Source: Gemmatimonadota bacterium
GTDB taxonomy: Bacteria; Gemmatimonadota; Gemmatimonadetes; Gemmatimonadales; GWC2-71-9
Direction: 5' to 3'
Length of the DNA: 64,000 bases
NCBI GenBank assembly: GCA_046726475.1
Contig: JBKPAO010000036.1
Location: 674-64,673 of the forward strand
Shown here: one piece after another, positions 1 through 64,000 of the stretch
How positions within the stretch are numbered: position 1 is the first letter of the stretch
Layout of the letters: each line of letters opens with the position of its first letter
Position numbers and translations under genes: made by a program
Notes under the pieces: generated by a model
Told to the model about the DNA's origin: nothing
Seen by the model: the letters and a program-made list of their open reading frames with translations, nothing else
Databases searched by the model: none

Positions 1-509
1 TCGGCACCATTGGTGATCCAGAACTTTCTGCCAGTGAGCAACCAAGCATCGCCCTTCTGCACAGCGCGGGTGGCCAAGGCGAAGGCGTCGCTACCACTCC
101 CCGGCTCGGAGAGCGCAAAGGCCCCTAAGAGACCAGTGGTGAGGCGGGGAAAGAAGCGGGCCTGCTGTTCTGGAGTGCCCCAACGGAGAAGGGCGTTGTT
201 TACCAGGGTATTATGGACGTCCACGTAGATAGCGGCCGAGGCATCGACCCGGGCCAGCTCTTCGATCGCCAACACCGCCATGAAGATGGTCCCGGCGCTT
301 CCGCCGAACGACTCCGGTACCTCGATACCCATCAATCCCAGTTCGAAGAACTTGGGGATGAGGTCCAAGCGAAACTGGGCAGCCTCGTCCATACTTTGGA
401 CATGAGGCTTCACCTCGGTCTCGGCAAACTCCCGGACAGCATCTCGAAACATGACTTCTTCTTCGGTCAGGACCGTGAGGGCGGGCGCGGGAGCGGACAG
501 GGTGGTCAT
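1..509 (-). CDS. acyl-CoA dehydrogenase, N-terminal part (gene continues past window start)
   Basis: Absent from the ORF track because there is no stop in the window. My translation from the ATG at 509..507 reads MTTLSAPAPALTVLTEEEVMFRDAVREFAETEVKPHV...LGAFALSEPGSGSDAFALATRAVQKGDAWLLTGRKFWITNGA. This is the typical ACAD N-terminal/middle-domain signature. Confidence 0.85.
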   Translation of the reverse strand, partial: MTTLSAPAPALTVLTEEEVMFRDAVREFAETEVKPHVQSMDEAAQFRLDLIPKFFELGLMGIEVPESFGGSAGTIFMAVLAIEELARVDASAAIYVDVHNTLVNNALLRWGTPEQQARFFPRLTTGLLGAFALSEPGSGSDAFALATRAVQKGDAWLLTGRKFWITNGA

Positions 510-591
510 GGACGGTTGGGTTAGGGTCGGATGTCTTTGCAGAAGATAACCTGAAACCGATTCTTGGCGCCCCGGTTACTTTCCTCGCCAC

Positions 592-1461
592 ATGCCCCTC
601 GCTTCGACGCCCCATAGCTCGGTCCTCGAGCGGCTCAGGGAGGATCGCCCCCTCGCCGCGGTAGAGCTGCGTCCTCCCCGTACCGGTCTGTCATCCGCAG
701 AAAGCATGGAAGTCTGGATCGACATGTATCACTCGATCCGACGGTTGGCTCGGCGAGACACCGTCATTTTCTTGACTGATAACGCAGTGGGATTGTCGGA
801 GGAGGAGAACCTCGCGCATTTGACTGCCAACCTGGCCGGCGACGTAGACCCCCGGAAGATCGTCCCGTTCCTTACGTCCAAGCATTCGATCGAATACTGC
901 CTGATGCACGCCTCCCGAACCGCCTCCCATGGATTCGAGGCGTTAACGGTTCTGGGTGGAGATCATACGGCAGGTCCACCCCGCTGCGTACCGCACGCCC
1001 GAGAGCTTCGCGCGCTGATCCGGCGGCGGGTTCCGCGTCTCAACTTGGGAGGCTGGGCCAACCCGCTTCGCTCGACCGAGGAACAGTTGAATTATCTGAT
1101 GGACGAGCGCTTCGAGGCTGACTTTTTCCTGACCCAGATCGTATCCCACCACAACGTGCGGGAGGTGGAACGGTTCGTAACGGAGTCGCGCCGGCGCGGA
1201 GTTCCCTATCCGGGTGTGTTTGGCGTGTTTCTCTATCGCAGCGCCAACCCAGCCACCTTGAAGCGGCTATCCGAATTCTTTCCGGTTCCGGCCGCAGAGC
1301 TCACCCGTGAGTTCGACGCCGGGATGACCCCTGAGGAGATCTGTGCCAAGACGGTGCGAACGCTGCGCGAGGTGGGAGCCGACAAGGTGTACTTGAGCAA
1401 CCTGGGATTTCAGCAGGTGGAGGCGCGGTACCGGCGAATCCTGGAGCACATCGAGCAGTGA
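592..1461 (+). CDS. methylenetetrahydrofolate reductase-like protein (divergent MetF/MTHFR family)
   Basis: 289-aa ORF with MTHFR-like layout (VELRPPRTG near the N-terminus, TVLGGDH, FFLTQIVSH). It sits next to metH and a second MTHFR domain. Assignment is by eye only. Confidence 0.7.
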   Translation: MPLASTPHSSVLERLREDRPLAAVELRPPRTGLSSAESMEVWIDMYHSIRRLARRDTVIFLTDNAVGLSEEENLAHLTANLAGDVDPRKIVPFLTSKHSIEYCLMHASRTASHGFEALTVLGGDHTAGPPRCVPHARELRALIRRRVPRLNLGGWANPLRSTEEQLNYLMDERFEADFFLTQIVSHHNVREVERFVTESRRRGVPYPGVFGVFLYRSANPATLKRLSEFFPVPAAELTREFDAGMTPEEICAKTVRTLREVGADKVYLSNLGFQQVEARYRRILEHIEQ

Positions 1462-1549
1462 ACAGTGAACGGTGAACAGTGAACAGAAGGACGTTGACCC
1501 ACTTGCACTGTTCACTCTTCCCTCATATTTCACTGTTTACTGTTTACTG
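1456..1549. repeat. inverted blocks of tandem heptamers (CAGTGAA x4 on + strand; CAGTAAA CAGTAAA CAGTGAA on - strand) between convergent genes
   Basis: 1456-1486 reads CAGTGAA CAGTGAA CGGTGAA CAGTGAA CAG and contains the TGA stop of the 592..1461 gene. 1506-1516 and 1529-1549 carry reverse-complement copies that contain the TAA stop of the minus-strand gene. The arms can pair and probably act as a bidirectional terminator. Confidence 0.65.
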
Positions 1550-3396
1550 CTCGCTTTCACGCCTTTCAACGTTTCCAGGACCTGCAACGCGGAATCGACC
1601 CGACCTCCCGCCGCGCTGATCTGAATTCCCTGGACCAAGCCCTGGACCGCTTCGATCATTTCAGACGCAATGGTCACTCCCTCGGCCCGAGCCGCCCCCG
1701 ATCCATGCTCCTGGGCCTTGCGCATGCGCTCGATGACGGAAGCAGGTACCTGGACCCCAGGCACCTCGTTAGCCAGAAACTCGGCGTTCCGGAGTGAGGT
1801 GAGCGGCCATATGCCGGCGATCACCGGGACGGGTGATCGGGCGCGCCCCAGGAAACTCTCCAGCTGATCGGCATCGAAGACCGGCTGGGTAACCACGAAA
1901 TCCGCTCCGGCATCTACCTTCCAGGCGAACCTCTCCAGCTCCCGCGTCGCCTCGGCGCCCTGATTGAGCGCGACACCGATGACGTACCGGGTGGGCTGAC
2001 CAATCGAATTGCCGCCGGGATCCAATCCCCTATTGAGCCGATGGAGCAGGTTGGTCAACCCGATGCTGTCGATGTCGAACACCGCAGTGGAATCGGGGTA
2101 GGGACCCAGGGCCGGTGGATCGCCGGTCACGATCAAGACGTTGCGCAACCCCCCCGCGGCAGCTCCCAGCAGGTCGCTCAGCATGCCGAGCATATTTCGG
2201 TCGCGGCAGGTGTAGTGGAAGACGGTCTCGATATCTACTTCGCGCTGAATGATGAGGGCAGCGGGAACCACGCCCATGCGCGTCTGCGGTCGAGCGCTGT
2301 CGATCACATTGACGGCATCCACTCCGGCGTCGCGGAGCAGGCGGCACTGCTGGATCATCTCCTGGGGATCCCATCCACGGGGCGGAGGAAGCTCCACCGT
2401 GGCAATCATCTCCTTCCGAGCGAGCTTCCCACCTAGTCCCGAACGCTGTTCCAGCGGGACCGACTGGGACGCCCCCTTCACCTCAGGCCGCTCGATCGAA
2501 GGCTCGACCGCGACGATTCGGGGCTGCAGACTGGCGACGTATGTCCGAATCTTCCGGATGTGGTCAGGGGTGGTGCCGCAACACCCACCGACGAACCGGG
2601 TGCCAGCCTGGATCAGGCGCCGAGCATATGATGCCATATACTCGGGACTGGCGAGATAGATCCGCCGGTCATCCACGGCCCGTGGCAGCCCCGCGTTGGG
2701 CTGTGCCGAGATCGGGCGGTCGGTGCGCTCGACCATGCGCTCGATGGCATCGAGCATGGCCGCGGGTCCTACCGAGCAATTGAGCCCGATGATGTCCGCG
2801 CCAAGCTCGGTGAGCCGGGAAGCGATGGTCTCGACGTCGGTACCATAACTCGTGGTGCCGTCCTGGCCGACAGTCATTTGGGCAACCACCGGGAGCTCAC
2901 TCAACGCGCGGACCGCGCAGAGCGCCGCTTCCAGCTCGTGGAGGTCGCTGAAGGTTTCCAGGATGAATCCATCCACTTCGCCGTCGAGCAGGCCACGAGC
3001 CTGGCGGCTGAAGAACGCGATGGCTTCCTCACGCGCCGTCGGTCCCCACGGTTCTAGCCGGATTCCCAGCGGACCGATCGCGCCGACCACCAGGGCCCGG
3101 TCGCGGGCGGCCTTCCGGGCGATGGCTACCGCGGCCCGATTGATGGTTTCGGTGTCGTCGTCGAGCCCATGGCTGGACAGCTTTACCGGATTCGCCCCAA
3201 ACGTGTTGGTCTCCAGGATCTCGGCGCCGGCCTGGACGTAGGCCTCGTGTACCTCCTGGACCAGGGCCGGTTGGCTGAGGTTCAACTCGTCGTAGCAGGC
3301 GCTGACGAACACGCCGCGATTGTAGAGCATCGTGCCCATTGCCCCGTCGAGCACGTGCACTCGTCGATCGTCGATCAGCTCCCGTAGAGTCGGCAT
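1537..3396 (-). CDS. bifunctional homocysteine S-methyltransferase / 5,10-methylenetetrahydrofolate reductase (YitJ-like)
   Basis: The N-terminal half has the Hcy-binding domain ([38 protein letters not shown]). The C-terminal half is MTHFR-like (VTGDPP..., FVVTQPVFD). I place the start at ATG 3396 (MPTLRELIDD), 1 nt after the metH stop; the ORF-track start at 3450 overlaps metH. Confidence 0.88.
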   Translation of the reverse strand: MPTLRELIDDRRVHVLDGAMGTMLYNRGVFVSACYDELNLSQPALVQEVHEAYVQAGAEILETNTFGANPVKLSSHGLDDDTETINRAAVAIARKAARDRALVVGAIGPLGIRLEPWGPTAREEAIAFFSRQARGLLDGEVDGFILETFSDLHELEAALCAVRALSELPVVAQMTVGQDGTTSYGTDVETIASRLTELGADIIGLNCSVGPAAMLDAIERMVERTDRPISAQPNAGLPRAVDDRRIYLASPEYMASYARRLIQAGTRFVGGCCGTTPDHIRKIRTYVASLQPRIVAVEPSIERPEVKGASQSVPLEQRSGLGGKLARKEMIATVELPPPRGWDPQEMIQQCRLLRDAGVDAVNVIDSARPQTRMGVVPAALIIQREVDIETVFHYTCRDRNMLGMLSDLLGAAAGGLRNVLIVTGDPPALGPYPDSTAVFDIDSIGLTNLLHRLNRGLDPGGNSIGQPTRYVIGVALNQGAEATRELERFAWKVDAGADFVVTQPVFDADQLESFLGRARSPVPVIAGIWPLTSLRNAEFLANEVPGVQVPASVIERMRKAQEHGSGAARAEGVTIASEMIEAVQGLVQGIQISAAGGRVDSALQVLETLKGVKASSKQ

Positions 3397-3397
3397 G

Positions 3398-7144
<3,747 letters not shown>

Positions 7145-7155
7145 TGGGGGCTCCT

Positions 7156-7197
7156 AAACAAAAACCCGAGGCCAAAACGCCTCAGGGGTGGCGTTTT
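7156..7197 (-). promoter_or_regulatory. attenuator-like alternative hairpins in the metH leader (terminator versus anti-terminator)
   Basis: On the minus strand, AAAACGCC-N8-GGCGTTTT (7197..7174) overlaps GAGGC-GTTTTG-GCCTC (7183..7168). The second hairpin is followed by GGGTTTTTGTTT and then the AGGAG RBS. The two hairpins are mutually exclusive. Confidence 0.4.
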
Positions 7198-7262
7198 AGC
7201 AGTTTGTTTTACGTGGCCGCAATCAGCGCAAATCGCCACGGGATCGATTTTTCGGCTGCTTC

Positions 7263-7291
7263 AAGGTAGTGGGTGGAGGACGGGTTATCAA
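7263..7291 (-). promoter_or_regulatory. candidate sigma70-type promoter for metH (TTGATA-17-TACCTT)
   Basis: The minus strand reads TTGATA (7291..7286), a 17-nt spacer, then TACCTT (7268..7263). This would give a leader of about 110 nt. Motif match only. Confidence 0.3.
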
Positions 7292-7402
7292 GTCGCTAGT
7301 CGTCGGACATCAGTCCAGTTACAGCCGGTTGCTTCGTGCTTCCCCTATAGCGGGTCTCCGACCTGCTGGACCTACGCCGATGACTGACGACTGACGACTG
7401 GT
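7290..7402. repeat. hairpin-forming repeat element immediately after the yggT stop (CAGTCGT heptamer arm plus degenerate inverted partner)
   Basis: Arm 7379..7401 (GATGACTGACGACTGACGACTGG on the + strand) is identical to 51766..51788. An imperfect inverted partner lies at 7290..7313, with about 17 of 24 positions complementary. Confidence 0.6.
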
Positions 7403-7978
7403 CTACAGCAGCCCCAGCACGAAGCCCCTCACCACGTACAAAACCAGCCATGCCACCATGGGGCTGAAGTCGAACATGCCGAAAGGCGGTAGGATCCGCC
7501 GGATCGGGTCGATCAACCAACTGGTGAGTGCCATGATCGGTCTCATCCACCGCCGGTAGGGCCCGATGCCAAACCAGGAGGCAATCACCCGAATCAGAAT
7601 GGCGGTCATGAGTATTGTAAAGAAGAGACTCACCAGCGTCTGGAGCCAGAACCTCGGCCCGCTTTGAGCCATCCACGACAGGCGGGCGAGCGCGTCGATG
7701 GCCCAGCTCGTCAGACTCATCAGCACCAATCCACCGGCGATGACGACGGCCAACAGCCAGAGCGGAGCGTTTTGTGGGTTGCCCCCAGCGCTGATGACCC
7801 GCCGCTCCATCGGCTGGAGCACCGGATCGCTCACCCGTCGCATGAACCGGGGCCAGGCGCCGAACGGACTGATCCGACGGCTGCGCACCGCCCAGTGAGT
7901 CAGGGCCACGAGAGCGGCGTACGCCAGCGCCAGGATGACGATGCCACGGACGAAGGTATAGAGGAAGATGAGGGACAT
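7403..7978 (-). CDS. yggT: YggT family membrane protein
   Basis: 191 aa with four hydrophobic segments and two YggT-like repeats (AILIRVIASWFG..., LIDPIRRILPPFGMFDFSPMVAWLVL). Confidence 0.82.
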   Translation of the reverse strand: MSLIFLYTFVRGIVILALAYAALVALTHWAVRSRRISPFGAWPRFMRRVSDPVLQPMERRVISAGGNPQNAPLWLLAVVIAGGLVLMSLTSWAIDALARLSWMAQSGPRFWLQTLVSLFFTILMTAILIRVIASWFGIGPYRRWMRPIMALTSWLIDPIRRILPPFGMFDFSPMVAWLVLYVVRGFVLGLL

Positions 7979-7996
7979 GGCGACGGGGGAAGCCCG

Positions 7997-8452
7997 TCAG
8001 GGCTCCCCTGAGGTGACTACCTCCATCGGGTGCTGGGCGCCAGACCGGGAGGTACACATGAGAGTGTAACGGCCATTCAGGGAAGCATCCTCGAGAATCT
8101 TGCTGTCACCCCGACAGGAAACGATCTCTCGTCCAGACGCTTGCCGGAAACTGACGGTCACCAGGGGGTCACGCTGCACGTTGATGATGCGCCGAACAGT
8201 TGTTGTCGTCAGGCTCTCGACCCCCATTTGCTTGAGGCTGATTGCCGGACGTCCCCGATGTGAGCCCCGATAATCGACGGCGCGATCCACCAGCTCGAAG
8301 ACTTCGCGGCCGAGAGTTTGGACATCGCGCTGTTCAGGCGAGAGCTGGCTGAGGTCGGAGGCGTGCCGGGCTCGGGAGCCGTCGGCCGGATTACAGGCAG
8401 CTACGACAAGAGCAACTGCAAAACTGACGCGCCATAAGTGGCCGCGGATCAT
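7997..8452 (-). CDS. hypothetical lipoprotein
   Basis: 151 aa with a signal peptide and lipobox (FAVALVVAAC). Its start overlaps the desaturase stop (ATGA). No recognisable domain. Confidence 0.55.
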   Translation of the reverse strand: MIRGHLWRVSFAVALVVAACNPADGSRARHASDLSQLSPEQRDVQTLGREVFELVDRAVDYRGSHRGRPAISLKQMGVESLTTTTVRRIINVQRDPLVTVSFRQASGREIVSCRGDSKILEDASLNGRYTLMCTSRSGAQHPMEVVTSGEP

Positions 8453-9426
8453 TCCATGGCGAATTCGCGGTTGAACACCACCTCGAAGCTGAAGGTCTTG
8501 CTCTTGCTTCGGGTCTCAATGTGTTCCGCGATGCGTTTGAGTCGGGCCGGTATGCCCATGATCTTTTCTTGAGCCTTCCGACCCAGCTCGTTCAGCCCCT
8601 CGAAGCCCTCGATCTTCCAGTAGCGGATCTGCTCCTGCACGATTCGCAGGTAATCGCGCGGCCCATAAATGCCTGCTCGGCGAATCACGTCGGCCAGATC
8701 CTTGAACCCCGGCATTGTGACTCCAGGCATGTCGATGGCGGGCAGGATGAACGAGGCTGAGTGGAGCGCCTGATCGGGATCGCGCTGAAGGATCTCCTCG
8801 AATACGGTGCGATAGAACGTGTAGTGACGGGCTTCCTCTTTGGCCACTTGGCTCAGGACCGAGGCGAGGCGCGGCTCGTACTCCGCCACGACCTTCCCCG
8901 TCTCACTGTGGGAGAACTGGGTCGCCCGCTCCTGTACCGTGGTATAAGCAAACACGCGGTACGGATCCCGATCCCACTCCGGATGGAAGCCGGCGCGCAG
9001 ATACTCGAACTGCATCTCCTCGAGCTTTCGCTGGTCCAGCAGGCGGGTATCTCGCGCATAGTCGTGCAGCACCTGCCCGTGACGATCTTCCTCGGCGGTC
9101 CACAGATTGTTCCAGCTGCGCCAAAAACTGTCGTCCCCGAGGTAAACGGCGAGGAGACGGTGAAAGTGGGGAAGTCCCTCTTCGGTCAGCAGATTCAGCG
9201 CCAGCGCTGCGCGGGCGGGGTCGGGAATGCCGGACGCCTGGTCCCGCAGCTGGTTCAGGTGGGTGTCGGGACATTCACCGGGGGCTGGACCCAGCAGATC
9301 GTAGGGAAACCAGAGCTCGCGTTTACGCTCGTGGATCTCCATCAACTCCCGGACTCGGGGCTCCAGATCGCGGAGCACCTCCAGCTTGGAGTACAACTCC
9401 CGGGCAGGGTCGGTGGCGATTCCCAT
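8449..9426 (-). CDS. soluble acyl-ACP desaturase (di-iron, DesA1/plant stearoyl-ACP desaturase family)
   Basis: 325 aa with two di-iron EExxH motifs (WTAEEDRHG, AKEEARHYTFY), plus LTEEGLPHFH and FILPAIDMPG segments typical of the family. Confidence 0.88.
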   Translation of the reverse strand: MGIATDPARELYSKLEVLRDLEPRVRELMEIHERKRELWFPYDLLGPAPGECPDTHLNQLRDQASGIPDPARAALALNLLTEEGLPHFHRLLAVYLGDDSFWRSWNNLWTAEEDRHGQVLHDYARDTRLLDQRKLEEMQFEYLRAGFHPEWDRDPYRVFAYTTVQERATQFSHSETGKVVAEYEPRLASVLSQVAKEEARHYTFYRTVFEEILQRDPDQALHSASFILPAIDMPGVTMPGFKDLADVIRRAGIYGPRDYLRIVQEQIRYWKIEGFEGLNELGRKAQEKIMGIPARLKRIAEHIETRSKSKTFSFEVVFNREFAME

Positions 9427-9527
9427 TAGGTACCTTCGAGTACTGGAGAACGAGGCTGAGATCAGAACCAGCCATGAAACATACTGTTGCCGGTCCTACC
9501 TGTGCCACTGGGACGCGGGGGGGAAGG

Positions 9528-9962
9528 TCAGTCCCCTTTGGGGGCGAGGGTTTTCTCCATCAGGGACCAGGAACGCCGTCCGATGTAACCTTCCCGAACG
9601 AAGATACGGCGCCACCCCATGGCGGCCAGCAGCCCCTCGGAACGGCTGTCATCAGTCCAAAATTCTGCGATATGCGCTCCAGCCTCAACTGCCCGCTGCT
9701 CGAATGCCAAAACCAAACGGTGGGCGTGGCCCCGATGGCGCTCCTGCGGCAGGACCACGACGTCAACCAGGTGGGCTACCCCGCCTCGGATCCAGAAACG
9801 GAGGCCCCCGATCCAATCGCCGATCTCATTGCTGAGAATGAGGTAGCGTTCGTCGAGCGCACTGGACCAGCCGGCCGGATCCTCCTCCATCTCGAGGATT
9901 TCCGAGAACCAGGCGGCAAAGTCCTCGTCCTGTTCCATGTCCCGGATCGTCAGCTCGCTCAT
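9528..9962 (-). CDS. GNAT family N-acetyltransferase
   Basis: 144 aa with an acetyl-CoA binding-type segment (VVVLPQERHRGHAHRLVLAFEQRAVEAGA). Confidence 0.78.
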   Translation of the reverse strand: MSELTIRDMEQDEDFAAWFSEILEMEEDPAGWSSALDERYLILSNEIGDWIGGLRFWIRGGVAHLVDVVVLPQERHRGHAHRLVLAFEQRAVEAGAHIAEFWTDDSRSEGLLAAMGWRRIFVREGYIGRRSWSLMEKTLAPKGD

Positions 9963-10155
9963 CTACTCCGCCTTCCAGACGGGAGACTCCCATCCTTACG
10001 TCAGCAACACTAATGCCATCCCAGCTGTTCCCGTCTGTGAAGATCGTCACCAGATCATCGAGCGGTGAGCTACACTCCCCAAAACGGCGACTTACGGTTG
10101 CCTTGGACTTCTGCATGGATAACCTTGAAAGAGACCCATAGCGAGGCTGGGCCCA

Positions 10156-10608
10156 ATGACAGCAAGTACAACCCAATCCCGTCGGCCGGTAGTCGTTCAA
10201 TGTCCCTTTTGCTCGGCTGCCAACCGGGTGGATCTCACCCGGCTCGCGGAGGGGCCCAAATGCGCCAAGTGTGGCAAGCCCCTCCACCTGGACAGGCCGT
10301 TGAAGGTGAGTGATCGCGACTTCGAGCGCACCATCACCGGCTCCAGTGTCCCGGTCTTAGTCGATTTTTACGCCGATTGGTGTGGTCCCTGCCGGATGAT
10401 GGCACCGACCCTGGACGATTTCGCCCAACGCCGGGCCGGCCAGGCTTTGGTGCTCAAGCTGGATACTGAGGCCAACCCCCTTACGGCCGCACGATTCGGT
10501 ATCCGAGGGATTCCCACCGTGATCGCCTTTCAGAACGGACAGGAGCGGCGCCGGCATGTTGGTCTGGCGGATATGAAGGTGTTGGAAGACCTCGCGGGAG
10601 TTACCTAA
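10156..10608 (+). CDS. trxC: thioredoxin 2 (N-terminal zinc finger plus thioredoxin fold)
   Basis: 150 aa with CPFC...CAKC zinc-finger cysteines followed by the WCGPC active site. Confidence 0.9.
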   Translation: MTASTTQSRRPVVVQCPFCSAANRVDLTRLAEGPKCAKCGKPLHLDRPLKVSDRDFERTITGSSVPVLVDFYADWCGPCRMMAPTLDDFAQRRAGQALVLKLDTEANPLTAARFGIRGIPTVIAFQNGQERRRHVGLADMKVLEDLAGVT

Positions 10609-11950
10609 GGCCAATCGCGACCGCGGCCGCCAGAGCGAGGAAGGACAGGACCACCAAGAGGCCATATAGAGGCAGAATGAATCGCAGCCATTCCTCGTAA
10701 CGCACCCCGGCGGCAGCCAACATCGCCATCAGCGCTCCGTTCGTGGGGGTAATCAACTCGCATAACCCGGCACCGTACTGGTACGCGAGGACGGTGACCT
10801 GCCGAGGCAGCCCGATCAGATCCGACAATGGCACCAGGAGTGGCATGGTAAGCACCGCCTGACCACTGGTGCTCGGGACCGGAACGTGGATGGCCCAATG
10901 ACCCACCATCATTCCAAACGCGGAAAGGGTGGCAGGCAGATGGGCAATCGGCGTAAAAAGCCCCTGAACCACAGTGTCTACGATCTGTCCTTCGTTGAGC
11001 ACGACGTAGATCGCCCGGGCGAACCCAATAAGTAACGCGGCGAACGCCATAGAGCGGAATCCCTCGACAAACGCATCCGCCGTTCCAGCCAATCCCAGTC
11101 GGCCGAGCACGCCCGCCGCGACTCCAACTATAAAGAAAACAGCGGCAAGCTGATCGAATTCCCACCCCAACCGCTGGGCGCCATATATGTAGATGGCGAA
11201 GCCGGCGATGATAGAGACTAGCATGACAACATCGCGCCACTCGACTCGGAGCTCTGGACCTCCGACGCTCGCTTCAGTTTCCCGGCGGTTTCGGCGGGCA
11301 TGGAGGATGGTACCCGTGATCCAGAGTCCCAGGGCAGGCAGTAGGAATGCCAGGCGGAAGCTCAGGCCGGTCCCGGGTGGCAGCTCCGCCAGCTTCTGAG
11401 CGATGATTACCTGGAAAGGATTAACCGGACTGAATGCGGCCCCCACCGCCGCGACACCAAGGCTCATAGCTACCGCGGTCACCGGGGGGAAGCCGAGCGG
11501 GCGAGTGAGAAGCAGGAGCATCGGCACAAAGGCAATCAGCTCCTCCTGCATCTGCATCATGATACCGCCCAGGCTGAAAGCCAGGCTGGCCGCCGGAATT
11601 ACCAGCAGGCCACGTCCCCTGACCAGGGAGGCCAATCCGTTGGCCAGCCGCCCCAGCGTGCCGGTCCTTTCGATGACCGTGAACGCTGCCCCAATCAGAA
11701 ATACCAGGCCGATCACCGATGCCGCGTCGACGATGCCCTTCGGGATGGCGACCACGGCCTCGAATGGACCCACCGGGCGTGCTTCTACCCGCGTATAGGT
11801 GCCGGCCACGACCACACTGCGGCCGGTCGCAGGATCCTCCCGCCGCTCAAAGCGACCCGCCGGCAATACCCACGTGAGGGCTGCAGCGACGAACACGCAG
11901 CCGACCAACAGGGTCAGCGGATGGGGAAAGCGAAGCTTAGGCAATAGCAC
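10601..11950 (-). CDS. YfcC/DcuC-superfamily membrane transporter
   Basis: 449 aa and polytopic. The N-terminal region resembles E. coli YfcC (TM1, long loop, then VIGLVFLIGAAFTVIERTGTLGRL). Confidence 0.75.
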   Translation of the reverse strand: MLLPKLRFPHPLTLLVGCVFVAAALTWVLPAGRFERREDPATGRSVVVAGTYTRVEARPVGPFEAVVAIPKGIVDAASVIGLVFLIGAAFTVIERTGTLGRLANGLASLVRGRGLLVIPAASLAFSLGGIMMQMQEELIAFVPMLLLLTRPLGFPPVTAVAMSLGVAAVGAAFSPVNPFQVIIAQKLAELPPGTGLSFRLAFLLPALGLWITGTILHARRNRRETEASVGGPELRVEWRDVVMLVSIIAGFAIYIYGAQRLGWEFDQLAAVFFIVGVAAGVLGRLGLAGTADAFVEGFRSMAFAALLIGFARAIYVVLNEGQIVDTVVQGLFTPIAHLPATLSAFGMMVGHWAIHVPVPSTSGQAVLTMPLLVPLSDLIGLPRQVTVLAYQYGAGLCELITPTNGALMAMLAAAGVRYEEWLRFILPLYGLLVVLSFLALAAAVAIGLR

Positions 11951-11959
11951 CGTTGCCGG

Positions 11960-12232
11960 TCACATGCTGCGGCAATGGCTGCTCACGGGAGGGATTCGGC
12001 TACAGGCGATCCGGTCGTTCATGCCCTCTGTAAGTGGGCCACAGGCGACAGTCTGAGCCTCGCGGAGAGCATCGGTCTCTGAGCCCGCGGAAGCGGTTCC
12101 GCTGCCTTGATGACCTCCGTAGGCCACCATCACACTGCACTCCACATGCTGGGAGCTGAGAGTCGACCAGAGCAGGAAGGCGCCAAAGGCTAACACCACC
12201 AACAGCGTGAAGAGCCGGCCCCGGCGTATCAT
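11960..12232 (-). CDS. hypothetical membrane-anchored Cys-containing protein
   Basis: 90 aa with one N-terminal TM (LFTLLVVLAFGAFLLW) and 4 Cys in the soluble part. It lies 9 nt upstream of the transporter gene. No family recognised. Confidence 0.4.
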   Translation of the reverse strand: MIRRGRLFTLLVVLAFGAFLLWSTLSSQHVECSVMVAYGGHQGSGTASAGSETDALREAQTVACGPLTEGMNDRIACSRIPPVSSHCRSM

Positions 12233-12348
12233 GCGGTCGTGGTCATCTCAGGAAGACCAGAAGGCATTCGGGTCAGGAACCGACTCGGCAAAGTGGCTGT
12301 TGTGGTGTGAGTGTCGGCCATAGAAAGCGGAACTAGGAGATATAGTGG

Positions 12349-12564
12349 ATGGAATGTGACCAGGTCGTAATCTGCCTGTGGGAATATCTGGACCAGGAGT
12401 TGGCTCCGGAAGATGCAGCCGAGGTGAGGGTACACCTGAGCCGATGTCCTCACTGTTACCCGCTATACTGCTGGGACCGGGCGCTGCTGGATCTGCTCGC
12501 GCGGGTACGGAACTCCTGTACAGCTCCGGCAGGCCTGATTAGGTGGGCGCGGCGCCTGGTCTAG
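12349..12564 (+). CDS. zinc-finger (ZAS, HxxxCxxC) anti-sigma factor-like protein, RsrA-like, without adjacent sigma gene
   Basis: 71 aa: MECDQVVICLWEYLDQEL...HLSRCPHC...SCTAPAGLIRW. AGGAGA RBS lies 8 nt upstream. The pattern matches RsrA-type redox anti-sigma factors. Confidence 0.7.
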   Translation: MECDQVVICLWEYLDQELAPEDAAEVRVHLSRCPHCYPLYCWDRALLDLLARVRNSCTAPAGLIRWARRLV

Positions 12565-12565
12565 G

Positions 12566-12889
12566 TCACTTCTGCCGGACTGATTCTTCAATCCATTTCA
12601 AATACTGCTGGTCTCCATCGACCAAGGGGACGGCCACCAATTCGGGGAGCTCGTAGGGGTGGAGCTCCCGGACTCTCCGCTCGATGGCCGGCATCCTGGC
12701 ACGGGTCGTCTTCAGATGGCAGTACCATTCCCCGCTGCGTTCGACGCGTCCTTTCCACCAGTAAGTGCTGGAGACGGGCCCGACCACCTGAGCACAGGCC
12801 GCTAACCGTTCCTGAACCAGAGTGGCCCCGAGTTGTTCCGCTGTCGCCTGGTCGGGTAATGTGGTCGTGACCTGACAGCAGCCGCTCAC
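12566..12889 (-). CDS. cutA: divalent-cation tolerance protein CutA
   Basis: Core sequence VTTTLPDQATAEQLGATLVQERLAACAQV...STYWWKGRVE...HPYELPELVAVPL. I chose GTG 12889 (108 codons) because the 140-aa ORF-track version adds an atypical extension. Confidence 0.85.
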   Translation of the reverse strand: MSGCCQVTTTLPDQATAEQLGATLVQERLAACAQVVGPVSSTYWWKGRVERSGEWYCHLKTTRARMPAIERRVRELHPYELPELVAVPLVDGDQQYLKWIEESVRQK

Positions 12890-12932
12890 TTCAGAAATCT
12901 GGTACTCCCGTCGAGTATATTGAGGCCGGTGT

Positions 12933-13334
12933 TTATCGCTTTCCCTTTGCGCCGGCGCCGGCCGGCAACCCCAGGGTCTCAGCACCACGTTTCCCGTCGT
13001 TGAGGGGCGTGACCATCGTTCGCCAGCCGCTCTTGAACTGTACGGTTAGCAGCAAACCCTGAGCATCAGCCTTGACCCCGACGACGTCGGGAAGCGAGCC
13101 AGCGTAAGTCGTCGCGGCTTTCGCCTGTTTCCGACGCGCTTCGGGCGAGGATCCCTGACCGGCGTGTCCGAACTCACGGGCAATGGCGATCTCCTCCGCC
13201 TGCTCGCGTCCGTATCGGGCGTACTGGTCCGCCGGAACCAGGCCATCCTGGTTGGTAACCTGAGACGCGAGATCATAGTTCCGACAGGATGCCACCGTGA
13301 TTACCAGCACACCGATACCAAAGGATCGCCACAT
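12933..13334 (-). CDS. hypothetical lipoprotein
   Basis: The internal ATG at 13334 gives MWRSFGIGVLVITVASC, a signal peptide plus lipobox. The upstream 69 codons overlap the divergent PAP2 gene. No domain recognised. Confidence 0.5.
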   Translation of the reverse strand: MWRSFGIGVLVITVASCRNYDLASQVTNQDGLVPADQYARYGREQAEEIAIAREFGHAGQGSSPEARRKQAKAATTYAGSLPDVVGVKADAQGLLLTVQFKSGWRTMVTPLNDGKRGAETLGLPAGAGAKGKR

Positions 13335-14175
13335 CCTGACTCCCAGGGCTGAGATTTCGCGAGATACCACGCCCGAAAGTAACCTGGCTGCTGGGCCGGC
13401 CGAAATTGGGTCGCCGGCTGGACATTCACCTCGCCTCGCCTTTTCGCGCCCGGCTCTGCTACTCGTCACGCTTGCTGCTGCCCACCCGCTTGCCGCCACG
13501 GCCCAAGATACCATCTTCTCCCACCCCTCCGTGCATGTCATACAGTGGTGGGAGGGGGCGCTCGCGGTCGGTGCTCTATCAGGGCTTATGTTGCTGGACG
13601 ACCCGGTTCAGCGCTTTGCCCAGGACAACCGCAGTTCGAGCGCTGATGATGTTGCCCGAACGGTACGTCATGTCGGACAGCCGGAATTTTATGGCACCGT
13701 GACTCTGGGACTCCTCGGGGTCGGCCTGGTAAGCGGACATGATCAGGTGACTCGCGCCGGTGCCAGATTGGCCGCCACGCTGCTGCTTGCGGGCGCTACT
13801 ACAACCCTGGGGAAATTGGCTTTTGGCCGACCGCGTCCCAGTGAAAGTCTGGACATCGATGGCTTCGTTCCGTTTTCCGGTCAGGATGCGATGCCGTCCG
13901 GTCACACCACCATGGCATTTGCTCTCGCGACAGCACTCGCCGACGACATCAGGAGGCCGTGGGCCAGCGTGGGACTGTATACCCTGGCCACCGGCGTCGG
14001 GTGGTCTCGAATCAACGACAATCGGCACTGGGTCAGTGACGTGGCCGCGGGAGCCCTGGTGGGAATTACCTCTGCCAAGCTCGTGAATGGCCGATGGAGG
14101 GTGTTCAACCTGCATCCACCCAGCGTCCTCATCGGCCCACACCAAGCTGAAATCGCCTGGCGGACGACGTTCTGA
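13297..14175 (+). CDS. PAP2 superfamily phosphatase (start uncertain, probably downstream of 13297)
   Basis: All three PAP2 motifs are present: KLAFGRPRP, PSGH, SRINDNRHWVSDV. A signal-like segment LLLVTLAAAHPLAATAQ suggests a later start. Confidence 0.85.
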   Translation: MITSTPIPKDRHILTPRAEISRDTTPESNLAAGPAEIGSPAGHSPRLAFSRPALLLVTLAAAHPLAATAQDTIFSHPSVHVIQWWEGALAVGALSGLMLLDDPVQRFAQDNRSSSADDVARTVRHVGQPEFYGTVTLGLLGVGLVSGHDQVTRAGARLAATLLLAGATTTLGKLAFGRPRPSESLDIDGFVPFSGQDAMPSGHTTMAFALATALADDIRRPWASVGLYTLATGVGWSRINDNRHWVSDVAAGALVGITSAKLVNGRWRVFNLHPPSVLIGPHQAEIAWRTTF

Positions 14176-14182
14176 GCCCGAG

Positions 14183-14569
14183 ATGGTACGACTCCCTGCA
14201 GCCAACGCAACTCTCAAGGCGCATCTCACTCCCCGGCATAAGGTCTGGTTGAATTGGGATGGGCTGTTTCTGATGGGACCCAATTACCTCCGCTTCCTGG
14301 CGGCGGTCGACGACACTGGGACGATCCGGGAGGGCGGCCGAGCGGTAGGCTGGAGCTATCGTACTTGTCTCAACCGACTCCGCCGGATGGAGAGGGTGTT
14401 GGGGCGGCCAGTCCTTTTGACCAACCGGGGTGGCAAGGCTGGAGGCGGAGCCCGGCTGACGCCGGAAGCGCGCCGGTTCGTCAGGATCTTTTCGCGATGG
14501 CAGCGAGATGTCGAGCGGCTCAGCCTCCGGGCGTTCGCCCGGGCGGTGAAGAGCGGAGATAGTCGATAG
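14183..14569 (+). CDS. ModE N-terminal-like winged-helix transcriptional regulator
   Basis: From ATG 14183: LRFLAAVDDTGTIREGGRAVGWSYRTCLNRLRRMERVLGRPVLLTNRGGKAGGGARLTPEAR. This matches the ModE/LysR-type HTH_1 pattern. Confidence 0.65.
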   Translation: MVRLPAANATLKAHLTPRHKVWLNWDGLFLMGPNYLRFLAAVDDTGTIREGGRAVGWSYRTCLNRLRRMERVLGRPVLLTNRGGKAGGGARLTPEARRFVRIFSRWQRDVERLSLRAFARAVKSGDSR

Positions 14570-14623
14570 TAATCGGTTGCCGACCTGTTCTGATTATCTT
14601 CACGAATCTCCGGCTTCGGTGAA

Positions 14624-16255
14624 GTGATGAGCGGGACGTCCAACATACCCACCCCACGCAATGAGCCGGTGCTCAGTTACGCACCGGGATCCCCCGAACG
14701 TGCCGCCCTCAAGGGGGCCCTGAACGCCGTCGGCTCGCGCCCGGCCGACATTCCCGCGATTGTCGGTGGTCGGGAGGTACGGACCGGTGTGACTCATGAT
14801 GTGGTCTCACCGCATTGCCATGGGAGAGTACTCGCCCGAACGCATCAAGCCGACCGGGCCACCATCGATGCCGCGGTCAAAACCGCGGTGGAAGCGCAAC
14901 GTGATTGGGGACACTGGCGCTTCGAGGACCGGGCCGCAGTGTTTCTCCGGGCAGCGGAGCTTTTGGCGACTACCCACCGGCAGCTGCTCAATGCTGCCAC
15001 CATGTTGGGACAGAGCAAAACCGCCTTTCAGGCCGAGATCGACAGTGCCTGCGAGCTGATCGATTTCCTCCGATTCAACGTGCACTACGCCGATCGGATC
15101 TATCGCGAGCAACCGGAGTCCTCTCCCGGAGTCTGGAATCGCATGGACCACCGACCGCTCGAAGGCTTCATCTATGCCATCACGCCGTTCAACTTCACGG
15201 CCATCGGTGGCAACCTGCCGACCGCCCCGGCGTTAATGGGGAATGCCGTCGTCTGGAAGCCGGCAGCGACTGCGATGCTGAGCAACTGGTACTTCTACAA
15301 GCTGTTGGAGGACGCAGGGCTTCCTCCGGGCGTCATCAACTTTCTCCCCGGCGATTCCATCCAAGTAAGTGAGACGCTGCTGGCGAACCGCCAGCTCGCG
15401 GGCATCCATTTCACCGGATCTACCGCAGTCTTCCAGAGCCTTTGGAAATCAGTGGGCAACAACCTGGACCGGTACGCTGGCTATCCTCGCATCGTGGGCG
15501 AAACCGGGGGCAAGGATTTCATCCTCGCGCACCCCAGCGCTGATGTGGATGCCCTTGCGGTGGGTATGGTACGCGGTGCCTACGAGTATCAGGGGCAGAA
15601 ATGTAGCGCTGCCTCCCGGGCCTATATCCCCGATTCCCTCTGGCCTGCAGTGCGGGATCGAGCGGTTGGCATGATCGGAGATCTCCGAATGGGGGATGTC
15701 GCCGACTTCAGGAACTTCATGGGAGCGGTCATCGATCGCCGAGCGTTCACTCGGCTCAGGGATCATCTCGAGTCAGCGAAGCGAGATGCCGGAGTAAAGG
15801 TCCTGGCGGGCGGTGGCGCCGACGATTCGGTTGGCTTCTTTGTGGAGCCGACCCTGCTTCAGGTAGAAGATCCAAACTACCGGCTGATGTGCGAGGAGAT
15901 TTTCGGCCCAGTGCTGACCGTCCACGTGTATCCCGCCGGGCGCTGGCAGGAGACGCTCGCGCTGGTCGATCGCACCAGCCCCTACGCCCTGACGGGGGCG
16001 GTGTTCGCCCGGGACCGGAGAGCCATCATTGAGGCCGATCGAGCGCTCCGCTACTCCGCAGGCAACTATTACATCAACGACAAGCCAACCGGTGCGGTGG
16101 TGGGACAACAGCCGTTTGGGGGAGGCCGGGCCAGCGGTACCAATGACAAGGCGGGGTCGATCCTCAACCTGCTGCGGTGGGTATCTCCCCGGAGCATCAA
16201 GGAGACGCTGAACCCACCCAAGGATTACCGTTATCCCTACATGGAGGCGGAGTAG
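14624..16255 (+). CDS. pruA: L-glutamate gamma-semialdehyde (1-pyrroline-5-carboxylate) dehydrogenase
   Basis: 543 aa in the aldehyde dehydrogenase superfamily (VGETGGKDF, catalytic QKCSAASR). The length and N-terminus (NEPVLSYAPGSPER) are typical of PruA. Confidence 0.9.
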   Translation: MMSGTSNIPTPRNEPVLSYAPGSPERAALKGALNAVGSRPADIPAIVGGREVRTGVTHDVVSPHCHGRVLARTHQADRATIDAAVKTAVEAQRDWGHWRFEDRAAVFLRAAELLATTHRQLLNAATMLGQSKTAFQAEIDSACELIDFLRFNVHYADRIYREQPESSPGVWNRMDHRPLEGFIYAITPFNFTAIGGNLPTAPALMGNAVVWKPAATAMLSNWYFYKLLEDAGLPPGVINFLPGDSIQVSETLLANRQLAGIHFTGSTAVFQSLWKSVGNNLDRYAGYPRIVGETGGKDFILAHPSADVDALAVGMVRGAYEYQGQKCSAASRAYIPDSLWPAVRDRAVGMIGDLRMGDVADFRNFMGAVIDRRAFTRLRDHLESAKRDAGVKVLAGGGADDSVGFFVEPTLLQVEDPNYRLMCEEIFGPVLTVHVYPAGRWQETLALVDRTSPYALTGAVFARDRRAIIEADRALRYSAGNYYINDKPTGAVVGQQPFGGGRASGTNDKAGSILNLLRWVSPRSIKETLNPPKDYRYPYMEAE

Positions 16256-16275
16256 TTGATGGGTGCTGAGAGCGG

Positions 16276-17397
16276 TCAGGGAGCCGGTGCTGAAGCGGCT
16301 ACCTGGACGCCCGCGGGCTCCTCACCTACATAGCGGTACTGCCATGCCTGCAAGGGCAGGGCAGGCTCCCGGAGTGCTTGGTCGATGATGCTCCGAAGCG
16401 GCGTCAGGGTGCAAACCGGGTCGGTGTTCGCGGCATCGCCGGTAAGCGCGAACGCCTGACAACGGCAGCCGCCGAAGTCCACCGCTTTTCGGGGGCAACT
16501 CCTGCAGGGCTCCCGCATCCAACTGTCACCGCGGAACATTTTGAACGCGGGCGATTCCTGCCAAATCCATTCCAGTGAATGGTCCCGCACGTTGTCGAAG
16601 GTCAGTGTGGTGATTTGGGTAGCGCCGTGGCAGGGCAACACGCTTCCATTGGGCGCGATCACGATATAGAGCTTGCCCCATCCGCCGTAGCATGCCTTGG
16701 GATACGCCTCGTAGTAATCCGGTAAGACATAAGTGATCTGCATTCGGCCGCGGTAGCGCTGGATCGCGCGCTCCGCCACCTCGCGCGACCGCTCAACCTG
16801 GTCGCGCGTCGGCTGCAGCGTGGCTCGATTCAACAACCCCCAGCCGTAATACTGGGTGTTGGCAAGCTCCACTCGGTCGGCGCCTAGGTCGGCCGCCAGA
16901 TCGATAATCGTCTCGATCCGGTCGAGATTTGCCCGATGCAGCACCACGTTGACCGTAAACGCGAACCCCAGCTCCCTGACCAGTGCCGCAGCTGCCTGCT
17001 TGTGCTTGACCGAACGCACCCCCGCGATGCCCTCGGCCATTTCAGGATCCGAGTCCTGGATCGAGATCTGGATGTGCTCGAGCCCGGCTTCCTTCAAGCG
17101 CTCCGCTCGGGGACGGGTCAGTCCGAGCCCAGAGGTCACCAGCGTCGAGTAGAGGCCTTCCCGACGAGCGTGCTCCGCGAGCTCCTCCAGGTCTTTCCGC
17201 AAAAGCGGCTCTCCACCAGAGAGTCCCAGCTGGAGCACGCCGAGTGCGCGCGCTTCGGTAAATACCCGCTTCCAGTCTGAGGTCGACAGCTCGCCTTCAG
17301 CGCGGATCAGCTCCAGCGGATTCGAGCAGTAGGGGCAGTGGAGCGGACAGCGGTGGGTCAGCTCTGCCAGCAGGGTAGTGGGACGATCAGCCGGCAC
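16276..17397 (-). CDS. pqqE: PQQ biosynthesis radical SAM protein PqqE
   Basis: LLAELTHRCPLHCPYCSNP radical-SAM cluster motif, plus a C-terminal SPASM-type Cys cluster. Positioned at the end of the pqq operon. Confidence 0.95.
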   Translation of the reverse strand: MPADRPTTLLAELTHRCPLHCPYCSNPLELIRAEGELSTSDWKRVFTEARALGVLQLGLSGGEPLLRKDLEELAEHARREGLYSTLVTSGLGLTRPRAERLKEAGLEHIQISIQDSDPEMAEGIAGVRSVKHKQAAAALVRELGFAFTVNVVLHRANLDRIETIIDLAADLGADRVELANTQYYGWGLLNRATLQPTRDQVERSREVAERAIQRYRGRMQITYVLPDYYEAYPKACYGGWGKLYIVIAPNGSVLPCHGATQITTLTFDNVRDHSLEWIWQESPAFKMFRGDSWMREPCRSCPRKAVDFGGCRCQAFALTGDAANTDPVCTLTPLRSIIDQALREPALPLQAWQYRYVGEEPAGVQVAASAPAP

Positions 17398-17650
17398 GGA
17401 CCAGCTCCCGCTCAGCCATCTGTTGGAGGTACTCGGTTACATCGGCGGTAACGTCAGTGTGATACCGCTCCCCGAGGATGATGACGATCTCGCCGACCGT
17501 CCGATTCCCATTGCACAGCTCCAGGATGGCGGCGCCGGTGTCGTTCAGCAGCACGGCGCCTTCCGGGTAGAGCAGGACATGCCGCTGCCGGACTGGGTCG
17601 TACTCCAGTCGGGCCAGCTTCCAGAGACGCGGAACCGAGTCGGCAGTCAT
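17387..17650 (-). CDS. pqqD: PQQ biosynthesis peptide chaperone PqqD
   Basis: The ATG at 17650 overlaps the pqqC stop (ATGA). The 87-aa product reads MTADSVPRLWKLARLEYDPVRQRHVLLYPEGAVLLNDTGAAILELCNG. The ORF-track start at 17752 is an extension into pqqC. Confidence 0.9.
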   Translation of the reverse strand: MTADSVPRLWKLARLEYDPVRQRHVLLYPEGAVLLNDTGAAILELCNGNRTVGEIVIILGERYHTDVTADVTEYLQQMAERELVRAG

Positions 17651-18396
17651 TCCGCGTACGCGTGGTGAATGGTGTCGATCATCACCCAGAGCATCTCCAA
17701 CTTGAAGGCCAGCGCCTCGAAGGCTCGGCGCTGGGTCTCGACGGTGGTGCAACGCTCCTGCACCAGTCGCAGCCCCTGTTGGCTGTCTCGCGGTGCTTGA
17801 ACCAGTCGGCTCCGGAAATATTCCAGGGCATCGGCCTCGATCCAGGGATAGTGCTTGGGAAATGCCGCGATCCGCTTCCGCATCAGGTCGGGTGCAAACA
17901 GCTCAGTCAGCGATGAGGCGACCGCCTCGATCCATGGCTTGGTCTTGCAGAACGTCACGTAGGATTCGGCGGCCAGCCGAACCCCGGGGAGTACATGCCG
18001 TTCATCTTCCATCTCTCTCCGGGGAACACCGAGCGCGACGCCCAGGCGGATCCACATTTCGATGCCGCCGGTACCACGCTCCACACCATCGTGATCCACG
18101 ATCCGCTGTATCCAGGCCCGGCGGATATCGGGGTCGGGGCAGTTCGAAATGATCGCTGCGTCCTTCCGGGGGATGGCACGCTGGTACGCCAGACGATTAG
18201 CCACCCATCCCTGCAGTTGACGGGGTGTGAGCCGGCCCTCGTGCATGAGTTGGTGGAATGGATGATTGGCGTAATACGACGTGCTGAATGACCGCAAGCC
18301 GTCGGCCAGTTCCTCGGGGGAGAGCGCCTCTGAGAGAGCGGGGAATGGGGGTCGCGGGGGCGCTGCAAGCGCCGAAGGCCTCAGGGCAGTCGTCAT
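17647..18396 (-). CDS. pqqC: pyrroloquinoline-quinone synthase PqqC
   Basis: 249 aa with YYANHPFHQLMHEGRLTPRQLQGWVANRLAYQ, typical of PqqC, in operon context. Confidence 0.95.
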   Translation of the reverse strand: MTTALRPSALAAPPRPPFPALSEALSPEELADGLRSFSTSYYANHPFHQLMHEGRLTPRQLQGWVANRLAYQRAIPRKDAAIISNCPDPDIRRAWIQRIVDHDGVERGTGGIEMWIRLGVALGVPRREMEDERHVLPGVRLAAESYVTFCKTKPWIEAVASSLTELFAPDLMRKRIAAFPKHYPWIEADALEYFRSRLVQAPRDSQQGLRLVQERCTTVETQRRAFEALAFKLEMLWVMIDTIHHAYAE

Positions 18397-18397
18397 C

Positions 18398-19351
18398 TCA
18401 GATAGTGAGGCTCATGCCGTCCGCTCCAACAGCGATGCCGGCGCGCTCGACAACGGCTCGCTCGGAGGAGTCTTCCAGCAACATGGGATTGGTGTTGTTG
18501 ATGTGAGTGTAGACCTTCTGCGGCCGGGCCAGTGATCTGAGTAGCTCCAAACTCCCACCGTTGCCCGAGACGGGAAGGTGGTCCATTTCACGAGCTCGCC
18601 GGTCGCTGATCCCGAGCCGGACCAATTCATCGTCGGTCCAGAAGGTGCCATCGAACAGCACCAGGTCGGTGTCTCCCAACCGCCGCATCAGCGAGTCGTC
18701 CAGGTCGCCACAGCCGGGGACGAACGCCAAGGTAGCGCCAGTGTCCTCATCTTCGATGATCAGCCCAACCGTATGTCCCGGCTCCGCTGACCGAGCGAAT
18801 CGTGGCGGACCGGCGGGAACCGAGAATGGGGTGATCCACAAGCGACTCGCTTCCCCGTCTCTATACCGAAGCTCGCTTCGCTGCAGCGGCATGATCTCGG
18901 TCACCTTCACTTCGGCGAAGGAACGGGTGACCGGCAGGATCCGGGAGTCTTGCTCCAGCACTCCTCGGACGGCCGGCGTGGCGTACAGTTGAAGTGCCCG
19001 AGCCTCCCTGAGCAGTACCAGTCCCAGGGTATGATCCAGCTCCGCATCAGTGGTCACGATTCCTTCCAGCGGAACGTGGCGGACACCGGACGGCATCGGC
19101 CCCGGCAGGCAGACGATCTGGTCCCTGACGTCAGGTGAGGCGTTGAGCAGAAACCAGCGTTCACCATCTGAGCTGACGGCGGCGGATGACTGGCTGCGAG
19201 GGAAGGCTCGTCGCGGGTTCGAGCGTCCGACCCGGCACACGGGGCACCAGCAGTTCCACTGCGGGAACCCTCCACCAGCAGCGGTACCGAGAAGAACGAC
19301 TCGCAAGCGGGAACAGCTGAAGGGCCCGCTTTCGCGAGCCCCCCAAATCAA
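18398..19351 (-). CDS. pqqB: PQQ biosynthesis protein PqqB (metallo-beta-lactamase fold)
   Basis: LRVVLLGTAAGGGFPQWNCWCPVC signature. A TTG at 19306 is an alternative start. Confidence 0.93.
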   Translation of the reverse strand: MIWGARESGPFSCSRLRVVLLGTAAGGGFPQWNCWCPVCRVGRSNPRRAFPRSQSSAAVSSDGERWFLLNASPDVRDQIVCLPGPMPSGVRHVPLEGIVTTDAELDHTLGLVLLREARALQLYATPAVRGVLEQDSRILPVTRSFAEVKVTEIMPLQRSELRYRDGEASRLWITPFSVPAGPPRFARSAEPGHTVGLIIEDEDTGATLAFVPGCGDLDDSLMRRLGDTDLVLFDGTFWTDDELVRLGISDRRAREMDHLPVSGNGGSLELLRSLARPQKVYTHINNTNPMLLEDSSERAVVERAGIAVGADGMSLTI

Positions 19352-19357
19352 TGCTGG

Positions 19358-19432
19358 TTAGAGCGTGGCAACGTACGCGGTGACTTCCATGGTCACGGCC
19401 ACCACTTCAGCTTCGGGCTTGGTCCAAGACAT
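19358..19432 (-). CDS. pqqA: PQQ precursor peptide PqqA
   Basis: 24-codon ORF MSWTKPEAEVVAVTMEVTAYVATL with the conserved E-x-x-x-Y (EVTAY), 6 nt upstream of pqqB. In the ORF track it is hidden as the C-terminal end of a 96-aa ORF. Confidence 0.9.
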   Translation of the reverse strand: MSWTKPEAEVVAVTMEVTAYVATL

Positions 19433-19487
19433 AATGTTTGCTCCGCAAGAGTATATAAGGCCGTCGCGTACCGACGACCTACGGCAA

Positions 19488-19505
19488 TGGCAGGGGGCGT
19501 GCCAG
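19488..19505 (-). promoter_or_regulatory. candidate sigma54 (-24/-12) promoter upstream of pqqA
   Basis: The minus strand reads CTGGCACGCCCCCTGCCA, that is TGGCAC-N5-CTGC with correct GG/GC spacing against the TGGCAC-N5-TTGC consensus. It lies about 55 nt upstream of the pqqA ATG. An imperfect palindrome TGGGGCATATGCACCA at 19601..19616 sits about 100 nt further upstream. Confidence 0.5.
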
Positions 19506-19628
19506 AACGGTGAAACTCGCCTTTGCCGGTAAGTCGAAGCCTCTCGCGGGGTTGCCAAAAGCCACTCGGCCCTCTCGCACTCAGAAAGAGGGGGATTGGG
19601 TGGGGCATATGCACCAAGGTGGGTTTCT

Positions 19629-21008
19629 TTACCCACCTTGCAGACCAAACTTCTTGAGGCGATACCGTAGGGTGTCGCGGGTAATACCGAGACGCTGGGC
19701 CGCCTTGGTCTGGTTTCCGCCGGCCTCGCGCATCGCGCGCTCGATCATTGATCGCTCCCATTGACCGAGGTCTCCGTCCGGGATCTCTCCCGCAGGGATT
19801 TGGCGACTGCCGTCTCCCCCCGCAGGGCTGAGTGCAGGGAGGGAGAGGTGCTCGACAGCGACAATGGGTTCACGGCTCCAGAGCACAGCTCGCTCCATCA
19901 CGTGGCTGAGCTCGCGCACGTTACCCGGCCACGGATAATCCAACAGGGCGTCGCGGGCACGATCATCTATGCCGCGGACCTCCTTGCCGTACTTCGCGCA
20001 GAAACGCTGAAGAAAGTGCTCTGCGAGGAGTAAAACGTCGTCACCCCGCTCCCGAAGCGGCGGTAAGTGAAGCAGGATGACGGCGAGCCGGAAGTAGAGG
20101 TCGCCCCGGAATTGATTCCGCTGCACCTCTCGCTCGAGGTCTCGGTTGGTCGCTGCGAGAATGCGAACATCGATACGACGGTCCCGAATGCCACCGACCC
20201 GCCGGACCATTCGCTCCTCAATGGCCCGCAACAGCTTACCCTGGAGGGAAAGCTCCAGGTCTCCGATCTCGTCGAGAAAAAGAAACCCACCTTCGGCTGC
20301 CTCGAAGAGTCCGAGCTTCGACTCCTTGGCGTCGGTAAACGCACCCCGCTCGTAGCCGAAGAGCTCGGCCTCCATCAGGTTGGCAGGCAATGCTGTGCAG
20401 TTAACGTCTATGAACGGCTTTCCGGCACGGGCTCCCGAGGTGTGCAGCGTGCGGGCGACGAGCCCTTTGCCGGTTCCGGTCTCGCCGGTAATGAGGACCG
20501 GAGGAGTTTCGGCGAGCGCCGCCACCTGACGAACCCGATCCATGACTTCCAGCATCGCGGGAGAACGCCCTAAGATTCCGGCGAAGGGAGCCTCATTTGC
20601 CGCCCGCCGGCGATAATAGGAAAGCTCTTGTTTCAGCACCGCAGTCTCGCGAGCTCGGTCGGCGAGCAGCTTCAGCTCTTCGAGATCCACTGGCTTCTTC
20701 ATGTAATCGAAGGCGCCGAGTTTGACCGCCTCTACTGCGCCTTCGATCGTTCCGTAGGCGGTCATCATAATCACGGGTATCGCCGGGTCGAACTCTCGTA
20801 TGCGGCGCAAGAGATCGATCCCACTGATCCCGGGTAAGCGTACGTCGGCAAAGACCAGATCTGGTCTCAGGCTCTGGAGCAGCTCGACGGCGGATTCCCC
20901 ATCGCTCGCCACCTCGGCCACGTAGCCGGCCTCGGTTAGAAATGCCTTGATCGCCCGGGCCAGAGTACGCTCGTCATCGACCACCAGCACCGTACCACCC
21001 GGATTCAT
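19629..21008 (-). CDS. sigma54-dependent response regulator (NtrC family: REC + AAA+ + Fis-type HTH)
   Basis: 459 aa with a REC domain (VLVVDDE...DLVFADVRLPG), Walker A GETGTGKG, the sigma54-contact motif ERGAFTDA, and a C-terminal HTH (GNQTKAAQRLGITRDTLRYRLKK). Confidence 0.93.
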   Translation of the reverse strand: MNPGGTVLVVDDERTLARAIKAFLTEAGYVAEVASDGESAVELLQSLRPDLVFADVRLPGISGIDLLRRIREFDPAIPVIMMTAYGTIEGAVEAVKLGAFDYMKKPVDLEELKLLADRARETAVLKQELSYYRRRAANEAPFAGILGRSPAMLEVMDRVRQVAALAETPPVLITGETGTGKGLVARTLHTSGARAGKPFIDVNCTALPANLMEAELFGYERGAFTDAKESKLGLFEAAEGGFLFLDEIGDLELSLQGKLLRAIEERMVRRVGGIRDRRIDVRILAATNRDLEREVQRNQFRGDLYFRLAVILLHLPPLRERGDDVLLLAEHFLQRFCAKYGKEVRGIDDRARDALLDYPWPGNVRELSHVMERAVLWSREPIVAVEHLSLPALSPAGGDGSRQIPAGEIPDGDLGQWERSMIERAMREAGGNQTKAAQRLGITRDTLRYRLKKFGLQGG

Positions 21009-22537
21009 AACGTTGCCTCCGTCGGCGTCGCCGCCGGAAGGCGGACCCGCACCACCGTTTCCCCGGCCCGACTCGCGATCTCGACCCGTCCGTTGTTCTG
21101 CTCCACGTAACGTTTGGCAATCGCGAGCCCCAGACCGGTGCCCTCCTGCCGAGTGGTGAAGAACGGCTCCCAGACCGATGGCAGGACCTGTGGTGGAATT
21201 CCCGGGCCGGTATCAGCGATCTCGATGGAGACCTGATCCGGCCCGCTCGCCCCGTTTGCCACCACTGAACCGGCGATTCGGAGGCGGCCTCCCCGCGGCA
21301 TCGCGTCGAGTGCGTTGGAGACGATCTCGAGCAGGGCCTGCTCGATCTGCATCGGGTCTACCTGGACGTCGGGCAACGCCGCCGGTAGCTCGAGCTGCAG
21401 CTCTACCCCTCGTTCGTGAAGCTGCTTGCCGAACGCGGGGAGCAGGCCGTCAACCAGGCGGCGGACGTTTTCTCGAAGCGGGTGGAATGGTGCCGGTCGG
21501 GAAAAGCTCAGCAGGTGGCTGATCCGGCGATCCAGCCGGTCGACCTCCTCAATAATGGCATTGAGATGCTCGGCCGCGGAGGGAGCATCCGGATGCCGCC
21601 GCACCAGCTGGGCCGCCGCCCGGAGGCTGGCGAGAGGGTTGCGAAGCCCGTGAGCCACGGCGGCCGACATCTCACCGATGGACGCAAGTTTTTCCGATTG
21701 CACCAGCTGAGCCTGGGTTCGCTCGAGCTGGGAGATCTTTGCCTCCAGCTCGGCGTTGAGCCGGAGCAGATCGGTGCGCGACTCTCGCAGTTTATCCGTC
21801 ATCCGACCGAATGCCCCAGCGAGTTCGCCGACCTCGTCGCGGGAGGTGACCCGCACTGGGTGATCCAGGTCGCCCGCACCAACCACTGCCATGGCGCCGG
21901 CGAGCTCGCCCAGCGGCCGCGCCAAGCCTCGGGCGATCAGCCAAGAGCCGAGCAACCCCCCACCGAGTGACAGGAGCAGGGTCACGAGCAGGATTCGATT
22001 CTGGTCGGCCAGAATTGCCTCGACCCGGGAATAGGCCCCGCGGACGCTGGACTCTCTCGCCTGGCGATAGATCTGGCGGTTCATCTGAGTGAGGGCGGGG
22101 AGCAGCCGGCCCTTGAGCTCGCGCTGCGCCATTCTGAAGGCGGCCTGATGCTGGCCGGCATCGTAGAGCCGAAAGATCCTGTCGGCGGTGGTCTGAATCT
22201 GGCGCTGAATTTCGGCTACCCCACCGGCCAGCGACTGTTCCTCAGGACGGAGCTCGGCGGCCCATCGTTTCTGCCAGTAATCGACCACTTGTCCGGTGAG
22301 TTGAAATTCCCGGCGTGCGGTGGGGTCGAGCCCGCTCAGGTAACGCCAGATGACCTCGCTCTGATCGAACATTGCCGTCTCCAGCTCGGCATAAGTCCGG
22401 GTCCGCGCCATGCTTTCTCCCAGCGCTTGCAAGGCCTTCCGCTCAAGCATGTTGCTTCGGATAGCCCCGGCGCTGACCACCAACGCGGGGACGACCATGA
22501 GCGAAAATCCGAGCAACAGTTTGCGCTGGAAGGTCAC
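21005..22537 (-). CDS. sensor histidine kinase (periplasmic helical sensor, HAMP, HisKA, HATPase_c)
   Basis: 510 aa with two TM segments flanking a region of about 170 aa, a HAMP domain, H-box AAVAHGLRNPL, and G-boxes DTGPGI / GTGLGLAI. Its stop overlaps the response regulator start by 4 nt. Confidence 0.9.
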   Translation of the reverse strand: MTFQRKLLLGFSLMVVPALVVSAGAIRSNMLERKALQALGESMARTRTYAELETAMFDQSEVIWRYLSGLDPTARREFQLTGQVVDYWQKRWAAELRPEEQSLAGGVAEIQRQIQTTADRIFRLYDAGQHQAAFRMAQRELKGRLLPALTQMNRQIYRQARESSVRGAYSRVEAILADQNRILLVTLLLSLGGGLLGSWLIARGLARPLGELAGAMAVVGAGDLDHPVRVTSRDEVGELAGAFGRMTDKLRESRTDLLRLNAELEAKISQLERTQAQLVQSEKLASIGEMSAAVAHGLRNPLASLRAAAQLVRRHPDAPSAAEHLNAIIEEVDRLDRRISHLLSFSRPAPFHPLRENVRRLVDGLLPAFGKQLHERGVELQLELPAALPDVQVDPMQIEQALLEIVSNALDAMPRGGRLRIAGSVVANGASGPDQVSIEIADTGPGIPPQVLPSVWEPFFTTRQEGTGLGLAIAKRYVEQNNGRVEIASRAGETVVRVRLPAATPTEATL

Positions 22538-22558
22538 ATGTAAAAGCTAACCGGTACC

Positions 22559-22756
22559 ATGGCGATGGTTAGATGTTTTCAGGTCTATAATGAGCTTGGG
22601 CATGGCTTTCTCGAATCGGTGTATACGGAAGCAATGGCGGGGGAGCTACGTCAGGCGGGACTACGCATCGATCGTGAAGTACCCCCTGGCTGTCATCACA
22701 AGTATGGCCACCGCATCAACGCTCGAGCGTTTATTCCTCGAGTGGCCACCGACTGA
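22559..22756 (+). pseudogene. truncated GxxExxY-family (PD-(D/E)XK-like) gene remnant
   Basis: The 65-aa ORF carries the family signature (YNELGHGFLESVYTEAMAGELRQAGLRIDREV) and then terminates at about half the normal length. The downstream nuclease-core part is missing in all frames. Confidence 0.5.
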
Positions 22757-22792
22757 TCAGTGTTCACCCGCGTTGATCCGTGGCAACCTACA

Positions 22793-23917
22793 TCAGTGTT
22801 CACGGGCAACAGCACTGGTCTGCTGGTCCTCGCCAGTCGTAATGGTGACCTCCACCGACATCCCCGGCCTAAGGGGTGTCGTGGTCTGGGTAGGCTGGTC
22901 GACCTCGATCTTGACCGGAATGCGCTGCACCACCTTGGTGAAGTTTCCGGTGGCGTTGTCGGGCGGCAGAAGGGCAAACCGGGCGCCTGTAGCCGGACTC
23001 AGGCTCACCACCCGGCCCTGGAATTCATGGCCGGGGTAGGCGTCGACCGTGAACTCAGCCCGGTCCCCGACCCTCACGTTCGTTAGCTGGGTCTCTTTGA
23101 GGTTTGCCGTCACCCACACGTCGCTATCCGGTACGATCGACATGAGAGTCTGTCCGATCTGCACCAGAGCGCCGCTCTCTGCGTTGCGTTTGGCGATCGT
23201 TCCCGAGATAGGGGCGGTGATATAGGCGTAGCTGAGCTGAAGCCGGGCGTTGTCGACCTCCGCCTCCGCGGCAGCCAATCGTGCGTCGGCACTCCGGACG
23301 GCGGCCCCGGAAGCTGAGACCTGGCTGCCGGCCGCCGCCGCCTGCCGCCGTGCAGCCTCCAGGTTAGCCCGGGCGGTGGTGAAGGCAGCCTCGGCAGCGT
23401 CGAGCTGCTGCGCAGGGACAATCTTTTGGGCCGCCAGCTGGCGAATGCGCGGCAGGTCGGCAGCCGCCTTCTTGTAATCGCCTTCCGCCGCGGCCACCGC
23501 CGCGGTAACCGAGGCGGCCTGGGACCGGGTTGCCTGGAACTGGGCCCGAGCCTCGCCGGGGCGGCCACGGCCTCCGCCCGCCGCCTGCGCTGCATGCAGA
23601 TCGGCCTCGGCCTGCTCCAGCTTCACCTTTAGGTCGCGATCATCCAACACTACCAGGGTGTCTTCAGCCTGCACGTGCTGGTTGTCATCCACTAGCACTC
23701 TCGAGACGAACGCGGCGACCCGCGGAGCAATCAGGGTGATATGGGTGTCCACCTGCGCATTGTCGGTGGTGACGTGGTGCCTGGAGAACAGGTATCGGCG
23801 GATTCCCCACACGGCCAGCGCGAGCACCAGCACGCCGACGATGAGGAGCGGAAGCCGCCGGCGCTTGATAGTTGGCGCGGGTGCGGCCTCGGGCACCTCT
23901 GGTGTCTCGGAAGCCAT
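22793..23917 (-). CDS. HlyD/EmrA-family membrane fusion (periplasmic adaptor) protein
   Basis: 374 aa with an N-terminal TM (LPLLIVGVLVLALAVWGI), TDNAQVD, a long Ala-rich coiled coil, and a C-terminal beta-barrel segment (GMSVEVTI). Confidence 0.9.
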   Translation of the reverse strand: MASETPEVPEAAPAPTIKRRRLPLLIVGVLVLALAVWGIRRYLFSRHHVTTDNAQVDTHITLIAPRVAAFVSRVLVDDNQHVQAEDTLVVLDDRDLKVKLEQAEADLHAAQAAGGGRGRPGEARAQFQATRSQAASVTAAVAAAEGDYKKAAADLPRIRQLAAQKIVPAQQLDAAEAAFTTARANLEAARRQAAAAGSQVSASGAAVRSADARLAAAEAEVDNARLQLSYAYITAPISGTIAKRNAESGALVQIGQTLMSIVPDSDVWVTANLKETQLTNVRVGDRAEFTVDAYPGHEFQGRVVSLSPATGARFALLPPDNATGNFTKVVQRIPVKIEVDQPTQTTTPLRPGMSVEVTITTGEDQQTSAVAREH

Positions 23918-23941
23918 GTTGCCGTCTCGTTCGGTAAACGT

Positions 23942-25255
23942 TCAATGAAGTTGATCGATGACGCCTAACGCGCGATAGGCACCCACCCGTGCCGTCCCGT
24001 AGTTCACCCGGGCTTGGATCAACGCGTCATGGGCCGCGATCACCGAGCTTTGGGCGTTGGTCGTTTCTACGCTGCCCGCGACCCCAGCCCGAAACCGCTC
24101 CTGCGCCTCGCGCAGCTCGCGATCGGCCAAACGGACCCGCTCGCCCGCTATGGACAGCTGCTGTTCGGCTGAGCCAAGGTCGAGCACCGCCTGGCGAGCT
24201 TCGGTCTCGACCTGGTTCGCGAGATCGCGCTCGCGGATCTCCTGAATCTCGAGCCGGGCCTCCTGCTCTTGGGAGCGGTTCTGGCGACGAAATCCGTCCA
24301 GGATCGGTACGCTCAGAAGCAGCTGAAGGTTGTAGGTACTAGCGATTGAGCTGGTGCTCCGACCGCTTTCGGTATACGCCCCGTTGAAGCCCAGGCTGGG
24401 CAGGTATTCGTACCTGATCGCTCTCAGATTGCGGCGGACGGCCTGGGTTCGGGCGCGCTCGGCTGCCAACTCAGCCCGGTGCTCCCGAGCGAAGCGGGCG
24501 GCTTCGTCGGGCTGACGCGGGATAGTGAGTGGGGCGAGGCCCAGCGTGTCGGCCAACTGGAGTCGGCTGCCGGATGGAAGGTCAAGCGCACGCACCAGAT
24601 CAAGCCTGGCCCGATCCTCCGTGTTCCGAGCAACCTCCAGCTGCGTCCGCACGGAGGCGAAGCTCACTTCACTGCGGGTAGCATCGATGGCGGGGTTCAC
24701 TCCGGCCTGCACCAACTGCCGCGCCTGGGCCAACAGCTCAGCTGCTATCGCACTGTCTGCGCTGCGGGCACGCACCGCTTCCTCGGCACTGAGGACCCGT
24801 AGATACGCGAGGCCGGCCGTCGCGCCGGAGATCTCACCGACCGCCTGCGCATCCAATCCCGCGGCAATGGCCGTATCCCGTCCCGCACGCAGGCGCGCGA
24901 TGGCGCCGGCATCGAACAGGGTTTGAGAGACGCGGAGCTGGAGCGAGTAGATGTTGAAGGGATCGGTGACACCGGTCGCTACCGGGAGACCGAACTCGTC
25001 CAGATTGAGCGTTTGCCGGGTCAGGGAAGCTCGACCACTGATGTTCGGTAGCAGATCGGCCCGGCGTTGCCCGGTCCGCGCCTCCGCTGCCCGGACGTTC
25101 AGGTGGGCAATGGCCGCCTCCACTCCCTGCTGCCGGCCTAAGGTGATTGCGTCGAGGAGGGTGATGGGCCCGGATGGTCTCGTGGGGGTCTGCGCGGCCA
25201 GCGGCGTCGCGACCAGCACACCGCCGAAGATCAACCGGCCCAGAAAAACGCGCAT
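23942..25255 (-). CDS. TolC-family outer membrane efflux protein
   Basis: From ATG 25255: MRVFLGRLIFGGVLVATPLAAQ signal peptide, then two OEP repeats rich in coiled-coil (LLPNISG..., YLPSLGFNGAY). The ORF-track start at 25363 looks like an extension. Confidence 0.88.
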   Translation of the reverse strand: MRVFLGRLIFGGVLVATPLAAQTPTRPSGPITLLDAITLGRQQGVEAAIAHLNVRAAEARTGQRRADLLPNISGRASLTRQTLNLDEFGLPVATGVTDPFNIYSLQLRVSQTLFDAGAIARLRAGRDTAIAAGLDAQAVGEISGATAGLAYLRVLSAEEAVRARSADSAIAAELLAQARQLVQAGVNPAIDATRSEVSFASVRTQLEVARNTEDRARLDLVRALDLPSGSRLQLADTLGLAPLTIPRQPDEAARFAREHRAELAAERARTQAVRRNLRAIRYEYLPSLGFNGAYTESGRSTSSIASTYNLQLLLSVPILDGFRRQNRSQEQEARLEIQEIRERDLANQVETEARQAVLDLGSAEQQLSIAGERVRLADRELREAQERFRAGVAGSVETTNAQSSVIAAHDALIQARVNYGTARVGAYRALGVIDQLH

Positions 25256-25586
25256 GATTGAGAGACTCAGCTCCAAAACCAGGGCACCGCATTCACCGGT
25301 GTCGCCGCCAATAGGAAGCAGGAAACTAACGGGCCTCACAGCTTTTGGAGTTCTTCCCACCACAGGGACGTAACGGGGAGCGCCGTAGGCCAGCAGGCAC
25401 CTGGAAATGCGGCAGCGGAGCCGAACTCTTCCTAGTCATTAAGCGGCCGACCTGCAGGGCCTTGCAGTGACTGTGCTCACCGCAGCCGCAGCCGGTTTGG
25501 CTAACCTTCATACAGGCAGAATTCATCTTGCTCTGCTCTCTTTAATTTCGTAGCTTGTCGGTAACCTGCTGCGGGAGGTCCTGCCG

Positions 25587-26705
25587 ATGTCGGACGCATT
25601 CCTCAGCTCCGACGACTTCGACGAACAAGCCCATCACCTCTACAACGAAGGCCACTACGATGAAGCCCTAAGCGTTTTGAATGAAGGCATCGCGCTGTAC
25701 CCCCACGCCGTCGAATTGCACATCGGAAGAGCCTACGCCCATCTGGCCCGGGAAGAGTATGCCTGGTCCCGGCGGAGCTTCGAGCAGGCACTCGCTCTGG
25801 ATCCAGATCATGAAGACGGACTGGCCGGCCTCGGTGAAACCCTGCTCAAGCTGGGTGACCGGGCCGGTGCCATGCGAGCGATGGAGCGAATCCTCCAGCT
25901 GGGATTTCAGGACGATCACGAGCTCATGCTGCAAATCGGCCGCGCCCTGTTCCGGGAAGGCCTGGTAGCGCCGGCGCATCGCTTCTTCGACCTGGCAGCC
26001 GCCGCCCACCCCGAGTCTCCTGATGCCGCTGCCTGTCTCGGTTATGCCGCTCACCGCTTGGGTAACGACGCGGGCTCGCTTTACTGGCTTCGCCGGGCGC
26101 TGGAGATCGACGCTGGGTACAGCGAAGCCCGGATCTACCTGGCCAATCTGCTGTACGATCGCGGCGAAAGCGAAGCGGCCCTGCACCAGCTGGAGCGTAC
26201 CCAGCCGGAGGAGCATTATGACGAGCTCGGGATCTGGCGGCACATCGAGCTGAAAAAGACCATCTATCGTCTACCCGACGAGGACCCGGAACTGGCGCCG
26301 TGGCTGGTGCGACTCAGCGAAGTGGCGGGTGAGCCCGATGCCATCGACATGCTGCTGGCCGAGGTGGAGGCTCAGCAGGCCGACGGGGGGGTACGGGATC
26401 CGCATCAACTGGAGCTTTTCGGGACGCTGCTCAGTGAACTCCACGCCATGCAGAAGAAACCCGGGCAGAGCGAGTCCCATCTGATCATGACACTGGCCGG
26501 CCACTCGATCCGGGGTACCTGGGAAGAAATTCTTCAGCAGATGAAGGCCGCCGACCGGGAATGGGCTCAAGGGTCAATGACCGACTTCATGGCCAGTCTG
26601 GCGCGGCGAGGCCAGGCCGAGACCGGCGTGGTGATCCCGACGACCGATCCCGAGGCGTTCATCAAGGGCAGCGCCGAGGCGGGAGTGCTGCGAATCGTGC
26701 AGTGA
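25587..26705 (+). CDS. tetratricopeptide repeat protein
   Basis: 372 aa with several TPR units (YNEGHYDEALSVLNEGIALYPH..., AWSRRSFEQALALDPDH..., GSLYWLRRALEIDAGY...). Confidence 0.78.
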   Translation: MSDAFLSSDDFDEQAHHLYNEGHYDEALSVLNEGIALYPHAVELHIGRAYAHLAREEYAWSRRSFEQALALDPDHEDGLAGLGETLLKLGDRAGAMRAMERILQLGFQDDHELMLQIGRALFREGLVAPAHRFFDLAAAAHPESPDAAACLGYAAHRLGNDAGSLYWLRRALEIDAGYSEARIYLANLLYDRGESEAALHQLERTQPEEHYDELGIWRHIELKKTIYRLPDEDPELAPWLVRLSEVAGEPDAIDMLLAEVEAQQADGGVRDPHQLELFGTLLSELHAMQKKPGQSESHLIMTLAGHSIRGTWEEILQQMKAADREWAQGSMTDFMASLARRGQAETGVVIPTTDPEAFIKGSAEAGVLRIVQ

Positions 26706-26736
26706 CTCCGTAAACGGTCAACAGTGAACGGTGAAC

Positions 26737-26771
26737 GGGCGTCCAGTTAAGTTTGGACGCCCTGTTTCTTT
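26737..26771 (+). terminator. rho-independent terminator after the TPR gene
   Basis: GGGCGTCCA-gttaagtt-TGGACGCCC (9-bp stem) followed by TGTTTCTTT. It is preceded by CGGTCAA CAGTGAA CGGTGAA heptamers. Confidence 0.7.
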
Positions 26772-26789
26772 CCGGAGCCAAGGACTCGC

Positions 26790-29453
26790 ATGACCGCTGC
26801 ATCAACCCCGTCACCGATGACCGCTCACGGTTCGCGCCGTTGGACCGAAGGCGTTCATCGCCACGTCCTCCCCAACGGCTTGACGCTGCTGATACAGGTG
26901 GATTATTCCGCCCCAGTGGTCGCTCTGGTCACTCACGTGAAGGCCGGCTTCTTCGATGAGCCGGACAAATGGACCGGCATCTCTCATGTGCTGGAGCACA
27001 TGTTTTTCAAGGGCACCGTTCGACGGGGTGTCGGCTCGATCGCCCGGGAGACCAAGGGAGTTGGTGGGTATCTGAATGCCGGAACCGGCTACGATCACAC
27101 CAGTTACTTCACGGTGCTTCCTGCATCCAGTCTTCCCCAGGCACTGGACATCCAGTCCGATGCCCTGCGGAACTCGATCATCGACCAGGGCGAGCTCGCG
27201 CGGGAGCTCCAGGTCATCATCCAAGAGGCCAAGCGCAAGCGCGACACGCCGAGTGCAGTGGCCCAAGAGACACTGCACGAGGTGATGTTCGACCGCCACC
27301 GTATCCGGCGCTGGCGCATTGGCCACGAAGCGGATCTCGCCAAACTCACGCGGGAGGACGTCGTCTCGTACTATCGGTCCCGCTACGTGCCCGAACGGAC
27401 GGTAGTCGCGATTGTCGGTGCCATCGATCCTGCCGCTGCGCTGGACCTGGCAACAGCCCGCTATGGTGACTGGCCCAGGGCTCCCGGCGCCGTCGACCCG
27501 TCTCCGGAAGAACCGTTGCGACGAGAAGTTCGGGCCCGGACCCTCCGAGGTGATATCAGCCAGGCCGAACTGGTGCTGGGATGGAGGACGGTGCCCGCCC
27601 TGCATGATGATGCCCCGGCACTCGACATGGCTGCGGCGGTGCTCGCGGCTGGTCGGGGGAGCTTGTTGTACCAGGCATTGCGGGAGCCGGGGTTGGTAAC
27701 CTCGATCTCGGCGCACAACTATACCCCAACCGAGCTGGGGGTGTTCAGCGTGGGGGCGGACCTCGCTCCTGAGATGCTCGAACCGGCCGTGGAGAAGATC
27801 GCCGAGTCTGTGTCCCGGCTGAGCCTACTGGGGCCGAATGTCGAAGAGCTTCGTCGCGCCCGCACCCTCCTGGAGGCGCGCTGGGCCAGGCGACTCGAGA
27901 CCATGGAGGGCAAGGCTGCTGCCCTTGCCGCGGCCGAAGCCCTGGAACACGTATCGTTCCTGGACCGGGAATATGCTGCGCTTCAGGCAGTGGACGCGGA
28001 CGCGGTCCGAGAGGCCACCAGACGGTATCTCCAGCCGGACAGCATATCCGGGGTGGTGTATTTGCCTACCGGGGCCGGGCCCGAGCTGACACCCACCTTG
28101 CTGGAGCGGAGCTTCGCAGTCACCCCCCTCAACCCGGGTTCTCCTCTCCCGCTGCCGCGACGACCAGTGCCCCCGATTGTACAGGTACCTGCCTCCCGTG
28201 AAGCCGAGGTCGAGCATACCCGATTGAACGGCATCGACCTATTGGTTCGGCGCAAGACCGGGGTTCCCCTGGTCACGCTCGGACTGTACTCGCCGCGACT
28301 GGAGTTCGATCCCCCGGCGCAGGCCGGACTCGGCGCGCTGCTGGTCAGAGGGGCCGTGCGTGGAGCCGGCGAGATGGATGCCGGGGAGCTGGCATTTGCC
28401 TTCGAGCAACTAGGAGGGAGTTTGGCCCCCTCAGCCGCATCGGATTGGCTGGGATTCAGTACGACCGTGCTGTCCGAGCATCTCGCGGAGGCCGCTGTCC
28501 TTCTCGATCTCGTTTTCCGCACGCCGCGGCTGAACGACCGCGAGCTGGAGACGGAGCGGAGCCTGATGATGACAGAGGCTGAGCAGGTGTCCGATGACAT
28601 GTTCCGCTATCCGTTTCAGCTCGGTTTTGCTGAAGCGTTCGGCGATTCGGGCTATGGTTTGCCGGTGGGCGGCCTGCCCGAAACCTTGCCCGCGATATCG
28701 CCGACCGACGTCCGAGCCTGGCATAGCGGTGCCTTCCTCCGGAGCCGGCCGGTTGTAGTGGCAGTAGGCGACGTAGATCCCCGTCAAGCGAGCGCCACCT
28801 TGGCCGGAGTGTTTCGGGACTACCCGGCGCTCGCGGACGGTCGCAGGCCGGATCAGCAGATCCGCACCATCAGCGGGAGCAGCTCCAGCCGGATCGCTCA
28901 CCGGGAGAAGGCTCAGGCCGCCCTCGCAATGATCTTTCCCGGGCCCGCCAGGCGCGATCCCAACCGAGTTGCCGCCGAGGTCTGGGCCGCGGTCGCCAGC
29001 GGGCTGGGGGGCCGAATGTTCGAGGCGTTGCGCGACCGGCGCTCGCTGGCCTATACGGTGCTCGCCTCCAGCTGGCAGCGCGGCCGTGCCGGAGCGCTGG
29101 TCACCTACATCGCCACCTCACCCGAGCGCGAGGAAGAGGCGCGGGCAGCTATGCTGGAGCAACTCGATCTCTTCACCCGCGCGCCGGTCACCGAAGAGGA
29201 GCGGCTCCAGGCGATCAACTACCTCGCGGGCCAGGCCGAGCTCGCGCGCCAAAGTGCGGGCGCACTGTCCGCAGAGATCCTGGAGGCGTGGCTGATCGGG
29301 AACGGACTATCGGACCTTCAGGATCCTGCTGGCGCGTTTCGCGCCGTCACCGCGGAGGATGTTTTGCGGGTCGCACGGGAGAACCTGGACCCGTCGCGGA
29401 GGGCCGAGGGGATTGTGCGGGGGACTGGAATCAGGTCGCCAGCCGGCGGCTGA
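26790..29453 (+). CDS. M16 (pitrilysin/insulinase) family zinc peptidase, double-unit PqqL-like architecture
   Basis: 887 aa with the inverted zinc motif HVLEHMFFKGT in the first unit and a second inactive-type M16 pair in the C-terminal half. Confidence 0.9.
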   Translation: MTAASTPSPMTAHGSRRWTEGVHRHVLPNGLTLLIQVDYSAPVVALVTHVKAGFFDEPDKWTGISHVLEHMFFKGTVRRGVGSIARETKGVGGYLNAGTGYDHTSYFTVLPASSLPQALDIQSDALRNSIIDQGELARELQVIIQEAKRKRDTPSAVAQETLHEVMFDRHRIRRWRIGHEADLAKLTREDVVSYYRSRYVPERTVVAIVGAIDPAAALDLATARYGDWPRAPGAVDPSPEEPLRREVRARTLRGDISQAELVLGWRTVPALHDDAPALDMAAAVLAAGRGSLLYQALREPGLVTSISAHNYTPTELGVFSVGADLAPEMLEPAVEKIAESVSRLSLLGPNVEELRRARTLLEARWARRLETMEGKAAALAAAEALEHVSFLDREYAALQAVDADAVREATRRYLQPDSISGVVYLPTGAGPELTPTLLERSFAVTPLNPGSPLPLPRRPVPPIVQVPASREAEVEHTRLNGIDLLVRRKTGVPLVTLGLYSPRLEFDPPAQAGLGALLVRGAVRGAGEMDAGELAFAFEQLGGSLAPSAASDWLGFSTTVLSEHLAEAAVLLDLVFRTPRLNDRELETERSLMMTEAEQVSDDMFRYPFQLGFAEAFGDSGYGLPVGGLPETLPAISPTDVRAWHSGAFLRSRPVVVAVGDVDPRQASATLAGVFRDYPALADGRRPDQQIRTISGSSSSRIAHREKAQAALAMIFPGPARRDPNRVAAEVWAAVASGLGGRMFEALRDRRSLAYTVLASSWQRGRAGALVTYIATSPEREEEARAAMLEQLDLFTRAPVTEEERLQAINYLAGQAELARQSAGALSAEILEAWLIGNGLSDLQDPAGAFRAVTAEDVLRVARENLDPSRRAEGIVRGTGIRSPAGG

Positions 29454-29736
29454 TCACGTCAATGCCCTTTCCGACATCGGCTGGTGCTCGGGCTACGATG
29501 TCGACCAGGCAGATTCCCTCTGCCGGAGCGCAGTGCAGCACGATATGCCCTTCCAGGCAAAGCAGCGCCACTGCGATGTCCCCGGCTCCTTCCCTCGCGA
29601 CTGGTGGCCCCAGCCCCGGCATGCCGACTGCTCCCGCGGCAGCGACCACCAGGGCCGATAGCCCGTCGGTGTCCCGGAGCCGCTCCGGATTGAGATCGGT
29701 AAACTCGAGCAGGTAGTGGTTAAAGGTGGCGTTCAC
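29431..29736 (-). CDS. S-adenosylmethionine decarboxylase (SpeH/SpeD class 1)-like protein lacking the pyruvoyl-forming Ser
   Basis: Alignable by eye to class-1 AdoMetDC (HYLLEF...DGLSALVVAAAGAVG...VALLCLEGHIVLHCAPAEGICLVDIVA). It has EG where the self-cleaving ES site is expected and no TCG cysteine. GTG 29736 lies 7 nt after the upstream stop; the ORF-track start at 29805 overlaps that gene. Confidence 0.6.
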   Translation of the reverse strand: MNATFNHYLLEFTDLNPERLRDTDGLSALVVAAAGAVGMPGLGPPVAREGAGDIAVALLCLEGHIVLHCAPAEGICLVDIVARAPADVGKGIDVISRRLAT

Positions 29737-29743
29737 CAGACGC

Positions 29744-30517
29744 CTACACTCGAGCGGGGGAGTGCGCGACTGCTTCCCGGTATCCCTCCGGAATCCCAAC
29801 ATCAAAAAACGTGGCAGGATTCATCACACCGGCCAAAGCTTCCCGGGTGGCCAAACGCTGGAGGACCGGCACATCGTCCAGCTCCTTTCCCGGTTGGAGA
29901 TCCCGGCTTAGCTCGTCGAACTCTGCGAGGATGTCGCCCCCGAAGGCCATCCGGCCGATCGGCGTGACCGCGGCCTCGGCGCCGGCCGTGTCGAACCTTC
30001 CAGCACCCTTGTCGGCGACCGCGATGACTCGGAGGGATCCCGAGGCGTCCTGGCGAACGGTCGCCCTTCCGGTAGCCCCCTTGGTAGCGGCTTCCTTCTT
30101 CTCAATCGCGGTGAGTAGCACCGTCGCCAAACCGGTCGAGCGATAAGTCGCCAGTACTGCGGCAGAAGGATTGGGACCATGAAATAGATTATCGGGCAAA
30201 AGCGCTAGAAAGGGAGATCCGGCCAGTTGATCTCGCGCCCGCAGGAACGCGTCACCCAATCCCCTGGGATGGTCCTGAGGCACGAACTCGAGCTCGAGTG
30301 GTCCCGGATAGTTTCGGGCTACCGTTTCGAGCACAGGCTTGTGCGGATTGGTGATAATGATTGCCCGCAGCAATCCCGCTGCCGCCGCCTCATCCAGCGC
30401 CCAGTACAACACGGGCTTGAGTCCAACTGGGAGGACCTCCTTGGGAAGCCACCGGGTGATCGGATGCAGGCGGGTACCCAGCCCCCCGCACGGAATCACC
30501 GCCGTGTCGAGCGTCAT
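29744..30517 (-). CDS. sugar-phosphate nucleotidyltransferase (GalU/UTP-glucose-1-phosphate uridylyltransferase-like)
   Basis: 257 aa with the N-terminal AVIPCGGLGTRLHPITRWLPKEVLPV nucleotide-binding signature. Confidence 0.83.
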   Translation of the reverse strand: MTLDTAVIPCGGLGTRLHPITRWLPKEVLPVGLKPVLYWALDEAAAAGLLRAIIITNPHKPVLETVARNYPGPLELEFVPQDHPRGLGDAFLRARDQLAGSPFLALLPDNLFHGPNPSAAVLATYRSTGLATVLLTAIEKKEAATKGATGRATVRQDASGSLRVIAVADKGAGRFDTAGAEAAVTPIGRMAFGGDILAEFDELSRDLQPGKELDDVPVLQRLATREALAGVMNPATFFDVGIPEGYREAVAHSPARV

Positions 30518-30570
30518 GAGATGGAGGGGGTCACGAGGAAGGGCGGAGCAGGAGGGCGGACCAGGGTATC

Positions 30571-31158
30571 TTGTACGCTCACGATTGCCGAGGGAGAAGC
30601 GTGACCGAAGCTAGTCCGGCACGGAGGGGGGAGCAAGGCCGCGTGCGGTGGACAGCGGCCGACCTGATCAGCCTTCTCCGCATTCCGCTCGCAGTCGCAT
30701 TCGTGCTGGTGTCTCACAATGGATGGCGGCTGGTGATCGTCGCGGCCGCGGCTCTCACCGATCTCCTCGATGGCCCGGTCGCACGCCGCTTCGGCAGCTC
30801 TCCTTTTGGGGCAGTTCTCGATCCCATTGCCGACAAGGTGTTCATGGCGGCTGCTGTGGGAGTGGTGGCATTCTCCGGCCGGCTGGAGGTATACGAGATC
30901 GTCGGAGTTCTGCTGCGCGACATCGTTGCAACCGTCGCCTTCGTCATCACTTTGGTGTCTCATCAGCCGAGGGCCATCCCGGCACGTTCCAGCGGCAAGG
31001 CAGTGACGGTGGCGCAGATCCTGACTCTCGTCGCGTTTCTCGTGAATTCTCCTTATCTGCGGCCGATCGCCTGGGCGACTACGGTGATTGCCATCATCGC
31101 CATTTGGGACTACTACCGCGTGGCGCCCCGGGCCCAGCGGCGGCTGGGGGATGGGTGA
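30571..31158 (+). CDS. CDP-alcohol phosphatidyltransferase family protein (PgsA-like)
   Basis: Contains the motif D-x2-DG-x2-AR-x8-G-x3-D-x3-D (LTDLLDGPVARRFGSSPFGAVLDPIADK). Polytopic. Start uncertain; GTG 30601 is an alternative. Confidence 0.85.
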   Translation: MYAHDCRGRSVTEASPARRGEQGRVRWTAADLISLLRIPLAVAFVLVSHNGWRLVIVAAAALTDLLDGPVARRFGSSPFGAVLDPIADKVFMAAAVGVVAFSGRLEVYEIVGVLLRDIVATVAFVITLVSHQPRAIPARSSGKAVTVAQILTLVAFLVNSPYLRPIAWATTVIAIIAIWDYYRVAPRAQRRLGDG

Positions 31159-31568
31159 TGGGGCAAGAGACCAAGCAGATCGTGCTGAATTGGGAGGAGG
31201 GACTCCGCTTCCACGGCGGTGAGCCGGCGGGCCCATCCATCACCATCGACGGCGACAACGCTGCCGGCCCTGGACCGATGTTGAGTCTCCTGCTTGCGGC
31301 GGCGTCGTGCAGCGGCTCTGACGTGGTCATCATTCTCGAGAAGATGCGAGTAAAGCTGCGGGAATTCCGGATCGAAGCCGCCGGCGTTCGGAGAGAGGAA
31401 GATCCGAGACGGTACGTTGCTATTCACCTGACCTACCGAATTAGCGGCACCGGATTGGATGAAGCCAAGGCTCGCCGGGCGATCGATCTCTCGCTAGAGA
31501 AATATTGCTCGGTGGTTCACTCGCTCGCAGCCGACATCGCCATTACCTATGCGCTGTCGCTGGCGTGA
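31158..31568 (+). CDS. OsmC family peroxiredoxin-like protein
   Basis: The ATG overlaps the preceding TGA (TGATG). 136 aa with LLAAASCSGSDVV and EKYCSVVHSL, the two conserved Cys of OsmC/Ohr. Confidence 0.87.
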   Translation: MGQETKQIVLNWEEGLRFHGGEPAGPSITIDGDNAAGPGPMLSLLLAAASCSGSDVVIILEKMRVKLREFRIEAAGVRREEDPRRYVAIHLTYRISGTGLDEAKARRAIDLSLEKYCSVVHSLAADIAITYALSLA

Positions 31569-32016
31569 GCTGCTTTCCTGTGCTGGAACACTTCTGACGG
31601 CAGCACCGGCAGCGGCGCAACAGACCCGGGAAATCGGAGTTCAATCAATTGCGGCCTTTGCTGATCCGGCTGCGGTCGTCGCCGGAGCCTATGGGGCATG
31701 GCACCCTTCTGGGCGCACCCGTCTGTCCGCGAGCTTGGGGCTAGGCATCGCAGACCGGGAACTCGCCTGGCGGGCGGAGGCCCTCGGGCACTTCCTCCTC
31801 AGCCCGGAGGAGCGGCGGCGACCGGGATTTTATTTCGCCGGCGGCATTGCCGGAACTGGAGGGCCTGTTAGCCGCGGGTACCTAGTGCTTACACTCGGAC
31901 TGGAGCAGCAGCCCCAAGCCCGATCAGGCTGGGCCCTCGAGGTAGGGGTCGGTGGAGGATTCCGCTTGGCGGCGGGTTACCGGTGGAGATTTACGGCGGG
32001 GGTAGGGGGAAAATAA
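31549..32016 (+). CDS. hypothetical secreted Gly/Ala-rich protein (possible small beta-barrel)
   Basis: 155 aa with a signal peptide (LLSCAGTLLTAAPAAAQQ) and alternating-pattern strands ending in ...RLAAGYRWRF. No family recognised. Confidence 0.45.
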   Translation: MRCRWRELLSCAGTLLTAAPAAAQQTREIGVQSIAAFADPAAVVAGAYGAWHPSGRTRLSASLGLGIADRELAWRAEALGHFLLSPEERRRPGFYFAGGIAGTGGPVSRGYLVLTLGLEQQPQARSGWALEVGVGGGFRLAAGYRWRFTAGVGGK

Positions 32017-32018
32017 GA

Positions 32019-32047
32019 ACGCCCCGAGGATCCTCTCGGGGCGTTTT
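32019..32047. terminator. bidirectional rho-independent terminator between convergent genes
   Basis: ACGCCCCGAG-gatcct-CTCGGGGCGT, a perfect 10-bp stem flanked by AAAATAAGA upstream and TTTT downstream. Confidence 0.75.
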
Positions 32048-32066
32048 CGACCTTCGTTCGGCTCGC

Positions 32067-32330
32067 TCAGACCACGCCGGAGGCCATTGGCTCAACCCGG
32101 CGGACTGGTTGGCAGTACCGCTCGCCCAACGTCCGCAGCTGGGCCAACTCCTGCTCGCTCAGATCCTCGTAGCGGTCAGAGATGTAGCCCATCGTATCGT
32201 CGAACCAGTCCTTCTGATGCTCGGGGAGAGCGTCGATGACACCGCAACGGAGGATATGGCTGAACAGTTCATCACGAGCCTGAGAAAACGAGGCCGCCTC
32301 AGGAACACTACGATTCTTCTTCTTACCCAT
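32067..32330 (-). CDS. hypothetical small protein
   Basis: 87-aa ORF (MGKKKNRSVPEAASFSQARDELFSHILRCG...) with coding-like GC3, bounded by the terminator and an AT-rich promoter region. No family recognised. Confidence 0.5.
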   Translation of the reverse strand: MGKKKNRSVPEAASFSQARDELFSHILRCGVIDALPEHQKDWFDDTMGYISDRYEDLSEQELAQLRTLGERYCQPVRRVEPMASGVV

Positions 32331-32556
32331 GCACCATCCTTATAGAGAGCAGAGTACAAATCTATGCAGCGCTAAAGATAGCGGATTGCACTAATTGGTG
32401 CAAAAGGGCTGCCAGTTAGGAACTGGGGGCTGAAAACCGGCCAATACCTCTCTGTTTCGAGGGTTTTTTGGTCGCGTCCACTCCCAGCTTTCAGCTGCCA
32501 GCTCTCCAGCCCACCTAGCTCCCCAGCTCCTCATTATCTTTATCAGCCCGAATGGC

Positions 32557-32901
32557 TTGAACTCCAGCGAGAGCGACACGGCTCTCGAGGTCGCTATGGC
32601 AGAGCATGACGAGGTGTATGACAACAAGAGAGCGGAGCGGCTGGCTGCCCTCCTGCGATCGCTGGCGGCGCGGATCCAGGAACTCGACCGTGCGGGCCAC
32701 CTGCTCCGGGGGGGCCCCGAGCTCCTTCGGCTGATGGGAGATGCCCGGAGCGAGCTGTTCCATTACGAGGTTCGGAGCACGTACGACACGCCAGAGGTGG
32801 CCGATAACCGGCGTATCGTGGAAGAGGCCCAGCGCCAGGATTCCTTCCTACCAGACGACCCCGAGGACGATGAGCAATGGCGACGCCCCAGGCCGGAGTA
32901 A
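32557..32901 (+). CDS. hypothetical acidic protein
   Basis: 114-aa ORF; ATG 32596 (MAEHDEVY) is an alternative start. Its 3' end overlaps the dsbA-like start. No family recognised. Confidence 0.45.
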   Translation: MNSSESDTALEVAMAEHDEVYDNKRAERLAALLRSLAARIQELDRAGHLLRGGPELLRLMGDARSELFHYEVRSTYDTPEVADNRRIVEEAQRQDSFLPDDPEDDEQWRRPRPE

Positions 32902-33560
32902 AGCGCTTCTATGCAGTACTCGCGGTGCTTACCCTGGCGGGGCTCGGCGTTCTAGCCTTCCTGATCTTCAAACCTCAGACGGTGAGTATTCCCGCCAACG
33001 TCGTGGTTCAGGCATCCGATACATCGGGGTTTCGCGGGTACCTCAAGGGCTCTCCGGACGCGCCAGTGGAAATCACCGAGTTTGCCGATTTCCAGTGCCC
33101 ATTCTGCCAGACCTTTGCCACTCTCCAGATGCCCACCATTGACGAGCGGCTTATTCAAACCGGCCGGGTCCGCTGGCGGTACCGCGACTTTCCCCTGCAG
33201 CAACATCCGTTTGCAAGGCTGGCAGCTCACTCGGCGGCCTGTGCGGACGAGCAAGGCAAATACTGGGACCAGCACCAGCGGATTTACGAGGGTCAGTCAG
33301 AGTGGTCCGAAGCGCGGGATGCAGGGTCCATTTTCCGCAACTACGCCAAAGCCGTGGGCCTGGATCTCGGCCGTTACGACGCCTGCATGAAAGCAGGGAA
33401 GTACGCCGGCCGCATCCAGGCGAGCTACAACGAGGGAGTGCAAGTCGGCGTCAACTCGACCCCGACGCTCCTGATCGGCGATCGGCTGTACAAAGGGCGT
33501 TTCGATTCGGATGCGATAATCAAGATGGTGGACTCGCTGGCACCGCGCCGTTCGAAGTGA
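32877..33560 (+). CDS. DsbA-family thiol:disulfide oxidoreductase (membrane-anchored)
   Basis: 227 aa with an N-terminal TM and the thioredoxin-fold CxxC motif (FADFQCPFCQTF). Confidence 0.87.
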   Translation: MATPQAGVKRFYAVLAVLTLAGLGVLAFLIFKPQTVSIPANVVVQASDTSGFRGYLKGSPDAPVEITEFADFQCPFCQTFATLQMPTIDERLIQTGRVRWRYRDFPLQQHPFARLAAHSAACADEQGKYWDQHQRIYEGQSEWSEARDAGSIFRNYAKAVGLDLGRYDACMKAGKYAGRIQASYNEGVQVGVNSTPTLLIGDRLYKGRFDSDAIIKMVDSLAPRRSK

Positions 33561-33570
33561 TCCTTTCCTG

Positions 33571-34008
33571 ATGCTCTATCGTATGACCACGGCGTTGCTG
33601 AGCTTGGCCGGCTTGTTCATCTCTGCCTATCTCTACCTCTATAAGATCGGAAGGATCGGTAGTTTGGCCTGCGGGACCGGCGGCTGTGAGACGGTGCAAC
33701 TCAGCCCCTGGAGCCGTTTCGCGGGCCTGGAGGTTTCGCTCATCGGGCTGATCGGCTATGCCGGGCTGCTTGTCATCAGTCTCGTCGCGCTGCAACCTGC
33801 CTGGGCAGGGCGACGTGGTGCTGCCACCATCTTGGCGGCGCTTGCGGGCGTTGGGGTTCTCTTTGCGGCATACCTGACTTTCCTCGAGCTGTTCGTCATC
33901 CACGCGATCTGCCGCTGGTGCGTCGGTTCGGCGGTCATCATTCTGGCCATTTTCATTGTGGCATTAATGGATCGGCAGAGGCTCGCACCGGGTCGAGACG
34001 CTGAGTGA
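33571..34008 (+). CDS. vitamin K epoxide reductase (VKOR) family protein
   Basis: 145 aa with four TMs, a loop Cys pair (LACGTGGCETV) and a CxxC in the TM (CRWC). Confidence 0.85.
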   Translation: MLYRMTTALLSLAGLFISAYLYLYKIGRIGSLACGTGGCETVQLSPWSRFAGLEVSLIGLIGYAGLLVISLVALQPAWAGRRGAATILAALAGVGVLFAAYLTFLELFVIHAICRWCVGSAVIILAIFIVALMDRQRLAPGRDAE

Positions 34009-35942
34009 TCCAGAAGGCCAAGTCTCCTTCGGGGAAACGGCTGGCGATACTCGCCTTGGGTGCACTCGGGGTGGTGTATGGGGACATCGGCACCAGCCCA
34101 CTCTACGCATTCAAGGAATGCTTCTTCGGGCCCCATAGCTTCCCCGTGACCACGGGAAACGTGCTGGGCATCCTGTCGCTGATCTTCTGGTCGCTCAACT
34201 TCGTGGTCACCTTCAAGTATCTCTCGATGGTCATGCGGGCGGACAACCGGGGCGAGGGCGGGATTCTCGCCCTCCTGGCCCTCGTGCGGCCCAGCGGACC
34301 GCTGACTCGCACCGGGCGGTTGTTGATCACCACTGGTCTGTTTGGCTCGGCACTGCTCTACGGCGACGGCATCATCACGCCGGCTATCTCGGTGCTCAGC
34401 GCCGTGGAAGGTCTCAGTGTGGCCACCCCGGCGCTGACGCATTGGGTGGTGCCTATAGCCTTCATCATCATTCTCGCGCTGTTCGCGTTCCAGCGGCGGG
34501 GCACTGCCGGGGTGGGTGCGGTGTTTGGCCCAGTGACGGGCATCTGGTTTATCTGCATCGCGGTGTTTGGGATAATGGGCATCCTCCGGGAACCGGGGGT
34601 GCTCCGGGCGCTCGACCCCCGTTACGCCGTGGACTTTTTTGCCCGCGAGGGGCTCACCGGAATAACCATCCTGGCCGCGATCATTTTGGTAGTCACTGGA
34701 GGAGAGGCCCTCTACGCCGATATGGGTCACTTCGGCCGTAAACCGATACGGCTGGCCTGGTTTACTCTCGTCCTTCCGGCGCTGATGCTCAATTACTTCG
34801 GGCAGGGGGCGCTGATCCTGAACGACCCGGGTGTCGCTCGCAATCCGTTTTATGCCCTGGTCCCAGGTTGGGCTCTCTATCCCATGGTGGGGGTGGCGAC
34901 GGCTGCTGCCGTCGTGGCCTCGCAGGCGCTCATTTCCGGCGCGTTCTCCTTGACCCGGCAGGCGATCCAGTTGGGGTACAGCCCGCGAATGAAGATCATC
35001 CATACCTCCAGCAGCACCATTGGGCAGATCTACATCCCGTCGGTGAACACCGCTCTGATGCTGGCGTGTCTCGGCCTGGTGGTCGGCTTTCGGGACTCCG
35101 GCGCTCTGGCACTCACCTACGGTGTTGCCCTGTCGGGGACGATGACCATCACGACCATTCTCTTTGCCATTGTGATGCGGCGCCTGTGGAATTGGAGCAA
35201 GTGGAAGGTTGGAATCATCACGGCGCTGTTCCTGACCGTAGACCTCGCATTCGTCTCCGCCAACATGCTCAAGGTGCCCAACGGCGGATGGTTGCCGCTA
35301 CTGGTGGCGGCGGGGGTGTATCTGTTGATGTCGACCTGGAAGAAGGGGCGGGTGCGGCTCTCGCACATCGTGCGGGAGAATACGCTCCCAATCGAGCTCT
35401 TTCTGCAGGATATCCGGCGACGGCAGCCCCATCGGGTAGGGGGAACGGCGGTCTTCATGACCTCCGACTCGGACGGGGCGCCTCCCGTCCTGCTCCACCA
35501 TCTCAAGCACAACAAGGTCCTGCACCAAAAGGTCATGCTCATGTCGGTGCACACTGAGGAGATTCCTCAGGTGGCACACCGGGAACGGGTACGGTGCAGT
35601 GAACTGGGCGAAGGATTCTACCAGGTCAAGGTACACTACGGCTTCATGGAGACGCCGGACGTGCCCGACGTACTCCGAGACCTGTCACGGGAGGACGACA
35701 AGGGCAAGCCGGTGCCGGTCAAGCTGGCGGACACGACCTTCTACCTGGGTCGCGAAACCTTGATTGCCATACCGAGCTCCAAGCTGGCCAAAGCCGATGG
35801 CGCTCGACCCGAGGGGAGGAGGATGGGACGGTGGAGGAAAAAGCTGTTCATCTTGATGACCCGGAACGCGCAGTCCGCGACGGCCTATTTTGGCCTTCCC
35901 CCCAACCGGGTCGTCGAGCTGGGCGCTCAGATCCAGTTCTGA
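34005..35942 (+). CDS. kup: KUP/HAK/KT potassium uptake transporter (copy 1)
   Basis: 645 aa with LGALGVVYGDIGTSPLYAFKE and MRADNRGEGGILALLAL. Full-length Kup architecture with a cytoplasmic C-terminal domain. Confidence 0.95.
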   Translation: MIQKAKSPSGKRLAILALGALGVVYGDIGTSPLYAFKECFFGPHSFPVTTGNVLGILSLIFWSLNFVVTFKYLSMVMRADNRGEGGILALLALVRPSGPLTRTGRLLITTGLFGSALLYGDGIITPAISVLSAVEGLSVATPALTHWVVPIAFIIILALFAFQRRGTAGVGAVFGPVTGIWFICIAVFGIMGILREPGVLRALDPRYAVDFFAREGLTGITILAAIILVVTGGEALYADMGHFGRKPIRLAWFTLVLPALMLNYFGQGALILNDPGVARNPFYALVPGWALYPMVGVATAAAVVASQALISGAFSLTRQAIQLGYSPRMKIIHTSSSTIGQIYIPSVNTALMLACLGLVVGFRDSGALALTYGVALSGTMTITTILFAIVMRRLWNWSKWKVGIITALFLTVDLAFVSANMLKVPNGGWLPLLVAAGVYLLMSTWKKGRVRLSHIVRENTLPIELFLQDIRRRQPHRVGGTAVFMTSDSDGAPPVLLHHLKHNKVLHQKVMLMSVHTEEIPQVAHRERVRCSELGEGFYQVKVHYGFMETPDVPDVLRDLSREDDKGKPVPVKLADTTFYLGRETLIAIPSSKLAKADGARPEGRRMGRWRKKLFILMTRNAQSATAYFGLPPNRVVELGAQIQF

Positions 35943-37856
35943 ATGGCCACAAGCAGGATTGAACCCGCGGGCTCAGTAGCGCGCAGGGAGAGCTACAGGC
36001 GCGCCACGCTGCTGAGTCTCAGCCTGGGTGCGCTGGGCGTGGTCTATGGCGACATCGGCACCAGTCCGCTGTACGCCTTGAAAGAATGCTTCGCACCCGA
36101 GTACGGGGTATCTCCGACGCGGGAAAACGTGCTCGGGATTCTGTCGCTCATCTTCTGGTCGCTCAATTTCGTAGTCTCATTCAAGTACCTCCTTTTTATC
36201 ATGCGGGCGGATAACCGGGGCGAGGGCGGGATCATGGCGCTGCTCGCCCTGCTCCACCCCCGCCGCGAGGGAGCTCACTCCAGGAAGCTCTTGATAGGGT
36301 TGGGCCTGTTCGGCGCCGCACTCCTTTACGGCGATGGCGTCATCACGCCGGCGATCTCGGTGCTCAGCGCGGTGGAAGGGATTGCGGTCGCGACCCCGGC
36401 CCTCGGCAGGACCGTGCCCCTCGTTGCTTCGGTCATTCTCATTGCCCTGTTCTGGTTCCAGAGCCGCGGGACTGCAAAGGTGGGCGCCGTGTTCGGGCGG
36501 GTAATGCTGGTGTGGTTCGCTGCTATCATGGTTTTGGGCGTCCGAGGCATTCTGCAGAATCCCGGTGTCGTTCGGGCACTCAATCCCCTCTACGGGATCG
36601 ATTTCATGATCCGCGACGGAGAACGGGGCTTCCTGATTCTCGGAGCGGTGGTCCTGGTGGTGACCGGGGCGGAGGCGCTTTACGCCGATATGGGCCATTT
36701 CGGCAAACGGCCTATCCGGGTGGTGTGGTTTACCGTGGTGCTTCCAGCGCTGATGCTGAACTACTTAGGGCAAGGTGCGATGCTGATCAGCCACCCCAGC
36801 GCAGCCAGAAATCCATTCTACAGTTTGGTGCCTGCCTGGGCGCTGTATCCCATGGTCGTGGTTGCCACTGCCGCCGCCGTGGTGGCGTCCCAGGCACTCA
36901 TCTCCGGGGCCTTCTCGCTGACCCGCCAGGCGGTCCAGCTGGGCTACAGCCCCCGGGTTACCATCCAGCACACCTCACAAACCGAGATCGGCCAGATCTA
37001 CCTGCCGGGGGTCAACCGCACTCTGGCGGTCCTCTGCGTCATTCTGGTGTTGGGATTCGGCAGCTCGGGCAACCTCGCTTCGGCCTATGGGATAGCTGTT
37101 ACCGGCACAATGACCATTACCACGCTGCTCTTCTGTCAGGTCGCCCGTGATCGCTGGCATTGGAGAACGTGGCAGGTGGTGGGTTTGGGGAGTCTGTTCC
37201 TGATTGTCGATCTGTCGTTTCTCGGCGCCAACCTGGTGAAGATCGCCAAAGGCGGCTGGTTCCCTATTCTCGTGGCGGTGGTGGTCTACATCCTGATGAC
37301 CACCTGGAAGCGGGGCCGCAATGCCGTCACCGCGATCCTACGCGAGAACTCGCTCCCGATCACACTGTTCTTGCAGGACATGCAACGGCGCCAGCCTCCG
37401 CGAGTGCAGGGTACCGCGGTCTTCATGACATCCGATCCCGGTGGGGCACCGGTCGTCCTCCTGCACCACCTCAAGCACAATAAGGTGCTGCATGAGCGGC
37501 TGATCATCATGTCCATCGAGGGAGAAGAGATTCCCCAAGTGCAGCCGGACGCTCGGGTCGAGCTCAAGGAAAGGGGGGAGGGGGTCTACCAGGTCGTCGG
37601 GAGGTACGGCTTCATGGAGTCACCCGATATCCCTGGACTGCTCGGTTCTCTCAACGGTCGAGGTATGGTGGTCAAGCCGCTGGAGACCAGCTTTTACCTG
37701 GGGCGGGAAACATTGTTACCAACCGGGGCATCCAAAATGTCGAACTGGCGCAAGAAGCTCTTCATCGTAATGGCTCGGAACGCCCAATCGGCAACGGCTT
37801 TCTTCAATCTTCCGCCCAACCGCGTGGTCGAGCTGGGAGCGCAGATTCAGTTTTAG
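35943..37856 (+). CDS. kup: KUP/HAK/KT potassium uptake transporter (copy 2)
   Basis: 637 aa. It starts on the nucleotide after the copy 1 stop (TGAATG) and shares long identical runs with copy 1. Confidence 0.95.
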   Translation: MATSRIEPAGSVARRESYRRATLLSLSLGALGVVYGDIGTSPLYALKECFAPEYGVSPTRENVLGILSLIFWSLNFVVSFKYLLFIMRADNRGEGGIMALLALLHPRREGAHSRKLLIGLGLFGAALLYGDGVITPAISVLSAVEGIAVATPALGRTVPLVASVILIALFWFQSRGTAKVGAVFGRVMLVWFAAIMVLGVRGILQNPGVVRALNPLYGIDFMIRDGERGFLILGAVVLVVTGAEALYADMGHFGKRPIRVVWFTVVLPALMLNYLGQGAMLISHPSAARNPFYSLVPAWALYPMVVVATAAAVVASQALISGAFSLTRQAVQLGYSPRVTIQHTSQTEIGQIYLPGVNRTLAVLCVILVLGFGSSGNLASAYGIAVTGTMTITTLLFCQVARDRWHWRTWQVVGLGSLFLIVDLSFLGANLVKIAKGGWFPILVAVVVYILMTTWKRGRNAVTAILRENSLPITLFLQDMQRRQPPRVQGTAVFMTSDPGGAPVVLLHHLKHNKVLHERLIIMSIEGEEIPQVQPDARVELKERGEGVYQVVGRYGFMESPDIPGLLGSLNGRGMVVKPLETSFYLGRETLLPTGASKMSNWRKKLFIVMARNAQSATAFFNLPPNRVVELGAQIQF

Positions 37857-37859
37857 CTC

Positions 37860-39800
37860 CTAGCTTTCCTTCTCTTCGTACATCTCCTTTAGGCGATTCA
37901 CCACCGCTGGATCCGCCAGCGTCGTCGTGTCTCCTAGCGTTCTACCCTCCGCGATGTCCTTGAGCAGCCGACGCATGATCTTTCCGCTCCGAGTCTTGGG
38001 AAGGTCGGCAGAAAAGAGGATGTCGTCCGGCCGGGCGATGGCGCCGATTTTCTTCACCACATGGTCCTTGAGATCGTCCTTGAGCGTGGGGGAAGCCTGC
38101 TTTCCTTCCTTGAGCGTGACGAAGGCGGCGAGCGCCTGGCCTTTGAGGTCGTGCGAGCGTCCCACCACCGCGGCCTCGGCCACAGCGGGGTGGTCGACCA
38201 AGGCGCTCTCTACTTCCATGGTGCCGATCCGGTGGCCGGCCACATTCAGCACGTCGTCAACCCGGCCCAGAATCCACCAGTAGCCCTCCTCGTCCAATTT
38301 GGCTCCGTCGCCGGCGAAGTAGCGGCCGGGGAACCGGCTCCAGTAGGTCTCCCGGTATCGGGCGTCGTCGCCGTAGATCGTTCGCAGCATTCCCGGCCAA
38401 GGCTGGGTTATGGTGAGAAAGCCGCCACCCTGCTCCAGTCCCTTGCCGGTCGAGTCCACGAGTTCGGCGGAGACTCCGGGAAAGGGGACGGTCGCGGATC
38501 CTGGTTTGGTGGTTGTGACACCCGGGAGAGGAGTGATCATGATCCCTCCGGTCTCCGTCTGCCACCAGGTGTCGACGATAGGACAGCGTCCTCGTCCGAT
38601 GTGCTCCTGGTACCACATCCAGGCTTCTGGATTGATCGGCTCACCGACGGTACCGAGCAGCCGGAGGGTCGAGAGGTCGTGTTTGGCCGGGTGTTCGGTT
38701 CCCCACTTCATGAACGCCCGGATCGCCGTCGGTGCGGTGTAGAGCACCGTGACGCCATAGGTCTCGACGATGCTCCAGAACCGATCGCGCGCGGGCCAGT
38801 CCGGAGCACCCTCGTACATGAGGACGGTTGCCCCATTCGCCAGTGGGCCGTAGACCACATATGAATGTCCCGTCACCCATCCGATATCCGCGGTGCACCA
38901 GAAGACGTCTTCCTCTCTCAGGTCGAACACGTAACGGGTAGTCGCAGCGACCTGGGTGAGATAGCCGCCAGTGGTATGTACGATCCCCTTGGGCTTACCG
39001 GTGGTTCCCGAGGTATAGAGGATGAACAGCAGGTCTTCCGCGTCCATCGCTTCGGGCTCGTTCGAAGGCGACGCCGCGTGAAGCAGGCGATGCCACCAGT
39101 GATCCCGTCCTTCCAGCATCTCCGCCGCGGCCTCATCTCCCACCCGCCGCACCACGATGCACTGCTTGATCGATGGACAGTGCGCCAGGGCATCATCCGC
39201 AAACCGCTTGAGCGGTAGGATCTGACCTCGGCGATAGCCTCCGTCGGCGGTGATCAGTGCAACAGCTTGCGCATCGTTGATCCGGTCCCGCAGCGATTCG
39301 GCAGAGAATCCCCCGAAGACGACTGAATGCACTGCGCCGATTCTGGCGCAGGCCAGCATTGCGATGACGGCTTCGGGGATCATGGGGAGGTAGATGGCTA
39401 CCCGATCTCCCCGGTGGATGCCCAGTGCCTGGAGGGCGTTGGCGCAGCGGCGCACCTCACGGGCCAGGTCCCAGTAGGTGAACACCTGACGGTCGCCCGG
39501 CTCACCTTCCCAGACAATGGCGGCCTTGTTGCGACGGGGACCGGACAGATGTCGATCCAGGCAGTTGGCCGCTGCGTTCAGCTTGCCGTCCACGAACCAG
39601 CGGGCATGCGGCAGCTTCCACTCGAGCACCTGACTCCAGGGCGACATCCACTCCAGCTGACGCGCCTGTTGCTCCCAGAAGTGTTTCCAGTCGCGGCCCG
39701 CGCTATAGAGAGCCTCGGTCGCGGCCGCACGGGCAGCGAACGCGCGCGGAGGTGGGAACCGACGTTGCTCGGAGAGAAGCGTATCGATCTGATCGTTCAT
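37860..39800 (-). CDS. acs: acetyl-CoA synthetase
   Basis: From ATG 39800 ([18 protein letters not shown]...), 646 aa with the AMP-binding motif [11 protein letters not shown] and a C-terminal SGKIMRR. The upstream 85 codons in the ORF track are a non-coding-looking extension. Confidence 0.95.
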
Positions 39801-40116
39801 GGTCAGGTGGGTGAGAGTCAGCACCAACCTAAGGGAGCAGGGCACCGGGTGTAAGAGTGGCGCAGTCCCACCCGCTACTTTTGCAGTAGTCTGCCGCGGA
39901 GTGCGGCGTGAGTCCCTGCTGCAAGACTTGGTAATGGGTCTCACAACAGATTGCGAATCCGATGTTTGTCGTGAGTGGCACCAGTCTCGCCTTTTTCCCA
40001 GGCGAGGGCGCGCGGTCGTATGCGGCCAAGCGCAGATCCGCCCGATAGAGCACACCCGGAGTGATTCGGGGCCGCAAAACTAGAGGTCTCACCAGGTCCC
40101 TGGTTGAGATAGCTCG

Positions 40117-40449
40117 GTGCCGAAGGAGGATGAGATGAGGTCGCCGCACGACGCAGAGCGCACCATGACTGCGCCCGAGACGCTCGGCCTGGACACCAGG
40201 GTCGAGATCCGGAAGGCCGCGGTCAAGTTGCTCGAGGAGATGCCGGAGGGAGTCGGACGGCTGGTCATCGATCTCGCCCGCACCCGCCATGTGGACTCGG
40301 CTGGTCTGGGAGCCCTCATGCTCATCCAGCGACGCGCCGCCGAGCGGCGGCAGGTCGTGGTACTACGGAATGCGAGTGAAGAGATCCGCTTCCTGCTGCT
40401 ACTCACCAAGCTGGACGATCTCTTTCAGCTCGAGTCGGCACTGGCGTAA
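40117..40449 (+). CDS. STAS domain protein (anti-sigma-factor antagonist-like)
   Basis: 110 aa with LVIDLARTRHVDSAGLGALMLIQRR...VVVLRNASEEIRFLL, typical of the SpoIIAA/STAS fold. Confidence 0.78.
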   Translation: MPKEDEMRSPHDAERTMTAPETLGLDTRVEIRKAAVKLLEEMPEGVGRLVIDLARTRHVDSAGLGALMLIQRRAAERRQVVVLRNASEEIRFLLLLTKLDDLFQLESALA

Positions 40450-40617
40450 TATGCCAGACCACAGGAGTCTCACCGTCTCCCGCCTTCCCGCTTCCTAGCC
40501 TCCCCTTCCTACAGTCCCGATTCGGCTGGACGGGCCCTCCAGTTTAGGTTAGAGTACCGCAAGTTCAGCTTCCTCCTCTCCCGGTGCCCAGCGCGCCGGC
40601 CCCAGGGGTGTTCAGAT

Positions 40618-40986
40618 ATGGCTAAGGGAAAGCGGCGGCGGCGCGTCTTGATCGTAGAGGACGAGCCGGCGCTCCGATTGAGCTATGAGCGAGCGTTCAA
40701 TCCACGGTACGATCTGATCTTCGCTTCCACCGGCGCCGAGGCCCTGGAGCAACTCGAGCAGCACAAGCCGGATGTTGCCGTCCTGGACATGCGACTTCCC
40801 GACACCGATGGGGTCGACCTGCTGCGCCGCATTCGTCAGAGCCAACCCGAGCTTCCCGTCATCATCACCACCGCCTACATGAGCATCGAGCCTCAGCTCA
40901 AGGTTCTCGACCTTCCCCACTCGGGCTACATCGTCAAACCGTTCCGCCTCGACGAGCTCGGCGCGCGGATCGATGCCGTCTCATGA
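40618..40986 (+). CDS. single-domain response regulator (CheY-like receiver)
   Basis: 122 aa with RVLIVEDEP, phospho-acceptor context DVAVLDMRLPDTDG, and a conserved T/K (ITTAY...KPF). Confidence 0.88.
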   Translation: MAKGKRRRRVLIVEDEPALRLSYERAFNPRYDLIFASTGAEALEQLEQHKPDVAVLDMRLPDTDGVDLLRRIRQSQPELPVIITTAYMSIEPQLKVLDLPHSGYIVKPFRLDELGARIDAVS

Positions 40987-41692
40987 CGGGGGCTCCCTCC
41001 TCGCTGCTCGCGGTCTTTCCCGCTCGTTCGGGCGAGTTCGAGTTCTCCAACAGATAGACCTTTCCCTCCAGCCCGGCGAGGTCCTGGCCGTGCTGGGACC
41101 CAACGGTGCCGGAAAGACTACCCTGTTACGACTCCTTGCCGGCCTCATGCGCCCGAGTGCCGGCGAGGTTCGAGTATTGGGGGAACGACTCAACGGCGTC
41201 TCGGATCGACGCCGGAGCGCCATCGGCTTTCTGTCTCATCAGTCGCTGCTCTACGATGATCTGACGTTGGAGGAGAACCTGGTCTTCGCGGCGCGCCTGC
41301 ACGGCGTGACCCGTCCCCGGGCGGCGGCGACGGCAGCGTTGAGCGCAGCAGGCCTGGCCGAGCGGTCGGCCGAGTTACCCAGGAAATTGAGCCGGGGCTT
41401 GTTGCAACGGGTAGCCATCGCTCGGACGCTGTTGCACTCTCCCCGAATTCTTCTCCTGGATGAGCCTTTCACCGGCCTGGATGCCGTCGCTTCAGAGCGG
41501 CTCCGGACCGAGCTGGGTATGCGAATGGGAGAAGGCGTGGGAGCCGTAGTGGTGACCCATCACCTGTCGGAGATCTGGGATCTTGCTACGCGGGTGGCCG
41601 TGCTGATCGATGGACGCTGGGCGATCGAGGAAGCGAGGACCGGAAGCGTCGATACCTTCCTGACCCGCTACTATGGAATGACCCGTGCTTAG
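40973..41692 (+). CDS. ccmA: heme exporter ATP-binding protein CcmA
   Basis: ABC ATPase with Walker A GPNGAGKTT, signature LSRGLLQRV and Walker B ILLLDEP. Followed directly by ccmB and ccmC. Confidence 0.87.
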   Translation: MPSHDGGSLLAARGLSRSFGRVRVLQQIDLSLQPGEVLAVLGPNGAGKTTLLRLLAGLMRPSAGEVRVLGERLNGVSDRRRSAIGFLSHQSLLYDDLTLEENLVFAARLHGVTRPRAAATAALSAAGLAERSAELPRKLSRGLLQRVAIARTLLHSPRILLLDEPFTGLDAVASERLRTELGMRMGEGVGAVVVTHHLSEIWDLATRVAVLIDGRWAIEEARTGSVDTFLTRYYGMTRA

Positions 41693-42365
41693 GTCCCTCG
41701 AACTCGCGCTGGCCGTGGCCGGCAAAGACATCCGGGCCGAGCTGCGAAGTCGAACTGCGTTGTTGACTGCTCTGGTCTTCGCCGCATTGGTCCTGGTGGT
41801 CTTCATTTTTGCCAGGGACCCGACTGCCCTTGCCGCCACGGCTCTCGCTCCCAGCGTGCTGTGGGTGACCTTCGCGCTCGCCGCGATGGTCGCAATGAAC
41901 CGGGCCTTCACTGTCGAACGGGAGAACGCCGCACTCGATGGGGTCCTGCTTACGCCGATCCCCCGCGAGGCACTCTTTCTCGGTAAGCTCCTCGGCAATC
42001 TGGCATTCGTCGGTGCGGTGGAGCTAGTGACACTGCCGCTGTTCACCTTGTTCTTCAATGTGAGCCTGTGGGGGATACTGCCGGGTCTTCTTGGCGTGAT
42101 GGCGCTGGCGACAATCGGTTTCGTCGCCGTGGGCACCATCTTCAGCGCCATGGCAGTGCGTACCCGATTCGCCGAGCTGCTGCTGCCGGTTCTGCTGCTG
42201 CCGTTCATGGTGCCACCGCTGATCGGCGCGGTGCAGGTTACCTCACGGCTGCTGGCCAACCGTCCATTGAGTGAGATGTTGGGCTGGCTTAGGTTACTCG
42301 CCCTCTATGACATCGTGTTCGTGACGTTGTGCACCCTGGCATTTTCGGCGGTCGTGGACGAGTGA
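41685..42365 (+). CDS. ccmB: heme exporter protein CcmB
   Basis: 226 aa with six hydrophobic segments and CcmB-type motifs (FTVERENAALDGVLLTP, LLLPVLLLPF). Confidence 0.88.
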   Translation: MLRSLELALAVAGKDIRAELRSRTALLTALVFAALVLVVFIFARDPTALAATALAPSVLWVTFALAAMVAMNRAFTVERENAALDGVLLTPIPREALFLGKLLGNLAFVGAVELVTLPLFTLFFNVSLWGILPGLLGVMALATIGFVAVGTIFSAMAVRTRFAELLLPVLLLPFMVPPLIGAVQVTSRLLANRPLSEMLGWLRLLALYDIVFVTLCTLAFSAVVDE

Positions 42366-43072
42366 GCCGATCCAACAGAACAGCAGATCGCGCGGCTAGG
42401 CTGATCCGCCGCGGACTCGGCGTGAGCGCGGCAGGATTCGCTGGCCTCGCGGTAGTATACGTGCTCGCACTGACATATGCTCCAATTGAGGCCCGTCAGG
42501 GCTTGGCTCAGAAGATCTTTTACGTCCACGTCCCGGCCGCCTGGAGCGCACTGCTAGCGTTCTCCCTGGTTGGGATCGCCAGTGCGGCCTATCTCTGGCT
42601 TCAGGATCCTCGGTTGGACCGCTTCGCTGCTGCCTCGGCAGAAGTGGGTGTGGTATTCAGCGGAGTCATGCTCACAACCGGGCCGATCTGGGCCAAACCG
42701 ATCTGGGGTACCTGGTGGACCTGGGATGCGCGGCTGACGCTGACCCTGTTCCTATTTTTCCTTTTTGTCGGGTACCTCGCCCTGCGCGCGGCGGTTCACG
42801 ATCCTGCCGAGCGAGCCCGCTTCAGCGCGGTGGTCGGAATTCTCGGCATGCTCCTGGTCCCCTTCATCCATCTCAGCGTCTATCTCTTCCGTACGCTGCA
42901 TCCCCAGCCGATCGTGCTCAAACCCAGCGCACCCTCGCTTCCGCCAGAGATGCTTCGCACTCTTCTGGTTTCAACCCTGGTGTTTACGGTTTTGTATTTG
43001 GGCTTCGTGACCACCCGCTATGGCCTGGCCCTGGCGCAAGACCTACGGGAAGAGAGTGGGGATGGTACCTGA
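42362..43072 (+). CDS. ccmC: heme exporter protein CcmC
   Basis: The GTG start overlaps the ccmB stop (GTGA). Contains the Trp-rich WWD motif WGTWWTWDARLT. Confidence 0.9.
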   Translation: MSRSNRTADRAARLIRRGLGVSAAGFAGLAVVYVLALTYAPIEARQGLAQKIFYVHVPAAWSALLAFSLVGIASAAYLWLQDPRLDRFAAASAEVGVVFSGVMLTTGPIWAKPIWGTWWTWDARLTLTLFLFFLFVGYLALRAAVHDPAERARFSAVVGILGMLLVPFIHLSVYLFRTLHPQPIVLKPSAPSLPPEMLRTLLVSTLVFTVLYLGFVTTRYGLALAQDLREESGDGT

Positions 43073-43205
43073 GCCACCCAACAACGGCGGATACCTCATC
43101 GCGGCGTATATCGTCGCAGCCGTCATCTTGCTGGGCTACTGGCTGAGGCTTCTGCGATTGGTCCGGAAGGCGCAACTCGGCAATCGTCGAGCTCCCAGCG
43201 CCTGA
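43062..43205 (+). CDS. ccmD: heme exporter protein CcmD
   Basis: 47-aa single-TM peptide (NNGGYLIAAYIVAAVILLGYWLRLLRL) from ATG 43062, overlapping the end of ccmC. Position and size fit CcmD. Confidence 0.7.
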   Translation: MVPEPPNNGGYLIAAYIVAAVILLGYWLRLLRLVRKAQLGNRRAPSA

Positions 43206-43241
43206 GGGTCTGGTTCAACCGAACGACTTAGTCTGAACGAA

Positions 43242-43943
43242 TCAGTCCGACCGACGCCGGCGTGGTGGCGTGCGGGGTATCAGCACGTACTCCCACAGGA
43301 TGGCGGCCAGAAGTGCCCCTGCTATGGGTCCAATCCAATAAACCAGCTGTCCCACCCACGCATTCGCGACGACCGCGGGTCCGAAGGCGCGAGCCGGGTT
43401 CATTGCTGCACCAGTGAGCGGACCACCGACCAGAATATCGAACAACAGCACCAGTCCGATACCGAAGCCACCGACCCGGGGTGCGTCCGGAGATACCGCG
43501 GTGCCGAACACTGCCGAGACCAGGAAGAAGGTCAGCACCAGCTCGATACCGATCGCCTGGCCCAAGGAAACCGAGCTCGCAATCACAGGCACCCCCAGCA
43601 TCGAGGCGTGCACGGCGTGCAGTGGGAGGAGGAGCTTCACCAGGAACGCAGCGATGATCGCCGCAACCAGTTGGGTCAGAATGTAGGCAGCTGCGGATAT
43701 CGGAGCGATTCGGCGGGTAACCAACAGCCCCAGTGTCACGGCCGGGTTGAGATGACCGCCCGAGATCGTCATGGTGGCTGTAATCATGACTGACAGGACT
43801 ACTGCGTGGGCCAGGGCGATGCCGAGAAGACCGATTCCACTATTGGGAAAGCCGCCGTTCACCACGACCACGGCGGCTCCAATGAACACCAGGCCGAAGG
43901 TACCGATCGCCTCGGCGGTCAGGCGACGTGTCAGCGAAGGCAT
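43242..43943 (-). CDS. aqpZ: aquaporin/MIP family channel (AqpZ-like)
   Basis: 233 aa with two NPA boxes (GGHLNPAVT, GAAMNPARAF). Confidence 0.92.
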   Translation of the reverse strand: MPSLTRRLTAEAIGTFGLVFIGAAVVVVNGGFPNSGIGLLGIALAHAVVLSVMITATMTISGGHLNPAVTLGLLVTRRIAPISAAAYILTQLVAAIIAAFLVKLLLPLHAVHASMLGVPVIASSVSLGQAIGIELVLTFFLVSAVFGTAVSPDAPRVGGFGIGLVLLFDILVGGPLTGAAMNPARAFGPAVVANAWVGQLVYWIGPIAGALLAAILWEYVLIPRTPPRRRRSD

Positions 43944-44001
43944 GCGCCAGTCCTTGAATGAGAGGTGCGGCAGCGCCGAATTGCGCGGCGAATTTATGGG
44001 C

Positions 44002-45243
44002 TTACTCGGCTCGCCGAAAGAGGAGGGCGGCGTTAATTCCGCCGAAGCCGAACGAGTTGCTCAGCAGGTAGTCGGGCTGGAGCTCCATACCCTGGTCGGG
44101 GACATGGCGCAGGTCGCAGGCAGGATCGGGTGAATCGAGGTTCACGGTCGGTGGCACCCAACGCCGCCGGCTGGCCAGGGCGCAGATGGCGGCTTCGATC
44201 GCTCCGCTCGCTCCCAGCGCGTGGCCGTAGTACCCCTTGGTGCCACTAAACGCAACACGGTAGGCGTGATCACCGAAGACCTGCTTGATGGAAGAAGTCT
44301 CGGTGGGATCGTTGAGCGGCGTAGAGGAACCGTGGGCGTTGATATAACCAATCTCATGCGGAGCGACGTGGGCCTCGACGAGTGCGTTGCGCATGGCGCG
44401 GGCTGCCTGCTTACCATCGGGCCTGGGCGCGGTCATGTGGTGAGCGTCGTTGGTCAGGCCGAACCCGCATACCTCCGCGTACACCGGCGCGCCACGTGCC
44501 AGGGCACGCTCTCGCTCCTCGAGTACCAGCACCGCCGCGCCTTCCGCCATGACAAAGCCGTCGCGCCCCAGATCGAACGGGCGGCTCGCGTGCCCCGGGT
44601 CGTCGTTACGGGTCGACATCGCCCGGATGATGGCAAACGCCCCGAAACACAGCGGCGCCAGTGGTGCCTCGGCCCCACCGGACACCATGATGTCCGCTTC
44701 ACCTCGGACGATTGCGCGGAAGCCTTCGCCGATGGCGATGGCGCCCGAGGCGCAGCTCATTCCATTAGTCGAGTTCGGGCCGGTGAACCCGAACTCGATC
44801 GCGATGTTGCAGCTGGCTGCTCCTGCGAATACGGTGAGCGCCAATCCCGGATCCACAGCACGGGGGCCTTCCATCAAGAAGTTCCGGTATTGCGCCTCTC
44901 CATGGGCCACACCCCCTAGAGCGGTACCCATGGTCGCACCGATCCGGTCGGGGTCCTCCCGAGCGAAGTCGAGCTCTGCATCAGCCAGCGCCATTCGGGT
45001 TGCAGCGACACTGAACTGCGAAAAACGATCGAGCCGTCTTGCCCTGCGCTCCTCGATGTGGTCGGTCGCGGAAAAGTCGGCCACCTCTCCCGCTATCCGT
45101 GACTTGAACATCGAAGGATCGAAGCGGGTGATGCAGCGGACCGCGGAACGTCGGTCGAGCAACCCCTGCCAGAGTCCCTCGACGCCCAGGCCGATGGGAG
45201 TAATGGCACCAATCCCAGTGATGACGACGCGACGCAGGTTCAT
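44002..45243 (-). CDS. fabF: beta-ketoacyl-ACP synthase II
   Basis: 413 aa with RVVITGIGAITPIG, the active-site Cys in NGMSCASGA, and His residues in INAHGSSTP and GHALGASG. Confidence 0.95.
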   Translation of the reverse strand: MNLRRVVITGIGAITPIGLGVEGLWQGLLDRRSAVRCITRFDPSMFKSRIAGEVADFSATDHIEERRARRLDRFSQFSVAATRMALADAELDFAREDPDRIGATMGTALGGVAHGEAQYRNFLMEGPRAVDPGLALTVFAGAASCNIAIEFGFTGPNSTNGMSCASGAIAIGEGFRAIVRGEADIMVSGGAEAPLAPLCFGAFAIIRAMSTRNDDPGHASRPFDLGRDGFVMAEGAAVLVLEERERALARGAPVYAEVCGFGLTNDAHHMTAPRPDGKQAARAMRNALVEAHVAPHEIGYINAHGSSTPLNDPTETSSIKQVFGDHAYRVAFSGTKGYYGHALGASGAIEAAICALASRRRWVPPTVNLDSPDPACDLRHVPDQGMELQPDYLLSNSFGFGGINAALLFRRAE

Positions 45244-45256
45244 TAGAGCTCCGGAA

Positions 45257-45414
45257 GGGGCGGTCGGTCGGTCAGTCGATCAGTCGGCCGGTGTCCACTA
45301 GCGACGTTCATCTATACTACCATTTCTGGGGCCATATTATTCCGCACCCTTTGGGTAGTTTGCTCCCTGCGTGCCGTTTACCTGACCGCCCGACCGCCCG
45401 ACCGCCTGTCCGCC
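45257..45414. repeat. GGTC/GACC-rich inverted repeat pair flanking the SRPBCC stop and the fabF upstream region
   Basis: GGCGGTCGGTCGGTCAG (45259..45275) against CTGACCGCCCGACCGCC (45382..45398), with 16 of 17 positions complementary. The local units (GGTC, CAGTCG; CCCGACCG) are tandemly reiterated. Confidence 0.45.
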
Positions 45415-45864
45415 AGCCTCCACGTGCCTCGCTATTCCCGCCAACGTCCGCGATGCGATGCCGTGGATGAACACTGGGCCGATGAACCAGTTCGCCGCCG
45501 CGGACCCCACGATCGGCCAGGCCGGCCCATCCCACTCATGCACGATGCTCACATCGGTCTCATCCCCCGAGGGCTGGATCTGCCATACCACATCCATCCC
45601 CCTGGTGATTCCCCGTATGTGGCGATAGTGAATTGCCCCGGCGAGCTGGTCGAGCCACATCTCCGACACCCACCAGGTCGGATACCTGAGCGGACCAAAC
45701 GGTCGCCAGGCAGCCATCTCCACAATCGCTCGATCGCCGGTGCGCTCCAGGACGCGCACCCAGCGATAGTGACTGAGGAGTGCCGGCCAATGTTCGACGT
45801 CTGCGGCTGCCCGGAACACCCGCGCTGGGGATGTTTTCATGCGACGCTGGTCGACGGTGCGCAT
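45337..45864 (-). CDS. SRPBCC (START/polyketide cyclase/COQ10-like) ligand-binding protein
   Basis: 175 aa with SPARVFRAAADVEHWPALLSHYRWVRVLE..., the Polyketide_cyc2-like pattern. Its start overlaps the methyltransferase stop by 1 nt. Confidence 0.78.
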   Translation of the reverse strand: MRTVDQRRMKTSPARVFRAAADVEHWPALLSHYRWVRVLERTGDRAIVEMAAWRPFGPLRYPTWWVSEMWLDQLAGAIHYRHIRGITRGMDVVWQIQPSGDETDVSIVHEWDGPAWPIVGSAAANWFIGPVFIHGIASRTLAGIARHVEAGGQAVGRSGGQVNGTQGANYPKGAE

Positions 45865-46559
45865 CAGCTTCCCGGCAACCAGGTGGCCACCAGGCGGAAT
45901 CCGAGCCGCTGGTGAACTGTTCCGGCTATTCCCGCCCGAGCCATCAGCCCAAGGAGCTCGGACCGGCTGAAGCCTCTCATTATGGAAGTCACTCCATCAT
46001 GGAGGGTGACCCGGTCGAAGCCCAGCAGATGCCCCCCGACCCAGAACGATGAAGCCGCGAGGCGATGCCGGCGGAGGTCTCCCAGGATCACCGCGCGCCG
46101 AGCCAATCGATCGCAGGTCCGAAGGAGGTGAACCACGGAATCGGCGGTCAGATGATGGGCCAGTTGGCTCACGAGCACCACATCGACGCTCTTGTCTCCG
46201 AGCGGGGGGGCTCCGGCACAGCCAACCGCCACGGTGAGTCCCTGTTCCCGAGCCAGACCAGCCGCAGCCCGGCTCAGCTCCAATCCGATCGGAACCATGC
46301 GGAGACCGCGGCGGGTGGCCCACCGCACGGCGACCTGCGGGAGGTCGCCCATGCCAGTACCGAGGTCGAGCAGAGTCAGGGTGGTCCCGGGCGCGATGCC
46401 GGCAAGAGTGCGTTGGAGACCAAAGCGGACCGCCGCGGCTCCCCCAAACCATCGATTCGCCCGGGCGATGTTGCGCAACGATTCGGCGACCACCGCCGGA
46501 TCCGCCGAGGGATCGTCCAGCAGCTCCGCGCCGATGGGGCTGATACCTAAGCCGGCCAC
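45864..46559 (-). CDS. class I SAM-dependent methyltransferase
   Basis: GTG 46559 lies 2 nt after the upstream stop. SAM motif I is LLDLGTGMGDL, followed by an acidic loop and motif II (VDVVLVSQLAHHL). Confidence 0.85.
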   Translation of the reverse strand: MAGLGISPIGAELLDDPSADPAVVAESLRNIARANRWFGGAAAVRFGLQRTLAGIAPGTTLTLLDLGTGMGDLPQVAVRWATRRGLRMVPIGLELSRAAAGLAREQGLTVAVGCAGAPPLGDKSVDVVLVSQLAHHLTADSVVHLLRTCDRLARRAVILGDLRRHRLAASSFWVGGHLLGFDRVTLHDGVTSIMRGFSRSELLGLMARAGIAGTVHQRLGFRLVATWLPGS

Positions 46560-46561
46560 GG

Positions 46562-47044
46562 CTATTCGATGGCGGCGTAGCCGCCGCGGTAGTACAGCAA
46601 GGGCCGTCCCTTGCTGGTGGACCCGCCAGTCACCCGGCCGACCACGATGGTGTGATCGCCGCCGGGATACTCGGCGTACCGTTCGCACTCGATGTGCGCC
46701 AAGGCGCCACCCAGCAGTATCCGGCCATCCGGAGTGAGCTGGTAACCGACGCCGTCGAATCGGTCTTCATGCTCGTCGGCGAAGCGGCGGGCAAGAGTCT
46801 CCTGGGAGCTGGAGAGGACGTTGATCGTAAACTTACTCGCCTGGCTGATCGCTGGGTGCATTGCGGCTTGGTGGTCGATGCACACAGAGATCAGCGGCGG
46901 GTGGAGCGACACCGAGGCCAAGCTGTTTGCAGTCATGCCCAACGGCCGCCCGTCGGGGGTAGCCACCGTGAGCACGGCGACTCCGGTAGCAAACCGTCCC
47001 ATCAACTGCCGAAATTGCGCGGCATCGACCTCCGCAGTGGTCAC
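46562..47044 (-). CDS. flavin reductase family protein (FMN-binding split barrel)
   Basis: 160 aa with FRQLMGRFATGVAVLTV...GMTANSLASVSLHPPLISVC, typical of the flavin reductase-like domain. Confidence 0.87.
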   Translation of the reverse strand: MTTAEVDAAQFRQLMGRFATGVAVLTVATPDGRPLGMTANSLASVSLHPPLISVCIDHQAAMHPAISQASKFTINVLSSSQETLARRFADEHEDRFDGVGYQLTPDGRILLGGALAHIECERYAEYPGGDHTIVVGRVTGGSTSKGRPLLYYRGGYAAIE

Positions 47045-48264
47045 AGAAGCATCCGGGCGAGAAAGATCGGATTCAGCACCTCGCGAGCCGGCACGAAGTC
47101 ACCGGTGACGCCAATCAGCGTATGCGCCATCCCGCGCCGGCGCCCCAGACGAGCGACGGCACGATCGAACAGAGTAGGAAATGCCATCCCGTAGCCGATC
47201 ATTCGCTCAACCAGCCACTTTCCTCCAAAGACACGCCGGCGTCCGCGGCGGTAGGGTACCAAACGGTCCACCGTCAGCGGCCCAGGAACACTCAGCGCGT
47301 CGATGGCGGTCTCCGCCAGCAGCTCGGCACCTCTTAGAGCGCTATAAATCCCCTCGCCCGTAAATGGATCGAAGAAATCGGCGGCATCGCCCACGAGCGC
47401 GGCTCCCGGCGCAATCACCCGGCCAGACCACGCTGCGAACGGTCCCGTGGTGAGTATGGGGCGGACAACCTCGGCACCCGCGAGTCGCCCGGCGACCGGA
47501 GGAAACTCGGCCAGCATCTCGGAGAAGAATTGCTTGACCCGCCCTCCTGCGCGTGCGGCGCTTCGCGCCGGAACGACGAGTGCGACGTTGGTACAGTCGT
47601 CGCCGATGGGGTTGATCCCGACATATCCGGCTCTTCGGACGTGCAGTTCCGCATAGGGCCCGGTCTCCCGTACCCCGGCCATGTGGGCGACGAAGGCTAC
47701 CCTGCGAGGAAACCCGTGAGAGCGGCGGCCAATGCGGCGCGCCACGACCGAGCGTAATCCGTCGGCGCCGACGGTCAGGCGAGCCCGGATTCCCCGGCGC
47801 AGTCCCGCAGCGTCCCGTACCAGCGCACCGGCTACGGCTCCGCCATCGTACAACAGCTCCTCGACGGTCGTGCGTTCCAGAACTCGCGCGCCAGCACGGC
47901 GGGCCGCGCCGACCAGCTCGCTATCGAGGAGTCTTCGTGATAAGGCCAATCCCGTAGGGCGGAACGGCCGCTGACTGGCGCGCTCGAATATTCCGTGCAG
48001 ACGGGCACCTCTGGCGGCGGTCACCGCGGTTCCACGAGGCGCCGCGGCTCCCGCACACTCCAGTGCTTCCACCACACCGAGGCGGCTGAGGACCCGGACG
48101 GTCTCCGGGCTCATGTATTCGGAACAAGCCTTGTCTCGCGGAAAGCCCGCACGGTCGACTGCGGTGACCGAGAGGCCGGTACTGGCAAGGAAGGCGGCAA
48201 GGGCGCTCCCCGCTGGGCCCGCTCCAACAACGAGCACGTCCACGTCCACCGAGTGGTCAGTCAA
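47041..48264 (-). CDS. FAD-dependent oxidoreductase, geranylgeranyl reductase family
   Basis: 407 aa with VDVLVVGAGPAGSALAAFLA (dinucleotide fold), FPRDKACSEYMSP and the GDAADFFDPFTGEGI motif. Confidence 0.85.
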   Translation of the reverse strand: MTDHSVDVDVLVVGAGPAGSALAAFLASTGLSVTAVDRAGFPRDKACSEYMSPETVRVLSRLGVVEALECAGAAAPRGTAVTAARGARLHGIFERASQRPFRPTGLALSRRLLDSELVGAARRAGARVLERTTVEELLYDGGAVAGALVRDAAGLRRGIRARLTVGADGLRSVVARRIGRRSHGFPRRVAFVAHMAGVRETGPYAELHVRRAGYVGINPIGDDCTNVALVVPARSAARAGGRVKQFFSEMLAEFPPVAGRLAGAEVVRPILTTGPFAAWSGRVIAPGAALVGDAADFFDPFTGEGIYSALRGAELLAETAIDALSVPGPLTVDRLVPYRRGRRRVFGGKWLVERMIGYGMAFPTLFDRAVARLGRRRGMAHTLIGVTGDFVPAREVLNPIFLARMLL

Positions 48265-49171
48265 GCCACCACCAAAAAGTCCAGGCCAGCAACGTGGCGA
48301 GAGCTATTGCCATGGCGTTCACGGCGTCGTTGTTGAGCCAGCGGAAGCCTCCCGTCAAACGGGTTGTGGTACCACAGCGATGCCTCCCCCACTCACTCTG
48401 CACATCACACCGGGGACAGTGGAAACGTCCCTGCAGTCTGCCGCCGATGGTAGAGTCCAACAGCATCCCAACGAAACCTATCAGCGTTCCGGCAAGCGCG
48501 AGCGACGGGACACCAGCCGCCCAAGCGCCGGTGAGTGAGACCAGCGCTGCGCCCACGACTGCCCCCCCGGCGCCGAGGGTGGTGACCCCACCACTGGTGC
48601 CAGGTACAACCTGCCGTCTGGTCCAGAGCAGACGAGGTGGCACTGGGCTCAGCGATCCGACGGATGTTGCCCAGGTATCGGCGGCGGCAGCTGCCAGGCT
48701 CGCCGTGACGAGCCAGATCCTGAGAGGGAAGTCGTCCGGTGCGACGACCGCGACCAGTGCCGCCACTCCGCCGTTCGCGAATACCTGCCAGGCGTCGCGG
48801 CGATCCCCTTTGAGATCCAACTCCGGCGCGAATCGTTTGGCGGTGAGCCTCGATATCAGGCTGCTGGAAACGAAAAAGACGGCCAGGACCGCGCCGCCTT
48901 GCCACCCCGTACCCAACAGTATCAAAACCCCGATGATCCACCCGGCGAGAGCTCCCCCGAACGACAGGGTTCCGGCCTGCCACGCTATGCCGGAAACGCC
49001 GGCGCTGACGAGCGCAGCAAGCGGGAACGAGAGCGGAGTCAGGGGTGCTCCACCTCTCCTCGCAGCATTTCCAGAATTCGCGCCCGAAGCTTGTTCGGGC
49101 AGGTCTCTCGCGCAGCGCGAGTCTCCAGCATTATGAGGAAGCTCTGTTCGAATTGAGCGCACTTGAAGCAA
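48257..49171 (-). CDS. DUF92 (COG1836, TMEM19/VTE6 family) integral membrane protein; start uncertain
   Basis: Polytopic, with FFVSSSLISRL...KGDRRDAWQVFANGG, AAADTWATSVG, VPGTSGGVTTLG and a C-terminal CPRC...HRCG ribbon. The longest ORF overlaps the anti-sigma gene, and no clean ATG or GTG lies just downstream of 49039. Confidence 0.78.
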   Translation of the reverse strand: MLQVRSIRTELPHNAGDSRCARDLPEQASGANSGNAARRGGAPLTPLSFPLAALVSAGVSGIAWQAGTLSFGGALAGWIIGVLILLGTGWQGGAVLAVFFVSSSLISRLTAKRFAPELDLKGDRRDAWQVFANGGVAALVAVVAPDDFPLRIWLVTASLAAAAADTWATSVGSLSPVPPRLLWTRRQVVPGTSGGVTTLGAGGAVVGAALVSLTGAWAAGVPSLALAGTLIGFVGMLLDSTIGGRLQGRFHCPRCDVQSEWGRHRCGTTTRLTGGFRWLNNDAVNAMAIALATLLAWTFWWWLD

Positions 49172-49284
49172 TCCCGGCAGTGCTCAAGATGCTGGCGGAT
49201 TTCGACCATGAGCTCGGGGGTCAGCTCCCGCTTGAGGTAGTCATCGAGATGGGCCATTGCCTGGACGCAGTCGACCCCGCTCAT
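49039..49284 (-). CDS. ZAS-type (HxxxCxxC) anti-sigma factor, RsrA-like
   Basis: 81 aa with C...LDDYLKREL...HLEHCRDCFKC...CPNKLRARI. The ATG overlaps the sigma gene stop (ATGA). Confidence 0.82.
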   Translation of the reverse strand: MSGVDCVQAMAHLDDYLKRELTPELMVEIRQHLEHCRDCFKCAQFEQSFLIMLETRAARETCPNKLRARILEMLRGEVEHP

Positions 49285-49868
49285 GTCGGGGTCTCCCGCG
49301 GCTGGATGTAGCCCATTTCCACTGCATGGGAATAGAGCTCGGCCTGAAGCTGCCGCCGAGCCCGGAACAAGCGTGACTTGACCGTACCAACCGGAATCCG
49401 GAGAGTTTCCGCGATCTCGGCGTACCGCATTCCTTCCACGTCGCTCAGCACCAACACCTCGCGAAATTCTTCCGGCAGTGAATCAATCGCTTCCAAGACC
49501 TTGTCGTCCACAATCTGGGAAAAGAAGGATCCTTCCGGATCCACCTCCTGTATCGACCGGTCGAGCGCATGAGGCTCGGCCGCTTCGAGGTCCATCGCGA
49601 TCGGCTCGTGTTTGCGGCGGCGATAATCGTTGATAAACGTGTTACGCAGGATGGTCAGCAACCAGCCTTTGGCGTTGGTCCCGGGACGATACTGTCTCCA
49701 GGATCGATAGGCCTTGAGCATCGTGTCCTGCACCAGATCCTCGGCCTGGCTGGCATCGCCGGTGAGCCGAAGCGCTACTCGATACAACGCATCCAGGTGA
49801 GGTAACGCTTCCTCGTCGAACATGCGCCCAGGGCCAGACGGCTCAGCCATGAGGGAATGTAGCAACAA
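49281..49868 (-). CDS. ECF (group 4) RNA polymerase sigma factor
   Basis: Region 2 (LYRVALRLTGDASQAEDLVQDTMLKAYRSW) and region 4 (LPEEFREVLVLSDVEGMRYAEIAETLRIPVGTVKSRLFRARRQL). The start could also be ATG 49850. Confidence 0.92.
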   Translation of the reverse strand: MLLHSLMAEPSGPGRMFDEEALPHLDALYRVALRLTGDASQAEDLVQDTMLKAYRSWRQYRPGTNAKGWLLTILRNTFINDYRRRKHEPIAMDLEAAEPHALDRSIQEVDPEGSFFSQIVDDKVLEAIDSLPEEFREVLVLSDVEGMRYAEIAETLRIPVGTVKSRLFRARRQLQAELYSHAVEMGYIQPRETPT

Positions 49869-49870
49869 CC

Positions 49871-50536
49871 TTGCGTGTCTCGCGACCGGAACTATGTTCC
49901 GGCCCGAATCCCGTGCCCAAGCTCTCCGTTCCCGCCCTCATCCCGCTCAGCCTTCTGGAGGCAATCCGGAACCTCGACACCCCGGTCGAGGATGGTCTGG
50001 ATGAGCTGGCTGAGGAGATCGCGGCGCGACGCCTCGGCCTCAGTCCGACTGTTGCTGCCCAGATTCAGCGCTACCGTCAGGCAGTGGGCAAGGGCGGCTC
50101 CGTCGATCAGGATGAAACTGTCTCAGTGTTCCGGTTGGTGGGGCGGCGCACCGATGCTCACCTGGTGTTTGCAGATGCCGGACGTCGCGCGGCTCGCTAT
50201 GCCTACCGTCGCGCCGGCTCTTCCCGTACCCTGGCCAAAGTCTCTCCCGGGAGAGTGGCTCATCGCCTGGCAATTCGAAGCGCGGCACGGGTTGCCCGAG
50301 CCGTGTTCGGCGGTGACCTCAACCCGCGCTCGCAGGAGCTGGAAGTTCAGATGGCCTCTCCCCTTTCCATAGTAGCGCTACCAACCGGTGAAGCCTGTGT
50401 CTTCTACGGTTCGGTGTACCAAGAATTGCTGCGGGGTCTTACCGGATTCGAGGGAGCGGTCATTCACGAGCGCTGCCGTGCCCGGGGGGACGACGCCTGT
50501 GTGTGGCGAACAGCAGTGGCAGAGGTCTACGAATGA
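49871..50536 (+). CDS. hypothetical protein with C-terminal V4R-like (4-vinyl reductase type) Cys motif; start uncertain
   Basis: The C-terminus reads GEACVFYGSVYQELLRGLTGFEGAVIHERCRARGDDACVWRT, resembling the V4R small-molecule-binding domain. The TTG start at 49871 precedes a palindrome; an in-frame GTG at 49913 is an alternative. Confidence 0.5.
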   Translation: MRVSRPELCSGPNPVPKLSVPALIPLSLLEAIRNLDTPVEDGLDELAEEIAARRLGLSPTVAAQIQRYRQAVGKGGSVDQDETVSVFRLVGRRTDAHLVFADAGRRAARYAYRRAGSSRTLAKVSPGRVAHRLAIRSAARVARAVFGGDLNPRSQELEVQMASPLSIVALPTGEACVFYGSVYQELLRGLTGFEGAVIHERCRARGDDACVWRTAVAEVYE

Positions 50537-51693
50537 TCGATCGCGCCGAGCTCCAGCAAGCGCTTTCCGAAGCCGGCCTGGACGGCTGGCTTCTGTATGC
50601 GTTCCACGGTCTCAATCCAGTCGCCGTTCGAGTGCTGGGACTGACCGGCATGAACACCCGCCGGCTCTTCGTGCTCTTCCCCCAGGAGGGAGAGCCGGTT
50701 GCAGTAGCCCACAAGGTCGAGCTGCAGGGGATGGAGAGTTTCCCGGGCCGGGTGATTCCGTATGCTCGGTGGAGCGAGCTGCACGAGATCCTGCGATCCC
50801 TGGTCAGCGGTCGAAAGGTCGCCATGGAGATCTCTCCCCAGGATGCGGTGCCGTATCTCGATCGAATCCCGTATGGCGTTGTCGAACTGCTCCGGCACGT
50901 GGGGGCTAACGTGGTGCCGTCCGGAGCGCTGGTCTCGCGCTTCGCGGCCAGTTGGAAGGCTTCAGAGCTCGAGGATCATCGCGCCGCAGCGGAGATCCTG
51001 GCCGACGTGGGACGGCGCGTCCTCGCGCAGGCGGTAGGTGAGACCGGCCGAACATTGAGCGAGACCGGGCTGCAGGCTCGGGTGGTCGCCGAGGTCGAGG
51101 CGCGCGGCCTGGTCTTCGATGAGCGGCCGATCGTCGCGTTCGGCCCCAACTCCGCCAAACCTCATTACCAGCCTCAGGCCGGAAGCGACGCGATGCTTAA
51201 GAGCGGCGACGTTGTGCTGCTGGACCTCTGGGCGGGGCGGAGCCGCACCACGGTATTTGCCGACCAGACCTGGATCGGGTTTGCCGGCTCAACGGCGCCG
51301 GAGCGGGTTCGGCAGGTGTGGCAGAGTGTACGACAGGCCCGGGACGCCGCCATCACTGTCATTCGTCGAGCCTGGGACGACCGTCGAGCAATCATGGGAT
51401 TCGAAGCCGACCGGGCCGCCCGGGACGTGATCGAGCGGGCCGGATTTGGCGATGCGTTTGTTCACCGGACCGGGCATTCCATCGATCGGGACCTCCATGG
51501 CTCCGGCCCCCACCTGGACGACTATGAGACCCACGATGATCGACTGCTGGTTCAGGGAGTCGGCTTTTCGGTCGAACCGGGGATTTATCTCGCCGGCGAG
51601 TTCGGAATGCGGAGCGAGGTCAATGTGTTCATGGGAGCGGCGGGTCCTGAGGTGACTCCCCAGCAACCGCAGGTGGAGCTGATTACGGGGTAG
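50533..51693 (+). CDS. M24 family metallopeptidase (Xaa-Pro aminopeptidase-like)
   Basis: ATG 50533 overlaps the upstream stop (ATGA). Metal ligands appear in DLWAG...D, HRTGHSID and the FSVEPG...EV pattern. Confidence 0.88.
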   Translation: MIDRAELQQALSEAGLDGWLLYAFHGLNPVAVRVLGLTGMNTRRLFVLFPQEGEPVAVAHKVELQGMESFPGRVIPYARWSELHEILRSLVSGRKVAMEISPQDAVPYLDRIPYGVVELLRHVGANVVPSGALVSRFAASWKASELEDHRAAAEILADVGRRVLAQAVGETGRTLSETGLQARVVAEVEARGLVFDERPIVAFGPNSAKPHYQPQAGSDAMLKSGDVVLLDLWAGRSRTTVFADQTWIGFAGSTAPERVRQVWQSVRQARDAAITVIRRAWDDRRAIMGFEADRAARDVIERAGFGDAFVHRTGHSIDRDLHGSGPHLDDYETHDDRLLVQGVGFSVEPGIYLAGEFGMRSEVNVFMGAAGPEVTPQQPQVELITG

Positions 51694-51788
51694 TCAGTCG
51701 TCAGTCGTCAGTCATCAGACGTCAGCGGGCCTCGAGGCGCGGTTCGCCACTAGTCTGCCGACGACTGATGACTGACGACTGACGACTG
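51692..51788. repeat. long perfect inverted repeat of CAGTCGT heptamers starting inside the M24 stop codon
   Basis: CAGTCGTCAGTCGTCAGTCATCAG (51695..51718) and its exact reverse complement CTGATGACTGACGACTGACGACTG (51765..51788) are separated by 46 nt. The right arm recurs at 7379..7401. Confidence 0.85.
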
Positions 51789-52010
51789 GCGTTTCCTGAC
51801 TCTCGACCCCTCCCGTCACACCCCCGCGACACACCATGGCACTCGATGGGGAACTCGCGCCGTACGAGTCCAGAATTTCGCGCCGCGAGCCCAGGGTTTC
51901 ATTCCGAACAGCGGTGCATTTGACACCACTCATGTTTCAACAGGCAACTTGCAAAGTTTCAGAGAGTTACGTGTTTAAGCCCAGGGAGGAGACAACCCGG
52001 TGACCATTTC

Positions 52011-52039
52011 TTGACACGCGATTTTAGGTCCTTCATATT
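52011..52039 (+). promoter_or_regulatory. candidate sigma70-type promoter (TTGACA-17-CATATT) for the outer-membrane operon
   Basis: A perfect -35 hexamer at 52011..52016, a 17-nt spacer and CATATT at 52034..52039. It lies inside the most AT-rich stretch of the window, about 200 nt upstream of ATG 52239. Confidence 0.35.
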
Positions 52040-52238
52040 AGGCTCCTGCCGACCGGGCCGCGGTCGCGCTACGCAGTTTCACGCAAGTCGTGCGGTAATT
52101 ACGCCGTCCCCTTCACAGATGCAGGCAGTCATCCCACGCAGGTGCATTCCGAATTAGGCCCTCGGGTCTCTGGAGGGCGTGCGCGCCTTCCGAGAAGCGG
52201 TCAGTACATGCAGGTCCACGCCTTTGGAGGACGTTTCC

Positions 52239-55200
52239 ATGAAGCAAAGCTGTGTCAGCGCCTTCGCACGCGCCGCGCGACGCTTCGCGCTCGCGGCAGT
52301 CGCTCTGGGCTTTGGGGCGGGCTCGCTCCTGGCGCAGGGCACGACTGGTAAACTCGAAGGCAGGGTGCGTGACCAAGCGGGCGCGCCCATCGCCAACGCG
52401 CAGGTGTTTATCGTTGGGACCGCATTTAATGCGCTTACCAACCCTCAAGGGTACTACTTCATCAACAACGTGCCGGCCGGGACATACAATGTTCGGGCCG
52501 CTTTCATTGGGTACAAGTCGACCCAGGTCGACGGCGTGAAGATGCTCGCCGGCCAGACCATCACCACCGACGTCCAGCTGGAGCAGACGGCGGTCCAGAT
52601 TCAGGAGATCACCGTCGTCACCCAGACGCAGCCGCTGGTACCGCGCGACGAGGTCACCTCGAAGCAGCGGATCGACGGCGAGTTTACCCGGAACCTGCCG
52701 GCCGACCGTCTCAATCAGGTCCTCGCGCTGCAGCCCGGCGTCGTGGCCAGCCCGACCGGCAACACGCTGTCGATTCGTGGCGGCCGGACTCAGGAGCAGG
52801 TCACCTACGTGGACGGCGTGCCGGTCACGCCCGGTTATCGCGGCGATGCCCGGGTAAGCTCCAACGGCACCTCCATCGGTGTGGGGCCCGCGGCGCTGGA
52901 AGAGGCCTCGGTGACCACCGGTTCATCCTCGGCTGAGTTCGGCAATGCCCAGTCGGGCGTCGTCGCGATCAACACCAGGACCGGCGGCAACGAATACACC
53001 GGCAACCTGGCGTTCGAGACCGATGAGCCGTTCGGCAAGGGCAACAGCCTCGGCTTCAACCGGGTTGTCGGCAGCGTCGGTGGCCCGATCTGGCAGAAAC
53101 TGACGTTCTTCGTCACGGGTACGCTCGAGGGGCAGAAGTCGGTCGAGAGCGGCCTGCACAGCGAGGACTTCCCGCTGTTCGTGCAGGCGGGGATCGATAC
53201 CACTGTCTCGGTTCCCACCACGATCGGCGACCCCACCTCCGACACCACCGCGGTGAACGTTTACAACTATGCGATCTTCCGCGGGAACTGCGACACGTTC
53301 CAGGATGCGGGCTCGGCTAACGATACCGCGGCCGCGGTCCAGGGCATTCGCAACAATTATGGGGTGGACTGCCAGGGCATTCGAGTTCCCTACTCCGGCC
53401 GGTCGACCTACCAGCTCAGCGGCAAGCTGAACTACACCTACGGGACCGGCAGCCGGCTCTCGTTCACCGCGCTGGGCAGCCAGTTCCAGGGCCGCCGATT
53501 CACCCAGAATGCCGAGGTGGTGGGACGTCACCTGACCTACGGCGATCTCTACAACCCGCAGATGCTGGAAGGCTTCCGCGACTACAGCCGGGCGTACATC
53601 CTGAACTGGACTCAGAATCTGTCCCGGTCGTCCGAACGAGCGCTGGCGTTGGAGACCTATCTCTCGTACCAGCAGGACCGCACCATGCAGAGCCCGCTCA
53701 CTCGCCAGAGCGAGCTGGACAGCCGCGATCCGTTTGGCGGGTTCATGATCAGCCCGCTCGATTTCCTCTTCAACTTCGACAACTTCCCCCTGGACGATCA
53801 GCTGGTCACCAACTTCAGGGATAACATTCCGGGCAGCAGGAGAAGCCCCTACGATCTGGAGAACCGCGACCAGTACGCGATATTCGACAACTACCGCAAC
53901 AATGCCTACGGGCTCTACAACAAGGATGCGGTGGCCAATATCGAGTTTCCCGAGGGGGGGGGGCCGAGCTCAGCCACCGCCGCCGGTGGCATCGTCGGCA
54001 AGCTGATTCTGTACAAGGAAAGCCGGGCCCTCGGGAAGGCCAATCTCGACTGGCAGCTCGACCGGTACAACCGCGTGAAGCTGGGCGGTGAGTTCACCAA
54101 GTACGACATCTTCAGCTACGCCCACGATCTCGATAGTCAGGCCTTCTCCGATGTGTATCACGAGAAGCCGATTCGCTGGAATGCGTTCGTCGAGGACCGC
54201 CTCGACCTGGGAGATGTGGTGGTGGCAGGCGGAGTCCGCTACGACGTGTACGACACCCGCGCCAGCCGTCCGTTCCTGCTGGACACGGTTTCTGCCAATC
54301 CGACGTTCGGACAGTATGTGCCCTTCCCCCGGACCAACAGCTATGCCGGTACAGTGGCGAGCGGTCCGCTGGCGGGACAGGAGCTCCTCCAGTTCCGGGC
54401 GGACGAGCGGCACGACTACCTGAGCCCGCACATTCAGGTGTCGTTCCCGGTGACCGAGCGGACCAACTTCCGGCTGTCCTATGCTCACCAGGTGCAGTCG
54501 CCCGATTTCGGGGTCATGCTCCAGGGCATCAACACCGATCTCTCGATCACCAACACCAACAACTTCTACGGTAGCGATCTGGATTTCGGCCGGACCATCA
54601 CCTTCGAGTTCGGCGTCCGGCACGCGTTCAACGACGACATGGTCATAGACGTCGCCGCGTACAACAAGGACAACCTGTCCAACGCCGCCGGCCGTTTGGT
54701 CTCGCGCTACGATCCGTTCCGGAAGAACAATCAGAATCTCCGGTTCATGACCAACGCGGACTTCGGCAACACCCGCGGCATCGACGTCCGGATCGACCGC
54801 CGCTTCGGCAACCTGTTCAACGGCACCCTGAGCTACACCTTCCAGAGCGCCAAGAACACCGGATCCGACCCGGATACCTATCTCGACTTCGGCTCGCGCG
54901 TGTTGAACGCCGTGTCGGGTGGTAACCAGCCGCCTCCGCAGGCAATTTTGCCGACCGACTTCAGCCGGCCGCACACGTTGTCGGGTGCCTTCTCGCTCAA
55001 CTTCCCGAGCGACTGGCAGAGCGGATCCGCCGCCGGAACGATCTTCCGGAACTTCGGCGTCTTCGCCCTGTTCCGGTACACCAGCGGCAATCCCTACACG
55101 CCCTGCAACCCGGACATCGAAGGCGACGCTGACGTGGTCTCCGGCGACAACTGCGACCGGGAATTCCCCTCGCCGCTCAACAGCTCCCGCCTGCCTTCGT

Positions 55201-55667
55201 TCAAGCAGCTGGACATGCGCTTCACCAAGGGCTTCGGCATCGGAGGGATCGACATCACCGCCTACCTCGATGCGCGGAACATCTTGAACTTCCGCAACAT
55301 CATTCAGGTCTTTGCCGCGAAGGGCGATATCACCAATTCACTGGAGTCCGGGCCCAACTGGCAGGCCGATAGCCTCGACCTCGCCGGCGAAGCTACGCAG
55401 TCCAGCGCACTGAACGATGATGGGTCCGTCTCGCTGCCATCGGCCCACGAGGACTGCGCCAACTGGGTCACGGCCCAGTCCGTGCCGGCCGCCCCCAACT
55501 GCATCGCGCTGGTCCGGGCGGAGCAGCGGTACGGCAATGGCGATGGTACGTTCGACGTGAGTGAGCAGCGTCGGGCGTCGGATGCGCTGTATAACGTTGT
55601 TCGTGGCTCGTACAACTTCCTGGGTCAGCCGAGGCGGATGCGGCTCGGATTCGAAGTGAACTTCTAG
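52239..55667 (+). CDS. Oar-type TonB-dependent outer membrane protein (CarboxypepD_reg + plug + large beta-barrel)
   Basis: From ATG 52239 (GGAGG 8 nt upstream) there is a signal peptide ...GSLLAQG. The CarboxypepD_reg segment reads GRVRDQAGAPIANAQVFIVGT...GYYFINNVPAGTYNVRAAFIGYKS. The plug follows (RLNQVLALQPGVV...LSIRGGRTQEQVTYVDGVPV), and the barrel ends in a terminal Phe (...LGFEVNF). Confidence 0.9.
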   Translation: MKQSCVSAFARAARRFALAAVALGFGAGSLLAQGTTGKLEGRVRDQAGAPIANAQVFIVGTAFNALTNPQGYYFINNVPAGTYNVRAAFIGYKSTQVDGVKMLAGQTITTDVQLEQTAVQIQEITVVTQTQPLVPRDEVTSKQRIDGEFTRNLPADRLNQVLALQPGVVASPTGNTLSIRGGRTQEQVTYVDGVPVTPGYRGDARVSSNGTSIGVGPAALEEASVTTGSSSAEFGNAQSGVVAINTRTGGNEYTGNLAFETDEPFGKGNSLGFNRVVGSVGGPIWQKLTFFVTGTLEGQKSVESGLHSEDFPLFVQAGIDTTVSVPTTIGDPTSDTTAVNVYNYAIFRGNCDTFQDAGSANDTAAAVQGIRNNYGVDCQGIRVPYSGRSTYQLSGKLNYTYGTGSRLSFTALGSQFQGRRFTQNAEVVGRHLTYGDLYNPQMLEGFRDYSRAYILNWTQNLSRSSERALALETYLSYQQDRTMQSPLTRQSELDSRDPFGGFMISPLDFLFNFDNFPLDDQLVTNFRDNIPGSRRSPYDLENRDQYAIFDNYRNNAYGLYNKDAVANIEFPEGGGPSSATAAGGIVGKLILYKESRALGKANLDWQLDRYNRVKLGGEFTKYDIFSYAHDLDSQAFSDVYHEKPIRWNAFVEDRLDLGDVVVAGGVRYDVYDTRASRPFLLDTVSANPTFGQYVPFPRTNSYAGTVASGPLAGQELLQFRADERHDYLSPHIQVSFPVTERTNFRLSYAHQVQSPDFGVMLQGINTDLSITNTNNFYGSDLDFGRTITFEFGVRHAFNDDMVIDVAAYNKDNLSNAAGRLVSRYDPFRKNNQNLRFMTNADFGNTRGIDVRIDRRFGNLFNGTLSYTFQSAKNTGSDPDTYLDFGSRVLNAVSGGNQPPPQAILPTDFSRPHTLSGAFSLNFPSDWQSGSAAGTIFRNFGVFALFRYTSGNPYTPCNPDIEGDADVVSGDNCDREFPSPLNSSRLPSFKQLDMRFTKGFGIGGIDITAYLDARNILNFRNIIQVFAAKGDITNSLESGPNWQADSLDLAGEATQSSALNDDGSVSLPSAHEDCANWVTAQSVPAAPNCIALVRAEQRYGNGDGTFDVSEQRRASDALYNVVRGSYNFLGQPRRMRLGFEVNF

Positions 55668-55746
55668 GACGACACACGACGCTTGCCGGGGCGGCTCATG
55701 CCGTACCCGGCAGGCGGCCGTCCAATCATTCCTGAGAGAGGACGCG

Positions 55747-58700
55747 ATGCACTCCTTTTTGTGTAAGAGAAGCGTGGTAACTCTGGGGCTCCTGGCCGCA
55801 GCCCTGGGGGCGTTGACGCCTCAGGCGGCGGACGCGAAGCCGCGGCCCGGGAAGGGCGCCCACGGCTTCCGGCTGTTTGCCCGGTCCCTCGGGGCCTTGA
55901 CCATCAACCGGGCCTACTGCGGTCTCTCCGCGACCGGCGAGATCTGCGTAGACTCGACCAACTCCTCCACCATCGGTGGCGGCTTCTGGCCGAAGGGAAC
56001 TCCCGACCAGTACGTCTTCAACTCCGGACTGCAACTGGCCGGGACGGTCGACGCCGCTGCCGGATTCGCCTGGGCGGGAGACACCACTGGTGCCTTCTTG
56101 TTCGACCCCAAGGGCACCACCCAGCACGGTGAGCAGGTGTCACCCATCTATAACATGAGCAACCCGGAGGACCTGACAGCGGTGTCCGACTCCCAGGCGA
56201 GCGGCGAGCAGCTCGCCGCCAGGGTACCCGCGGGTGACGTCAGCGAGAACCTGTTTTACCCGCTCCTCCGCGGCCGCCCCTCGGCATCTCAGGGCGACGT
56301 CTGGTTCCTGACCTGGGAGGGGAATCCCTCTCAGAACGCCGGCCGAAAGCACCCGCTCGGCATTCTGGTGGAGCAGCGGGGACTGGGGTGGAACTTCCCC
56401 ACCGGTAACGAAGACATCATTTACTTCCTCTATACCTTCTACAACGTCACGGCGAAGGCAAGCTCCGGGGTCTATGCCAGCATCCGCCCCGGCATGCGAG
56501 ACATCGCCGAGGCCCGCGGCGACCTCTTCCAATCCAGCAATGAAGCCGCCTTCGGGGTCGACATCCCGGACGGGGGCTACACCATCAACAACCTGTTCGC
56601 CGCGTTTTCCGCGGACATGGATGTGGCGGAAGCGAGCGCGAACTATTCCTCGGTCAACGTGCCCTTCGCCTTGGGTTACGTCTACGAGCATACCTTCAGC
56701 GGCGCCAGCGGGTGGACCTTCGACCCCGGCATCTTCGGCACGCCGTTCTTCCCCGGTGCCGGGTTCGTTGGCGTCAAATACCTGAAGAGCCCGGTGGATC
56801 CAGTGACCGGCGCGCAGGTCGGGCTCACCCTGTTCAGCAATACAATCAATGGGGGCGCCTTCGACGACGCGCAGAATACGGTCCAGCTCTATCGCTACCT
56901 CTCCGGCAACATCAGCGTGCCGGCCGGTGACGCGGCCTGCAACAACGATCCGCTGACCACCAAGATCTGCTACGTCAACACCGGCGCGCCGGACGACATG
57001 CGGTTCTTCCAGTCGTCGGGTCCGTTGACGCTGGCTCCCGGTCAGTTCCAGACCATCGTGGTGGCGTACATCTTCGCCGCTCCGGTGGCAACTCCGGGGT
57101 GCCCGGCTGCGGGGGCCTGCGACCTCACCCCGGGTGATCCGGTCCGCACCGAGACTCTGGCAGCGCTCACGTCGAGCGCAGGTCTCAATCCGGTCGACTC
57201 TGTCGCGGGCTACCTCGGCTTCGGTGGCGATGCCAACAGCAACGGAGTCCCCGAACAGTCGGAGTACAACCTGCCGGTCTCTGGCTCGCTGATGGGCAAG
57301 GCGCTTACCGCCCAGTCGGTGTTCGACTTTAACTTCCTGCTGCCCTTCGCGCCGGACCCCCCGGAGTTCTTCACGGTGCCAGGAGATAACGAGGTCTCAG
57401 TCATCTGGCGGCAATCTCCGACGGAGGCCACCGGCGATCCTTTCTTCACCATCGCCTCGCAGGCCAACATCACTGATACCCTGGGCAATCCGCTGCCGAA
57501 CCCGCTGTACGATCCGAACTACCGGCAGTTCGACGTCGAGGGCTACCGGGTCTATCGCGGGCGGGTAGACAACCCGAACGAGCTCCAGATGCTGGCCCAG
57601 TTCGACTACACCGGAACATTCATGCAGGACTTCGCAGGGCAGGTCAACCCAACTGCGAGCTGCGCTCCAGAGCTCGGGGTCAATGTCTTCACCCCCATCC
57701 TGGACACCCTTGGCCAAGTGGTCGACAGTACCCCAGGGTGCCCGGTTGTCTTCGACACGGTAGTACCGGGCCTCGCGCGAACCGTGCACAACGACATTCC
57801 GTTGGTGGGCCCCATCACTCAAACCAAGCTGACCGGTGGCCGCAACAAGCTCGCGACCGGCGAAGCGATCTTCCTGCAGGTCGACACGGCGATGACTGGA
57901 GCCGGCGGTTCGGGCACCACGCTGGAGGATACCGGCGTACCGTTCGTGTTCGTCGACCACACCGCTAAGAACAACCTCCGGTACTTCTATTCGGTGGTCG
58001 CCTTTGACGTGAACTCGTTCCAGTCGGGACCGAGCAGCCTGGAGTCGCCCCGAAATACCAAGCCGACGACCCCGAGCCACACTGCCACGAACGTGGAGAG
58101 CACGCTCCAGCTTACCCAAACGCTGGTCGGACGGGGACAGACGCTGGATTACAAGGCGCCGCCACCAACCTTGGACGCAGCGAATCTGACCTTTAGTGGA
58201 CCGTTCCCACCTGCCAACGGGTGGGAGATCGGCTTTGTCACCTCACTCTCGCAAGTGTTGTCAGGCTCCGGCAGTTTCAGCGCCAAGCTCGACAGCATGT
58301 CCCTCGGGAACGCGTGGGAGGATCCGACCAGTACGTATTTCTTTACGGCCACCACGGCTGGCGGGGCGCTTACCGTATCAGTACCGGTGGCACAGAGCTT
58401 CGTCGAGCCTACTGGGACCGGAACCTCCACGCCGTTCCTGGCGGCGACCGTAGATCAGAGCGCAGCCCGTTTTGGCGGCTCGAACAACTTCTCGCTCTAT
58501 GGTCAGGTCACAATGACGCTTCCGGGGTGGCCATATACCAACGGGTTCGGCCGAATCGTGGCGCTCGGGGCGCAGACAGACGGGTTCCCCGAGCTGAACG
58601 TGGAGAACGGCTCCCGCTGGTTTGACGGGGCCAATGAGACTACGCCGCATCCGAACGCCAACAATGCGGCCGACGTGACCGCGGATCCGTTGCTATACAG

Positions 58701-59664
58701 TAACGCGGGCAGCTTGGCCGGGGTGACGTTTATCCATGAGCCCGAGCCTTACCTGCAGGGCTATCCGGGAGCGGACTTCCGTGAATTGCCTGGAGCCTAC
58801 TCCGCTGCGGCTCGGGCGGCGGACTTCAAGTTCTATTGGGGAACGGGGGGAGCGGTCGACTCGGTGATCGACATAACCCACAACGTGCCCGTGCCGTTCG
58901 ATTCCTCCTTCGGGGGAAGCTGGGGTTTCCTGACCCCCGCCTCCGCCACCAGCAATGGCAGCCTCGACGCCAGTACGGCGCTCGTGTCCACGGCAGACTT
59001 GTGGTGTGTGGATCCTGCTATAGCGCAGGGTGCCACCGGCACTCAGACCTGCGCCTCGGATCCACCGTACAAGTTGGTTCCGGTGGCCACGCTGGCACCG
59101 ATTGCGGTCGGTGGCAGTGACCCGGTCGTGCCAATCACGGGGCAGCAGGGATTCGGCCTCTACATGCCGGGCCACGCGTTCATCTTCGGCATGCCGGCAC
59201 TTCCTGCGGCCGGAACGGTGTGGACCCTGCGTACCTACACCGGTGCCATTACCGCCGACAACACCTTCTTCGAGCAGCCTCGGCCGCTTACAGCGGTGGG
59301 CGTCGAGGTGCAGGCCCAGTACCAGGCCACGAATCAAGTGCTCGCGACTACCACGGACGACCTGAACCACGTCCACACGGTTCCCGATCCGTACTACGTC
59401 ACCAACCAGTTCGAGCAGACCACGGATACCAAGATCATCAAGTTCGTGAATCTGCCGGCCGACTGCATCATCCGGATCTATTCGTCAAGCGGCGTGCTGG
59501 TAACCCTGCTAGACCACCACACCACTCAGGGCGGTGGTGCGGAGGATTGGAACGTCCGAAACCGCAACAACCAAGTGGTTGCGAGCGGGGTGTACTTCTA
59601 TCATCTCGAATCAGGCGATGCACGACGGGTGGGTCGGTTCACAATCGTCAACTTCGCTGAATAG
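55747..59664 (+). CDS. 1305-aa secreted protein of unknown function with T9SS/FlgD-Ig-like C-terminal sorting-type domain
   Basis: Signal peptide MHSFLCKRSVVTLGLLAAALGALTPQAADA and an FN3-like stretch (VSVIWRQSP...EGYRVYRGR). The C-terminal tail is IIRIYSSSGVLVTLLDH...EDWNVRNRNNQVVASGVYFYHLESGDARRVGRFTIVNFAE. RBS GAGAGAGGA lies upstream. Confidence 0.8.
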   Translation: MHSFLCKRSVVTLGLLAAALGALTPQAADAKPRPGKGAHGFRLFARSLGALTINRAYCGLSATGEICVDSTNSSTIGGGFWPKGTPDQYVFNSGLQLAGTVDAAAGFAWAGDTTGAFLFDPKGTTQHGEQVSPIYNMSNPEDLTAVSDSQASGEQLAARVPAGDVSENLFYPLLRGRPSASQGDVWFLTWEGNPSQNAGRKHPLGILVEQRGLGWNFPTGNEDIIYFLYTFYNVTAKASSGVYASIRPGMRDIAEARGDLFQSSNEAAFGVDIPDGGYTINNLFAAFSADMDVAEASANYSSVNVPFALGYVYEHTFSGASGWTFDPGIFGTPFFPGAGFVGVKYLKSPVDPVTGAQVGLTLFSNTINGGAFDDAQNTVQLYRYLSGNISVPAGDAACNNDPLTTKICYVNTGAPDDMRFFQSSGPLTLAPGQFQTIVVAYIFAAPVATPGCPAAGACDLTPGDPVRTETLAALTSSAGLNPVDSVAGYLGFGGDANSNGVPEQSEYNLPVSGSLMGKALTAQSVFDFNFLLPFAPDPPEFFTVPGDNEVSVIWRQSPTEATGDPFFTIASQANITDTLGNPLPNPLYDPNYRQFDVEGYRVYRGRVDNPNELQMLAQFDYTGTFMQDFAGQVNPTASCAPELGVNVFTPILDTLGQVVDSTPGCPVVFDTVVPGLARTVHNDIPLVGPITQTKLTGGRNKLATGEAIFLQVDTAMTGAGGSGTTLEDTGVPFVFVDHTAKNNLRYFYSVVAFDVNSFQSGPSSLESPRNTKPTTPSHTATNVESTLQLTQTLVGRGQTLDYKAPPPTLDAANLTFSGPFPPANGWEIGFVTSLSQVLSGSGSFSAKLDSMSLGNAWEDPTSTYFFTATTAGGALTVSVPVAQSFVEPTGTGTSTPFLAATVDQSAARFGGSNNFSLYGQVTMTLPGWPYTNGFGRIVALGAQTDGFPELNVENGSRWFDGANETTPHPNANNAADVTADPLLYSNAGSLAGVTFIHEPEPYLQGYPGADFRELPGAYSAAARAADFKFYWGTGGAVDSVIDITHNVPVPFDSSFGGSWGFLTPASATSNGSLDASTALVSTADLWCVDPAIAQGATGTQTCASDPPYKLVPVATLAPIAVGGSDPVVPITGQQGFGLYMPGHAFIFGMPALPAAGTVWTLRTYTGAITADNTFFEQPRPLTAVGVEVQAQYQATNQVLATTTDDLNHVHTVPDPYYVTNQFEQTTDTKIIKFVNLPADCIIRIYSSSGVLVTLLDHHTTQGGGAEDWNVRNRNNQVVASGVYFYHLESGDARRVGRFTIVNFAE

Positions 59665-59718
59665 CACAGCAACGGTGGGGCGAGCCGTCTGGCTCGCCCC
59701 CGCATCCAGGAGAAGGAC

Positions 59719-60846
59719 ATGAGTCAGCTATCCATAGCACGAAACCTGGCGTTGGCGGCGCTGCTCAGCGGGGTGCCGGCAGGACTCGCTGCGCAGAACG
59801 ACATCAACCAGGACAATACCGCGTACGGCACCACCTCGGCGGAATTTCTGCTGTTCGGTGCCGGGGCACGGGGAACGGCGCTGGGAGGGGCATACGCCTC
59901 GATCGCAAACGATGCCAGCGCGCTCTACTACAATCCGGCCGGCATTGCGCTGGCGCCTCGATCGAACGCGCTGCTCGGTACCTACGACTATGTCGCGGAC
60001 ACCCGCTATAGTTGGGGTGGCGTGATGTTCCCGTTCTCCGGGGGGTCGCGGGCGGTCGGTCTGCAGGGTGGTACCTTCGGCTTCAAGGATCAGCCGGTCT
60101 ACACCGTCGAGCAGCCGGATGGTACCGGCTCGACCTACTCGGTGAGCGAGACGTTCCTGGGTTTGACGTTCGCCCAGAACTTCTCTGACCGCTTCGCCGC
60201 AGGCCTGACGGCCAAGGCCGTCTTCGACAATCTGGGTGACGCCAACGGCAGCGCGTTCGCCGTTGATTTCGGAACGAACTTCCACTCGTCCCTTGGGGGC
60301 CACCCGATCCGCTTCTCGTTCGTGGTTGCCAACCTCGGCACCAACCTCTCGTACTCGGGCGAAGCGATCAACACCCAGACGCCGCGCGAGCCGATTCCCG
60401 GCGAGCAGGACGTTCCATCGAATGATCAGCCGAGCACCTTCCGAACCAAGGCGTTCAGTCTGCCGACGATTTTCCGGGTGGGATTGGCCTACGATCTGGT
60501 CTCGGGCGACAACAACCGTCTGACCGTCATCTCCGACTTCAACCAGCCTAACAACAGCGGGGCCGGGTTCGCGGTCGGTGGAGAGTGGATGTCGCAGCGG
60601 CTGGGCGGATCGGCCTTCGGGTTTGCGGCCCGAGGGAGCTACAGCTATACCAGCGCCAACAACCTGGACCCGATCGATCCGGCAACCACCGCCCTTTCCG
60701 ACGAGGAGAACCTGCAGGGCCTCGCGTTGGGTGGTGGGTTGAATTACTCCGGCGAAGGTGGGTTCAGCATCGGCCTCGATTACGCCTGGAAGTACCTCGG
60801 CGTGCTCGGGGGCACCAACTTCTTCAGCGTGAGTCTCGGCTGGTAG
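59719..60846 (+). CDS. PorV/PorQ-family-like outer membrane beta-barrel
   Basis: 375 aa with a signal peptide and the family N-terminal signature TTSAEFLLFGAGARGTALGGAYASIANDASALYYNPAGIAL. Alternating beta-strand pattern, ending ...FFSVSLGW. Confidence 0.78.
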   Translation: MSQLSIARNLALAALLSGVPAGLAAQNDINQDNTAYGTTSAEFLLFGAGARGTALGGAYASIANDASALYYNPAGIALAPRSNALLGTYDYVADTRYSWGGVMFPFSGGSRAVGLQGGTFGFKDQPVYTVEQPDGTGSTYSVSETFLGLTFAQNFSDRFAAGLTAKAVFDNLGDANGSAFAVDFGTNFHSSLGGHPIRFSFVVANLGTNLSYSGEAINTQTPREPIPGEQDVPSNDQPSTFRTKAFSLPTIFRVGLAYDLVSGDNNRLTVISDFNQPNNSGAGFAVGGEWMSQRLGGSAFGFAARGSYSYTSANNLDPIDPATTALSDEENLQGLALGGGLNYSGEGGFSIGLDYAWKYLGVLGGTNFFSVSLGW

Positions 60847-60897
60847 TCGCAGCCGATGAGGGGGCCGGCAGCTCGGCCCCCCACATATAAGGTCGAC

Positions 60898-62325
60898 ATG
60901 AACTGGCTTGTAGGTTTGGCGCTCGCCGTCGCCGGGCAGTTTTCCCCGGCGGCGGTGTCGGCGCAACAGTCTGCGTTAGTCATGCGTGCGGTCCGCTTCT
61001 ACCGCGCCGAGCTCAACCGTACTCGGGTCAAGGGACTGGTCCAGATCCCTTTGACATCACTGGCACCAGCCGAGGGATCCGGAGGAGGGCGTAGCTATTC
61101 GATGGCGGTGCGCGTCGCGGATTCCACTGGCCTTACGCTGTATCAGCAATCCTGGCAGAGTCACGCCAACGACGTGCCCGGTATGGCCGACGCCTATACC
61201 GTGGAGATCGTCGACTTCGCCACGGCGCCGGGACGGTACCGGCTCGATGTCAGCGTGCAGGATTCAGTGTCCGGCCGGAAACAGAACTCCTCGCTGGAGG
61301 TGCGTGCCCTCACTGATACCAGCATTGCCTCCGACCTCCTGCTTGCGCCGAAAATGCGGCTGGCGGTGGCGGAGGATACGGTTCCCAATCCGGGAGAGTT
61401 CCGCGCCGGCAACAGCCTGGTGGTCGCCGCCGCTCGCGTCGTGCTGACGCCGCTCCAACCCAAGGTGTTCTACCTGCTCGAGGTGTATGGGGACCGGGAG
61501 CGCGCTGGCTCACTCAGTGTGGCGGTAAAAGATTCGTCCGGGACCGTCACTACCAAGACCCCGGAGGTCCCGGCAAACGTGGCGGCGGGGGGCAGCATAC
61601 TCCAGGGGCAGCTCGATCTGACCGGTCTTCCGCCCGGCAGGTACACGATGGTTGCCACTCTCAAGTTGGGGGATCGCGTAGTCGAGCGGACCGCCCAACT
61701 CAGCATGGCGGGACTAGCGGCAACTCTGGCGCGCGACACAGCCCGGCGTGCCGTCCTGCGCACCACCGACGAGGGCTACTTCGCGGAGATGCCGACGGAG
61801 TTGTTGAATCGCGCCGAGGCGCCTCTGATCTATCTTGCCGAGGCCCGCGAGCTGTCGGTGTGGAATGACGAGCTCAGCGTCGACGCCAAGCGCCGTTTTC
61901 TCACTGAGTTCTGGCAAAAGCGCGATCCCACCCCTGGCACCGGTCGCAACGAACGGCGGGAGCAGTTCTACTCCGCCATCGAGTACGCCAATACCAAGTT
62001 TCGGGAGGGGGGCCGTAATCCGGTCAGCGGGTGGCGCTCGGATCGCGGCCGCATCTTCATCAAGAACGGAGCGCCGGACCAGGTGCTCCGAGGCGAGCGG
62101 GAGGGCCGGTCGCCACCCTATGAGGTGTGGAGCTATGCCAAGGGCAAAGGCGATTACTACGTATTTGCCGACCGATCCGGTTTTGGCGCCTTCACCCTGC
62201 TCACCTCCAGCGAACTGAAGGAGCCGGGAGTGCCCGGCTGGGGTGATATCCTGGGAGGTCCCGCGGTGGCTGATATCTCGCGTTTTCTCGGGATTGATCT
62301 TGTGACCCAGAACCGTCGTTTTTAA
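60898..62325 (+). CDS. GWxTD domain-containing protein
   Basis: Signal peptide MNWLVGLALAVAGQFSPAAVSAQQ (the ORF-track start at 60856 is an alternative). The C-terminal core reads RRFLTEFWQKRDPTPGTGRNERREQFYSAIEYANTKF...SGWRSDRGRIFIKNGAPDQV...PYEVWSY. Confidence 0.78.
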   Translation: MNWLVGLALAVAGQFSPAAVSAQQSALVMRAVRFYRAELNRTRVKGLVQIPLTSLAPAEGSGGGRSYSMAVRVADSTGLTLYQQSWQSHANDVPGMADAYTVEIVDFATAPGRYRLDVSVQDSVSGRKQNSSLEVRALTDTSIASDLLLAPKMRLAVAEDTVPNPGEFRAGNSLVVAAARVVLTPLQPKVFYLLEVYGDRERAGSLSVAVKDSSGTVTTKTPEVPANVAAGGSILQGQLDLTGLPPGRYTMVATLKLGDRVVERTAQLSMAGLAATLARDTARRAVLRTTDEGYFAEMPTELLNRAEAPLIYLAEARELSVWNDELSVDAKRRFLTEFWQKRDPTPGTGRNERREQFYSAIEYANTKFREGGRNPVSGWRSDRGRIFIKNGAPDQVLRGEREGRSPPYEVWSYAKGKGDYYVFADRSGFGAFTLLTSSELKEPGVPGWGDILGGPAVADISRFLGIDLVTQNRRF

Positions 62326-62354
62326 ACCTCTTCCCAACAGCTTTCATTGACGAG

Positions 62355-63434
62355 GTGCTCAGTATGAATCGTTCGATGTGTGGTGGGTTTCTTCTGGCTG
62401 CCGCTACGGGCATGCTGGCCTGCAGCGGTGACCCGACCGGGGATCTCGTCGGTACTGGCGCCGCCATCTCGGCCATCCCGAGCTCGCTGTTCATGGCTCA
62501 AGGCGAGACCAAACCGTTGACCGTCAGCGTCCTCGACGAGCAGGGTAACGCGCTCGAAATCACCGGATTCCAGGCAGCGCCAGGTTCTGCCGCGGTTGCG
62601 GTGGTCGAGGACACGACCTACCTCGCTACCAGCGCGGGCGAGCTGAGTACCAGTCGTCGGGTAAATGTCACCGGACAGGCCGCGGCAGCGACCACGGTTG
62701 CAGTCACCGCTAACGGCACGACCTTGAACGTGCCCGTCAAAGTGACGCCGATCTCTATCACGGCGACGTTGTCCACCCCGACGCCGGCAGCGAACGAGCC
62801 GCTAACGATTACCCTGCCCGCAGGCTACAAGTTCGGCGCTGGTGGAGGCGCCAGCGTGGAAACCACGCCAGGTATCACGGGTGCGATTGCCCCCGACAGC
62901 TCATCGGCTACCGTCTTTTTTCTTCCGGGAACGACTGGTTCGATTACCGTGGACAGCGTAGCGGTAGATTTCGCCCCTGGCGTACTGTTTAGCCTGCCGA
63001 CCGACCAGACAGTGACGGTCGGGCCACTGACCACCACATTACCGGGAACCGACGATCCCTCGACGGCCCCGGCACTTGCCCTGCCGCCGCCAGGTCAAAC
63101 CACGGTGATCTACGATCTACCGGATTTTGCTGCTACCATCGACCATTTTTACCGGCTTGATGTGGCGGAGGAAGGGGACTATACCGTTACGGTCGGTTGG
63201 ACGGTCGGCAACGACGTGGATGCCCCCGTCTGTGTCGCTGATCCCACGTGCGCGGCTGAGGACTTCACGGATCCCACGGTCAGCGGTAATAACCCCGAAA
63301 CAGGCACGTTTACGCTTCCGGTGGGCACCAGCACGCTTCTGGTAGAAGACTTCGGCGCGATCCAGGACCAGTTCGGGCTTCCACCCGGCGTCCCTGCAAT
63401 CGGCGCGATCGTTACGATCGCCATTTCGCGATAA
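62355..63434 (+). CDS. lipoprotein with Big_2-like Ig domain and PPC-like C-terminal domain
   Basis: Lipobox (ATGMLAC). Big_2-like segment AISAIPSSLFMAQGETKPLTVSVLDEQGNAL...TVAVTANGTTLNVPVKV. The C-terminal FYRLDVAEEGDYTVTVGW resembles pre-peptidase C-terminal domains. Confidence 0.6.
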   Translation: MLSMNRSMCGGFLLAAATGMLACSGDPTGDLVGTGAAISAIPSSLFMAQGETKPLTVSVLDEQGNALEITGFQAAPGSAAVAVVEDTTYLATSAGELSTSRRVNVTGQAAAATTVAVTANGTTLNVPVKVTPISITATLSTPTPAANEPLTITLPAGYKFGAGGGASVETTPGITGAIAPDSSSATVFFLPGTTGSITVDSVAVDFAPGVLFSLPTDQTVTVGPLTTTLPGTDDPSTAPALALPPPGQTTVIYDLPDFAATIDHFYRLDVAEEGDYTVTVGWTVGNDVDAPVCVADPTCAAEDFTDPTVSGNNPETGTFTLPVGTSTLLVEDFGAIQDQFGLPPGVPAIGAIVTIAISR

Positions 63435-63454
63435 TACAGGCGATGAATGAGTTG

Positions 63455-63486
63455 AAAAGCCCCCGGTCACCGGGGGCTTTTTATTT
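63455..63486. terminator. bidirectional rho-independent terminator
   Basis: AGCCCCCGG-tca-CCGGGGGCT (9-bp GC stem), flanked by AAAA upstream and TTTTTATTT downstream. It lies between convergent genes. Confidence 0.82.
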
Positions 63487-64000
63487 GGTTCTCGCCCTCT
63501 GCCCTTCTGCTCGACTGCCAGTCCTACTGTTCGCCGGTCCCAACCGCGCCTGATCCAGTCTGATGTTCTCGTCTCCAGCCTGGTACGGCATCATCGTGAT
63601 GATGCACTGAAACATCTCGTCAGTGCTCCGCATGCTGCCGCCCTGCTCCCGCACCAGCTGCGGTGGACTGAACGGATTGTTGGGGTTGTTCGCCGTGTTG
63701 TCGTAGGTCGCCTCGGCGTAGATCGTCGTCCCTACCGGCAGGTGCAGCATCGTGGGGAAGGTGTAGAAGTACTGCCAGCGGAAATCCCACCGCTTGATGC
63801 GGACCAGAGGGATAGTGTCGGCCCTCGGGGTGACGGCATAGGCCAGGAAGGTCTTTCCCAACAGATGCATATGAGGGTTGATGGTCAGCACCGAAATGTC
63901 CGCCGGCAGGGTGAACTGGGTGCGAAAGGTCTGCACGGTGTTCGGGGGCACCACCAGCGGAGGCACGACCGGCGATCGGCCCAGCGTGCCGAGAAGCAGG
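63481..64000 (-). CDS. copper monooxygenase-like protein (PHM/DBH Cu2_monoox C-terminal-type domain), 5' end outside window
   Basis: The frame stays open to the window edge (no stop upstream of the GTG at 63966). Contains NPHMHLLGK (HxH), WDFRWQYFY, YDNTANNPNNP and TDEMF (Met ligand), the CuM-site pattern. Confidence 0.68.
   Translation of the reverse strand, partial: LLLGTLGRSPVVPPLVVPPNTVQTFRTQFTLPADISVLTINPHMHLLGKTFLAYAVTPRADTIPLVRIKRWDFRWQYFYTFPTMLHLPVGTTIYAEATYDNTANNPNNPFSPPQLVREQGGSMRSTDEMFQCIITMMPYQAGDENIRLDQARLGPANSRTGSRAEGQRARTK

What the first reader, a model, noticed from the sequence alone, without database searches (positions are those of the whole stretch)
29431..29736. AdoMetDC-fold protein that has lost the self-processing serine and the catalytic cysteine
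Seen: the protein aligns by eye with class-1 bacterial/archaeal SAM decarboxylase proenzymes (H-LL-EF start, V.LL.E.H..LH..P.EG...D). Where the family has ...ES|H (Ser becomes the pyruvoyl group) it has LEGH. Where the proton-donor Cys sits (TCG) it has ARA. It is translationally close (7 nt) behind a sugar nucleotidyltransferase gene. Established knowledge: pyruvoyl formation requires that Ser. Inference: this is a non-decarboxylating pseudoenzyme or ligand-binding paralog. It may sense or bind SAM or a nucleotide in the context of the neighbouring nucleotidyltransferase.
Basis: partly seen in the sequence, partly recalled or inferred. Interest (0 to 1): 0.55.

Follow-up and report, generated by a model that had tools for sequence, protein, structure and literature searches.

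The report
Serine-less AdoMet decarboxylase-fold protein, Gemmatimonadales
A small, well-conserved Gemmatimonadales protein keeps the shape of the polyamine enzyme S-adenosylmethionine decarboxylase but has lost the serine and cysteine that enzyme needs. It is almost certainly not a decarboxylase, databases mislabel it as one, and its real job is unknown.

Summary
Window 29431-29736 (-) encodes a 101-aa protein that matches Pfam AdoMet_dc (41.7 bits, cut-off 25). Its AlphaFold model superposes on T. maritima AdoMetDC (TM 0.91, rmsd 1.5 A).

A gapless profile alignment gives it the T. maritima numbering:
- lost: Ser63 to Gly63 and Cys83 to Arg83, as well as Ser55 to Ala and Glu72 to Ala
- kept: Glu11, His64 and His68

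The protein belongs to one well-separated clade (SH-aLRT 98) found only in Gemmatimonadales. The processing position is Gly, or Cys or Ala in some branches, and never Ser. The clade is under purifying selection (dN/dS about 0.1). It was found in 58 of 201 sampled genomes of the phylum. 55 of those 58 have no Ser-bearing paralog, so a prozyme-type role is unlikely.

That gene lies directly upstream in 66 of 80 close species. In the wider clade the usual upstream gene is a 152-aa cyclic-nucleotide-binding protein. The whole arrangement sits in a variable slot of a conserved syntenic block.

My reading is an orphan pseudoenzyme, probably a small dimeric binding module; its function is untested. 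NCBI annotates members as "S-adenosylmethionine decarboxylase". The scan's first readers had noted the same EGH variant in two other genomes.

The parts
29431..29736 (-). AdoMetDC-fold gene, 101 aa, GTG start. It has Gly63 at the self-processing position and Arg83 at the catalytic Cys position.
29548..29550 (-). Codon 63, GGG (Gly), in place of the Ser that becomes the pyruvoyl group. It is flanked by Glu62 (29551-29553) and His64 (29545-29547).
   Evidence: sequence; register
29485..29493 (-). Codons 82-84, Ala-Arg-Ala, in place of Thr-Cys-Gly. The proton-donor Cys is lost.
   Evidence: sequence; numbering
29533..29535 (-). Codon 68, CAC (His68). It is retained and, with His64, nearly invariant across the whole Ser-less clade.
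29737..29743 (-). 7-nt spacer between the nucleotidyltransferase stop (TAG) and the GTG start.
29744..30517 (-). GalU/RmlA-like sugar-1-phosphate nucleotidyltransferase, 257 aa. It is far below the equivalog cut-offs. It is the upstream neighbour mainly in this genus.
30571..31158 (+). CDP-alcohol phosphatidyltransferase, divergent. It forms one edge of the conserved syntenic slot.
26790..29453 (+). Double M16 peptidase, convergent. Its 3' end overlaps the AdoMetDC-like gene by 23 nt. It forms the other edge of the syntenic slot.

Best explanation
The gene encodes a folded, selectively maintained class-1b AdoMetDC-fold protein. It cannot make a pyruvoyl cofactor and so is not a SAM, arginine or ornithine decarboxylase.

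It belongs to a single Gemmatimonadales-restricted clade. That clade lost the processing Ser once, from a Ser-bearing SpeD-like ancestor. It has since been inherited vertically in one chromosomal slot, with many losses.

By inference only, it most likely works as a small homodimer that keeps the alpha-beta-beta-alpha sandwich. The retained cleft residues (Glu11, His64, His68) would then bind a small molecule or a partner protein. It acts without any active AdoMetDC partner. It is not obligatorily tied to the neighbouring nucleotidyltransferase.
For: Shown:
- Fold and family membership by sequence and model.
- Gapless register giving S55A, S63G, E72A and C83R, with E11, H64, H68, P71, G74 and D79 kept.
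- All 80 species-level loci of the close subclade read LC[LR][ED]GH.
- In the wider clade the site is G, C or A and never S.
- One long, supported branch (SH-aLRT 98, length 1.34) separates the 50 Ser-less rows from every Ser-bearing PF02675 protein of the phylum. Family f1 forms a clade (SH-aLRT 96) inside it.
- dN/dS is 0.08-0.13 against the closest relatives.
- The locus position is the same in both families.
- The own genome (94% complete) has only this PF02675 hit and no PF01536 hit.
- 55 of 58 clade-bearing genomes show no Ser-bearing paralog.
- No fusion to another recognised domain appears among 82 representatives searched without a length limit.

Inferred: homodimer formation and binding function, by analogy with class 1b structures and with other non-catalytic uses of the fold.
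Against: - No ligand, partner or phenotype is known.
- The binding idea rests on two conserved His and an acidic residue, which could be kept for structural reasons.
- Gene neighbours change between lineages (cNMP-binding protein, nucleotidyltransferase, DUF4760, a membrane protein), so context gives no consistent functional signal.
- Patchy presence (58 of 201 genomes) shows the gene is dispensable.
- Some family-f2 members have Cys at position 63 and Ser/Thr at 55. Self-processing cannot be excluded for those.
Confidence: 0.6

Rival explanations
1. The protein is a regulatory or ligand-sensing subunit for the adjacent sugar nucleotidyltransferase, binding SAM or a nucleotide.
For: - A 7-nt spacing suggests co-translation.
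- The pair is adjacent in 66 of 80 close species.
- It is adjacent in 11 of 15 genus genomes plus G190; in G042 the two genes are 1.1 kb apart.
Against: - Only 2 of the 33 Ser-less loci examined outside the genus have the transferase upstream.
- The transferase occurs without the protein in 3 genomes. In G118, G174 and G111 the full-length copy lies on another contig.
- The protein is older than the pairing, since it is present in family f2, whose loci lack the transferase.
- No fusion of the two was found.
Confidence: 0.12
2. It is a new enzyme on the old scaffold. Catalysis would use the retained His64 and His68, plus Cys60 and Cys76 in this subclade, without a pyruvoyl group.
For: - His64 and His68 are nearly invariant across the whole clade.
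- Cys60 and Cys76 are invariant in the window's subclade.
- Purifying selection is strong.
Against: - Cys60 and Cys76 are not conserved in other branches.
- There is no conserved metabolic gene context.
- The two His are also conserved in canonical enzymes, so they need no new explanation.
Confidence: 0.15
3. It is a prozyme-like dead paralog that activates an active AdoMetDC-family decarboxylase by heterodimerising with it.
For: - This is the one established role of a dead AdoMetDC paralog (trypanosomatid prozyme, PMC5201418).
- Three genomes do carry a Ser-bearing paralog as well: G031, G103 and G131.
Against: - The own genome and 55 of 58 clade-bearing genomes, mostly 94-100% complete, have no Ser-bearing PF02675 hit.
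- No PF01536 hit in the own genome, though that search rang in no control genome either, so it shows little.
Confidence: 0.04
4. It is a decaying relic or mis-called ORF with no function.
For: Patchy distribution with many losses. The window's subclade has lost the C-terminal strand that family f2 and canonical proteins keep.
Against: - dN/dS is about 0.1, and all 58 primary matches have intact frames.
- 24 columns are invariant among 23 sequences down to 59% identity.
- The model is very confident, pLDDT 96.5.
Confidence: 0.04

Closest known systems
Class 1b S-adenosylmethionine decarboxylase, SpeD/SpeH (T. maritima TM0655, PDB 1tlu/1vr7/1tmi; A. aeolicus 2iii; Pfam PF02675), including its arginine and ornithine decarboxylase offshoots (PMC10407285)
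   Same: - Same fold (TM 0.91), same length class and a gapless register over residues 8-82.
- Glu11, His64, His68, Pro71, Gly74 and Asp79 are kept.
   Different: - No Ser63, so no pyruvoyl group; also no Cys83, Ser55 or Glu72.
- The C-terminal strand is missing in this subclade.
- No canonical speE was found. The only spermine-synthase-domain hit in the genome lies inside a 964-aa protein.
- All characterised offshoots in PMC10407285 remain pyruvoyl enzymes.
Trypanosomatid AdoMetDC prozyme (catalytically dead class 2 paralog, PMC5201418)
   Same: A paralog of the AdoMetDC fold that has lost processing and catalysis yet is kept by selection.
   Different: - Prozyme works only as a heterodimer with an active AdoMetDC. 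Here no active partner is encoded in most genomes.
- This protein is class 1b size and bacterial.
Degraded SpeD-type domains inside fusion proteins: the C-terminal domain of the Victivallis vadensis SpeD fusion and the C-terminal half of eukaryotic class 2 AdoMetDC (PMC10407285)
   Same: A class-1b-like unit without a self-cleavage site.
   Different: Those are covalently fused to an active unit and complete its active site. The Gemmatimonadales protein is free-standing, and no fused form was found.
N-terminal domain of human spermine synthase (PDB 3c6k)
   Same: A non-catalytic use of an AdoMetDC-like fold. It is the next-best structural match after the true AdoMetDCs (TMq 0.56-0.60). From my own knowledge, not checked here, that domain serves dimerisation.
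   Different: A much weaker match, and that domain is fused to an aminopropyltransferase.

Membership tests
Pyruvoyl-dependent class 1b AdoMetDC/SpeD family (functional enzyme) | Sequence and fold of PF02675 | tested here: met
   41.7 bits against a cut-off of 25. Foldseek TMq 0.91 to 1tlu. However, the NCBIfam equivalog TIGR03330 gives only 26.4 bits against a cut-off of 75.65.
Pyruvoyl-dependent class 1b AdoMetDC/SpeD family (functional enzyme) | Ser at the Glu-Ser self-cleavage site (T. maritima Ser63), which becomes the pyruvoyl group | tested here: not met
   Gly63. Gly in all 80 close species. There is no Ser near the hairpin.
Pyruvoyl-dependent class 1b AdoMetDC/SpeD family (functional enzyme) | Active-site Cys (T. 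maritima Cys83, in TCG). [quoted passage not shown] | tested here: not met
   Ala82-Arg83-Ala84.
Pyruvoyl-dependent class 1b AdoMetDC/SpeD family (functional enzyme) | His68, and Ser55 and Glu72 of the neighbouring protomer. Their roles are recalled from Toms et al. 2004, which I could not read here. | tested here: inconclusive
   His68 is kept, while Ser55 is Ala and Glu72 is Ala. The papers that assign the residue roles were not held.
Pyruvoyl-dependent class 1b AdoMetDC/SpeD family (functional enzyme) | Autocatalytic cleavage into beta and alpha chains, and decarboxylase activity | not testable with these tools
   Needs recombinant protein.
Prozyme-type dead paralog | An active AdoMetDC-family paralog in the same genome to pair with | tested here: not met
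   Single PF02675 hit in the own genome. 55 of 58 clade-bearing genomes have no Ser-bearing hit.
   Adjacent mainly within one genus and its close species. The transferase orthologue is present in 18 of 201 genomes against 58 of 201 for the protein.

The most novel reading that the evidence does not exclude
A free-standing bacterial AdoMetDC-fold protein has been repurposed, without any active partner, into something new. One candidate is the effector or adaptor of the stand-alone cyclic-nucleotide-binding protein, which is translationally coupled to it in many lineages of both Gemmatimonadales families. The other is a cofactor-less enzyme built on His64 and His68. The Cys63 branch of family f2 would be a living intermediate between the pyruvoyl enzyme and the pseudoenzyme.
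Probability: 0.2. Interest if true: 0.6.

Novelty: new variant of a known kind. Interest (0 to 1): 0.42.

Why it matters
- Annotation: NCBI and JGI label these proteins "S-adenosylmethionine decarboxylase" or "...-like enzyme". Polyamine pathway reconstructions for Gemmatimonadales would therefore wrongly infer dcSAM synthesis.
- Pseudoenzyme evolution: the dead AdoMetDC-type units I found in the papers read here all work beside an active unit (PMC5201418, PMC10407285). This clade has been kept under selection with no active unit present, so it must do something else.
- The Gly, Cys and Ala series at the processing site offers a natural set for studying how a self-processing enzyme is retired. 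Ser is TCN in Ser-bearing relatives, and TGY (Cys) or GCN (Ala) are single-step bridges to GGN (Gly).

The finding is modest in scope: one phylum, a dispensable gene and no phenotype.

Tried and rejected
Tools and papers that were unavailable:
I reconstructed context with the genome search and the fetch from genomes instead.
- The T. maritima complex paper and the Bale & Ealick review were not held. The roles I give for Ser55, His68, Glu72 and Cys83 therefore rest on my own knowledge plus PDB titles and chain boundaries.

Searches that gave nothing useful:
- The search for related loci with the broad alignment A2 failed for lack of a conserved stretch. A1 worked but reaches only the close subclade.
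- PADLOC gave no defence-system match for the protein or the transferase.
- NCBIfam and Pfam gave nothing for the family-f2 downstream membrane protein. The ESM Atlas gave only a weak lead (0.85-0.87) to GH113-type glycoside hydrolases.
- Literature searches found no description of a Ser-less free-standing bacterial SpeD homologue.

Ideas considered and rejected:
- An alternative register or start that restores a Ser. No Ser lies near the hairpin.
- Cys60 as a shifted nucleophile. It is not conserved outside the subclade.
- A family-wide Cys2His2 metal site, for the same reason.
Full report
WHAT IS THERE

The minus-strand ORF 29431..29736 encodes 101 aa from a GTG start. A longer TTG start at 29805 would run 62 nt into the upstream gene. 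Homologues start with Met exactly at the GTG position, so the 101-aa form is the gene. The upstream gene (29744-30517, -) ends 7 nt before it. The convergent M16 peptidase gene (26790-29453, +) overlaps its 3' end by 23 nt.

IS IT AN AdoMetDC-FOLD PROTEIN?

Yes.
- Pfam AdoMet_dc scores 41.7 bits (cut-off 25, E 1.7e-10).
- The NCBIfam equivalog model for the enzyme is far below its cut-off (26.4 against 75.65).
- An AlphaFold2 model built on a 66-sequence family alignment has mean pLDDT 96.5 and pTM 0.88.
- Its best PDB matches are T. maritima AdoMetDC (1tlu, 1tmi, 1vr7; TMq 0.91, rmsd 1.5 A) and A. aeolicus 2iii. The next match is the non-catalytic N-terminal domain of human spermine synthase.

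ARE THE CATALYTIC RESIDUES GONE?

Yes.
- A canonical SpeD from another Gemmatimonadota genome aligns without gaps to T. maritima 1tlu over residues 1-103. In the processed T. maritima structure 3iwb the two chains match residues 1-62 and 64-125 of that SpeD, which places the break at 62/63. Entry 1tmi is titled the S63A non-processing mutant.
- hhalign of the family profile against that canonical SpeD aligns residues 8-82 to 8-82 without a gap. The window protein therefore shares the T. maritima numbering.
- Lost: Ser55 to Ala, Ser63 to Gly (GGG, 29548-29550), Glu72 to Ala, and Thr82-Cys83-Gly84 to Ala-Arg-Ala.
- Kept: Glu11, Glu62, His64, His68, Pro71, Gly74 and Asp79.
- phmmer against 2iii gives the same Ser-to-Gly pairing.
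- The only two serines (27 and 96) lie in predicted helices, so no alternative register supplies a nucleophile.

THE FAMILY

The organism is a Gemmatimonadales MAG, going by the source names.
- A search of 5.8 billion clustered proteins found 210 relatives.
- An exhaustive HMMER pass over 1.84 billion representatives found only 82 at E <= 1e-3. ESH-type sequences appear only at the weak end of that list.
- In a sample of 201 Gemmatimonadota genomes the family profile found a match in 58. They lie in two families of one order, plus one Ser-bearing outlier.
- All 80 species-level loci of the close subclade read LC[LR][ED]GH.
- Across the wider clade the site is Gly, Cys (a weakly supported group in family f2, motif D[AG]CH) or Ala, and never Ser.
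- A maximum-likelihood tree puts all 50 Ser-less rows on one long branch (SH-aLRT 98, length 1.34). That branch is separate from every Ser-bearing PF02675 protein of the phylum: canonical ESH..TCG, an ESH..FCC group and an ETSS..FSC group. Family f1 forms a clade (SH-aLRT 96) inside it, which matches the taxonomy. The alignment is short and the method was 'quick', so only the starred branches should be trusted.
- dN/dS against the window gene is 0.08-0.13 for the closest relatives, with dS about 1 and so near saturation.
- 24 columns are invariant among 23 sequences down to 59% identity.
- Across 66 sequences the nearly invariant positions are L20, D22, A33, A34, A36, G38, P45, H64 and H68.
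- The window's subclade ends right after the last helix. Family f2 and some f1 genera keep the canonical C-terminal strand ending in RG.

IS THERE AN ACTIVE PARTNER?

Mostly not.
- The own genome (94% complete) has only this PF02675 match.
- It has no PF01536 match either, but that search rang in no control genome, so it is weak evidence.
- Of the 58 clade-bearing genomes, only G031, G103 and G131 also carry a Ser-bearing homologue.
- The only spermine-synthase-domain hit in the own genome lies inside a 964-aa protein, not a canonical SpeE.

GENE CONTEXT

The gene always sits in one slot of a conserved block:
CDP-alcohol phosphatidyltransferase (divergent) | [cNMP-binding 152 aa] [nucleotidyltransferase] [AdoMetDC-like] [DUF4760 in some f1 genera, or a ~500-590 aa membrane protein in f2] | M16 peptidase and a TPR protein (convergent).

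One search covers 49 genomes. One, G049, carries the Ser-bearing outlier and has no recognised neighbour. In the other 48 the gene directly upstream is:
- the cNMP-binding protein in 22 (19 in f1 outside the genus, 3 in f2), often with spacings of only a few to about 50 nt
- the nucleotidyltransferase in 13 (11 in the window's genus, where the G118 hit is only a 31-aa remnant; in 2 other genera, G042 and G190, the cNMP gene lies further upstream; in G042 the transferase is 1.1 kb away)
- the divergent CDP-alcohol transferase in 9
- nothing recognised in 4

Further points on context:
- Genomes without the AdoMetDC-like gene keep the cNMP gene in the same place (L091, L092).
- The own genome lacks that cNMP orthologue.
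- Orthologues of the nucleotidyltransferase occur in 18 of 201 genomes. Three of those lack the AdoMetDC-like gene, and in three others (G118, G174, G111) the full-length copy lies on a different contig.
- No fusion with another recognised domain was seen.
- Context therefore shows a variable slot rather than a fixed operon.

INTERPRETATION

Shown:
- The protein has the fold and lacks the residues needed for pyruvoyl formation and decarboxylation.
- It is conserved under purifying selection.
- It forms one clade.
- It usually has no active paralog.

Inferred:
- It works as a small dimeric binding module, for a ligand or a partner protein, using what is left of the inter-subunit cleft.

Rivals, with my estimates:
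- a new cofactor-less enzyme (0.15)
- an accessory subunit of the nucleotidyltransferase (0.12)
- a prozyme-like activator (0.04)
- a relic with no function (0.04)

The Cys63 members of family f2 often keep Ser or Thr at position 55. In principle they might still self-process. That S-to-C mutants of pyruvoyl enzymes process slowly is my recollection only, not something I checked. Codon usage is compatible with Ser (TCN) to Cys (TGY) or Ala (GCN) to Gly (GGN) as single-nucleotide steps. This is a suggestion, not a demonstrated order of events.

COMPARISON WITH WHAT IS KNOWN

Known non-catalytic AdoMetDC-type units are:
- the trypanosomatid prozyme (PMC5201418)
- the degraded C-terminal domain of the Victivallis vadensis SpeD fusion and the C-terminal half of class 2 enzymes (PMC10407285)
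- the spermine synthase N-terminal domain (3c6k)

The first two work beside an active AdoMetDC unit (paired with it or fused to it), and the third is fused to an aminopropyltransferase. PMC10407285, the broad survey of bacterial SpeD homologues, has no hit for 'Gemmatimon', 'glycine' or 'pseudoenzyme', and its only dead domains are parts of fusion proteins. No curated NCBIfam model covers the clade. Public records call members "S-adenosylmethionine decarboxylase". I rate it a new variant of a known kind.

EARLIER SCAN NOTES

- First readers flagged the same EGH variant in two other genomes, one of them also behind a GalU-like gene.
- A followed-up finding and one more first-reader note describe Gly-for-Ser AdoMetDC-fold paralogs in unrelated genomes.
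- I did not test those notes. They suggest that loss of the Ser has happened more than once in bacteria.

CAVEATS

- Genomes G057, G157 and G181 are unpublished. They are counted in the tallies, and G057 also. G057 (L007) also contributes one row to the tree, the dN/dS table and the neighbour tally. No conclusion depends on them.
- All genomes but a few are MAGs.
- The residue-role statements for T. maritima are from memory where marked.

Noticed in passing
L056:6338-6796 (-) and equivalents in L033, L036, L040, L043-L047, L053, L054, L057-L064; also L091 and L092: A stand-alone 152-aa cyclic-nucleotide-binding protein (PF00027, 82.7 bits) is about 77-78% identical across genera. It sits divergent to the CDP-alcohol phosphatidyltransferase in many Gemmatimonadales. 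It is often translationally coupled to the AdoMetDC-like gene but is also present without it. It has no output domain.
   Followed up: partly
L033:2650-4236 (+), L039:4371-5879 (+) and equivalents in L032, L034, L036, L037, L040, L041: In family f2 the AdoMetDC-like gene is followed on the same strand by a ~500-590 aa membrane protein found only in Gemmatimonadota. It has no Pfam or NCBIfam match. The ESM Atlas gives a weak lead (0.85-0.87) to GH113-type glycoside hydrolases.
   Followed up: partly
own genome, contig C55 (L068:4-2895, +): A 964-aa protein carries a central spermine/spermidine synthase domain (58 bits). It is the only PF01564 hit in a genome that has no Ser-bearing AdoMetDC.
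   Followed up: partly
L077-L082 and L090 (G092, G067, G136, G103, G106, G131, G158); L083-L084 (G002, G005): Two further PF02675 subgroups occur in the phylum: an ESH..FCC type in Gemmatimonadaceae-like genomes and an ETSS..FSC type in family f10. Both keep a Ser at the site. Their substrates are unknown and could be Arg or Orn decarboxylase-type offshoots.
   Followed up: no
L014:1343-1435 (G118): A 31-aa remnant of the nucleotidyltransferase N-terminus lies just upstream of the AdoMetDC-like gene. A full-length copy, 57% identical, lies on another contig. The same split is seen in G174.
   Followed up: no
L154 (CAWBAJ010000017.1): One of the 80 species-level loci comes from a MAG labelled Actinomycetota, while all the others are Gemmatimonadales. 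This is likely a binning or labelling error rather than gene transfer.
   Followed up: no

Follow-up and report, generated by a model that had tools for sequence, protein, structure and literature searches.

Which pathway does an operon serve when an extracytoplasmic-function (ECF) sigma factor gene and a zinc-binding anti-sigma (ZAS) gene stand at its head and a flavoprotein, a methyltransferase and a polyketide cyclase-like protein are encoded behind them? The question is raised by a 64,000-nucleotide stretch of a Gemmatimonadota genome (the window). An earlier note on its sequence had proposed a thiol-redox-triggered pathway that modifies a prenyl lipid or prenylquinone.

Organization of the operon

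Seven minus-strand genes with overlapping or nearly abutting ends were found in the region 45337-49868, as the earlier note had described, and all seven of its family assignments were upheld by the HMM searches it had proposed (Pfam and NCBIfam; Table 1). Most of the junctions also read as described. The sigma and anti-sigma genes share an ATGA, the DUF92 and flavoprotein genes overlap by 8 nt (TTGACTGA) if the latter starts at TTG 48264, the flavin reductase gene is followed after 2 nt by the methyltransferase GTG at 46559, a start residue shared by relatives, and the methyltransferase and SRPBCC genes overlap by 1 nt (TGATG). Two junctions need correction. The flavoprotein and flavin reductase genes do overlap by 4 nt, the tetranucleotide being GTGA rather than ATGA. 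DUF92 does overlap the end of the anti-sigma gene, but probably by 4 nt (CTGA) and not by the 133 nt that follow when the open reading frame is opened mechanically at TTG 49171, about 130 nt upstream of the start proposed here. The anti-sigma stop codon sits within NTGA in every relative (GTGA, TTGA or, in the window, CTGA), which argues that DUF92 likely starts at CTG 49042, giving a predicted protein of 261 aa. For the sigma factor, the opening of the reading frame at TTG 49868 was rejected because the alignment of relatives places the start at ATG 49850. The sigma/anti-sigma pair is thus translationally coupled to the enzyme genes, in agreement with the operon originally claimed. The gene order is preserved in about 60 Gemmatimonadota species representatives, so the arrangement is not due to chance.

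Table 1. Features of the operon and its surroundings (positions in the window)
Feature	Position	Strand	Basis
Aquaporin-Z-like MIP channel	43242..43943	-	Pfam MIP; synteny
FabF-like beta-ketoacyl-ACP synthase (KAS), core module member	44002..45243	-	TIGR03150
Window-specific insertion (93-nt SRPBCC/KAS gap and SRPBCC 3' tail)	45244..45406	-	Repeats, RNA fold
SRPBCC/Polyketide_cyc protein, type II PKS ARO/CYC-like	45337..45864	-	
SAM-dependent class I methyltransferase (MT), PRK06202-like, HidA/Mtr-like family	45864..46559	-	
HpaC/HsaB-type NAD(P)H:flavin reductase	46562..47044	-	Pfam Flavin_Reduct, 147.5 bits
FAD flavoprotein, GGR/halogenase/QhpG superfamily, HidB/Fdo-like clade	47041..48264	-	FAD_binding_3
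DUF92 (VTE6/TMEM19 family) integral membrane protein	48257..49042	-	Pfam DUF92, 178.7 bits
ZAS anti-sigma, soluble, 81 aa, C6...H32xxxC36xxC39	49039..49284	-	Pfam zf-HC2
ECF sigma factor, SigH/SigR-like	49281..49850	-	Pfam Sigma70_r2 and r4_2; conserved start ATG 49850
Divergent pair: 221-aa protein (weak V4R/BchJ-like match) and M24 peptidase	49871..51693	+	

The gap between the SRPBCC and KAS genes is repeat-containing, as had been noted. Besides tandem units of 8 nt, it includes one of the two arms of an inverted repeat (25 nt; 45259-45283 / 45382-45406) that is itself made of such units; in relatives the gap is 0-40 nt long. Together with the sequence encoding a C-terminal SRPBCC tail of about 25 aa, also specific to the window, it forms an insertion with an RNA fold energy of -76.5 kcal/mol (z = -2.9).

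The MIP channel gene lies 3' of the KAS gene in most Gemmatimonadota loci, and its membership in the system is uncertain. The divergent pair is a conserved neighbor of every Gemmatimonadota locus with a covered upstream flank, the association being one of position.

A four-gene module across five phyla

Among 163 related loci, the methyltransferase, the GGR/halogenase-like flavoprotein, the SRPBCC protein and the FabF-like KAS are kept together across five phyla. The "fabF" gene, previously taken as a mere follower of the operon, therefore belongs to its core. The synteny search that had been suggested recovered this core widely, whereas DUF92 and the flavin reductase occur only in Gemmatimonadota loci, where they are additions, and the sigma/ZAS pair in only about one-third of the latter. 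About 60 Gemmatimonadota loci retain the gene order DUF92, flavoprotein, flavin reductase, methyltransferase, SRPBCC, KAS. The four core genes run methyltransferase, flavoprotein, SRPBCC, KAS in Chloroflexia, Longimicrobiales, Paenibacillus humicus, Baltobacteraceae and others, and do so in all 80 of 80 soil-metagenome loci, where the flanks differ. Fusions of the flavoprotein or the methyltransferase to SRPBCC occur in other lineages, and in Gemmatimonadaceae operons a B12 radical-SAM enzyme is inserted (best match TIGR04072, "lipid biosynthesis B12-binding/radical SAM protein"). The window carries an elaborated Gemmatimonadales form of this widespread module. Our literature search found no publication describing the module, consistent with the earlier remark that the combination was uncharacterized, and no representative of the KAS/SRPBCC version has a product on record.

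The sigma/anti-sigma switch

The sigma factor is matched best by the NCBIfam model SigH_actino (154 bits, under that model's cut-off), and the anti-sigma factor scores 49 bits against the RsrA model (cut-off 62.5). The assignment of the latter to the RsrA type by its HxxxCxxC motif is nevertheless supported, as the full set of ligands (C6, H32, C36 and C39, equivalent to C11, H37, C41 and C44 of RsrA) is invariant in an alignment of 23 relatives; the redox sensitivity of a ZAS protein is not legible in its sequence. As in SigR-RsrA and SigH-RshA of Actinobacteria, the ECF sigma gene overlaps the gene of a small soluble ZAS protein. In contrast to those systems, the pair belongs to another phylum, both proteins fall under the equivalog cut-offs, and translation of the anti-sigma gene is coupled to that of the gene for the DUF92 membrane protein (an ATGA and then an NTGA overlap from sigma through ZAS to DUF92). 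In one clade the anti-sigma gene accompanies DUF92 with no adjoining sigma gene. Control by sigma/ZAS is a lineage-specific trait of one Gemmatimonadales lineage, the window's subclade, and not a defining feature of the system. An ECF promoter could not be assigned confidently.

The tailoring pair and its type III PKS-linked relatives

The methyltransferase family profile matches Mtr of G. maris collinearly (positions 3-90 and 98-218), and the flavoprotein family profile matches Fdo of the same species collinearly; scores are low and fragmented because the G. maris sequences come from OCR-damaged supplement text. A type III PKS directly adjoins pairs of methyltransferase and flavoprotein homologs in Vicinamibacteria, Bryobacteraceae and Methylomirabilia (Acidobacteriota and Methylomirabilia), and a flavoprotein homolog in a Sericytochromatia locus in which no methyltransferase was detected. 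These PKS-linked proteins match the same NCBIfam models as the window pair (PRK06202 and GG-red-SF), and a rough NJ tree places two of the flavoproteins (Methylomirabilia, Vicinamibacteria) beside the Gemmatimonadota clade. The constant partners of the pair are condensing enzymes, either a type III PKS or the FabF-like KAS together with SRPBCC.

The published hidABC operons of cyanobacteria and mtr-fdo-t3pks operons of Planctomycetota combine a methyltransferase and a FAD oxidoreductase with a type III PKS, and HidA methylates 5-pentadecylresorcinol (PMC6836626, PMC8086630, PMC10896814). Expression of G. maris Fdo gave no detectable change, and the biochemical role of HidB/Fdo is putative. The window locus shares with these operons the methyltransferase family (PRK06202-like, with common motifs), the GGR-like oxidoreductase family adjoining it in the same order, the hidC>hidA>hidB arrangement of its homologs around type III PKSs in three loci (L061, L062, L066), and, as far as its product can be inferred, an alkyl-chain lipid. 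It differs in having the FabF-like KAS and ARO/CYC-like SRPBCC in place of a type III PKS, in the added flavin reductase and DUF92 (and, in some lineages, the B12 radical-SAM enzyme), and in its ECF sigma/ZAS control. The window pair matches the Mtr/Fdo (HidA/HidB-type) pair found in alkylresorcinol operons, and the relationship of the four-gene module is with these bacterial operons for phenolic lipids, not with the enzymes of prenyl lipids.

The flavoprotein was compared with both reductases and halogenases. Its best NCBIfam match is GG-red-SF (134.4 bits, below the cut-off of 158.8), followed by the aromatic hydroxylase QhpG, and its MenJ score of 80.6 bits is far below that model's cut-off of 700. 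Like GGR and MenJ, it has the FAD-binding fold, the motif PRxKxC with an invariant Lys-x-Cys (K45, C47), and GDAAxxxDPxTGxGI. Unlike them, it belongs to a module-linked clade in which the W and F of YxWxFP are missing throughout, with YVGINP-type or YxGxAP sequences instead, whereas distant relatives in Actinomycetota, Pseudomonadota and Chloroflexota retain GY[GA]W[IVL]F; nor are isoprenoid genes found in the neighborhood. The best PDB sequence and fold matches are FasV (TM 0.82, compared with 0.76 for archaeal GGR 3oz2), CndH, PltA and Bmp2, FADH2-dependent phenol and pyrrole halogenases that rely on a flavin reductase as a separate protein. The neighboring gene encodes such a reductase, which would supply reduced flavin to the flavoprotein. 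Where the halogenases have their catalytic lysine (CndH K76), the clade has Pro or Leu, and WxWxIP is absent from it.

The SRPBCC protein and the ketosynthase

The best PDB sequence matches of the SRPBCC protein are WhiE-ORFVI and TcmN, and its AlphaFold model (pLDDT 87) fits ARO/CYCs at TM 0.75-0.80 versus 0.56 for COQ10-like CC1736. It has the same residue as TcmN at seven of ten pocket positions (W28, Y35, W63, W65, S67, M91, W95), and across phyla H32, Y33, R34, H82 and H109 do not vary. The catalytic Arg69 of TcmN is replaced by Met in the family, and His82 and His109 occupy the positions of TcmN R82 and Q110. The KAS, with an intact Cys-His-His triad (C164/H304/H340), always adjoins SRPBCC in the five phyla. 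Although it passes the housekeeping fabF equivalog model (TIGR03150, 514 bits; cut-off 493.75), module KASs score higher against each other than against PDB FabFs; the Paenibacillus module KAS, for example, reaches 503 bits with the window KAS and 368 with B. subtilis FabF. A FabF-family ketosynthase beside a single-domain SRPBCC recalls the type II PKS systems of TcmN, WhiE-ORFVI and ZhuI, but the window cluster has no chain-length factor or dedicated ACP. To our knowledge, no FabF-type enzyme builds poly-beta-keto chains alone.

Alternative explanations

In the prenyl-lipid or prenylquinone pathway proposed earlier, the GGR-like protein saturates the chain, DUF92 phosphorylates a prenyl phosphate, the methyltransferase methylates the quinone and SRPBCC is a COQ10-like chaperone. 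Such chemistry would fit the GG-red-SF match, the invariant Lys-x-Cys, the good 3oz2 fold match and the membership of DUF92 in the family of VTE6, whose function is established. JGI labels on homologs ("menaquinone-9 beta-reductase," "COQ10") point the same way, as do two actinobacterial loci (L074, L083) with a weakly methyltransferase-like ORF directly upstream of the flavoprotein gene, an arrangement resembling the Rv0560c-MenJ pair. However, no prenyltransferase, polyprenyl synthase or quinone-ring gene was found in the 163 loci, DUF92 is confined to Gemmatimonadota, and the invariant partners are a KAS or type III PKS. With the YxWxFP residues kept only in distant relatives, both reductase models missed and SRPBCC closer to ARO/CYCs than to CC1736, the proposal was not borne out and is rather improbable.

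Remodeling of fatty acyl chains is also unlikely. By the logic of tuberculostearic acid synthesis (BfaB/BfaA), the methyltransferase would add a methylene to a double bond for the flavoprotein to reduce, FabF would supply or elongate the chain, SRPBCC would bind it, and sigma/ZAS would switch the membrane under stress. Reduction of isolated C=C bonds within lipid chains is an established activity of the GGR family, and ECF/ZAS control of fatty acid modification has a precedent in Rhodobacter, in the RpoE-ChrR system for furan fatty acids; the fully canonical FabF character of the KAS and the TIGR04072-like enzyme in Gemmatimonadaceae agree as well. Yet the methyltransferase is not of the CFA-synthase type but of a family whose members HidA and Mtr act on resorcinol rings, type III PKSs, makers of aromatic products, are coupled partners of this tailoring pair in other loci, and the invariant His, Tyr and Arg of the SRPBCC pocket are typical of a catalyst, not a carrier. 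Finally, a housekeeping fabF and unrelated enzymes might lie beside an autoregulated sigma/anti-sigma pair by inherited synteny, with no common function. Close relatives do share the whole neighborhood (TonB receptor, M24 peptidase, ccm genes), and the KAS passes the fabF cut-off. This explanation is already disfavored, and we regard it as highly improbable: the core persists across five phyla despite changing flanks, fusions join its members, stop and start codons overlap throughout, and module KASs are nearer one another than same-phylum FabF.

A proposed phenolic-lipid pathway

We tentatively favor, at somewhat short of an even chance, a stress-induced pathway to a methylated, oxygenated phenolic lipid in which KAS and SRPBCC would replace the type III synthase, although such a synthase may be encoded elsewhere in the genome. 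The structure of the operon, the conservation of its module, the homology of its tailoring enzymes and the fold relationships are shown by the analysis; the substrates, product and stimulus are what we infer. The KAS would extend a fatty acyl-ACP using malonyl-ACP, and SRPBCC would fold or cyclize the product into a resorcinol-type ring, which the methyltransferase may methylate and the flavoprotein may oxygenate with reduced flavin from the adjoining reductase. The end product would be a membrane lipid of the methylated alkyl-phenol, hydroquinone or quinone type, with DUF92 providing a membrane step found only in Gemmatimonadota. In the window's subclade, the genes of the ECF sigma factor and RsrA-like zinc anti-sigma factor were put at the operon head and are translationally coupled to DUF92, and thus synthesis of the lipid would follow inactivation of the anti-sigma factor, probably via thiol oxidation.

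A four-gene module conserved across phyla

One genome per GTDB species was scanned with an alignment of the flavoprotein, which yielded 80 loci onto which the window proteins were mapped. About 60 Gemmatimonadota loci share one gene series: DUF92, then the flavoprotein, the flavin reductase, the methyltransferase, SRPBCC and a FabF-like KAS, usually with an aquaporin gene next. Just 17 of them have the sigma and zinc anti-sigma (ZAS) genes, and each of the 17 belongs to the subclade of the window; 5 further Gemmatimonadota loci carry ZAS with no adjacent sigma gene, and approximately 29 have neither. The synteny search suggested in the earlier note thus shows a conserved gene order, with the sigma/ZAS pair present in a minority of the loci.

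Outside Gemmatimonadales, the conserved unit consists of methyltransferase, flavoprotein, SRPBCC and KAS, without DUF92, flavin reductase or sigma factor. Genomes with the four genes in this form belong to Chloroflexia, Longimicrobiales, Paenibacillus humicus and Baltobacteraceae, and one more is an unclassified MAG. A scan of soil metagenomes, seeded with a five-sequence alignment of the Chloroflexia-type SRPBCC, returned 80 more loci, and the same order is present in 80/80 with zero exceptions (35 are complete, the others end at contig ends). The genes flanking these metagenome modules vary among sublineages, and none of them encodes an ACP, an acyl ligase or a type III PKS. The module is compact and sharply defined, and is present in at least five phyla. 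The "fabF" gene is accordingly a core member rather than a follower.

In five soil metagenome loci of one Chloroflexia-like sublineage (L118, L156, L121, L138, L126), a gene called thioredoxin-reductase-like from its N-terminal motif alone lies divergently upstream of the module. Another locus, L033, is a 4.6-kb contig labelled as a Burkholderiales MAG, which carries ZAS, DUF92, a radical-SAM gene and the flavoprotein in a Gemmatimonadaceae-type arrangement. In the tree, the L033 flavoprotein clusters with those of loci L031 and L043, to which the contig is also near-identical in the aligned ZAS region; L033 is probably a mis-binned Gemmatimonadota contig.

Gene junctions and start codons

The nearest homologues of the window proteins (67-90% identity) are all from Gemmatimonadales. 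The operon consists of seven closely packed genes, and each of the family names assigned to them in the earlier note was confirmed by HMM searches of Pfam and NCBIfam; the observation of the operon as a whole stands. The junction sequences agree with the description of an ATGA overlap between sigma and anti-sigma, an 8-nt overlap between DUF92 and flavoprotein, a 2-nt gap ahead of the methyltransferase start, a 1-nt overlap between methyltransferase and SRPBCC (TGATG) and a 93-nt gap ahead of fabF. The flavoprotein and flavin reductase genes do overlap as had been described, but through GTGA instead of ATGA.

Two start codons were reconsidered. The sigma start was revised to a conserved ATG. 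The DUF92 ORF opens mechanically at a TTG, but the anti-sigma stop lies inside an NTGA tetranucleotide shared with the DUF92 start in every relative (L001-L050). The window and its nearest relatives have CTGA; the other versions are GTGA, seen in the sigma-less clade and in L040, L041 and L050, and TTGA, seen in L003. Because of this conservation, DUF92 most likely starts at the CTG, with a 4-nt overlap with the anti-sigma gene, and the presence of C in the window's clade implies either a CTG start codon or termination-reinitiation coupling. A 130-nt overlap of ZAS and DUF92 was rejected in favor of this start/stop overlap. A frameshift fusion of ZAS and DUF92 was also rejected, as the apparent fusion in L007 is due to indels in that assembly.

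The SRPBCC protein of the window ends in a nonconserved, window-specific C-terminal tail of ~25 aa, for which the coding sequence is made of 8-nt tandem units (CCCGACCG). Together with the SRPBCC/KAS gap, with which they can pair, the units form a 25-nt inverted repeat; the RNA fold has an energy of -76.5 kcal/mol (z = -2.9) and stops ~15 nt before the KAS start codon. The insertion could act in processing or stability of the mRNA, or could be what is left of a small repeat element.

Positions of the features discussed, in window coordinates
Feature	Position	Strand	Description
Operon	45337-49868	-	seven genes
Sigma start	49850	-	ATG, revised
DUF92 ORF opening	49171	-	TTG, mechanical
Anti-sigma stop/DUF92 start	49039-49042	-	CTGA
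DUF92 start, most likely	49042	-	CTG
Methyltransferase start	46559	-	GTG
Window-specific insertion	45244-45406		SRPBCC tail and 93-nt SRPBCC/KAS gap
Divergent pair	49871-51693	+	221-aa protein, weak BchJ/V4R-like match (E 0.006), overlapping M24 peptidase gene
Orphan ZAS-like protein	12349-12564	+	71 aa, HLSRCPHC
SAM-II (SAM_alpha) riboswitch	7176-7249	-	48 bits
ORF next to SAM-II riboswitch	3398-7144	-	1248 aa
c-di-GMP-I riboswitch	40039-40124	+	42 bits
STAS-type ORF	40117-40449		small, anti-sigma antagonist-like
Response regulator	40618-40986		

The flavoprotein and methyltransferase resemble those of Hid-type operons

The flavoprotein belongs to FAD_binding_3. Its best NCBIfam model is GG-red-SF (TIGR02032), at 134.4 bits below the cut-off of 158.8, and the second-best match is QhpG, an aromatic-ring hydroxylase. 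By both sequence and predicted fold (pLDDT 85), its best PDB relatives are the FADH2-dependent phenol/pyrrole halogenases FasV, CndH, PltA, ChlB4 and Bmp2, with archaeal geranylgeranyl reductase (GGR) ranking after them. The top Foldseek match of the model is FasV (8zop, TM 0.82), the other four also being among the top matches, and the fold is that of the halogenases. A halogenase was nevertheless rejected, since Lys76 of CndH aligns to Pro76 (Leu in most relatives) and WxWxIP is absent, the halogenase GWFWYIP aligning to GYVGINP.

K45 and C47 are invariant in 76/76 aligned relatives and align to 'rCGEGLS' of 3oz2, and the conserved Cys47 near the flavin in Ta GGR (KxCG motif) is also found in the window flavoprotein. 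YxWxFP, the substrate-channel motif of GGR structures, is absent from the window (GYVGINP), and all KAS- or PKS-linked members lack its W and F (GYVGINP, GYCGIAP). Only the more distant relatives, which come from Actinomycetota, Pseudomonadota and Chloroflexota, retain it, as GY[GA]W[IVL]F (e.g., GYGWIFP, GYAWVFP). Orthology with the mycobacterial menaquinone reductase MenJ was rejected by the score (80.6 bits against a cut-off of 700) and by the lost motif. Judged from its sequence, the flavoprotein is not a canonical prenyl reductase. The nearest structural relatives of the flavoprotein need a flavin reductase as a partner. In the Gemmatimonadota operon such an enzyme, of the HpaC/HsaB type, is encoded by a gene coupled to that of the flavoprotein by the GTGA overlap.

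In the cyanobacterial hidABC operon, the methyltransferase HidA methylates 5-pentadecylresorcinol, HidB is an FAD oxidoreductase for which ring hydroxylation has been proposed, and HidC is an alkylresorcinol synthase; an mtr-fdo-t3pks operon is found in 58 planctomycete genomes (PMC6836626, PMC8086630, PMC10896814). Several of our loci have the same composition. A Pfam-confirmed type III PKS gene is followed by methyltransferase and flavoprotein homologues in Vicinamibacteria (L062), Bryobacteraceae (L066) and Methylomirabilia (L061), and is preceded by the flavoprotein homologue in Sericytochromatia (L082). Unlike Hid-type operons, the window operon has no type III PKS; the window as a whole has none, and in the Gemmatimonadota loci none was found within 10 kb.

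The window methyltransferase is a class I, PRK06202-like enzyme by Pfam and NCBIfam, and had no match in the PDB sequence search. The PKS-linked methyltransferases and flavoproteins match the same NCBIfam models as those of the window, PRK06202 in the case of the methyltransferase. Reference sequences of G. maris Mtr and Fdo were taken from the supplement of the planctomycete paper and contain OCR errors. Against these noisy sequences, the methyltransferase family profile aligns collinearly over 3-90 (E 1.6e-8) and 98-218 (E 2.4e-9), and the flavoprotein family profile over 2-32, 34-141 and 205-314 (best E 3e-15). The window family and G. maris Mtr also have methyltransferase motifs in common. 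By these comparisons, the window operon encodes a methyltransferase of the HidA/Mtr type and an FAD oxidoreductase of the HidB/Fdo type. In a rough NJ tree of the flavoprotein, the PKS-linked L061 and L062 branch beside the Gemmatimonadota clade and L066 and L082 lie near the root, with Actinomycetota, Pseudomonadota and Ardenticatenaceae sequences forming a more distant group.

The SRPBCC protein and KAS

The SRPBCC protein is assigned to the SRPBCC/Polyketide_cyc family by Pfam and NCBIfam, and its sole PDB sequence matches are the type II PKS aromatase/cyclases WhiE-ORFVI (E 1e-4) and TcmN. The predicted structure (pLDDT 87) is closest to TTHA0849 (TM 0.82), followed by WhiE, TcmN and ZhuI (TM 0.75-0.80), and reaches TM 0.56 only with the COQ10-like CC1736. 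In the alignment with TcmN and WhiE, the aromatic TcmN pocket (W28, Y35, W63, W65, S67, M91, W95) is conserved as W26, Y33, W64, W65, S67, M90 and W94. The catalytic Arg69 of TcmN, of which an R69A mutant is deposited in the PDB (2res), is absent and replaced by Met69 in 49/53 family members; His82 and His109 stand at TcmN positions R82 and Q110. Residues H32, Y33, R34, H82 and H109 are invariant across phyla, as is more fitting for an enzyme than for a passive carrier. This is a small subfamily, with 725 representatives at E < 1e-3 among 1.84 billion clusters. Its members include, in the representative library, two clean FAD-SRPBCC fusions (P0380, P0353) and an MT-SRPBCC fusion with the methyltransferase (P0251), which argues that these proteins are functionally tied.

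The KAS passes the fabF equivalog TIGR03150 (514.4 bits, cut-off 493.75) and has the triad C164, H304 and H340 as well as NSFGFGG. The KASs of the module group together across phyla, with a likeness greater than expected. For example, the KAS of the Paenibacillus humicus module (L068) scores 503 bits against the window KAS, versus 368 against B. subtilis FabF and 383 against Thermus FabF.

DUF92 and neighboring genes

The DUF92 protein, whose family includes the phytyl-phosphate kinase VTE6, covers the full-length Pfam profile at 178.7 bits (cut-off 27.5), and scores 87.7 bits against TIGR00297, below the cut-off of 205.85. No isoprenoid genes were found in its neighborhood. Many Gemmatimonadaceae loci (L019:8532-9988, L046:8544-9991 and ~9 others) have an extra gene, for a B12-binding radical-SAM protein, that separates DUF92 from the flavoprotein gene. 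The best NCBIfam match of this insert is TIGR04072, 'lipid biosynthesis B12-binding/radical SAM protein' (316 bits, cut-off 360), a resemblance consistent with a lipid product.

Every Gemmatimonadota locus in which the upstream flank is included has the divergent V4R-like/M24 peptidase pair next to the operon. The V4R-like protein had no significant match in the PDB sequence search. The ligands of V4R domains are small hydrophobic or aromatic molecules, and this protein could therefore be a sensor.

Regulatory genes and elements

The sigma factor is of the ECF type, with sigma-70 regions 2 (Pfam r2, 73 bits) and 4 (r4_2, 72 bits) only, and scores 102.8 bits against TIGR02937 (cut-off 42.9). 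The anti-sigma factor is a zf-HC2 protein of 81 aa with HxxxCxxC, from a family of soluble proteins of ~80 aa without a membrane segment. The RsrA-type zinc ligands C6, H32, C36 and C39 show no substitution among 23 relatives. Both proteins fall under the cut-offs of the actinobacterial equivalogs, the anti-sigma factor scoring 49 bits against TIGR03988 (cut-off 62.5). The ZAS-DUF92 adjacency and stop/start overlap are kept where no sigma gene adjoins (L021, L031, L033, L037, L043), which hints at a direct ZAS-DUF92 relationship.

A GGAAC box is found repeatedly ahead of the sigma gene, but in the window it does not keep a conserved distance to any -10-like element, and the box runs into the start region of the divergent gene. 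In the sigma-less clade, a cleaner box, GGGAAC-N17-GCTTCA, is located upstream of ZAS. No promoter could be defined upstream of the window's sigma gene by comparison of the GGAAC box or by the sigma-70 promoter scan, which found none. Terminator matches were no commoner than in shuffles and were all inside genes. Control of the operon by a redox switch remains plausible.

A second, orphan ZAS-like protein is encoded elsewhere in the window, with 31% identity to the operon anti-sigma factor and no sigma gene seen beside it. Two riboswitches above the gathering score were also observed. The SAM-II riboswitch is directly upstream of a long ORF that may encode a methionine synthase. The c-di-GMP-I riboswitch is immediately upstream of the STAS-type ORF, which is followed by the response regulator and then by ccmA/B/C-like genes.

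Discussion

The earlier note had read the operon as a thiol-redox-triggered pathway acting on a prenyl lipid or prenylquinone. Prenyl-lipid chemistry is not supported: the flavoprotein scores below the GG-red-SF and MenJ cut-offs and has lost YxWxFP, and the SRPBCC protein fits aromatase/cyclases better than the COQ10-like CC1736. GG-red-SF is still the best NCBIfam match of the flavoprotein, and Cys47 is shared with GGR; a prenyl-lipid pathway is considered distinctly improbable. Fatty-acyl remodelling is unlikely as well. Flanking genes vary among the metagenome modules and the four genes themselves keep their order throughout, and the chance of a merely fortuitous adjacency is put at very little.

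We tentatively favor, as a serious possibility somewhat short of probable, a stress-inducible pathway toward a methylated, oxygenated phenolic lipid, in which KAS and SRPBCC would take the role that a type III PKS has in Hid-type operons and the flavin reductase would supply the flavoprotein. It is more doubtful, though conceivable, that KAS and the aromatase/cyclase-like SRPBCC constitute an unrecognised, ACP-dependent ('type II-like') route to phenolic lipids of the alkylresorcinol/hydroquinone type, feeding Hid-type tailoring, and that in Gemmatimonadales this route would provide a redox-active membrane lipid on demand under an RsrA-like thiol-redox switch. No publications were found on the KAS/SRPBCC version or its sigma/ZAS coupling, and the literature yielded nothing relevant on DUF92 together with a sigma factor, on this combination of genes, or on alkylresorcinol in Gemmatimonadota.

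Little has been explored of the lipid and secondary metabolism of Gemmatimonadota and Chloroflexota, although both phyla are abundant in soil. Standard tools for detecting biosynthetic clusters probably miss the module, which would appear to them as "fabF plus hypothetical proteins." If the KAS/SRPBCC pair does replace the type III PKS, it would represent a new enzymatic logic for phenolic lipids, and the HidB/Fdo flavoproteins, a family that is poorly understood, would also gain a function. Through the sigma/ZAS coupling, the operon becomes directly accessible to experiment, by induction with thiol oxidants. The physiological role may be that of a stress-induced membrane redox or antioxidant lipid, comparable to the polyketide quinones of mycobacteria and Streptomyces.
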